Numbered from the stretch's first letter, positions 1 to 30,706 are shown. The stretch: 30,706 bases of DNA from Thermoproteota archaeon (GCA_037917625.1 JAVCBY010000027.1:1-30706), one strand, 5' to 3'. Notes: generated by a model from the letters alone, not told the origin. Numbers and translations: made by a program.

Positions 1-71
1 CCATAATCCCCGCTATCTCCTTAAACACTTTTAATTGTCCTCCCGGGAAGGATGGCTAAATTATTTAAGGA

Positions 72-958
72 GTGAGTCGTCATCCCCTTATGAGGCTGTT
101 GAGCTTCAAGCACAAGGGCTCGCTTGATTACGGAGTTATGATCGATGATGAAGTGATACCATCGAGCGAGCTATCTATGAGGATGGGAAAGAAGCTGCCT
201 CTGACCCTCGAGGAGCTCATAAGGCTTCCGATCATAGATGAAGTAATTAGCCTCCCCGATAAGCCGTTCGGGAGGACTATGAAGGTGGAGGAAGTCGAGA
301 TCCTGAGGCCGATATCGAATCCCCCGAAGATAATTTGCTTGGGGAGGAATTACGTTGAGCATGCTGCTGAGACAGGTAGCAAACCTCCAGAGGAGCCGAT
401 AATATTCATGAAGCCTAGGACAGCGCTCAACGATCCCTTCTCCGACGTAACAGTGCCCGATGATTACACGAAGGAAGTCGATTATGAGGGGGAGATAGCA
501 CTCGTTATGAGGGAGGGGGAAGGAAGTTGAGCGAGCGTGAGGCTAAGGCTTCGATACTCGGTTACATGGCTTTCAATGATGTCACAGCTAGGGACATACA
601 GAGGAGAGATAAGCAGTGGGTTAGGGGGAAGAGTATAGATGGCTTCGCCCCAATAGGTCCTTGGATAGATGTTAGTGCGGATTTCGATGAGCTCGAGGTA
701 CTCACTTTCGTTAACGGGGAGCTGAGGCAGAGAGCTAGCTCTAAGGAGATGATATTCAAGCCATGGGAGATAATAGAGATATTGAGTAGGGGGATGACCA
801 TAGAGCCTTGCGATATAGTGGCTACTGGTACGCCATCCGGCGTGGGCGCTTTCTCTAACCCCCCGAGGCTCCTGGATCATGGTGATGTAGTGGAGGTGGA
901 AGTTAAGGGAGTTGGGAGGATTAAGAACAGGATAATATTCGAGAGTAAGTTACCTTAA
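72..958 (+). CDS. Fumarylacetoacetate (FAH) hydrolase family protein, split by a frameshift at G-run 515-519
   Basis: ORF 72-530 has KIICLGRNYVEH, P.IF.K and VDYEGE motifs. ORF 527-958 has NDVTARDIQ, GKS.DGF.P.GP and TGTPSGVG. One extra G fuses them as ...MREGGRKLSEREAK. ATG 90 is an alternative start. Confidence 0.9.
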
Positions 959-1800
959 TCTATACTGAGTCCCAGGATCCCTCTAGCTGCTATACCTATG
1001 GTGTACGAGAGGGCTGCTACACCCAAGCTTATGAATAGCATCTCCAAGGCGGACCTCATTATGCTCCTCTCCCTTATGATCGCTAAGTATACTGAGAAGA
1101 GTATTATCATTATTGAAGCGAGGGATAGCATCAATAAAAGAGCCGATAATATGTCTTCCATTAAGAGGAACGGTAGGATCAAGAAGATCACGACTGTAAT
1201 ATAAGTGATCCCCGTATAGAACGCTCCCCTAAAAGGATTACCTCTCAACTCCGATTTCCTAGATAGATACTCTGAAGCTGACATGGAGAGGCTCGCTGCT
1301 ATCCCTGTGATGAGGCCCGCAGCTGCTATATACTTCGAGCTCTGAAGGGCCATGGAAAATCCTGCTAATGAGCCCGTAAGCTCAACTAGAGCATCACTCA
1401 GCCCTAATATCATCGATCCTATGTATTCTACCCTCTCCTCCTTTATCATATTGGCTAACTTCTCCTCATGCTCGAGCTCATCATCGATCACCCCCTTGAA
1501 CTCCTGCGATACCCTGAGGAGCTCCTCGTATCCCTTCTGAGCCCTCCCTTCAGATCTCTCCATCAATTTAATCATGAAAGTGAGCCCGAAGATCATCGAT
1601 AAGACTGAGTAAAGGAATATCTTCACTTTATCAGGTTTTATATCTCTTCCAGTGAATCTCCTTATGATCTCGTAGTGTCTGAGCTCATCTTCGGCTATCT
1701 TCTTGATTAACTCCCGATTCTCCCCACTCAACCTATCAGATATCTTCATGTAGGTGTAGTAGGAGGTTATCTCATCCCTCTGGAAGTCCAGTAGGTCCAT
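955..1800 (-). CDS. Ferritin/rubrerythrin-like domain fused to VIT1/CCC1 membrane domain (iron/manganese transport/storage)
   Basis: N-terminal di-iron motifs (DE...EDELRH, E...DELEHE) followed by ILGLSDALVE, AASLSMSASEYLS VIT1 motifs and about 5 TM helices. Confidence 0.88.
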   Translation of the reverse strand: MDLLDFQRDEITSYYTYMKISDRLSGENRELIKKIAEDELRHYEIIRRFTGRDIKPDKVKIFLYSVLSMIFGLTFMIKLMERSEGRAQKGYEELLRVSQEFKGVIDDELEHEEKLANMIKEERVEYIGSMILGLSDALVELTGSLAGFSMALQSSKYIAAAGLITGIAASLSMSASEYLSRKSELRGNPFRGAFYTGITYITVVIFLILPFLLMEDILSALLLMLSLASIMIILFSVYLAIIRERSIMRSALEMLFISLGVAALSYTIGIAARGILGLSID

Positions 1801-1823
1801 AAGACAACTCGTCTTAGAGAAAA

Positions 1824-1837
1824 TAAAAAATTGGGGG
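1824..1837 (-). terminator. Oligo-T terminator CCCCCAATTTTTTA after the 1850-2314 gene
   Basis: T-tract directly downstream of the stop codon. The same 13-mer occurs after the 28459-29727 gene. Confidence 0.55.
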
Positions 1838-1849
1838 TGGAGATATGAA

Positions 1850-2314
1850 TCACTTCCTCGATATCATCGCGCCTAAAGCCCCGATCAAAGCGCCGATCCC
1901 TGCTAGAGCTATCCCTATGCCAGCGGGGAGCACGAAGTTAACGAGCCACAAGTGTATCTGTTGAATCGGTATCTGCTGACCGGGGTTATGGACGGGATAC
2001 ACATGCATCATCCAACCAGCATAGTAACCACCGTAGATAAGCGAGAAAGTTGCGATGAATACTCCTAGGGTGTATAGAATGAATGATATTACGCCCAGTC
2101 TAGATACTCTCTCCCCGTATAATGAGGAGAAGTAGAGACTGCCCAGTGGTCCGGCTATGAAGGTACATGAGGTAACCCATAGTGTACCACATACCGGCGC
2201 TTCCCCCGGCTATTATCCTGGGAATCTCAAGAGGTTCGTATGCTATGACGTGAGCAAAGCCGCTATAATCACGTGAATTATCGATGCATATCTGAATAAT
2301 GATCCCGGAGTCAT
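1850..2314 (-). pseudogene. Disrupted about 154-aa membrane protein (PRIIAGGSAGMWY motif), two frameshifts
   Basis: Manual translation: MTPGSLFRYASIIHVIIAALLT / IAYEPLEIPRIIAGGSAGMWYTMGYLMYL / IAGPLGSLYF...GALGAMISRK*. Frame changes near 2247 and 2160. TATA-like TTTATAA (minus strand) about 25 nt upstream and a T-tract after the stop. Confidence 0.75.
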
Positions 2315-2471
2315 GGGATAGTGATGTATAACTATGGTTATAAAGCTTGCCGATCTTTTGTTCAGATCTTTTTCATGTAAGTTCAGCGGGCTAAGGTGGA
2401 AATGTTTAAATGAATTTCCCGTTCATTCATGAGATGATATCCATAAGGGCAGTGTTAAGCGGATCAGGGGG

Positions 2472-3149
2472 ATGCGAATGAGCGTTATGATGCCTAGAGA
2501 TCGGTTAGTCAGGAAAGCGCTCACCGATATATTAGGAGCTACACCAGCGGAAGTCTTGGGGAAGACATGCTCTATCTTCATGAGAGTAGTGGAGTCCTCT
2601 CAGGAGGGGGACATCATGCTCTACCTCTTCGGGTTGAGACTGGGAGAGAAGTTGGGGAAGGAACTGGGAGAAGCAGCTCAGGAAGATTCATGGAGCGTGT
2701 TATCCGAGATCTTCACGTTCCTTGGATTGGCTGAGGGCGTTGAAATTCTCGCTGAGAGGCCTAGAGGTGTGTTAATATGTGTGAAATCCCCTAGGGATCC
2801 TGAGAAGAAGGTCAGCTGCAGCTTAGCTAGAGGAATAGTGCTAGGCTTCACCTCTGCGATCTCTGAGGATCAGTTGTACGTTAAAGATCGGGGCACCTGC
2901 CCGAGCGGTAGAGCGGGATGCCTCCTAGAACTAACTAAAACTTCAGAGGATGTCCTCATGAACCCCATCAGGAGGGCTATAGTGGAGTACTTAAGGGTCA
3001 ATCAAGGGGCTCATATGAGGCAGATATCTAGGGATCTAGGAATAAGCTTGGGATCCCTCAGATGGCATCTGGATGTGCTCGAGAGGAAGGGCATAGTGAG
3101 GGAGAAGAGGAAGGGGAATATGACTGAGTTCTACCTCTCCGATGTATGA
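2472..3149 (+). CDS. V4R-domain plus C-terminal winged-helix transcriptional regulator
   Basis: V4R-like G..LG...G helix and Cys pattern (VSCSLARGIVLG...TCPSGRAGC). C-terminal wHTH (PIRRAIVEYL...HMRQISRDLGISLGSLRWHLDVLERKG). Confidence 0.8.
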   Translation: MRMSVMMPRDRLVRKALTDILGATPAEVLGKTCSIFMRVVESSQEGDIMLYLFGLRLGEKLGKELGEAAQEDSWSVLSEIFTFLGLAEGVEILAERPRGVLICVKSPRDPEKKVSCSLARGIVLGFTSAISEDQLYVKDRGTCPSGRAGCLLELTKTSEDVLMNPIRRAIVEYLRVNQGAHMRQISRDLGISLGSLRWHLDVLERKGIVREKRKGNMTEFYLSDV

Positions 3150-3575
3150 TCACCAGAGATCGTCATCCCATGGGACGTCTTGGCTCTCGCAAGTTCGACC
3201 GCTGAACACTATCTCTAGGACCTCCCCTGATGTCCTCGTGAATACATCCACTTCCCCAGAATCATCTTCCCTTATCGCGAGGACCACTACACTGCAGCCG
3301 TTCTCATCCTCGAGTGAGACGTAGAGCTCTTTATCCTTTATGATGCTGAGCTCCGATTCATCCTCATCTAGATTAACCCTCTCCATCCTAGCGTACCACT
3401 TCCCCCACTCGAAGGATATCGCTTTCATCCCCAGGAACTTAGCCAGGGGCTCGAGGTTCTTCAAGATCACTCTCTTCATCCCCTCGATCCCGAGGCCTAT
3501 CAACTCGTGAGGCTCCTCCTCAACGCTCTGAGCGAACTTATCCCAATTCAATCCTATCTGCTCTACCTTATCCAT
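3150..3575 (-). CDS. Hypothetical acidic protein (about 141 aa; start MDKVEQ preferred over 3647)
   Basis: Long ORF with host-like codon usage, convergent with and abutting the regulator. Purine-rich SD-like sequence before ATG 3575. Confidence 0.65.
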   Translation of the reverse strand: MDKVEQIGLNWDKFAQSVEEEPHELIGLGIEGMKRVILKNLEPLAKFLGMKAISFEWGKWYARMERVNLDEDESELSIIKDKELYVSLEDENGCSVVVLAIREDDSGEVDVFTRTSGEVLEIVFSGRTCESQDVPWDDDLW

Positions 3576-3742
3576 TTCCGCTCGCTCGCCCCTTCCCTTA
3601 CTAGGTAATAAGTTTTTTGGTCCGATTCCTCTGGAAAATTGAAACACTTCATGAGAGCTCGGACGCTCTCGGTAGCATTTTTGAGCCCCTTAATAAAGAG
3701 GGAGGTTTGCGAGGATTCGCTAATCGAGGACCTGGTAGAGAA

Positions 3743-5611
3743 TCATCCGCTCAGCCTTCCCACTATCTTATCAAGTATCTTAACGTAGGCATCTTCAAAT
3801 GTTCTATAAATAAGCTTAATTAGATCATAGAGGAAAATTATTAAAAAGATAATTATAGCTATCGAGAGGATTCTGTAAGCCCAATCGCCCAAGAGGGGCC
3901 TCGCGAGACTCGGTAGGTAGATCCAGAGTATTGCTAGCAAGATCACGTAGAATAGATCCGTGATCATCCTCCAGAATACAGTCCTCGTTATCCCAGCTCT
4001 CTCAACGATGAGCTCAGATATAAGATCCATTATCCCCTTGAGGGGGTTCAGTATCTTGTAACCGAAGTATATTATTATGATGAAATCGAGTAGCGTCAGC
4101 AGGAATCCGCTCTCTATTGAGAAGTTCTGCATTGATATCCTGATATCTGAGATAGATGGGGAGATGAGCCTGACTAATAGAAGAGCGAAACCCATCTTGA
4201 AGCTGTTTAGTAAGATCTCCTTGATGAGGATCGCAGCTTCAGAGCTTTCTTCTGATACTTCTGGGAGTGGTTTCCTCTTCTCTAAGATCTTCCCCTCCTC
4301 CCTCCTGCCTGACTTATATGCGATGTAAATGGATGCGAGTAGGTAAGGTATGGGAAGCATCGAGATGTATAAGAGTGCTGCTATAGGAACTGAGAATGCG
4401 CAGGATAAGAATATTGCGAAGATCCTCACGTCCCTAGCTACGGGTATCATCCTGAGCTTCCTTACATCTGCATTAAGTGATTTAAGACCGTGAGCTGCGT
4501 AACTAACTAAAATGCTGTTCGCGGAGGCCATTATAGCTAGTAAGAAGATAGAGCTATCCATGAGCCCTAGGGAGAGAGATAAGCCTGAGATTAGGGCCAC
4601 ATCAGATATCCTGTCTAAGATAGAATCTATGAACCCTCCCCATCCAGACGCCCTCCTGAATAACCTAGCCAATTCACCATCCACACCGTCCAGTATCGAT
4701 GCTAATTGAGCGAGCAGGCCCCCGAAGATCAACATGCCGTTAGAGAGTAAGATCGCGGAGATAATGCAGAGGATAAATGATATTAATGATATCAGCATCG
4801 GATTAACTCTTATCCTCCTCTTATATATGGCGAGGGATATCCTAGTCGATATAGGCCTGTTCAAATACCTTGAGACGATGCCATCATCCGGTTTTATGAG
4901 CTCCCTCCTCAGGATCTCCCAGTACATTCTCCTCGCCTTAACTAAGTCATCAGGCGTATCTATATCCTTCCAGAGCCTTCCAGTTACATCTACGTAGTCC
5001 ACTTCTCCATCCAATGCTGCTAAGTTCAGAGCGTCTGATATCTTAGCTTTAGGGCCTTTATTCCTTATGGCTTCCTCGATGTACTTCCTGGCCTTCTCCC
5101 TACATAATATTAGGCCCGTATCTATCCCATATCGGGGAGTGATATCTTTACCCGCTTTAATCACTCTTCCATCAACTAGATGGAGCTTTAAACCTTCCAT
5201 AGCTTCCGATCTACTCGGATTCCTATCCAAACAAACGGTAAATGCTTTATCACTTTCATGCGATATCAAGTCCATTAGCATCGAATTCTCAAATATATGA
5301 TCAGACATGATGATGAGGAACGGGTTTCCAACTCTATTTAAGGCTAAATAGACGCTGTATAAGTTCTCAAACTCACCGATATCTGCTTCAATTATCTCAA
5401 CCCTGTCCCCCACTCTCCCCTCAAAGGAGGCCTTGAACTCCGGCCTCGTGACCAGCATTATCTTCTGAGGTCTGGCCCCCTCTACCCTCTCTAAGACATG
5501 ATCTAAGACGGTAACTCCTGGTTCGAGTTCGAAGAGGGATTTGGGTGCGTTAGAGGAGTACTGTCCCATCCTAGAAGCTAATCCGCCGGCACAGATTATT
5601 GCGAACATCAT
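3743..5611 (-). CDS. Bifunctional nucleotidyltransferase / CDP-alcohol phosphotransferase (IPCT/DIPPS-like, di-myo-inositol-phosphate synthesis) with extra C-terminal membrane domain
   Basis: AGGLASRM...PKSL NTP-transferase motif, DIDTPDD, DG.VSRYLNRPIS linker, and CDP-alcohol motif DGVDGELAR...GGFIDSILDR. Confidence 0.85.
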   Translation of the reverse strand: MMFAIICAGGLASRMGQYSSNAPKSLFELEPGVTVLDHVLERVEGARPQKIMLVTRPEFKASFEGRVGDRVEIIEADIGEFENLYSVYLALNRVGNPFLIIMSDHIFENSMLMDLISHESDKAFTVCLDRNPSRSEAMEGLKLHLVDGRVIKAGKDITPRYGIDTGLILCREKARKYIEEAIRNKGPKAKISDALNLAALDGEVDYVDVTGRLWKDIDTPDDLVKARRMYWEILRRELIKPDDGIVSRYLNRPISTRISLAIYKRRIRVNPMLISLISFILCIISAILLSNGMLIFGGLLAQLASILDGVDGELARLFRRASGWGGFIDSILDRISDVALISGLSLSLGLMDSSIFLLAIMASANSILVSYAAHGLKSLNADVRKLRMIPVARDVRIFAIFLSCAFSVPIAALLYISMLPIPYLLASIYIAYKSGRREEGKILEKRKPLPEVSEESSEAAILIKEILLNSFKMGFALLLVRLISPSISDIRISMQNFSIESGFLLTLLDFIIIIYFGYKILNPLKGIMDLISELIVERAGITRTVFWRMITDLFYVILLAILWIYLPSLARPLLGDWAYRILSIAIIIFLIIFLYDLIKLIYRTFEDAYVKILDKIVGRLSG

Positions 5612-5631
5612 CGGTAGATGTAGGAATAAAA

Positions 5632-6372
5632 TTAAAGGATCATCTCTGGATTAGATGATCTCAAAGTGAGCTCCCTAGGGCAATTGATCCTCACGGGGGT
5701 CATCTCCCCGAGCCCCCTGCAGACGTATAAGTAGCTATCCCCCTTGGAGAACAGGCCGCTCGCATACCTCCTGCCATACTTACTCGGGGTCCAGATGGGA
5801 CCTATGATAGGGAAGCAGACCTGGCCTCCATGCGTGTGCCCAGCTAGGATGACTCTAGCATCTGGATTCAGTTCTATTATATCTGGAGTATGGGATAGCA
5901 GTAGATCGACTTTACCCAGTTCACGCAACTTCCCCTTGAGGGATCCATCGTCCTCATACCAATCGATCCCGCCCATCCTGACCCCCCTATACTCAATAAC
6001 TCTATCCATTAGGAGGGTGACTCCCGCTCGCTCCAGCACCCTCATCCCGTCCAAGATCGGTATCTTAGGATCCGCCCAATGCTCGTGGTTCCCTAAGATC
6101 CCGAACTTAGGCTTATTCACTTGCTTCAGTATCCTATAGATGGGCTCTAGGCTCTTCGTCCTCTCATCGTAAGTGTCTCCCAGTATGAAGATTACGTCAA
6201 CTCCCTCTGATGCATCCCTCAGGATCTCCTCTAGCTCAGCCTCCCTCCTCCCGAAGTCATGAATGTGCATGTCCGCGAGGATCATTGCCTCTAATCCCAT
6301 GCCTGAATTCAAAACGACTCTTTCTATTCTGATATAATTCCTCAGGACCCTCTCTAAAAATTTCCTTCTCAT
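5632..6372 (-). CDS. Calcineurin-like metallophosphoesterase (YkuE-type)
   Basis: DMH, LGD, GNHE, SHTPD and GHTHGGQ motifs. Confidence 0.9.
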   Translation of the reverse strand: MRRKFLERVLRNYIRIERVVLNSGMGLEAMILADMHIHDFGRREAELEEILRDASEGVDVIFILGDTYDERTKSLEPIYRILKQVNKPKFGILGNHEHWADPKIPILDGMRVLERAGVTLLMDRVIEYRGVRMGGIDWYEDDGSLKGKLRELGKVDLLLSHTPDIIELNPDARVILAGHTHGGQVCFPIIGPIWTPSKYGRRYASGLFSKGDSYLYVCRGLGEMTPVRINCPRELTLRSSNPEMIL

Positions 6373-6629
6373 CGCTTCCTCCCTACCTTCAGCCCCATTA
6401 TCTTCGCGAAAGCCCTAGCTTCATGCACCTTCCTATTAGCTATGAACCACTCGAGCGCTTCCTCAACTTCGCCCTCATTTATCGGGTTCTCCCGGATGAA
6501 CTCGAGGAGGCCCTCCTTTATTATCTCATACCTCTGCCCCTCGCTCATCCTCTTGAAGTTCTTGAACCTACCGGTCACGTTCAAGTAGTGATGAGCCCTA
6601 CTAGCCCATTCACTCATCGATAGCCTCAA
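6369..6629 (-). CDS. Small hypothetical protein (82-86 aa)
   Basis: Stop overlaps the next start (ATGA) in an apparent operon with the ABC substrate-binding gene. ATG 6617 is an alternative start. Confidence 0.7.
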   Translation of the reverse strand: MRLSMSEWASRAHHYLNVTGRFKNFKRMSEGQRYEIIKEGLLEFIRENPINEGEVEEALEWFIANRKVHEARAFAKIMGLKVGRKR

Positions 6630-6645
6630 CTATTGACCAATAAAA

Positions 6646-7602
6646 TCATTTCTTAACTCTCCTAAAGGCGAGTACCAGTATCACTAGAATCAGAGATATT
6701 ACTAGAGCAGCTACTACGTAAGTCATATTAGTAACATAAGATATCCCACTATGAGTTACCCCAGCCTCCTCGAGCGATGAGATCACCGCGCTCAGTTTAT
6801 CTAAAACGCTCCCCTGCTCCGTGGGTGAGGGTACCTTCAGAACTCTTATCCCGAATTCCTTCGAGATCTCCATCGCCTTTCTATTGCTAGCGGTCCCATC
6901 CCCCACCACTATTATTAGATCTATCTCATCTCTCGCTTTCCTATATATTTCTGCTAGTTCGGATGGAGTTACCGGCGTCTCTTCCTCCTTAACGAGTAGG
7001 TACTTTACCTTTATCCCCAGCCATTCCACATAGTACTGTGCCCGAGGATCCGATGCTAATGCTGTCAAATTGAGTCTCGGAGTCTTTAAGAGTTCATCTA
7101 TCTTCCCCCTAACTTCCTCAAATTTCTCATCGTAGTAATTCCTACAACTCGGGTTCATCTCCTTCAACGCATCCCTCAAGGCGCTCATGAACTTAATGTA
7201 ATTGGAGGGATCCAAGATAGGCATATGGTAATTCGGGCCACCAGTCATGGGATTCCTCAGGATCCTCATCCCTTCTATCCATGGGATCTCTAGAAGTCTC
7301 GCCTTCAGCTCTCCCTTCGATACCATCTCTTTTATTGAGGCCTCGAAAGGAGTATGTGCTGTCGATACTATCAGCTCAGCCTCTCTGAGCTTCTCAATAT
7401 CGCTAGGCCTGAGCTCGTACTCGTGAGGGTCCAAGCCGGGTGGGACTAAGTAATCGACTTCATCATCAGGGCATGCTATCAATTTTACGTCATAAGCTAA
7501 ATTACTGAAAGTCACTAATATTTTCACACCGCTCCCTGAGTTAAGTGGGAGCGCTTGTAAGAGTAGGGTCGCTAGCATCACTACTACTAGCTTCCTCATC
7601 AC
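6646..7602 (-). CDS. znuA: Zn/Mn-type ABC transporter substrate-binding protein (ZnuA/TroA family) with C-terminal membrane anchor
   Basis: Signal peptide, PPGLDPHEYELRPSD motif, NYH.. LDP motif, C-terminal TM followed by RRVKK. Confidence 0.85.
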   Translation of the reverse strand: MMRKLVVVMLATLLLQALPLNSGSGVKILVTFSNLAYDVKLIACPDDEVDYLVPPGLDPHEYELRPSDIEKLREAELIVSTAHTPFEASIKEMVSKGELKARLLEIPWIEGMRILRNPMTGGPNYHMPILDPSNYIKFMSALRDALKEMNPSCRNYYDEKFEEVRGKIDELLKTPRLNLTALASDPRAQYYVEWLGIKVKYLLVKEEETPVTPSELAEIYRKARDEIDLIIVVGDGTASNRKAMEISKEFGIRVLKVPSPTEQGSVLDKLSAVISSLEEAGVTHSGISYVTNMTYVVAALVISLILVILVLAFRRVKK

Positions 7603-7614
7603 CCACGTACTTTG

Positions 7615-7650
7615 TGCACATCTTTATAAACGTTTCCTATTATATGTGCA
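7615..7650. promoter_or_regulatory. Bidirectional promoter: palindromic TATA TTTATAAA (7623-7630) flanked by inverted repeat TGCACAT-N22-ATGTGCA (candidate operator)
   Basis: Seen directly in the 47-bp gap between divergent starts at 7602 and 7650. Confidence 0.65.
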
Positions 7651-8396
7651 TGATGCTAGTGGAAGTTGAGGGGTTGAGGGTCCGTTACGGTGATGAAGTG
7701 ATATTCGAGGGGGAGTCGTTTGAGCTGAGCGGACCTGGATTGATCCTGATAATCGGGCCCAATGGAGCTGGAAAAACTACTCTGATGAGATCATTGCTAG
7801 GGCTCGTGAGGATCGATGGGAGGGTCTTCATAAATGGTGTTGATGTCACGGGGAGGCCTGAGAGAGCTGGGAGGTTCGTGGGGTATGTCCCGCAGATGGG
7901 GCCTCAGGATCTAACTGTGCCGATTAGCGTGATTGAGCTATTATCCTCATCTTTGGCGTTGAGGAAGCTTTCTAAAGGATCTGAGCATTTAAGGGAGATC
8001 GTAGATCTCTTAGGATTGAGGGAGATATTGAACCTCCCTCTCTCAAGCTTAAGCGGTGGGCAGAGGCAACGAGTCTTGCTAGCTAGAGCTCTAGCACCCG
8101 ATCCACCGATATTGATGATGGACGAACCCATCTCATCAATAGATCCCGCTGGTAGGGAGACAATAATAGATCTCATATTGGATTTATCTAAAGAGAAGTT
8201 AGTTATCTTGAGCAGCCATGATCCAGCTTTGTTCGCAAATCAAGCGAAGGGAGTAATGGCTTTGAATAGGAGGATAGTCTCTATGGGCCCCCCTGAGGAG
8301 GTCCTGAATGAGAAAGTAATGAGAGAAGTTTATGGGAGGAGTTTGATCCTCATAGAGAGGTGTCTTCATGTGGTGGATTACCATGGAGCTTATTGA
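7650..8396 (+). CDS. znuC: Metal ABC transporter ATP-binding protein (ZnuC-like)
   Basis: Walker A GPNGAGKT, GYVPQ, LSGGQRQR, Walker B MMDEP and SSHD. Start moved from 7545 to ATG 7650 to avoid overlap with znuA. Confidence 0.9.
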   Translation: MMLVEVEGLRVRYGDEVIFEGESFELSGPGLILIIGPNGAGKTTLMRSLLGLVRIDGRVFINGVDVTGRPERAGRFVGYVPQMGPQDLTVPISVIELLSSSLALRKLSKGSEHLREIVDLLGLREILNLPLSSLSGGQRQRVLLARALAPDPPILMMDEPISSIDPAGRETIIDLILDLSKEKLVILSSHDPALFANQAKGVMALNRRIVSMGPPEEVLNEKVMREVYGRSLILIERCLHVVDYHGAY

Positions 8397-9180
8397 TCCG
8401 AGATGGTTTATAGTCATCTCCCTCTCATCTATAGTATTCGCTATGATGAGCTCGATGGTCCTCTCGAGGAGGATGCTCTTCCTAGCGAGCTCTCTACCGC
8501 ATTCAGCCTTACTATCGGCTCTACTCTCCATCATAATTGAGAGGGCATTGGGCCTCCCGAGTCAAGTTGGATCCCTTATGGTGAGCGTAGCTCTCATCTC
8601 CCTCTTCTCCCTCATGATATCTAAGGGCCTGAAGACTGATATAGCTACAGCCATATTCCTATCGATGACAGTCTCCCTCACAGCAATATCCCTCTACCAT
8701 ATCCTAACGAACTTCCCCATCGCTGGGAGCGTCTGGTCTTACTTCGTCGGCGATCCCTTGCTAGTCACATGGGAGGATGTGGCGTACACAACGCTCATTT
8801 CAGTTATCACTTTGAGCATGATAATCCCATTCCTGAAGGAGCATGCGTTAATAGGGATTGATAGGGATTTCGTTAAGCTATCTGGAGTTAATATATCATT
8901 TTATGATGCTATTGCAGTGATTTCCCTAGCTATTGGGGTAGTTGGGATGCTTAGAGTAGTTGGATTCATTTTAGAGCATATAATGATACTCCTTCCCGGA
9001 GTGATAGCCGCATCTATAGCTAAAAGTTACAGGAGCTTCCTAATGTACGCTTTTATAATTTCCTTAATCGGTGGTCTAGGTGGCCTCGCCTTGAGCATCA
9101 TGACTTCCTTAGCCCCTTCAGGGTGCATAGGCCTCTTGATGCTCTCATTTTACGTATTAGCCATTAGGAGGGGGAGATAG
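8383..9180 (+). CDS. znuB: Metal ABC transporter permease (ZnuB/ABC-3 family)
   Basis: RRMLFLASSLPHSAL, YFVGDPL and VVG.IL...PG motifs with multiple TM helices. Confidence 0.88.
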   Translation: MELIDPRWFIVISLSSIVFAMMSSMVLSRRMLFLASSLPHSALLSALLSIIIERALGLPSQVGSLMVSVALISLFSLMISKGLKTDIATAIFLSMTVSLTAISLYHILTNFPIAGSVWSYFVGDPLLVTWEDVAYTTLISVITLSMIIPFLKEHALIGIDRDFVKLSGVNISFYDAIAVISLAIGVVGMLRVVGFILEHIMILLPGVIAASIAKSYRSFLMYAFIISLIGGLGGLALSIMTSLAPSGCIGLLMLSFYVLAIRRGR

Positions 9181-9560
9181 TGAAGAGGAGGTTCGGCATA
9201 TCCATTCCAGAGGATCTCTTAGATAAGCTAGATTCCCTATCAAGGGAGATGATGGTGGATAGGTCCTCCCTGATAAGGGAGATGATAGAGGAGAGCATAG
9301 AGGATAGGTCCCATCTCCTAACTCCCCACGAATGCACTGGGATACTTTTGATCATCTCGAGAGGATCTGAGGAAGCTGAGAGGATCTTGGAGAGGTATTA
9401 TAAGTGCATAATCTCGAGGAGTCATCACCATTCAGGGGATTGCTGCATAGATATAAGCTTCGTTAAGGCGAACTCTAAGGAGATCCTGAGGTTGAAGAGG
9501 GAGCTAAGGAGGATTAAGGGGGTCTTAGAGAGATATATACCGATCTCATGCATTAAGTGA
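9180..9560 (+). CDS. NikR-family ribbon-helix-helix metal-responsive regulator
   Basis: N-terminal RHH (RRFGISIPEDLL...RSSLIRE) and ACT-like C-terminal domain with HHHSGDCC. Confidence 0.85.
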   Translation: MKRRFGISIPEDLLDKLDSLSREMMVDRSSLIREMIEESIEDRSHLLTPHECTGILLIISRGSEEAERILERYYKCIISRSHHHSGDCCIDISFVKANSKEILRLKRELRRIKGVLERYIPISCIK

Positions 9561-10028
9561 GTGAAAATGAAGAAACCTAGGAACTTCTCATTCATAGATG
9601 ATTTCGTCGCTGGCTCCGCTCTCATAAGCTCGAAGGAGGAAGTGGAGTGGCTGTCAGCTAATGGATTTAGGACTGTGATCTCATTAGTAGAGCCCAGCCG
9701 CGAAGTTAGGGAGAGTATGGAGGAACTGGGGATAGAGAACATGCTCTTCCCAGTAGAGGACTTCGAGGCTCCTCCTCTCGAGGTCCTAGTTAAGATCATC
9801 GAGATCCTGAGGGAGAGAGAGGGGAGAGGAGAGAAGGTCTTGGTCCATTGTTTCGCTGGCTGCGGGAGGACTGGAACTGTGCTAGCTTGCTACCTCATAT
9901 CTAAGGGGATGAGGCCTGACGATGCTCTCTCCTATCTTAACTCTAAGAGGCCCTGCTCCTTGGAGAGTCAAGCTCAGTACAATGCCCTCTGGTACTACTA
10001 TTCCTATATGAGCCGTCAGATCACTTGA
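9561..10028 (+). CDS. Dual-specificity protein phosphatase
   Basis: P-loop VHCFAGCGRTG, general acid in PVEDF, Q-loop ESQAQ. Confidence 0.92.
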   Translation: MKMKKPRNFSFIDDFVAGSALISSKEEVEWLSANGFRTVISLVEPSREVRESMEELGIENMLFPVEDFEAPPLEVLVKIIEILREREGRGEKVLVHCFAGCGRTGTVLACYLISKGMRPDDALSYLNSKRPCSLESQAQYNALWYYYSYMSRQIT

Positions 10029-10568
10029 GCCAATGCGATGATAGAGAGTATCCCGATTAAGTGCAGTGAGAGGATCAAAGCTAGGAGCTTGACTCTAGGT
10101 AAATCCTTAATGGGGGATAGGAGAACTACTCCCAATTCCGTTGGAAGAGGTAAAGCTATCAAGATGCATGAGAGGATCACTTTAAATCCCTTTTTCCTCA
10201 TTGAGGCAGGTATCCTGCTTAAGAGAGATTTCATTCTCCTATCCTCAGCTAGAGGATAGATTCATCGCTCAGAACTTCCCTCACGAGTATCTATAGGAGG
10301 GAATCCCCTAGAAGCAGACCTAATCCAGCAGCTATACCTACGACGGGACCATTCGCCTCAGTGAGATCGATTAGCATTAACGTTGCCGGACCTGTGATGA
10401 AAGTGTACACGTATAGGATGCCCGCCAAGAAAGCTCCGATATAGCCGAGCTCCTCTACCCGCAGGTGATGCTATCTCATAAAACTAAAGCTAAGATATAC
10501 CCGATTATCGAGAGTATTATCCTCGGATATCTCAACCTAGGCAGTCAATTTGAGAGCTCTACCTTCAT
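10016..10568 (-). pseudogene. Decayed membrane protein gene (in-frame stops plus frameshifts)
   Basis: Manual translation: MKVELSN*LPRLRYPRIILSIIGYILALVL* / VEELGYIGAFLAGILYVYTFITGPATLML...AAGLGLLLGDSLL*ILVREVLSDE / ...MKSLLSRIP...LIALPLPTELGVVLL...QVI. Only the 3' 72 aa appear in the ORF track. Confidence 0.7.
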
Positions 10569-10797
10569 CAGCACCTGATTGCCTTGCTCCATCATTTAAA
10601 AAGTTAACTCTCCGCACACGATAAATTGTTTTAATCCGCAATCTCGTAAAATAAATAAAAATATAATTGCCGTCAACTCTTAAATTTTTATTAGAAGAGT
10701 CATAAGAGGTTACTATATTGTCGCTATGAGCGATCCCTACGCTTCAGGCTGTACGAAATATTTAAATATGAGTGAGATCCGATGTGCGGGTGTTCGC

Positions 10798-12208
10798 ATG
10801 GGAGGGCTCCTCGTTCTCAGGTTGGATGAGGCCTTCCTAGGAGGTGTCAGTTTTTCGGACCTCCGAGGTGTCTTCCTTTGGCACTGATTGCTCTTACTAC
10901 TGGAAACCCTGCTTGAAAAAGCTCTCAGACCTCCTGCTAGGATTGAGAGAGGAGAATTTCTACGAGATCGCTAGGCCCAGGGAGGAATTGGAGTGGATCG
11001 AGCGTTACAGGGGGTGGACGATAGCTGCAGTGGGGTGGGGCTTAGCTCCCACAGCATCTAAACTGACTAGGGCTGACTTAACCTTGGCTTCCTCCCCTAG
11101 TTTCAGCAATGGCTACTTATCTGAGCTTAATAATCCATATGATGACTTCGGATCCGCAGTTACTGCTGCTATGAGGCTTGATTTGAAGTTGAAGGATGAG
11201 CTCGCGATAGTATCGGATGTCACGACGGGGATGAGGGGAGTCTGCCAGTATTACCCAGGGGACAGAATTCAAACGAATCCATCTAGTGAGGAGCTGATAT
11301 TAGTAGCTGATAACCTCCCAAAGGACTTGGATAAGGAGCTAGAGTTATATGGGGAAGTCAGCAGGGATTGGAGCAGGCTTGAGGACGCTACTGTCCTCAT
11401 AATCAGGACGGATAGGAAACTAGATGCTGATGATTTCTCTAAGGCATCTATGCTGAAGCTCATCATAACTGCGACACATGGTCTCGACCATATAGATATT
11501 GAAGAAGCTAAGAGGAGAGCCATAATAATTGAGAGAGCCCCTGTTAGGGCTAGAGCTGTAGCAGAGCTCGCTCTAGGCATCATACTGGCCTTAGTTAGGG
11601 GGATAGCTTACTCGGATAGGAAGATGAGAGAACTCGAGTGGGTTAAGGGGGAAGTGAGGGGATTTGAGCTAGCTGGAAGGAGAGCTGGAGTCATATCTAT
11701 GGGGATAGTTGGCAGAGAAGTTGCTGAAGTCCTGAGGGGAATAGGAATGCATGTAGATTACTACGATAAGTATAAGATGGGTGGAAGGAGCTTAGAGAGG
11801 GTGCTGAGGGAGAGCGATATCATAGTGTTGACATCACCTCTGACTGAGGAGACTAGAGGTTTGATAGGGAGGAAGGAGATAGCTATGATGAAGGATGGAG
11901 CTATATTGGTCAACGTCGGTAGGGGGGAGCTACTGGACTTAGATGCTGCTTTAGAGGCGCTCGAAGTCGGTAAACTAGGAGGCCTCGGGTTGGACGTATA
12001 CAGTAAGGAGCCTCCTTTCGGGAATGATACTTTTGAGAGGCTGAGGAGAATGAATAACGTAATCCTCACACCGCATTTGGGAGGGAGCAGCGAGGAAGCG
12101 GAGAGGAGGATAGTATCCGATGTATTGAGGATAATGAGCAAGTGGTTCGGGAGGAGATCTGAGATCAGTGAAGATATTAGGATCTTAGGATCCCTTAATT
12201 CTATCTGA
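10798..12208 (+). CDS. D-2-hydroxyacid dehydrogenase (SerA-like) with N-terminal extra domain; 5' end probably frameshifted (intact ORF 10844-12208)
   Basis: GLDHID, AVAEL, PLTEETRGLI, NVGRG, DVYSKEP and TPHLGG catalytic motifs. ATG 10798 has a GGGTG SD and TATA TTTAAATA at 10761. Confidence 0.8.
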
Positions 12209-13738
12209 GAAAGCTTCTATAAAACTCCTTATATCGAACTCAAACTTCCGTTTTTCCTCATTCCAGAGATCCACAGGCACTTGCCAACTGGATGGTCCTG
12301 TCGCTATAGCTGGTTCCATTAACTCTAGCCTCTCCCTGAAGATTATCTTAGTCGCTCTCATCAGGGGCCCTATCATCTCCCCACTGACTAGAGCCACTCC
12401 CGTCACTCCACTGAGATCTCCCTCAGTGAAGGATAGTATGACCGAGCATACCCTTGAGAAAGCGCCTTTTATCCTGAGGAAGTCCTTGAATGGCGCATTT
12501 ATCCTAAATACGATCCCTTCTCCCATTCCCAAGCCCGTAGGGAAATAGCCCTTCACTACTATCCCAGCCTTCCTGTACTTGGAGAACCTCTCAGCAGGAT
12601 TCGGCAGGCCCATGCCCCTCAGCTGATCTCTAGTTACCCTGCCTCTCTCCTCTATCTCCTTAAGCGCGAGAAGATCTCTCTTATCTAAGGATATCTGCGG
12701 CTTCCTCGGACTATCTAGTTCCTTCAGCTCCTCAGGGGTTTCCTCAGCAAAATGGTAACCATCTATCATCCTCCCTAAGACGAGCTCCGGGCTTATGAGA
12801 GGATCTTGCATCATATTGAAGCTCAAAGCTATCCTTTTACCGAATCTAATGCCGGATCCCCTCAAGTTCTCAAATACAGGCTCGATTTGATGAGGTATAA
12901 GCAAGTTGACGTAATATATGTTGCTGGAAGTTATAAAAGCTGAGTAGGTGAATGGGAACTCATCTAGAAACCTTATCTCCTCATCTCTCGGATTCCTAAG
13001 CTCCATCAAGTATGTTGATAAGCCCAGTCTAGAGAGATAGAGTACATAAGGCCCCACTATTATGCCCTTGTTTACTAAATCCCTCACAGCCCTCGATACG
13101 GTGGCTAAAGATAAGCCGCTCTTAATAGAGAGCCTCTCAATCTTCGCCTCCCCCTCATGAATTAAAACATATAATAGTGAGTTGAGGACCCTCTTCTCCT
13201 TCTTACTCATGTGGATGAATGGATACCCTCTGGCCGCCATGAAGAGCTCCAGGAATTTCCTCAGGGTGATCTCACTCCCTTCCCTCCAGAGGCTTATGAG
13301 AGATCTTGCGATACTCCTTATGACATCGAGCGCATTCTTAGGGTTTATCGAGAGGAAGTCCTCCGGGGACCTGTAGAGGGGCAGGGTCCTAAGCCTAGCT
13401 CTTGAGGGGCACTTAGACCAGAGAGCCAGGTGGCCTGAGTAGAACCACGCTAGATCATATATCTGAGGGAAGTCGACCTCGGGTAAGAAGTTGATGAAAG
13501 CCTCTCTTTTTATTACAGCATCTACCTCGTCAACCGATAAATTCTTATCGACAATAATAAGATCTCCTTCATTAATAACGCCTAGCCTAGGGCATGAGGA
13601 CCCTTCAACTCTTCCTAGAACAACTTTCTTGTTAATATTCCTGATAGGGCTTTCTCCTAATAGAAATCGAATGTTCTGAATCTCCCTAAGGAACCTCTCC
13701 GTTATATCTTCATTTTTTTCAATCTCATTTAGATGCAC
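12185..13738 (-). CDS. Large regulator-like protein: uncharacterised N-terminal domain plus two Lrp/AsnC-like HTH-effector modules
   Basis: wHTH SKKEKRVL...SGLSLATVSRAVRDLVNKGII followed by an L..LGL linker. Second repeat LDKRDLLALKEIEERGRVT. Minus-strand TATA (TTTATATA, 13760-13767) about 22 nt upstream. Confidence 0.7.
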   Translation of the reverse strand: MHLNEIEKNEDITERFLREIQNIRFLLGESPIRNINKKVVLGRVEGSSCPRLGVINEGDLIIVDKNLSVDEVDAVIKREAFINFLPEVDFPQIYDLAWFYSGHLALWSKCPSRARLRTLPLYRSPEDFLSINPKNALDVIRSIARSLISLWREGSEITLRKFLELFMAARGYPFIHMSKKEKRVLNSLLYVLIHEGEAKIERLSIKSGLSLATVSRAVRDLVNKGIIVGPYVLYLSRLGLSTYLMELRNPRDEEIRFLDEFPFTYSAFITSSNIYYVNLLIPHQIEPVFENLRGSGIRFGKRIALSFNMMQDPLISPELVLGRMIDGYHFAEETPEELKELDSPRKPQISLDKRDLLALKEIEERGRVTRDQLRGMGLPNPAERFSKYRKAGIVVKGYFPTGLGMGEGIVFRINAPFKDFLRIKGAFSRVCSVILSFTEGDLSGVTGVALVSGEMIGPLMRATKIIFRERLELMEPAIATGPSSWQVPVDLWNEEKRKFEFDIRSFIEAFSDRIKGS

Positions 13739-13912
13739 AACAATTCATATGTTAAAGAATATATAAATGTTTTCTTGGTGAAATGAGAGGTTACTGAACC
13801 TCCAAATGAATTTAGGGAATTCCTAGGTTATCAACAAAACAAAATAAGCTATAAGATCGAAGATCCTCATAACAACATGAGGTATCTCAAGAGAATATAT
13901 GAGGTGATTTAA

Positions 13913-13954
13913 ATGAGTGGGCCAATAATCCCGCCCGGTCCGCCTATTGGATAA
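13913..13954 (+). CDS. Small ORF encoding 13-aa Pro/Gly/Ile peptide MSGPIIPPGPPIG
   Basis: SD GAGGTGA at 13901-13907, 5 nt before the ATG. GC-rich island in an AT-rich spacer. T6 tract at 13967-13972. Confidence 0.65.
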   Translation: MSGPIIPPGPPIG

Positions 13955-13962
13955 GCCAAAGT

Positions 13963-13972
13963 CCTCTTTTTT
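13963..13972 (+). terminator. Pyrimidine/oligo-T terminator CCTCTTTTTT after small ORF
   Basis: T6 tract 12 nt downstream of TAA 13954. Confidence 0.5.
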
Positions 13973-14070
13973 AATAATTACGCAAAGACAATCATTTTTG
14001 CTTGTTCCATAATTTTTTGAAAAAAATGTTGGAAGGGATAGATTGATATGCCCCCATTCCCCAGAGGCTC

Positions 14071-15090
14071 GTGCAGAAGCGTTTGCTCGTGATGAGATGT
14101 GAAAATGAGAGAGACCTTGTGAGACCTAAATACCTACAAATACTCAATTCCATCATTGAGAGGAGGCTAGGCGAAGAATGGGTCATCCTATATCATATAG
14201 AAGAGAGCTTCAGGGCTTATAGCTTCGGATTTTGTGTGAAGCTCATTGATGAAGCTGAAGAAAGCTTAGCTGAGGTCTCGCTTGAGGGGGATGAGCTCCA
14301 GCTCATCCTCCCCTGGGATAAGGTGAGGATGAAGAATTTGGAGGAAGCTACTATCCCAATGGATATAGCTATTATCAGCTTTTTCTCCTTCAGAAACCCA
14401 CAATTCATTCTAGAGGAGGGCCTCCTATCAAAAGTGCTTTTCTACATGAACCCGCACATATGGTCGGACCCATCCCTGACTGGGGCTAGCATATCCTCAA
14501 TTTACAGAAATATCTCAGAGAAGTTGGAGCTGAAGAGAAGATACTACTCATTTGTGAGGGCCGCCCACTTCATGAGTAGCATAGATAACGTTGAGGAATT
14601 CATGAAGGCCTTCAGAGCTCTAGCATCCATAGGGATAGCGCCTCCCATCGGGAAGATGGAGCTCTTCCACCTCCCGGATCTCTCGCCGATAGAGATGAAT
14701 GTTCTAAGAGTTCTATGCGCTAAGGAAGCTATAGATAGGATTCCCAGCCTTTTGGAGAGACATGTCTCCTCTTTACTCTCCGATCTAATCGGAATAACTT
14801 CCTCAGATCCTAGGAGGCTCAGGTTAGCTAGATCCATCTCCAACAGGAGCTCGAGAGAGGGGCTAACTTTGACTGAACTATCTCTCTCACTCGGGATAGA
14901 TAAAGCTTACTTATGGAGGTACGTGATACCGAAGATGGTGAACTTCTGCCTCATAAGGGCTGAGAGGGATCTATCGAGGGGGAGGGAGGTGAAGGTATAT
15001 AGGCCTAATACCTTCATGCCCCTCATAAGCGATCTAATGATGACTTACAGCATAAAGCTCTCATATCTCCTCGGGATGAGGAGTACTTAG
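14071..15090 (+). CDS. Hypothetical protein with C-terminal winged helix (true start possibly ATG 14048 via a C-run indel)
   Basis: C-terminal REGLTLTELSLSLGIDKAYLWRYVIPKM...GREVKVYRP is wHTH-like. Confidence 0.7.
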   Translation: MQKRLLVMRCENERDLVRPKYLQILNSIIERRLGEEWVILYHIEESFRAYSFGFCVKLIDEAEESLAEVSLEGDELQLILPWDKVRMKNLEEATIPMDIAIISFFSFRNPQFILEEGLLSKVLFYMNPHIWSDPSLTGASISSIYRNISEKLELKRRYYSFVRAAHFMSSIDNVEEFMKAFRALASIGIAPPIGKMELFHLPDLSPIEMNVLRVLCAKEAIDRIPSLLERHVSSLLSDLIGITSSDPRRLRLARSISNRSSREGLTLTELSLSLGIDKAYLWRYVIPKMVNFCLIRAERDLSRGREVKVYRPNTFMPLISDLMMTYSIKLSYLLGMRST

Positions 15091-16376
15091 ATCTTCTCTA
15101 TGGTCATCAGAACTTCTATTTCATCGTAACTGACATCCCCATCCCCATTCAAATCCTTCCAGTGGATTAAGTAGAGCTGCTTCTCTAACTGAGTGTTCTT
15201 CATGAAAAGGGAAGCAGCTAGCGTGCCGAACCTAGTGAAACCCTCCCCTACGATGATAAATCTCCCCTCCCATTTCAACCAGTATACGACAGCATAATCT
15301 TCCTTACCGAAGCTCACTCTCAAATCATACTCCTTGGATCCGATGAAAAGTTTTGCTTCTTTATCGAGGATCATGGAAATTCCAGCTATCGAATTGAACT
15401 CAGGGACGAGGGGATTAGCTTTTGGACCTCCTAACAATACTACATTATCCTTCGGCAGACTTTTAGATCTTTTAGCATTCTGATTTATTATTTTCCCAGC
15501 TCTCTCATCATGCGTCCCGTAAATCACATCATAACTCTCTATACCCCTAGGCTTATTCGGGAGGACCGTTATCCTCACTTCCCTCGTCTCAGATAGAGAG
15601 GAAGCTCTAACTACCCATACCCCCTCTAGATCCGGTGTGAAATCCATGTAGAATTGACCGTTCCCTATCACCCTCGGCTTCACATCGATCTCCTCCCCAC
15701 CTGGCTTTATTATCGTCACGTTAACCCCCACTGTTGCTGGTTGGACCTCGCCTTGGAGGGTCACTGTATCGCCAACGAACGCTATCCTAGGGGCTGAGAA
15801 GCTGAATCGGAGCACTTTAGCTTCAGCTCCCCTCTCCTTAACCTTCATGATAGTATAGGATACCATTTCATCTATCTTAGGATGATCCTGTGGCTCTATC
15901 TTCTCAACTACGTTCCCCTGTTTATCTACTATCACTACTGATGCGGTATATTTGATGCCGAAGACATTTATGGAGTGCCAGGCCTCGGGGAGGAGGATCC
16001 ATCCTGAGGGAGGTGAGAAGGAATCGAAAGCTTTCTTATCCTCCGAGACACCCTTAGCTGAGAAAGGATGTAGTGGATCCAGCATGACGACAGCTAAAAC
16101 GTATTTCCCGCTCATTAACTCACTATCCGACTTCCAAGCCCTAGATAGGGCTGGTAGGAATTCCTTGCAGTGAGGACAGCTCGTTTGAGCTATCACTATC
16201 ACTACTACCTTCCCCTTGAAATCTGAGAGCCTGAAGGTCCCTCCTCCATAGATATCAACCTCAAAATCTACCGCTGAGAGCACTAGAGGTTGTGGTATGA
16301 TGAGTAAGGCTACCATCACTGATGTCGCTAGGATGAGAGCTGCGTACCTCGGCATCGATAACTGGACCTCATGCAC
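15087..16376 (-). CDS. Exported thioredoxin-fold (TlpA/ResA-like) protein fused to Ig-like and S-layer-C-terminal-like domains
   Basis: Signal peptide, FRLSDFKGKVVV...TSCPHC, beta-rich middle region, NVVLLGGPKANP...GFTRFGT, DLNGDG. Confidence 0.75.
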   Translation of the reverse strand: MHEVQLSMPRYAALILATSVMVALLIIPQPLVLSAVDFEVDIYGGGTFRLSDFKGKVVVIVIAQTSCPHCKEFLPALSRAWKSDSELMSGKYVLAVVMLDPLHPFSAKGVSEDKKAFDSFSPPSGWILLPEAWHSINVFGIKYTASVVIVDKQGNVVEKIEPQDHPKIDEMVSYTIMKVKERGAEAKVLRFSFSAPRIAFVGDTVTLQGEVQPATVGVNVTIIKPGGEEIDVKPRVIGNGQFYMDFTPDLEGVWVVRASSLSETREVRITVLPNKPRGIESYDVIYGTHDERAGKIINQNAKRSKSLPKDNVVLLGGPKANPLVPEFNSIAGISMILDKEAKLFIGSKEYDLRVSFGKEDYAVVYWLKWEGRFIIVGEGFTRFGTLAASLFMKNTQLEKQLYLIHWKDLNGDGDVSYDEIEVLMTIEKI

Positions 16377-16414
16377 TATTTATCCTTAACTGAGGCTCTA
16401 AATTTAGAGCATGC

Positions 16415-16957
16415 CTATTTTCCCTTAGCCATCATGAACTCCCCCACTCCGAAGAACCCCCTCCCCCAATTGTGCAGGGGGATGTTGATCCTCTTGAAAT
16501 CCCACCCCTTCTTCTCACTGAAGAACTTCTCATCAGCTTTAGCTGAGAGGACCTCCCCCAATATCAACTTCACATCACCCAGCTCCAGTTCTTTCATGAG
16601 CTTGCACTCCAGAACTCCCAGAGAATCCTTCACTATAGGAGCGTTGACTTTCTCCCCTCTCTCAGCTTTGAACACTCTCGATTTATCCTCATCCCTCCCG
16701 CTCCTGCTACCGACATAGTAAAGTTCTTCTATGAGGGATATGGGAATTATGTTGACTGTGAACTCCTCATACATCTCTATAAGCTCTAATGTGAGAGATT
16801 CCTTTCCTAAAGCTAAAATGAGGGATGGCGGCTCCTCCCCAACTGGAGATACCCAGCTAGCTGCCATGAAGTTTACTCTCTCCCCCCATCTTCCGCTACC
16901 TATGACGTAAGCGGGCCTGGGATGGAGTAGAAGGTAGAAGTCCTCCACCTCCTTCAT
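16415..16957 (-). CDS. Flavin reductase-like (DIM6/NTAB) FMN-binding protein
   Basis: LHPRPAYVI, NFMAASW, GSRSGRDEDK and LECKL motifs. Start MKEVED preferred. Confidence 0.88.
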   Translation of the reverse strand: MKEVEDFYLLLHPRPAYVIGSGRWGERVNFMAASWVSPVGEEPPSLILALGKESLTLELIEMYEEFTVNIIPISLIEELYYVGSRSGRDEDKSRVFKAERGEKVNAPIVKDSLGVLECKLMKELELGDVKLILGEVLSAKADEKFFSEKKGWDFKRINIPLHNWGRGFFGVGEFMMAKGK

Positions 16958-17036
16958 AGGGGCCAAAATGAGGATCAATTAGATAAATTTTAGTGGTTCA
17001 TGGGAAACCCCTTTAAAGCCCCTCCCGATGGAGGAG

Positions 17037-17822
17037 CTAAGTGGATCTAGCGGACCTCTCAACTATCAACCTATATTCCCTCTCGACCAGGCTCTGGGAT
17101 ATATCCAAGTAGATCTCCGTAGTCCTGAGGTTGCTGTGGCCGAGTATGTGCTGGAGCACCCTCGGGCTGCCACCACTAGAGAGGAACCATACTGCGAAAG
17201 CATGCCTCACTGCATGCGGATGCGTCTTGAGGAGTTGAGAGACCCACCTCCTGACGGTCCTATCGCTCACTGGGAAGACCCTATTTCCCCTCCTCTCCAG
17301 CTCCCTGAGGAGCCTCTCCGTCCTCTCAGTGAAATATACGTACCTACTCTTATCCCCCTTTCCCCTAACTAATGCCCTCCTATTCCCGAGATCCAGATCC
17401 TCCCATCTCAAGGATACGAGTTCCCCAACTCTCATTCCCGTCTCAGCTAGCATCATTATAGCAGCCCTCACGATGGGTTTAGCTCCCCCTATCAGTCTCT
17501 CTATCTCCTTATAAGTCCTTATCAGATCCTCATCCACCCTAGGGGGAGGGGCTGGAGATCTTATCTCTTTAGCTAGAGATCTAGCCTCCTCGCTCAGATC
17601 TTCCCTTCCAGCTATCCTGAAAAGTCTGGAGAGCATATAAAGTTGTTGCTTCAATGTCTTCCTCTTCACAGAGGATTCCCTCCTCGATGCCCATATCCTG
17701 ACGTGTATGGGCTTCGCCTCAGCTAGAGGAGTCATACTGAGGAAGGATGAGAATACGGTTCTGTACTTCCTCTTGCTAGAGTTCGAGAGGCCAGCTAAAG
17801 CGGCCTCTATGATCTCCTCCAT
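17037..17822 (-). CDS. xerA: Tyrosine recombinase, XerA-like
   Basis: TGMRVGEL (R), GKGDKSR (K), HPHAVRHAFA (HxxR), LGHSNLRTTEIY (H, Y). All catalytic residues are present. Confidence 0.85.
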   Translation of the reverse strand: MEEIIEAALAGLSNSSKRKYRTVFSSFLSMTPLAEAKPIHVRIWASRRESSVKRKTLKQQLYMLSRLFRIAGREDLSEEARSLAKEIRSPAPPPRVDEDLIRTYKEIERLIGGAKPIVRAAIMMLAETGMRVGELVSLRWEDLDLGNRRALVRGKGDKSRYVYFTERTERLLRELERRGNRVFPVSDRTVRRWVSQLLKTHPHAVRHAFAVWFLSSGGSPRVLQHILGHSNLRTTEIYLDISQSLVEREYRLIVERSARST

Positions 17823-17839
17823 CCTCCCCCTCCCGGGGC

Positions 17840-18229
17840 TTATGGCTGCTCCAGCCTCTCCATGATGTAGAGCATGCTCTCAACGGAGAAATATATGCTC
17901 TCGAGTATTGACTCCTTGGATAGATGGCATTCATCGAGGTCATGCTCTATTAGGACTATATTCTCATTGAGCGAGATCTTACAGGGCACCCCTCTATCCA
18001 CGATCTCCCATGAAGCCCTTAAAAGATCGATCGCGCTCCTTAACGTGATGGGGGGGTTAGCAGATGCCATTATGTAAACTAGCTTCCTCTCCTCATCTGC
18101 CATCATATATACGATTACTTCCTTCCCCTCTTCCTCTATTATTAGGGCTAGGGCCCCTTCGTGCTCAGCCACGGAGAGGCCCGCCTCACTCAACAGGGAT
18201 TTGACTTCCTCAAGAAGCAATCCTCTCAC
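17840..18229 (-). CDS. YbjN / type III secretion chaperone-like fold protein
   Basis: Small acidic helix-3 strands-helix-2 strands-helix pattern, apparently paralogous to the upstream gene. Confidence 0.55.
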   Translation of the reverse strand: MRGLLLEEVKSLLSEAGLSVAEHEGALALIIEEEGKEVIVYMMADEERKLVYIMASANPPITLRSAIDLLRASWEIVDRGVPCKISLNENIVLIEHDLDECHLSKESILESIYFSVESMLYIMERLEQP

Positions 18230-18575
18230 CCAACTTTCTGAGAAAAGATAATGTTGCGTAGAAGTTCCTCTTGAAGGATTGTCTGATGCATTTATTCCTC
18301 ACGAATGATGTGACTAAGACCTCCCCATCTTCCCCTAGTTGATAGGATGCGAAGTTCATCTTGAAGTTCTCCTCCAATAACTCCTCAGCTAACCCCTCAT
18401 CAGCGAGGAGAGGGGGATCCGTCCTCCCGACTATGAACGTCATCCCCTCGTCAGAGAGGATAACTAACATGTATGTCACTTCACCTTCCCTGAAGGAAGT
18501 CATTATCGCTCTCTCAACCCTCCTGTAATCGATCCCCTCCTCCTCCAGGATCTCCTCTACTTCATCCAATCCCAT
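18210..18575 (-). CDS. YbjN / type III secretion chaperone-like fold protein
   Basis: LLEENFKMNFASYQLGEDGEV matches the L..N......F..D.DG.V pattern of this fold. Confidence 0.65.
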   Translation of the reverse strand: MGLDEVEEILEEEGIDYRRVERAIMTSFREGEVTYMLVILSDEGMTFIVGRTDPPLLADEGLAEELLEENFKMNFASYQLGEDGEVLVTSFVRNKCIRQSFKRNFYATLSFLRKLGERIAS

Positions 18576-18651
18576 AATTGATCCCTGCGGCTTCGATAGA
18601 AAAAGTTTACCGAAAGCTATATAACGAGAGTTTAGGTATCATAAGGGGGGC

Positions 18652-20103
18652 ATGAGAGTAGCTCTCGTAGTGCCACCGACACGTTCATCGATAGCTGAAG
18701 TATTAGGGGTGAACGGGATACCCCTAGGATTAGCTTACCTCGCTTCCGTAGCTAGAGAGGAGGGGCATGATGTCTCTATATTCGATTTCGCGGCTATGAA
18801 TCTGGATATCGAGTCATCAAAACAAAAGCTGAGGGAATTCGATCCGGATATCGTTGGGATAACATCCACGACTCCAGCGATATATGATGCATATGAGATC
18901 GCTAGAGTTACGAAGGAGATCAATGAGAGCTCAATCGTGATGATAGGAGGGCCTCACGTCACGTTCCTCCCCTCCTATACCTTGAGGAACTGCCCTCACA
19001 TAGATGCCGTAGTGAGGGGTGAGGGAGAGGAGACCTTCAGGGAGACCCTAAGGGCCCTAGAGAGGGAGTTCAGGGTGGATTCATTGAGGGGGATTAGGGA
19101 CATCACTTACAGAGACCCCTCAGGGGAGATTAAGGAGAACGAGCAGAGGCCATTGATAAGGGACCTCGATTCATTACCGATCCCCGCATACGATTTAATA
19201 GAATGGGACCTCTATAGAGTAGGGAAGTTGAGATACGGAGTCATAATGAGCTCCAGAGGATGCCCCTTCAATTGTATCTTCTGCTCATCCTCCTTACAGT
19301 TCGGGAGTAAATGGAGAGCTCACAGCGTGAGGAGAGTAATAGAAGAAATTAGAATACTGAGGGAGGATTTTGGAATAAGGGAGATCGAATTCTTAGATGA
19401 TACCTTCACCCTGAATAGGAAGAGGGCTAGGGAGATATGTGATGAGATCGTCAGAGAGGGCATGGATATCAGTTGGAGCGCCTCCTCTAGAGTTAATACT
19501 CTAGATGGAGAGACCGCAAATTCTATGAGGAGGGCCGGAGCGCATACAGTCTATCTAGGGATAGAGTCCGGAACGCAGAGAGTGCTCGACTTCATAGGTA
19601 AGGGGATAACAGTGAGTCAAGCAGTGGATGCCGTGAAGACAGCATTGAAATCCGGTTTGCAGGTCTTAGGATCCTTCGTCATCGGCTTTCCCATAGAGAG
19701 GAGGGAAGATATAGAGAGGACTGTGAGCTTCGCCAAATCACTGGAGTTGAAGTACGCCCAATTTACAGTAGCCACGCCTTACCCTGGAACTAGGCTTTGG
19801 GATTTCGCTTTGAAGAATAATCTCATAGCCACGCTCAATTGGAGGTTATATACGACTGTAAATGTAGTTATGAGGAGCTTTCACCTCAAGATGAGTCAAA
19901 TCCAGAGGATGCTCTTGAAAGCGTACCTCACATTTTACCTCAGGCCCAGCTATTTCCTCAAGGACCTCTTGGATCCTAGGGGCTCCGTAATAAGGAGGGC
20001 TCTCCCTAGCATTATAAGAGCTATAAGAGGCCTCTTAAGGATGGAGGGGGAAAAATATAACTATGGTGAGAATTTAGATGATCTTTTGAGGGATCTCAGC
20101 TAA
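18652..20103 (+). CDS. Cobalamin-binding radical SAM enzyme (class B type)
   Basis: PLGLAYLAS, GGPHVT, GEGE, SRGCPFNCIFC, DDTF, GIESG and TPYPGT motifs. Confidence 0.92.
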   Translation: MRVALVVPPTRSSIAEVLGVNGIPLGLAYLASVAREEGHDVSIFDFAAMNLDIESSKQKLREFDPDIVGITSTTPAIYDAYEIARVTKEINESSIVMIGGPHVTFLPSYTLRNCPHIDAVVRGEGEETFRETLRALEREFRVDSLRGIRDITYRDPSGEIKENEQRPLIRDLDSLPIPAYDLIEWDLYRVGKLRYGVIMSSRGCPFNCIFCSSSLQFGSKWRAHSVRRVIEEIRILREDFGIREIEFLDDTFTLNRKRAREICDEIVREGMDISWSASSRVNTLDGETANSMRRAGAHTVYLGIESGTQRVLDFIGKGITVSQAVDAVKTALKSGLQVLGSFVIGFPIERREDIERTVSFAKSLELKYAQFTVATPYPGTRLWDFALKNNLIATLNWRLYTTVNVVMRSFHLKMSQIQRMLLKAYLTFYLRPSYFLKDLLDPRGSVIRRALPSIIRAIRGLLRMEGEKYNYGENLDDLLRDLS

Positions 20104-20137
20104 TTGAAAGCTCTACTACCTTCTCTCGATTGGAGAG

Positions 20138-20321
20138 ATTTCATATATAAAGTCATATTGACATTTTTCGCTTTACTCCTTAGTCTATATTTTCATTTTT
20201 CTCTCATTTAAATGTCAATAATACTATAAATTTCATATATAAAGTCATATTGACATTTTTCGCTTTACTCCTTAGTCTATATTTTCATTTTTCTCTCATT
20301 TAAATGTCAATAATACTATAA
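20138..20321. repeat. Perfect tandem duplication 2 x 92 bp, AT-rich, each unit with 11-bp inverted repeat TATTGACATTT...AAATGTCAATA
   Basis: 20138-20229 is identical to 20230-20321. IR arms at 20156-20166 and 20210-20220 in copy 1. Confidence 0.95.
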
Positions 20322-20384
20322 TATGATTAAGTATAAGTAATTTTGATGATAAGCCTTATATTTGATAGTGTGTATGTGCTCATT

Positions 20385-21464
20385 ATGATAACGAGGGAGG
20401 ATATTCCGATAGAGCCCGAAGCTCTCTCAGAGGATATATTCAGGATAGTGAGTCACCCCATAATGCAGGAAGTCTACAGGTTCAGGCATATCATAGCTAG
20501 GGCTATAAGGGATTTCCTCGGTAGGGAGGGCTTCGTCGAGTTCGATCCGATAATGATAGGTCCTGTTACTGATCCTGGCACTAGAGGAGCTTACGAATTC
20601 AGGATCCCCTATTACGGTAAGGAATACAGGATAATGAGGAGCGGGATACTCTACAAGCAACTACTAGCTGCAGCTATGGAGGAGGGGAAGGTATACTTCT
20701 TCTACCCTAACTTGAGGCACGAGCCTTTAGATGCTGGGAGGACGGGAAGGCATCTAGTCGAGTTCGTTCAAGTCGATTTAGAGGTGAGGGATGCCGATCA
20801 CTTGGAGGTCATGAAGATAGCTGAGAGATTGCTAAAGCACGTCATAGATCATTTGAGGGATTATGAGGATCGTCTCAAGAGAGTATGGGAATTTTTCGGA
20901 TCTAAAAGGGCCTCTCTACCTGAAATAAGCCTCCCACTTAGGAGGATGACTCATGAGGAAGCTATAGATATATTGATGGAGCACGCGAGACGCAAGGAAG
21001 TAATAGAGGAGCTCGAGAAAAGGTTTAACGTCAAGAAGCCGGAGAGAAGATTGAGCTATAAGACCGAGATACCTTGGGAGTGGGAATGGTACCTCTCTAA
21101 GATCAATGAGCAGCCTTTCTTCATCCACGATTATCCTAAGGGAGCTAGGGGCTTCTACGATCGCGAATACCCGGATAGGCCTGGGATCTTAATGGACTTC
21201 GATCTACTAGCCGCCGAAGGGCATGGAGAGTTATCATCGGGAGCTGCGAGGGAGTATGATGTATCTAAGGTCTTCGCGAGGATGAGGGAGACCGGTGAGA
21301 ACCCTGAATTATATAAGTGGTACCTCGAGTTCCTCAGGGACCATGGAAGACCGACAGCTGGATTTGGGATAGGGATGGAGAGATTAGTCAAGTACATCTG
21401 CGATCTACCATCAGTTCATCTAGCTAGGCCAGCCCCTAAAGTACCGGGGGTGCACTCACCATGA
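20385..21464 (+). CDS. asnA: Archaeal asparagine synthetase A (AsnRS catalytic-domain paralog lacking the anticodon domain)
   Basis: Class II aaRS motifs: VTDPG, LYKQ, PNLRHE...TGRHLVEFVQVDLE, GELSSGAARE, AGFGIGMERL, PKVPG. No OB-fold N-terminus. Confidence 0.88.
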   Translation: MITREDIPIEPEALSEDIFRIVSHPIMQEVYRFRHIIARAIRDFLGREGFVEFDPIMIGPVTDPGTRGAYEFRIPYYGKEYRIMRSGILYKQLLAAAMEEGKVYFFYPNLRHEPLDAGRTGRHLVEFVQVDLEVRDADHLEVMKIAERLLKHVIDHLRDYEDRLKRVWEFFGSKRASLPEISLPLRRMTHEEAIDILMEHARRKEVIEELEKRFNVKKPERRLSYKTEIPWEWEWYLSKINEQPFFIHDYPKGARGFYDREYPDRPGILMDFDLLAAEGHGELSSGAAREYDVSKVFARMRETGENPELYKWYLEFLRDHGRPTAGFGIGMERLVKYICDLPSVHLARPAPKVPGVHSP

Positions 21465-22819
21465 GCTATCCTATAGAGGAGATATTCAGGAGAGCGAAGC
21501 TCGGGAGTGCTTTTCGCCATCTGGAGGATGAGTTCACCTCAGGGGTCGATGCTCATGATTTTGTGAAATCCTTTCTCGATGATATACTCCTCCTACCCCC
21601 TCTATTCACTCCTCAGAGGTTGGAGAAAGGGATTGAGCTCCTGAGAGAGCCCCTATATATAGATGTCAGTACGGAGGTGGAAGTAGGCGGCTTCAAGTTG
21701 AGGATTCCTGTGATATGCGCTCCTACTGGAGGGGAGATAGCTGATCTCTTAGGTCCGAGGATAGCTGAGGCCTGCGCTGAGATGGGTATCGCTTATTCCC
21801 TAGGTGAGAATATCGCTTCCAAGCGGGGATATGATGTCAGATCGACTGATCAGTTGTCTTTCAAGGAGAGGGCTCTCTCCTACCTAGAGAACCTTAGAGA
21901 TGGATATGGTGGGCTGATAGTACAGCAGGGCGTTGAGGACGAGGATCTGAAGCTCTGGGAGAGGATCTACAGCGATCCCGATTTCGATCCTTACATAGAG
22001 GAGGGGCTCTTAGCTTTCGAGATAAAAGCTGATCAGGGAGAGACGGATTTAGGGAGTTATCTCTCGAGGAAAGAGCTCTCAAGCTCAAATAAATTCATGG
22101 ATGGTCCGAAGAGGGCCTCGAGGGGTGGATATTCTGCTCCCAGGACTTTCACTGAGGATATATTAGCGAGCAGAATAAGGCTCTTGAGGAACAACTTCCC
22201 TAGGGCCAAGGTATTCCTGAGGACTGGGCCTTACCGTGATCTCGATAGAGTGATAGAGATCGCTAGCAGGGAAGGGGTTGATGCGATAACGATAGGAGAG
22301 GGAGCAGGGATGAGCTCTATCACTAGCATGAGGATCCCTATAGTTTGCCTGGCCTCGATATCTAAAGCTAGGGAGAGGGAGATCGAGACCAGCATGATAA
22401 TAGCAGGGGATCTTTATGATGGTTCCCATATCCTGAAATCGATCGCTCTAGGGGCTGATGCCGTCTCCCTAGGAGGGCCCATTACCTACGCTTGCTTGAG
22501 TGGGTCGAAGTTCAGCGGATTCCTGAGGAGGAAGTCCCTCAGGGGGACCCTCAGAGGGCTGAGTGAAAGCCTGCTCAAGGTAGCGATGAAGGGGGAGGGA
22601 TGCAAGAGGGGCGTGATGAACTACTTGGAGAGCATTGAAGTTGAGATAAAGATCCTAGCATCTGCTCTGGGTAAGTATCATGTGAATAAGATTTGTAAAG
22701 AAGATGTGGGTTCTTTAAGTAAGGAGCTAGCGGATCTATTCGGGATAAGGTATATTTACGCCCCAAAGGCCGTCCCAGAGAATTGGGAGATCTACATGCG
22801 ACAGACTGAGAGAAGCTGA
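21461..22819 (+). CDS. Glutamate synthase FMN-binding-domain-like protein, divergent
   Basis: GE N motif, EIK..QG, KSIALGADAV, LGK..V.....D. ATGA-coupled to asnA. Confidence 0.75.
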   Translation: MSYPIEEIFRRAKLGSAFRHLEDEFTSGVDAHDFVKSFLDDILLLPPLFTPQRLEKGIELLREPLYIDVSTEVEVGGFKLRIPVICAPTGGEIADLLGPRIAEACAEMGIAYSLGENIASKRGYDVRSTDQLSFKERALSYLENLRDGYGGLIVQQGVEDEDLKLWERIYSDPDFDPYIEEGLLAFEIKADQGETDLGSYLSRKELSSSNKFMDGPKRASRGGYSAPRTFTEDILASRIRLLRNNFPRAKVFLRTGPYRDLDRVIEIASREGVDAITIGEGAGMSSITSMRIPIVCLASISKAREREIETSMIIAGDLYDGSHILKSIALGADAVSLGGPITYACLSGSKFSGFLRRKSLRGTLRGLSESLLKVAMKGEGCKRGVMNYLESIEVEIKILASALGKYHVNKICKEDVGSLSKELADLFGIRYIYAPKAVPENWEIYMRQTERS

Positions 22820-22902
22820 ATATTAGCGAGCCTCCATCCTCGCGTAATGGACGTGCCTCTATGCAAGTGCATTGATAACTGCAAGTTAACTTTTTATAAT
22901 AG

Positions 22903-24192
22903 ATGGGAGCTGGAGCCTCAGGTGAGTATTGTGAGTTACCGGAGATTCCTCGTTTAAGTTATGACGTCTCCAAGGTAGTTCTAGCATATTCAGGAGGACT
23001 AGATACTACTGTAGCCATAAAGTGGTTCGAGGAACAGGGAGTCGAGGTGATCACTTTCACAGCTGAGCTAGGGCAAGGAGCTGAGCTTGATGAGATAGAG
23101 AGCAGAGCTTATGAAGCTGGATCCTCCAAGCATTACAGCCTCAATCTGATAGATGAGTTCGCTGAGGGTTACGTAGCCCCAGCTATAATGGCTAATGCGT
23201 TGTACGAGGGCGAGTATCCTATTTCAAGCTCCCTATCTAGACCATTGATAGCCTCTAAGCTAGTTGAGATAGCTGAGAGGGAGAAAGCTGATGCTGTAGC
23301 TCATGGTTGCACATCTAAGGGGAACGATCAGATCAGATTCGATGTCACAGTCAGATCCCTAAATCCCGAGCTCAAGGTAATAGCTCCCACTAGGATATGG
23401 AAGTGGACGAGGAAGCAGGAATTGGAATATGCTGCATCCAGGGGTTTGAAGATCCCTGAGAGCCACAAGAAGTACTCTATAGATTCCAACATCTGGGGGA
23501 GGAGTATAGAGGGCGGAGCCATAGAGGAGCCCTGGAATGAGCCCCCGGAGGATGCGTTCGAGTGGACCTCCCCACTTGAGAGGGCCCCGAATGAACCGGA
23601 GTACATAGAGATAGAATTCGATAGCGGTATTCCAGTGGCTTTGAATAATGAGAGGATGAAGCTTAGCGATCTAGTGATGAAGTTGAACTATATAGTTGGG
23701 AAGCACGGCATAGGGAGGATAGATCATATGGAGAGCAGGGTCATCGGGTTCAAGAGCAGGGAAGTTTATGAAGCACCAGCTGCTATCACACTGATAAAAG
23801 CACATAAGGATCTCGAGAAAGCTATTTTGACTAGAAGAGAGCTCTTATTTAAGGAGATAGCTGATAGGGAATGGACTAATCTAGTGTATGAGGGACTCTG
23901 GGGCGAGCCATTGAGGGAGAGCCTCCAGGAGCTGATAAAAGGCATGAATAAGTATGTGAGTGGGGAAGTTAAGCTGAAGTTATTCAAGGGAGCGTTAGCT
24001 GTCGTCGGGAGGAGATCCCCATACATGCTGTATGACCTTAAGATCGCTGGCTACGATGAGGGATGGTACCCCACGGATGAGGAAGCTAGGGGCTTCATCA
24101 ACGTGTGGGGTTTATATTCAGTGACAGCGAGGGCAGTGAGGAGGAATGTACAGGAAGCCTGGGTTGGGGGATCAGAGCGATTGGCTCACTAA
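22903..24192 (+). CDS. argG: Argininosuccinate synthase
   Basis: LAYSGGLDT, HGCTSKGNDQIRF, YSIDSNIWGRSIEGG and KSREVYEAP motifs. Confidence 0.97.
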   Translation: MGAGASGEYCELPEIPRLSYDVSKVVLAYSGGLDTTVAIKWFEEQGVEVITFTAELGQGAELDEIESRAYEAGSSKHYSLNLIDEFAEGYVAPAIMANALYEGEYPISSSLSRPLIASKLVEIAEREKADAVAHGCTSKGNDQIRFDVTVRSLNPELKVIAPTRIWKWTRKQELEYAASRGLKIPESHKKYSIDSNIWGRSIEGGAIEEPWNEPPEDAFEWTSPLERAPNEPEYIEIEFDSGIPVALNNERMKLSDLVMKLNYIVGKHGIGRIDHMESRVIGFKSREVYEAPAAITLIKAHKDLEKAILTRRELLFKEIADREWTNLVYEGLWGEPLRESLQELIKGMNKYVSGEVKLKLFKGALAVVGRRSPYMLYDLKIAGYDEGWYPTDEEARGFINVWGLYSVTARAVRRNVQEAWVGGSERLAH

Positions 24193-25531
24193 GTTCATAT
24201 CATCGATCGATTCTGATAAGAGGATATTCAGGGCCACTGTACTCACAGCTCTAGCGCACCAAATACATCTTTTTGAATCCGGTCTCATCCCAAGGGAAGC
24301 TATATTAACGATCTCATTGCTCTTAGATGCCCTCAATAAAGAGGAGGAGATACTCTCAGGGGGCTTCGAGGACGTTCATGAAGCTCTGGAGAGCTGGATA
24401 ATTGAGAGAGCTGGAGGTCTAGGTGGATGGCTCGCTTATGGGAAGAGCAGGAACGATCAAGTCGCTACAGCCCTCCGTTATGTCACGATAAGGGAGCTAA
24501 TCTCCCTGCTCTGGGAGATCAATAGGATGAGGGATTCTCTGATAGATGCAGCGTTCATGAATCTTGAGAAGAGGATTCCTGCTTTCACGCACTTGCAACC
24601 AGCTCAACCATCTACAGTATCTCACTACTTACTCTCGATAGAGTACGAGCTCTTCCACCATTACAGGACTATTTGGCACGTCATGAGGGAAGTAGTTGAT
24701 CTCTGCCCATTAGGCTCAGGGCCAGCTGCTGGGAGCTCAGTCCCCATAGATAGGGGGAGGTTAGCAGATCTCCTGGGATTCTCGGGTGTTGAGAGCAATA
24801 CTCTTTTAGCTACGGGAAGCAGGTCCTTCGAGACGATACTACTCGGGATAATATCCTCTCTCATGGTCGTCTTGAGTAGAATATGCGAGGACTTGATAAT
24901 ATGGTCGAATCCGAACTTCGGCCTCGTTGAGCTCCCCAATGAGCACGTCTCAACTAGCAGCATAATGCCGCAGAAGAGGAATCCCGTAACTTTGGAAGTG
25001 ATCAGGGCTAAGGCTGGAGAGGTGATGGGGTGCCACTTCGCAGTACTCTCGGTGATGAAGGGGCTCCCCAGTGGGTACAATCTCGACATTCAGGAGACGA
25101 ATGAACCCTTCCTGAGAGCGATCGATACCGCGAGGGAGTCCTTGAAGGTCCTCTCGGATCTCATCAAGAGAGCTAGGTTCAAGGAAAGTGAGGTCGAGAT
25201 AACTCTAGCTCAGTTCGTCGCTGAGGAGCTCGTTAGGAGAAGAGGGATAAGTTATAGGGAGGCTCATTCTATCCTAGCATCTGCTTTGAGGGAGTCTGGA
25301 TGGGATCTGAGGAAGGCTACCCTTTCCCTAGGGCTGGAGCTCCCCAGCTCTCATGAAGTCAAGGTCAGGGGTGGCCCTGATCCGGAGAGCTTGAGGATGG
25401 AGCTGGAGGCGAGGAAAAGACTGCTTAGAGATGATATATCGAGATTAGTGGAATATGAAGCGGAGAAGATGGAAAGTGAGAAGAGGTTGATAGATCTCGC
25501 GAGAAAATTGGCTGGAAAGCTCTCTCAATGA
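24146..25531 (+). CDS. argH: Argininosuccinate lyase
   Basis: EDVH, SRNDQVAT, FTHLQPAQP, SSIMPQKRNP and KGLPSGYNLD motifs. Confidence 0.96.
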   Translation: MYRKPGLGDQSDWLTKFISSIDSDKRIFRATVLTALAHQIHLFESGLIPREAILTISLLLDALNKEEEILSGGFEDVHEALESWIIERAGGLGGWLAYGKSRNDQVATALRYVTIRELISLLWEINRMRDSLIDAAFMNLEKRIPAFTHLQPAQPSTVSHYLLSIEYELFHHYRTIWHVMREVVDLCPLGSGPAAGSSVPIDRGRLADLLGFSGVESNTLLATGSRSFETILLGIISSLMVVLSRICEDLIIWSNPNFGLVELPNEHVSTSSIMPQKRNPVTLEVIRAKAGEVMGCHFAVLSVMKGLPSGYNLDIQETNEPFLRAIDTARESLKVLSDLIKRARFKESEVEITLAQFVAEELVRRRGISYREAHSILASALRESGWDLRKATLSLGLELPSSHEVKVRGGPDPESLRMELEARKRLLRDDISRLVEYEAEKMESEKRLIDLARKLAGKLSQ

Positions 25532-25560
25532 CCCTCTGAATATTTATCATTAGCTGCTCA

Positions 25561-26997
25561 TTGAAGTGGAGGATGCTGAGGGGAGCCAGTAAGTCTAGGA
25601 TAGCCTCCGGTGTTGCTGTAGTATCGATAGCAGCTAGGCCATTCCCTTGCCCTCATGGGAGGTGTATATACTGCCCAGGCGGCGGGGAGACGCCGCAGAG
25701 CTATGTTGAGGGGAGTCCTATCGTGATAAGGGGCTCTAAGCTGAATTACGATCCCTACCTCCAAGTTACCCAGAGGTTGATGGATTTCTCGAGCATAGGG
25801 GTGCATCCCTCTAAAGTGGAGCTCATCATAATGGGGGGCACTTTCAATGCCCAGCCCTTCGATTACCAAGAGTGGTTCGTTAAGAGAGCCTTAGATGCTA
25901 TGAACTCATACATGGGGCCGGAAGTTCGATCTAGGAGCTTGATAGAAGCTCAGGAGTTGAATGAAACTTCATCCGTCAGATGCGTCGCTATGACCTTGGA
26001 GACTAGGCCTGATTGGGCTATGGAGGATCACGTGGATAAAATGTTATATCTAGGGTTCACTAGAGTGGAGCTAGGAGTCCAATCAATTTATGAGGACGTC
26101 CTAGAGAGGGTGAGGAGGGGTCACTCAACTCTAGATACGGTAGTAGCTACGAGGATCCTTAAGGATTCCGCTTATAAGGTGGGTTACCATCTAATGCCTG
26201 GATTACCTGGAAGCGATTTGGATAGGGATTTGGAGGCCCTAAGGACTGTTTTGAGCGATCCATCTTTCAGGCCGGATATGCTGAAGATATATCCCACTCT
26301 AGTGATCCCTGGGACTCCATTATATGATATGTGGAAGAGGGGGGAATATGAAGGGCTCACGGATGAGGAGTTCGAGGAGTTCCTGAGAAAAGCGCTCCCT
26401 ATGATGCCGAGATGGATCAGGCTTCAGCATGTCCAGAGGGATATACCCGGGGATTTCATAGCTGCAGGTCCTAAGAGGAGGAATTTGAGGCAGATAGTGG
26501 AGGAGAAGCTCTTGAAAAGCGGTATCAAGGTGGAGGAAATAAGGTTCAGGGAAGCGGGCAGAGTAGCTCATAAGGGGCTCTCCCCCGATTATTCCTCAAC
26601 TAGAATTGAGGTCATAGAGTATGAGGCTAGTGGGGGGATCGAGTTCTTCCTCTCAGTCATCGATAAGAATGATGTGCTCATCGGGATACTCAGGTTGAGG
26701 ATCCCCTCCCCCCTAGCCCATAGGTGGGAAGTGGATGAGAGGACGAGCCTGATAAGAGAGCTACATGTCTACGGGAGAATGGTGCCAATAGGCGTGAGCC
26801 CCAAGGAGGAAGCTCAGCATAGAGGTTATGGAGCAAGCTTAATGAGGGAAGCTGAGAGAATATCATCGGAGCTCGGAATGAAGAAGATATTAGTTATCTC
26901 CGGGATAGGGGCTAGGGAGTACTTCAGGAGGATGGGATATAAGAAAGTGAAGGGATCCTTTTACATGGGGAAGGACCTCTCTGAAGGATGCTCCTGA
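25561..26997 (+). CDS. elp3: Elp3 tRNA U34 carboxymethyltransferase (radical SAM + GNAT)
   Basis: CPHGRCIYCPGG, GGTF, ETRPD, RELHVYG, QHRGYG and ISGIGAREY motifs. Confidence 0.96.
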   Translation: MKWRMLRGASKSRIASGVAVVSIAARPFPCPHGRCIYCPGGGETPQSYVEGSPIVIRGSKLNYDPYLQVTQRLMDFSSIGVHPSKVELIIMGGTFNAQPFDYQEWFVKRALDAMNSYMGPEVRSRSLIEAQELNETSSVRCVAMTLETRPDWAMEDHVDKMLYLGFTRVELGVQSIYEDVLERVRRGHSTLDTVVATRILKDSAYKVGYHLMPGLPGSDLDRDLEALRTVLSDPSFRPDMLKIYPTLVIPGTPLYDMWKRGEYEGLTDEEFEEFLRKALPMMPRWIRLQHVQRDIPGDFIAAGPKRRNLRQIVEEKLLKSGIKVEEIRFREAGRVAHKGLSPDYSSTRIEVIEYEASGGIEFFLSVIDKNDVLIGILRLRIPSPLAHRWEVDERTSLIRELHVYGRMVPIGVSPKEEAQHRGYGASLMREAERISSELGMKKILVISGIGAREYFRRMGYKKVKGSFYMGKDLSEGCS

Positions 26998-27012
26998 GAT
27001 TCTTAAGTTGAT

Positions 27013-27588
27013 TTAGCTGGCCGATGTCTCCACACCATTCCCATGCTGAGCCTCCACTGAATCTATGAGATCCATCAAATCCTCTATTAAAGTCGGAGGG
27101 AAAACTTTCAGCATCGATGTCCCATAAATTTCTGAGAGCGCATTCTCGAGATCGTCTAAAGCCATATCTAGATCTTCATCCTCCATTTCATATGCCGATG
27201 GATCTATGTAACTACTCCCAAGCACTAAGATCGGTATCACTGCCCAGTTGATTCCTCCAGCGCCGCCTCCGAATCTGCTCGGGATCGGTATTATCCCATT
27301 GGAGGAGTAGGGATTGAAAACGTATATTTCGGAGCTCAAACCTCTCCTCTCCATGAGCTCTACCATCGAAGCTGAGTTCACCGTTATCTCATCTAGGGTC
27401 ATCCTGCTTAGTATGTCCGTCAAGTAATAGAGAACTGGTATTATCACTACTTTAACTCCAGGTAGCACTGGAATTGTCCTTCTTACCCTAGAAGCTATTT
27501 TTGCTGCCTCATCATCACTAACTCCCTTCAATGGGACTTCACTCATCAATACAGGTATGCAGAGCAGATCTATCACTTCGGGTAGCAA
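27013..27588 (-). CDS. Hypothetical acidic protein
   Basis: 191-aa ORF with TTG start preceded by a GGAGGGTGA SD. Confidence 0.75.
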   Translation of the reverse strand: MLPEVIDLLCIPVLMSEVPLKGVSDDEAAKIASRVRRTIPVLPGVKVVIIPVLYYLTDILSRMTLDEITVNSASMVELMERRGLSSEIYVFNPYSSNGIIPIPSRFGGGAGGINWAVIPILVLGSSYIDPSAYEMEDEDLDMALDDLENALSEIYGTSMLKVFPPTLIEDLMDLIDSVEAQHGNGVETSAS

Positions 27589-27689
27589 TTTTTCACCCCT
27601 CCACGATCCCGAGAATTACTCATAAATGTTGCGAATATAAACCTCTACTACAAAATTTTCAGCGGGAAATGGGACGATCTATGCAATCT

Positions 27690-28376
27690 TCAGGGCGAGC
27701 CTTGCTCCCAATCCCATCTCTCGGGCTTATTTATCTGGAATCCGCCTTTAAGCTCCGGTTTTGAAGCCAACCTATATGTATAAGTCATCGATATATCGCC
27801 TTTAGCGATGGAGACGTCTCCCCTTAGTATGTAACCTTCCTCAGGATCCACGTAAAGCTTCGTTACTGTGGAGACGTTCCTCAGCGGGTAGTCCATCGTA
27901 ACGTTCGTGTAATTATAAGCAGTTCCAGTCCCCCAAGGCATCTCCAATTGAACTAATCCTTCATTCACCATTAGGACCGTTAAGTTCTCGTAGAGGAGGG
28001 ATGGGAGGTTTATGGATGAGACACCGATGAGCTCCTTAGGAAATGCTATCATATGGAAGAAAATTTTCCCGCAATCCGCCTCAGATGTATAATTTAATAT
28101 ACATATCTCATAGTCCGGCCAGGAGAAATTCCTTATTATGAAGGATTGTACTGTCTTATTTACTGGCGAGGTCATGTTCCCGTAAGTGAGGGTGACGCTC
28201 TCCTCCAAGTTCAGAACTGATCCGTTCCCCAAGGAGAAAGTGAGCTTATTTGTTGAGGAATAAGCTTCCTGGAAGCTCCTATTCCCAGGAGTGCCTTTGC
28301 TCAATCCACTCATTAATATTATCGTTATTATCGCTACTACTAGCGCTGCAATTATCACTAATCCAACTCTTCTCAT
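27690..28376 (-). CDS. Membrane-anchored extracellular protein, predicted heavily N-glycosylated
   Basis: N-terminal basic+hydrophobic anchor, 10 N-X-S/T sequons, GGAGG SD. Confidence 0.8.
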   Translation of the reverse strand: MRRVGLVIIAALVVAIITIILMSGLSKGTPGNRSFQEAYSSTNKLTFSLGNGSVLNLEESVTLTYGNMTSPVNKTVQSFIIRNFSWPDYEICILNYTSEADCGKIFFHMIAFPKELIGVSSINLPSLLYENLTVLMVNEGLVQLEMPWGTGTAYNYTNVTMDYPLRNVSTVTKLYVDPEEGYILRGDVSIAKGDISMTYTYRLASKPELKGGFQINKPERWDWEQGSP

Positions 28377-28443
28377 AGCGCATCCTCCCGAGGACCGCTC
28401 AACCTTAATAAACGTTCCTGAAGGTCCTATGGGGATCCTTCCG

Positions 28444-28456
28444 TAAAAAATTGGGG
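28444..28456 (-). terminator. Oligo-T terminator CCCCAATTTTTTA
   Basis: Immediately after the stop at 28459, identical to 1824-1836. Confidence 0.55.
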
Positions 28457-28458
28457 AT

Positions 28459-29727
28459 TTAGAAAACGAATTTCTCAGGTTCCAGAGATCTACCGATCAC
28501 TTCTAACCTATCCGTCGGTATCCTTTCCCCTCCGAATAGTTCAACTTCCTTCTTACCTTGAACTAGTGCTGCTGCTATCCTCCCTATAGCATCCCCCTTC
28601 ATTATCCCGCTACCACTGTCGCCCGTGGCCACTACCATATTGGACCTCTTGAAGACGACGGGATTGTGATCCACGGAGTTTATCATGTAGAGGCCAGCCC
28701 ACATGTTGTCCACTCTCGCCCCCTCCAGTTGCGGGAAGTACTTCACAACGATAGGATAGATGTTATCATAGTAGAAGGACTCCTCTGGCTCATCGTCCGT
28801 TGAATAAGGCCTCATTTCATCTGAGAAAGCAAGCCAAAGTGTTCCATCCCTCTTATCTGCCCTTATATAATGCTCAGTCGGGAGTATCGTGAAGGGCAGG
28901 ACCCCCTCCTCATTGAAGTTGGGATTGTATAGGAGAGCCCTCTGCTCCTCAGTCCTGGGCCTCACCGTGAACATCTGCCTCTTCTTAGGCTTAGATATGC
29001 AATCTATCCCCAGGGGATCTAGTAAAAGGTGAGACCATCCGCCGGCAGCTAAAACTAAATTTTTCGCCTTCAAAATCCCTTTATTCGTATCAACTCCAGA
29101 GAACTTAACTTTCTGCCAAGCCCTAGGCTCCCTAGGTATTCCGAGTCTCACCTCAGGCTCGACTATCACCCTCTCGACCTTCGTATTGAACTGGAAATTA
29201 CCTCCCATCTCCCTTATCCTATCCCTGTAGTAGTAAGCGAGCTTATCAGCGTCCATATAACCGCACTTGAAACCGAAGATGCCATAATCCACATTCATTA
29301 TGTTGAGTAGCTCAGCCTCCTCATCCCCCGAGAAGTCATAATTCATCCCAAGCTTTTCCATAAGCTCCTCCCTCCTGTATATCCTGGCGGCCCCCATTTT
29401 CTCCAGAATCTTAGCTACCTCAGATATCCTCTCGAACTGTTCCTTGCTCCTGAGCACCAAGTAACCCACTTTCATTATCCCTAGATCATGACCTTCCTCT
29501 TGAACATGGAGGAAGAAATCTACTGAAGTTCCCGCGAGCAATCTATTCGTCTGGGATGTGAATAAGTTAGCCCTAAAAGCAGCAGCACTCTTAGCAGTAG
29601 CTCCCTGACCGACATCTCCCATCTTATCAACTATGAGAACGCTCTTCCCTGGATTCTCCCTCAGATAATGGTAAGCAGTCGCCAGACCGAAGATTCCCGC
29701 CCCAACTACTAGGAGATCCGCCTCCAA
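28459..29727 (-). CDS. FAD-dependent oxidoreductase, DAO / sarcosine-oxidase-beta / proline dehydrogenase family
   Basis: GAGIFG Rossmann motif, GATAKSAA, AAGGWS, WAGLY and GDSGSGIMK. Confidence 0.9.
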   Translation of the reverse strand: MEADLLVVGAGIFGLATAYHYLRENPGKSVLIVDKMGDVGQGATAKSAAAFRANLFTSQTNRLLAGTSVDFFLHVQEEGHDLGIMKVGYLVLRSKEQFERISEVAKILEKMGAARIYRREELMEKLGMNYDFSGDEEAELLNIMNVDYGIFGFKCGYMDADKLAYYYRDRIREMGGNFQFNTKVERVIVEPEVRLGIPREPRAWQKVKFSGVDTNKGILKAKNLVLAAGGWSHLLLDPLGIDCISKPKKRQMFTVRPRTEEQRALLYNPNFNEEGVLPFTILPTEHYIRADKRDGTLWLAFSDEMRPYSTDDEPEESFYYDNIYPIVVKYFPQLEGARVDNMWAGLYMINSVDHNPVVFKRSNMVVATGDSGSGIMKGDAIGRIAAALVQGKKEVELFGGERIPTDRLEVIGRSLEPEKFVF

Positions 29728-29779
29728 AATACCACCGAAATTTCATGACCGTAAATATTAAAAATTTTGTTGGATAGGA

Positions 29780-30625
29780 GTGGAGGTGTTGAAGTTGGTC
29801 GTTAGGGAGAGCTTCCCACTGCTTCCACCATACGTGCCTCCCTTAATGTATGCTATCTTAATTCCTATAACTATAGTATTTTTGTATGGAATTTACAGAG
29901 TGATCTCGAGATTTGAGCTCATGGAGGCCCTGAGATCTCTGAATCTCAGCTCCCTATCGAGGGGAGTTAAAAGGGTAATAAGCCAGAGAAGAGTTATTGA
30001 AAGGGCTAAGGGCTTTCCTCACCTCTTCCTCTTCCTTGGAACCCTTATACTATTCTTGGGGACTGTGACGGTGTTCTTGGAGACTGATATACTGAGGCAC
30101 TTGGATGTGTTCATACTGAAGGACGCGACATACTTTGCCTTCGAATTAATCATGGATTTATTTGGATTGATCCTCATTCTTGGGATAATTTTACTATTCC
30201 CGACGAGGGAGAGGGAGGGGAAGCTCCTCCTCCTAAGTCTGCTCTACGTAGGGCTCACTGGATTCTTAATAGAGGCCATAAGGATCCATAACATGCCAAA
30301 TGAAGCATCTACCTACTCCTTCATCGGAAATATATTATCGAGTTATGTTGGATCGCTTACAGATATTTATCAATTTCTGTGGTGGAGTCATGCCTTAGTA
30401 GCTTTCCTCATGATAGCTTATCTACCTTACAGCAACCTCCTCCACTCACTCACAGCAATAGTGACGTCCTCCCTAGAGGGGGATGAACCGGAGTTTCCCA
30501 AGGAGCCGTTCCTCCTCCAAGAGATCGAGGATCTGGAGAGTATAAGGATAGGATTTGAGGATCCGAAGGAACTACCCTGGTATGAGAAGTACAGGCTCTC
30601 TGCATGCGTGAAATGTGGGAGATAG
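29780..30625 (+). CDS. Membrane Fe-S oxidoreductase (NarI-like cytochrome b domain + HdrD/FadF-type), truncated at a chimeric junction
   Basis: TM helices with His ligands (FPHLF, WWSH, YSNLLH). The ORF ends within the ferredoxin motif CVKCGR* exactly where an inverted duplicate begins. Confidence 0.8.
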   Translation: MEVLKLVVRESFPLLPPYVPPLMYAILIPITIVFLYGIYRVISRFELMEALRSLNLSSLSRGVKRVISQRRVIERAKGFPHLFLFLGTLILFLGTVTVFLETDILRHLDVFILKDATYFAFELIMDLFGLILILGIILLFPTREREGKLLLLSLLYVGLTGFLIEAIRIHNMPNEASTYSFIGNILSSYVGSLTDIYQFLWWSHALVAFLMIAYLPYSNLLHSLTAIVTSSLEGDEPEFPKEPFLLQEIEDLESIRIGFEDPKELPWYEKYRLSACVKCGR

Positions 30626-30706
30626 TGATGATGAGGCAGCAAAAATAGCTTCTAGGGTAAGAAGGACAATTCCAGTGCTACCTGGAGTTAAAGTAGTGAT
30701 AATACC
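30623..30706 (-). repeat. 84-bp inverted copy of 27437-27520
   Basis: Reverse-complement identity. It translates SDDEAAKIASRVRRTIPVLPGVKVVII as in the 27013-27588 protein. Confidence 0.95.

Follow-up and report, generated by a model that had tools for sequence, protein, structure and literature searches.

The window analysed here, a stretch of DNA of 30,706 nucleotides, comes from a hot-spring archaeon and carries, between two regulator genes (A and B), a real and conserved proline-rich gene of 13 codons. Judged by its sequence, this micro-ORF is very probably a true gene that is translated, equipped with a promoter-like block of its own, a strong Shine-Dalgarno (SD) motif and an oligo-T tract. 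We are likewise highly confident that the micro-gene and the lineage-specific winged helix-turn-helix (wHTH) proteins A and B constitute a three-part module, which displays the following features in the window:

12185-13738, minus strand: gene A, 517 aa, with an N-terminal domain of about 170 aa of unknown fold and two tandem Lrp/AsnC-like units (wHTH plus RAM-like domain)
13711-13721, minus strand: box 1 of the inverted 11-mer TGAAAAAAATG, within codons 6-9 of A; candidate operator
13760-13767, minus strand: TATA-like element TTTATATA, 22-29 nt before the A start codon GTG; putative promoter of a leaderless A mRNA
13830-13850, plus strand: conserved A-rich block ATCAACAAAACAAAATAAGCT, 63-83 nt 5' of the micro-ORF ATG; putative promoter of the micro-gene
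13901-13907, plus strand: SD motif GAGGTGA, 5 nt 5' of the micro-ORF ATG
13913-13954, plus strand: micro-gene, ATG 13913 to TAA 13954, 13 codons plus TAA, MSGPIIPPGPPIG
13967-13972, plus strand: T6 tract, 12 nt 3' of the micro-ORF stop; putative archaeal oligo-T terminator
14018-14028, plus strand: box 2 of the inverted 11-mer TGAAAAAAATG, -53 to -43 relative to the B start codon GTG, just 5' of the TATA-like element of B
14038-14049, plus strand: TATA-like element ATAGATTGATAT, 22-33 nt before GTG 14071; putative own promoter of B, whose mRNA would then be leaderless
14071-15090, plus strand: gene B, 339 aa, with an ArsR/SmtB/MarR-type wHTH at residues ~190-339 and no recognised fold in residues 1-190

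The original prediction placed a micro-ORF, an SD motif and a T6 tract in an AT-rich spacer of 330 bp. All three lie where it had put them, and the spacer (13739-14070) measures 332 bp with a GC content of 0.352, or 0.324 without the micro-ORF, which itself has 0.548 versus 0.472 for the window. The stretch is present in two DNA metagenome runs only. Gene A starts with GTG and its mRNA is probably leaderless, as the position of TTTATATA suggests; this element forms a conserved block in the alignment of 15 spacers, across which the A-rich block ATCAACAAAACAAAATAAGCT is kept as well. The start of B is either GTG 14071 or TTG 14083, the latter according to a database record of 335 aa, but not ATG 14048, the other start considered originally, whose reading frame differs from that of the 339-aa ORF and meets stop codons. 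The position of the B TATA-like element is occupied by TTTATATAT in clade 2 and by ATTTAAT in clade 3.

The micro-ORF is kept in 17/17 related Korarchaeum-like genomes with the region assembled, comprising 15/15 orthologous spacers and two partial contigs with the micro-ORF upstream of a B orthologue, and also in 10/10 orthologous-type metagenome contigs, which do not count as independent of the species genomes. All 17 orthologous regions preserve the frame, start, SD spacing and stop, and three different stop codons are in use. Among 14 in-register orthologues the six fixed codons (one Gly, five Pro) show no difference at codon positions 1 and 2, while a mean of 3.54 of their six third positions differ per pair (91 pairs). 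This restriction of variation to third positions marks the micro-ORF as a protein-coding gene under purifying selection. Identity among orthologues reaches 0.685 in the micro-ORF core versus 0.47-0.48 in its flanks. Constraint extends to non-proline residues: all 14 orthologues have Gly3, I/V at position 12 and, at position 5, a side chain that is either aliphatic or aromatic. Between their two Pro pairs, 13 of the 14 place G, A, D or N. An SD motif (GAGGTGA, GGAGG(T) or GGGTGA) precedes the start in 15/15 orthologues and in most micro-genes of the paralogue type, and a run of at least four T begins 11-15 nt past the stop in 13/15 orthologues. Absence or frame disruption of the micro-ORF in orthologous loci, by which the original prediction could have been overturned, was thus not encountered, and the conserved SD, frame and peptide with synonymous-site variation that it had proposed to look for are present. 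Its amino-acid palindrome IPPGPPI can be read in the window copy but is not conserved, other copies having IPPDPPI, HPPAPPV or CPPLPPI.

The micro-ORF is more than a chance occurrence. A loose genome-wide ORF filter returned 7 matches in the 1.22-Mb genome, two of them with an SD, of which one is the micro-ORF at 13913-13954 and the other lies antisense within a 413-aa ORF. The location in a regulatory spacer between two regulator genes might suggest that the GC-rich island is a DNA or RNA element (operator or small RNA) with an incidental frame. This explanation is close to refuted by the third-position pattern and by the frame, start, SD spacing and varied stop codons kept throughout. Moreover, an Rfam search gave no match, single-sequence folds are no better than those of shuffles (z 0.39 and 0.62), and the consensus fold of 15 sequences (-1.68 kcal/mol, 4 pairs) reveals no conserved RNA structure. 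With a T-tract behind it and no such structure, the micro-gene appears to be a self-contained unit. What the paralogue types have in common is likewise the peptide pattern and not the DNA sequence.

The 13-aa product belongs to a Korarchaeia-wide family of peptides of 11-18 aa with the core G-P-x-x-P-P-x-P-P or variants of it. Related proline-rich micro-genes are found at 15/15 orthologous loci of A and beside about 20 of 25 paralogue loci (16 by a strict filter, 4 by relaxed scans), always on the strand opposite to A and 10-230 nt from one of its ends. They also accompany homologues in two other genera, and 5/11 other-genus loci have one that is divergent from A. B was found in 11/11 modules checked, and two A+B modules (L101 and L108) have no detectable micro-gene. 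The layout varies considerably. In the window and 14 orthologous loci the micro-ORF has the same direction as B and lies 116-190 nt upstream of it; at L083, L084, L085, L087 and L089 it follows B and is convergent on A; at L074, L075, L078, L079 and L082 it is convergent with A, pointing towards the A 3' end at 10-80 nt from the stop; and in genus g2 micro-gene and A diverge, B lying on the far side. Since the micro-gene stays beside A in orthologue, paralogue and other-genus loci, its linkage to A survives duplication and rearrangement. The co-occurrence of the three genes, a check proposed with the original prediction, is seen across genomes as well as across paralogous copies.

The peptide type differs from one paralogue lineage to the next, and where a genome has several modules their peptides differ as well (those of G001 are MDMMIGPIHPPAPPVK, MGPKFPPSPKPIPQ, MGLPPSTPVPPLPEPST and MGPIWPPCPVE). 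On average the peptides are 41% proline, and one or more Pro-Pro pairs occur in 37 of the 38 distinct sequences. Strong EF-P-dependent stallers in E. coli, as listed in PMC5811046, are PPP, PPG/GPP, PPD/DPP, APP and PPN; by that list 31 of the 38 peptides contain at least one strong stalling triplet. Pro-Pro pairs are absent altogether from the peptide MMENGPVVPAPLPSVPES (L100 and L121, which may be one organism), and two further types have a single weak pair, which implies that Pro-Pro stalling is not the sole conserved property.

Structural models identify A as a fused double Lrp/AsnC-like regulator (AlphaFold pLDDT 86.7, pTM 0.84). Foldseek ranks NirDL first (4ch7, E 1.1e-7; its Lrp/AsnC fold is likewise double and fused), with numerous Lrp/AsnC regulators behind it, and residues 189-227 match Pfam HTH_24 (E 9.4e-5; 22.4 bits, cut-off 21.9). 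The first wHTH weakly matches CasR (E 8e-6) and Csa3 (E 1e-4) in PADLOC and reaches 19.1 bits with NCBIfam cas_HTH, below the cut-off of 60.2. Four Trp residues (W98, W107, W485 and W492) are invariant in the A superfamily. A possesses no CARF domain, and its N-terminal domain of about 170 aa has no match. For B no Pfam match was obtained; according to its model (pLDDT 86.9) it carries a C-terminal ArsR/MarR-type wHTH, as VIA-align superposed it on HlyU (4k2e; Z 8.9, rmsd 3.4, 92 aligned) and on CzrA and SmtB (Z 8.6). A phmmer search ties B to long B paralogues, B being the short form of a family of ~480-550 aa. Orthologues of A and of B are each present in 18/20 same-genus genomes. HTH domains had been predicted in both neighbours, and this holds for A by Pfam HTH_24 and for B by the modelled C-terminal wHTH. 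Both are DNA-binding-type proteins, and their extra domains could hold a ligand.

Exact copies of TGAAAAAAATG in the 1,223,236-base genome are confined to boxes 1 and 2; within the window these two matches compare with 0.34 expected. Box 1 is kept in 15 orthologous loci with at most one mismatch, third codon positions included, and box 2 in 15/15 orthologous spacers with 0-2 mismatches; a scan of 36 paralogue and other-genus loci did not find the box 2 sequence. The inverted pair brackets the micro-gene, and the uniqueness of the boxes together with the Lrp/AsnC and ArsR/MarR folds points to DNA binding. Both the inverted pair and the CRISPR-cas association of the paralogues are additions to the original prediction. 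At least nine modules have cas or CARF genes as neighbours: Cas6 is found beside modules at L073 and L074 and, by homology, at L078 and L089; a type I-A-like operon (Cas7-Cas5-?-Cas3) has B at its end in G015 (L075/L109) and G002; RAMP proteins adjoin A at L080 and L085, and CARF proteins occur at L075 and L098. The window module is not within a cas locus and was inherited vertically, at a fixed place, in 18/20 species.

As the most likely mechanism we tentatively suggest that the peptide acts in trans on the A/B regulators, as their cognate ligand or partner. By binding to them, probably as a polyproline-II helix, it would alter their DNA binding or assembly; the target DNA at the window locus would be the genome-unique inverted boxes, and in paralogous copies the same circuit would control the neighbouring CRISPR-cas genes. 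The peptide could stay within the cell or be exported and taken up again, like leaderless communication peptides or SHPs. Because the boxes enclose the micro-gene, one overlapping the 5' end of A and the other lying ahead of the promoter of B, we propose that A, B and the peptide gene form a feedback circuit. A peptide sensed by the flanking regulators had been one option of the original prediction. The sequence comparisons are all consistent with it and family-wide linkage strengthens it, but there is no sign of the processing or cyclisation considered at the time, nor an enzyme gene conserved with the module. However, the stalling triplets and the G, A, D or N between the Pro pairs are explained by selection for stalling no less well than by selection for binding, and linkage alone would lead peptide and A to diversify together, so that their co-diversification is no proof of recognition. 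Further observations count against a trans-acting peptide: the peptides have no secretion signal and the module no linked transporter; A+B modules without a detectable micro-gene exist (L101, L108); and many modules reside in cas loci, where a bacterial proline-codon RNA toxin was recently described.

This toxin, CreT of the CreTA pair in the type I-F CRISPR-Cas system of Pseudomonas aeruginosa, is described as a 15-nt ORF with a required hairpin, repressed by the crRNA-like CreA with Cascade (bioRxiv 10.64898/2026.06.02.729485). We also have to consider, as the principal alternative though a less probable one, that the small SD-driven mRNA itself matters as a CreT-like translation-arrest element. 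Once derepressed it would stall or pile up ribosomes on Pro-Pro codons and titrate aIF5A or translation capacity, the outcome being growth arrest (a TA-like or abortive-infection guard of cas loci) or aIF5A/proline sensing; A and/or B would be transcriptional repressors in the role of CreA-Cascade. Like the reported CreT, the micro-gene is an SD-driven mini-ORF with consecutive Pro codons that vary freely among synonyms, as the P. aeruginosa mini-ORF tolerates (bioRxiv 10.64898/2026.06.02.729485), and paralogous modules lie in or next to cas operons. The near-perfect SD (GAGGTGA or GGAGGTGA), the predominance of Pro-Pro pairs and of strong triplets from the PMC5811046 list, and the G008-type copies, in which the ORF stops straight after Pro-Pro (MNVPPAGPPAPP-stop), argue in the same direction. 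Conservation, however, is not confined to the Pro pairs but takes in Gly3, the hydrophobic residues at positions 5 and 12 and non-Pro residues specific to lineages; one family member lacks such a pair entirely, and the ORFs have 11-18 codons versus 4 in CreT as reported. Two linked protein regulators accompany them; no downstream GC-rich hairpin of the kind described as required by CreT was found in the folds, and near the micro-gene of the G015 cas locus there is no CreA-like degenerate CRISPR repeat, the best candidate with 9/24 mismatches equalling random 1-kb windows. The window copy also lies outside any cas locus, and in its vertical inheritance at a fixed place it differs from most addiction modules.

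It is rather improbable that the micro-protein has another role, either as a small stoichiometric component of an A/B (or Cas) complex or as a substrate or precursor for unlinked enzymes, with the wHTH-like domains of A or B as peptide-recognition elements instead of DNA binders. Coding selection and linkage speak for such a role just as for a trans-acting peptide; folds of the wHTH type are also used to bind peptides in RiPP pathways, and the window contains a B12-radical-SAM gene at a distance of 4.7 kb. Against it, no enzyme gene is conserved across module copies, 11-18 aa are too short for a leader plus core, and the unique boxes and regulator folds favour DNA binding. Proline-rich leader peptides and uORFs such as bacterial mgtL sense EF-P/eIF5A or proline. 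A cis-acting leader of this kind, the other option of the original prediction, in which ribosome progress through PPGPP sets transcriptional or translational read-through into 14071-15090, appears highly improbable. The co-directional micro-ORF upstream of B in the window and 14 orthologous loci, the T-tract between them and the known stalling by Pro-Pro (PMC5811046) agree with it, and at the window locus only there is the mgtL-like arrangement of a short Pro-Pro ORF 5' of a co-directional gene. The variable layout, with no fixed downstream gene, argues against it across the family, as do the micro-gene's own T-tract (13/15), the TATA-like element of B at the distance expected for a leaderless mRNA and the lack of any alternative or conserved RNA structure in the folds.

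A trans-acting peptide would set A apart from Lrp/AsnC proteins, whose known effectors are amino acids (by the titles of the PDB matches) and not gene-encoded peptides. A doubles the wHTH and RAM-like unit as the fused NirDL structure does, and resembles the CRISPR-associated wHTH regulators Csa3/CasR in the weak profile matches of its first wHTH and in the many copies in cas loci, but it has no CARF domain and carries an extra, unmatched N-terminal domain. The Firmicute RRNPP analogy drawn originally stands for the logic of the arrangement and not for the proteins, A and B not being TPR proteins. In streptococcal Rgg/SHP pairs, as described in PMC3679016, a tiny peptide gene is likewise next to the gene of a cytosolic DNA-binding receptor and always on the opposite strand, shp genes being divergent from rgg in some groups and convergent downstream of it in another; that a genome has several paralogous pairs, each with a peptide specific to it, is a further likeness. 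In contrast to the HTH-TPR receptors, the proteins here have a fused double Lrp/AsnC fold and an ArsR/MarR-type fold; the peptides are proline-rich, 11-18 aa long and without pro-peptide, and the hosts are Archaea (Korarchaeia). The leaderless peptides encoded divergently from ropB in Firmicutes, according to PMC10518010, are mostly 8-10 aa long and aliphatic or aromatic, unlike the proline-rich peptides here, and their receptor is not homologous to A or B. As in the present family, the product of the ultrasmall ORF there is already the final peptide and has neither a leader nor processing sites.

Between the divergent regulator genes A and B, the micro-gene is laid out as the original prediction described it: the ORF runs from ATG at 13913 to TAA at 13954 with the product MSGPIIPPGPPIG (also written (M)SGPIIPPGPPIG, i.e. 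with or without the initiator Met), the ATG stands 5 nt downstream of a GAGGTGA Shine-Dalgarno (SD) motif at 13901-13907, and a T6 run at 13967-13972 lies 12 nt past the stop. The genes and the two copies of an 11-mer that flank the micro-gene are as follows.

Genes and 11-mer boxes of the module
12185-13738, minus strand: gene A, 517 aa
13711-13721, minus strand: box 1, TGAAAAAAATG, inside A codons 6-9
13913-13954, plus strand: micro-gene
14018-14028, plus strand: box 2, TGAAAAAAATG, directly upstream of the TATA-like element of B
14071-15090, plus strand: gene B, 339 aa

The GC content is 0.548 in the micro-ORF, 0.352 in the 332-bp spacer (0.324 minus the micro-ORF) and 0.472 in the window. 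B starts at GTG 14071, while its database record begins at TTG 14083 (335 aa); the ATG at 14048, also proposed as its start, is in a different frame and runs into stops. No tRNA, att-site remnant or Rfam family is present in the window, and neither strand of the micro-gene region folds better than shuffled sequences (z 0.39 and 0.62). The promoter/terminator scan, which is of bacterial type and uninformative for an archaeon, returned no hairpin terminator. The window corresponds to contig C95 of a genome bin of 1.22 Mb (84% complete), and the two runs containing the stretch are both DNA hot-spring metagenomes, with no RNA run among those listed.

Comparative evidence alone identifies the window micro-gene as conserved, coding and subject to strict purifying selection, and we regard it as exceedingly improbable that the ORF is not a gene. 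Orthologues of A and B occur in 18 of 20 same-genus genomes, both misses being 70%-complete bins, and form a divergent pair about 335-450 bp apart in all 15 genomes that carry both on one contig. Each of these 15 spacers holds an ORF at the same place, M-x-G-P-[IVMF]-x-P-P-x-P-P-[IV]-x; clade 3 peptides have 1-3 extra N-terminal residues, and one genome has the variant MNVPPAGPPAPP. Two further genomes, in which the locus is split between contigs, have the micro-ORF upstream of B. The expectation that orthologous spacers would keep an SD and a short Pro-rich ORF with synonymous-site variation is borne out. The ORF is present in 17/17 genomes and is likewise found in 10/10 orthologous-type metagenome contigs, some of which come from the same organisms as the species genomes.

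Comparison of the 14 copies that align in register shows zero differences at positions 1-2 of the six fixed codons (Gly and five Pro), while the mean number of differing third positions is 3.54 of 6 per pair (91 pairs). The stop codon in these copies is TAA, TGA or TAG, and identity is 68.5% in the core versus 47-48% in the 60 nt on each side. Every orthologous copy is preceded by an SD (GAGGTGA, GGAGG or GGGTGA), and in 13/15 orthologues an oligo-T run begins 11-15 nt past the stop. RNAalifold on 15 orthologues detected no conserved RNA structure (-1.68 kcal/mol, 4 pairs). A loose micro-ORF filter applied to the whole genome gave 7 matches, 2 of them with an SD: the window ORF, and a candidate on contig C24 that lies antisense within a 413-aa ORF and was rejected. 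Among close relatives, peptide positions 2 (S/N/D), 9 (G/D) and 13 (G/V) are polymorphic and the others fixed; one metagenome contig (L111) encodes an A that is 98% identical together with a peptide carrying two replacements (G9D, G13V).

The original prediction further held that the three genes should co-occur, and this linkage was recovered across genomes and across paralogous copies. Genomes contain up to 7 matches to A. By phmmer the proteins fall into two families, one of A (~490-530 aa) and one of B (339 aa in the window but ~480-550 aa at other loci). The survey covered 25 further A loci (20 + 5), namely 23 same-genus paralogue loci, one locus of genus g2 and one of a different order. 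At 16 of them a fixed filter recovered an 11-18-codon Pro-rich ORF 10-230 nt from an A end; across the remainder of the 179 kb scanned, this filter matched 22 times. Relaxed scans add 4/25 loci, of which three lack a canonical start codon; at these three (L021, L081 and L083) the peptide frame is intact and the expected start is CTG or none rather than ATG, GTG or TTG, so that the copies are either decayed or initiated non-canonically. No Pro-rich micro-ORF was found at 5/25 loci, two of which are cut by contig ends. The paralogue loci encode distinct peptide types.

Peptide types at paralogue loci
MSGP[YL][IV]PPSPPPT
MGPK[LFV]PPSP[PK]P...
MGLPPSTPVPPLPEP[NS]T
M(E)GP[IV]WPPCP(V)E
MGPIMPPNPPVQPPE
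MGIGPYIPPYPPPT
MEGTPLVPPCPPPQ
MPMKGPKIPPYPPPSPPE

Peptides presumed non-cognate to the A/B pair of the window include, e.g., MSGPLIPPSPPPT and MGPKLPPSPPPLPD. In other genera of the family, a micro-gene divergent from A is present at 5/11 A loci (five lack it and one is doubtful), encoding M[QE]GPG.P.PVPPDAPG in three genomes that differ at synonymous sites, and also MPPPLPPRPPVIPDPPE and MGPPPLPPFPPIPPPDPE. Altogether 40 loci yield 38 distinct peptides of 11-18 aa (the L104 peptide in this count was read one codon too long) with a mean Pro fraction of 0.41; 37/38 contain at least one Pro-Pro pair and one member has none. The micro-gene lies on the strand opposite A in every case, either divergent from the A start (usually 149-177 nt) or convergent on the A stop, the divergent arrangement being that of the window type, of loci L018, L020, L072, L073 and L090, and of genera g2 and g3. 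B is present in 11/11 modules checked, and the layouts met most often are micro<-|->A-><-B and B->micro-><-A.

Several loci depart from these layouts. At L079 (G020:C15) and L082 (G001:C4), B is followed by two tandem A genes and a single micro-gene of the MGLPPSTPVPPLPEP[NS]T type, 10 nt past the stop of the distal A. In one paralogue lineage (L020, 3256-4464; L090, 1-1438) a co-directional gene for a conserved 479-aa protein, which has no Pfam, PADLOC or NCBIfam match, follows the micro-gene. At L092 (G001:C4:870000-880000) frameshifted or split A and B lie adjacent (5875-7030 and 7678-8800) and the micro-gene is undetectable; this pair is a decaying module. The nucleotide pattern GGNCCN7CCNCCN4CCNCCN, searched across the class, proved unspecific in GC-rich genera, where controls scored equally high, and the six extra matches that were followed (L092-L097) were rejected as micro-genes, five of them lying away from A and B. 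Near-identical MNPGPPAP.AGILPS frames with common upstream bases occur in the window's genome at C4:1081-1128, C37:11503-11550 and C52:22765-22812, and probably represent copies of a repeated RNA gene or element outside the micro-gene family.

The model of A, built from 19 orthologues (pLDDT 86.7, pTM 0.84), has its best fold match in NirDL 4ch7, a fused double Lrp/AsnC fold (E 1.1e-7), and also matches more than 20 Lrp/AsnC regulators (E 2.5e-3 to 3e-2). From these matches A is predicted to comprise a ~170-residue N-terminal domain without a match, followed by two tandem wHTH+RAM-like units; the Lrp/AsnC succession of a wHTH and a RAM domain (beta-alpha-beta-beta-alpha-beta) thus occurs twice at the fold level. 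At the sequence level Pfam reports HTH_24 barely at cut-off and does not match AsnC_trans_reg, and the first wHTH weakly matches the CasR and Csa3 profiles. Across 16 diverse members A has 19 invariant columns, including four Trp (W98, W107, W485, W492). In the model of B (pLDDT 86.9), residues ~190-339 align to HlyU, CzrA and SmtB with Z 8.6-8.9, unmatched models commonly reaching best values of 7-8; its fold matches are confined to ArsR/SmtB/MarR wHTH proteins, and B has no Pfam match. Neither A residues 1-175 nor B residues 1-190 have a usable ESM Atlas match, and the structure comparison of the B model likewise gave no match for residues 1-190. Complex prediction for A with B returned no verdict (score 0.00), an outcome that says nothing about binding. 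The idea that the peptide mimics an invariant GIAPPIGK loop of B was dropped, as paralogous B proteins do not retain this loop.

The two boxes are the only exact copies of the 11-mer in the 1.22-Mb genome. They are inverted, ~300 bp apart with the micro-gene between them, and both are kept in 15 orthologous loci, box 1 even at third codon positions. Scans of 36 paralogue or other-genus loci found no copy of the 11-mer, and a search for common repeats or operators in paralogue loci gave nothing consistent. We infer that the boxes are putative operators of the module's own regulators, and consider them candidates for an operator pair or a site of DNA looping. The GTG starts of A and B are each preceded, at 22-33 nt, by a TATA-like element, a distance which suggests that both mRNAs may be leaderless, and a conserved A-rich block lies 63-83 nt ahead of the micro-ORF ATG.

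The neighbours of the window module are housekeeping genes, encoding an ABC transporter, a NikR-like protein, a phosphatase, a 2-hydroxyacid dehydrogenase, a thioredoxin-like protein, a flavin reductase, a recombinase, a radical-SAM enzyme and an aminoacyl-tRNA synthetase. At least nine paralogous or other-genus modules adjoin cas or CARF genes.

CRISPR-cas and CARF genes at modules of the family
Cas6: locus L074, with homologues at L078 and L089; also L073
Type I-A-like Cas7-Cas5-(381 aa)-Cas3 operon, with B then A last: genome G015, L109 (C2:603000-622900)
Cas6, a CARF protein, a Cas1/Csa1 pair and a CRISPR array with a 24-nt repeat ending GTTGAAAG: nearby in G015
Cas7...Cas3-B order, like G015: genome G002, L110 (C15:1-14000)
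RAMP proteins: adjoining A at L080 and L085
CARF proteins: adjoining the genus g2 module L098

Both I-A-like operons encode a protein of 351-381 aa without an assigned family and a Cas3 with HD and helicase domains. The remaining modules have neighbours without annotation or, in one case, a PaaK-like ligase. The paralogous A and B proteins may be unrecognised CRISPR-associated regulators.

We tentatively favour, at somewhat below an even chance, a reading in which the peptide would act in trans as the cognate partner or ligand of A/B. Pointing to it are the conservation of non-proline peptide positions, the lineage-specific peptide types that differ even within one genome, the self-contained appearance of the micro-gene, the family member that does without a Pro-Pro pair and the ligand-type extra domains of A and B. 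By analogy, the arrangement would also exactly parallel shp/rgg and LCP/ropB, where shp genes are divergent or convergent relative to rgg (PMC3679016) and leaderless LCP ORFs of 8-10 aa lie beside ropB (PMC10518010). It is possible, albeit doubtful, that Korarchaeia possess gene-encoded peptide/receptor cassettes, with a leaderless 11-18-aa polyproline ligand, a double-Lrp/AsnC receptor and an ArsR/MarR-type partner, whose orthogonal paralogues would switch CRISPR-cas operons, the copy studied here serving a housekeeping circuit; the logic of Rgg/SHP and RopB/LCP would then have been invented independently from unrelated parts. In this reading the peptide might even leave the cell and be taken up again, as a signal between cells.

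The likeness to RRNPP systems raised in the original prediction holds for the adjacency of peptide gene and regulator but not for the receptor, as RRNPP receptors have a TPR-type peptide-binding domain, whereas Pfam finds no TPR family in A or B, whose folds are of Lrp/AsnC and ArsR/SmtB/MarR type. RRNPP pro-peptides, moreover, carry an export signal and are processed to a 5-10-aa signal that is exported, re-imported and bound by the receptor, whereas the whole micro-gene products measure 11-18 aa and leave no room for a signal sequence. RopB/LCP is alike in that an ultrasmall leaderless ORF for the mature peptide is divergent from the receptor gene, much like the divergent micro-genes of 11-18 codons, but it pairs a RopB/Rgg-clan receptor with an aliphatic/aromatic peptide of 8-10 aa, in contrast to the other folds and proline-rich peptides found here. 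As both receptor fold and peptide type differ, the module is like known peptide-regulator cassettes in layout only, with unrelated parts in another domain of life. We found no description of the micro-gene/A/B system in the literature.

Alternatively, translation of the micro-gene itself might be the active event, the ORF being a translation-arrest element, which we consider rather unlikely. The precedent is CreT, described in a 2026 preprint as a 'proline-codon toxin' of P. aeruginosa cas loci (bioRxiv 10.64898/2026.06.02.729485), in which an SD precedes a mini-ORF of consecutive Pro codons and expression arrests growth; the micro-gene is alike in its near-perfect SD and two Pro-Pro pairs. 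Triplets that strongly stall EF-P-less E. coli ribosomes, as listed in PMC5811046, occur in 31/38 peptides, and 13/14 orthologues have G, A, D or N separating their Pro pairs. CreT, however, requires for toxicity a GC-rich hairpin after the mini-ORF, and none was found after the micro-gene; the micro-ORFs are also longer, and their non-Pro residues are constrained. CreTA includes a neighbouring creA, a crRNA-like gene with degenerate CRISPR repeats, and is repressed by Cascade. Near the G015 micro-gene, the one locus searched in this respect, the best repeat-like match has 9/24 mismatches and equals background, although highly degenerate repeats could escape such a search, and contigs of the window's genome contain no copy of the G015 repeat at <=5 mismatches. 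CreTA lies inside CRISPR-cas loci, as do the nine or more other modules, but the window module sits at a stable non-cas locus.

A cis-acting leader is far less probable still. Proline-sensing leaders and attenuators are uORFs located upstream on the transcript of the regulated gene and work by alternative RNA structures or termination that depend on translation, whereas the position of the micro-gene relative to other genes changes across the family, only its adjacency to A being constant, and conserved RNA structure is lacking; the proposed leader into 14071-15090 is thus disfavoured. That a real peptide serves some other role altogether seems to us improbable, though less so than a leader.

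Gene callers do not see genes of 11-18 codons, and the comparison shows this one to have stayed locked to two regulators through many duplications. Were the peptide a ligand acting on A/B, Archaea would have their first gene-encoded peptide-regulator system, and the Lrp/AsnC fold would gain a new class of effector; an arrest element would instead extend the proline-codon toxin principle to archaea, with antidotes that are protein and not RNA. Either way, the module would be an unrecognised accessory of the type I-A and type III CRISPR-cas loci found in korarchaea, and a short synthesisable peptide together with two defined DNA boxes makes the question directly testable.

Named homologues of A and B all belong to Candidatus Korarchaeum or Korarchaeota MAGs, the class being represented by 40 species genomes in the collection, and one related locus lies on a public contig with the title uncultured Nitrososphaerota archaeon. 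Searching 1.84 billion representatives with a profile retrieved 32 clusters at E<=1e-30, a number that rises to 125 when the limit is E<=1e-10. Ten distant full-length clusters were looked up and three proved to be named, one as Korarchaeota/Thermoproteota and two as Asgard archaea; proteins P0073 and P0094 with their cluster members are distant full-length A homologues (~535-550 aa, E 1e-19 to 1e-29) annotated as Asgard archaea.
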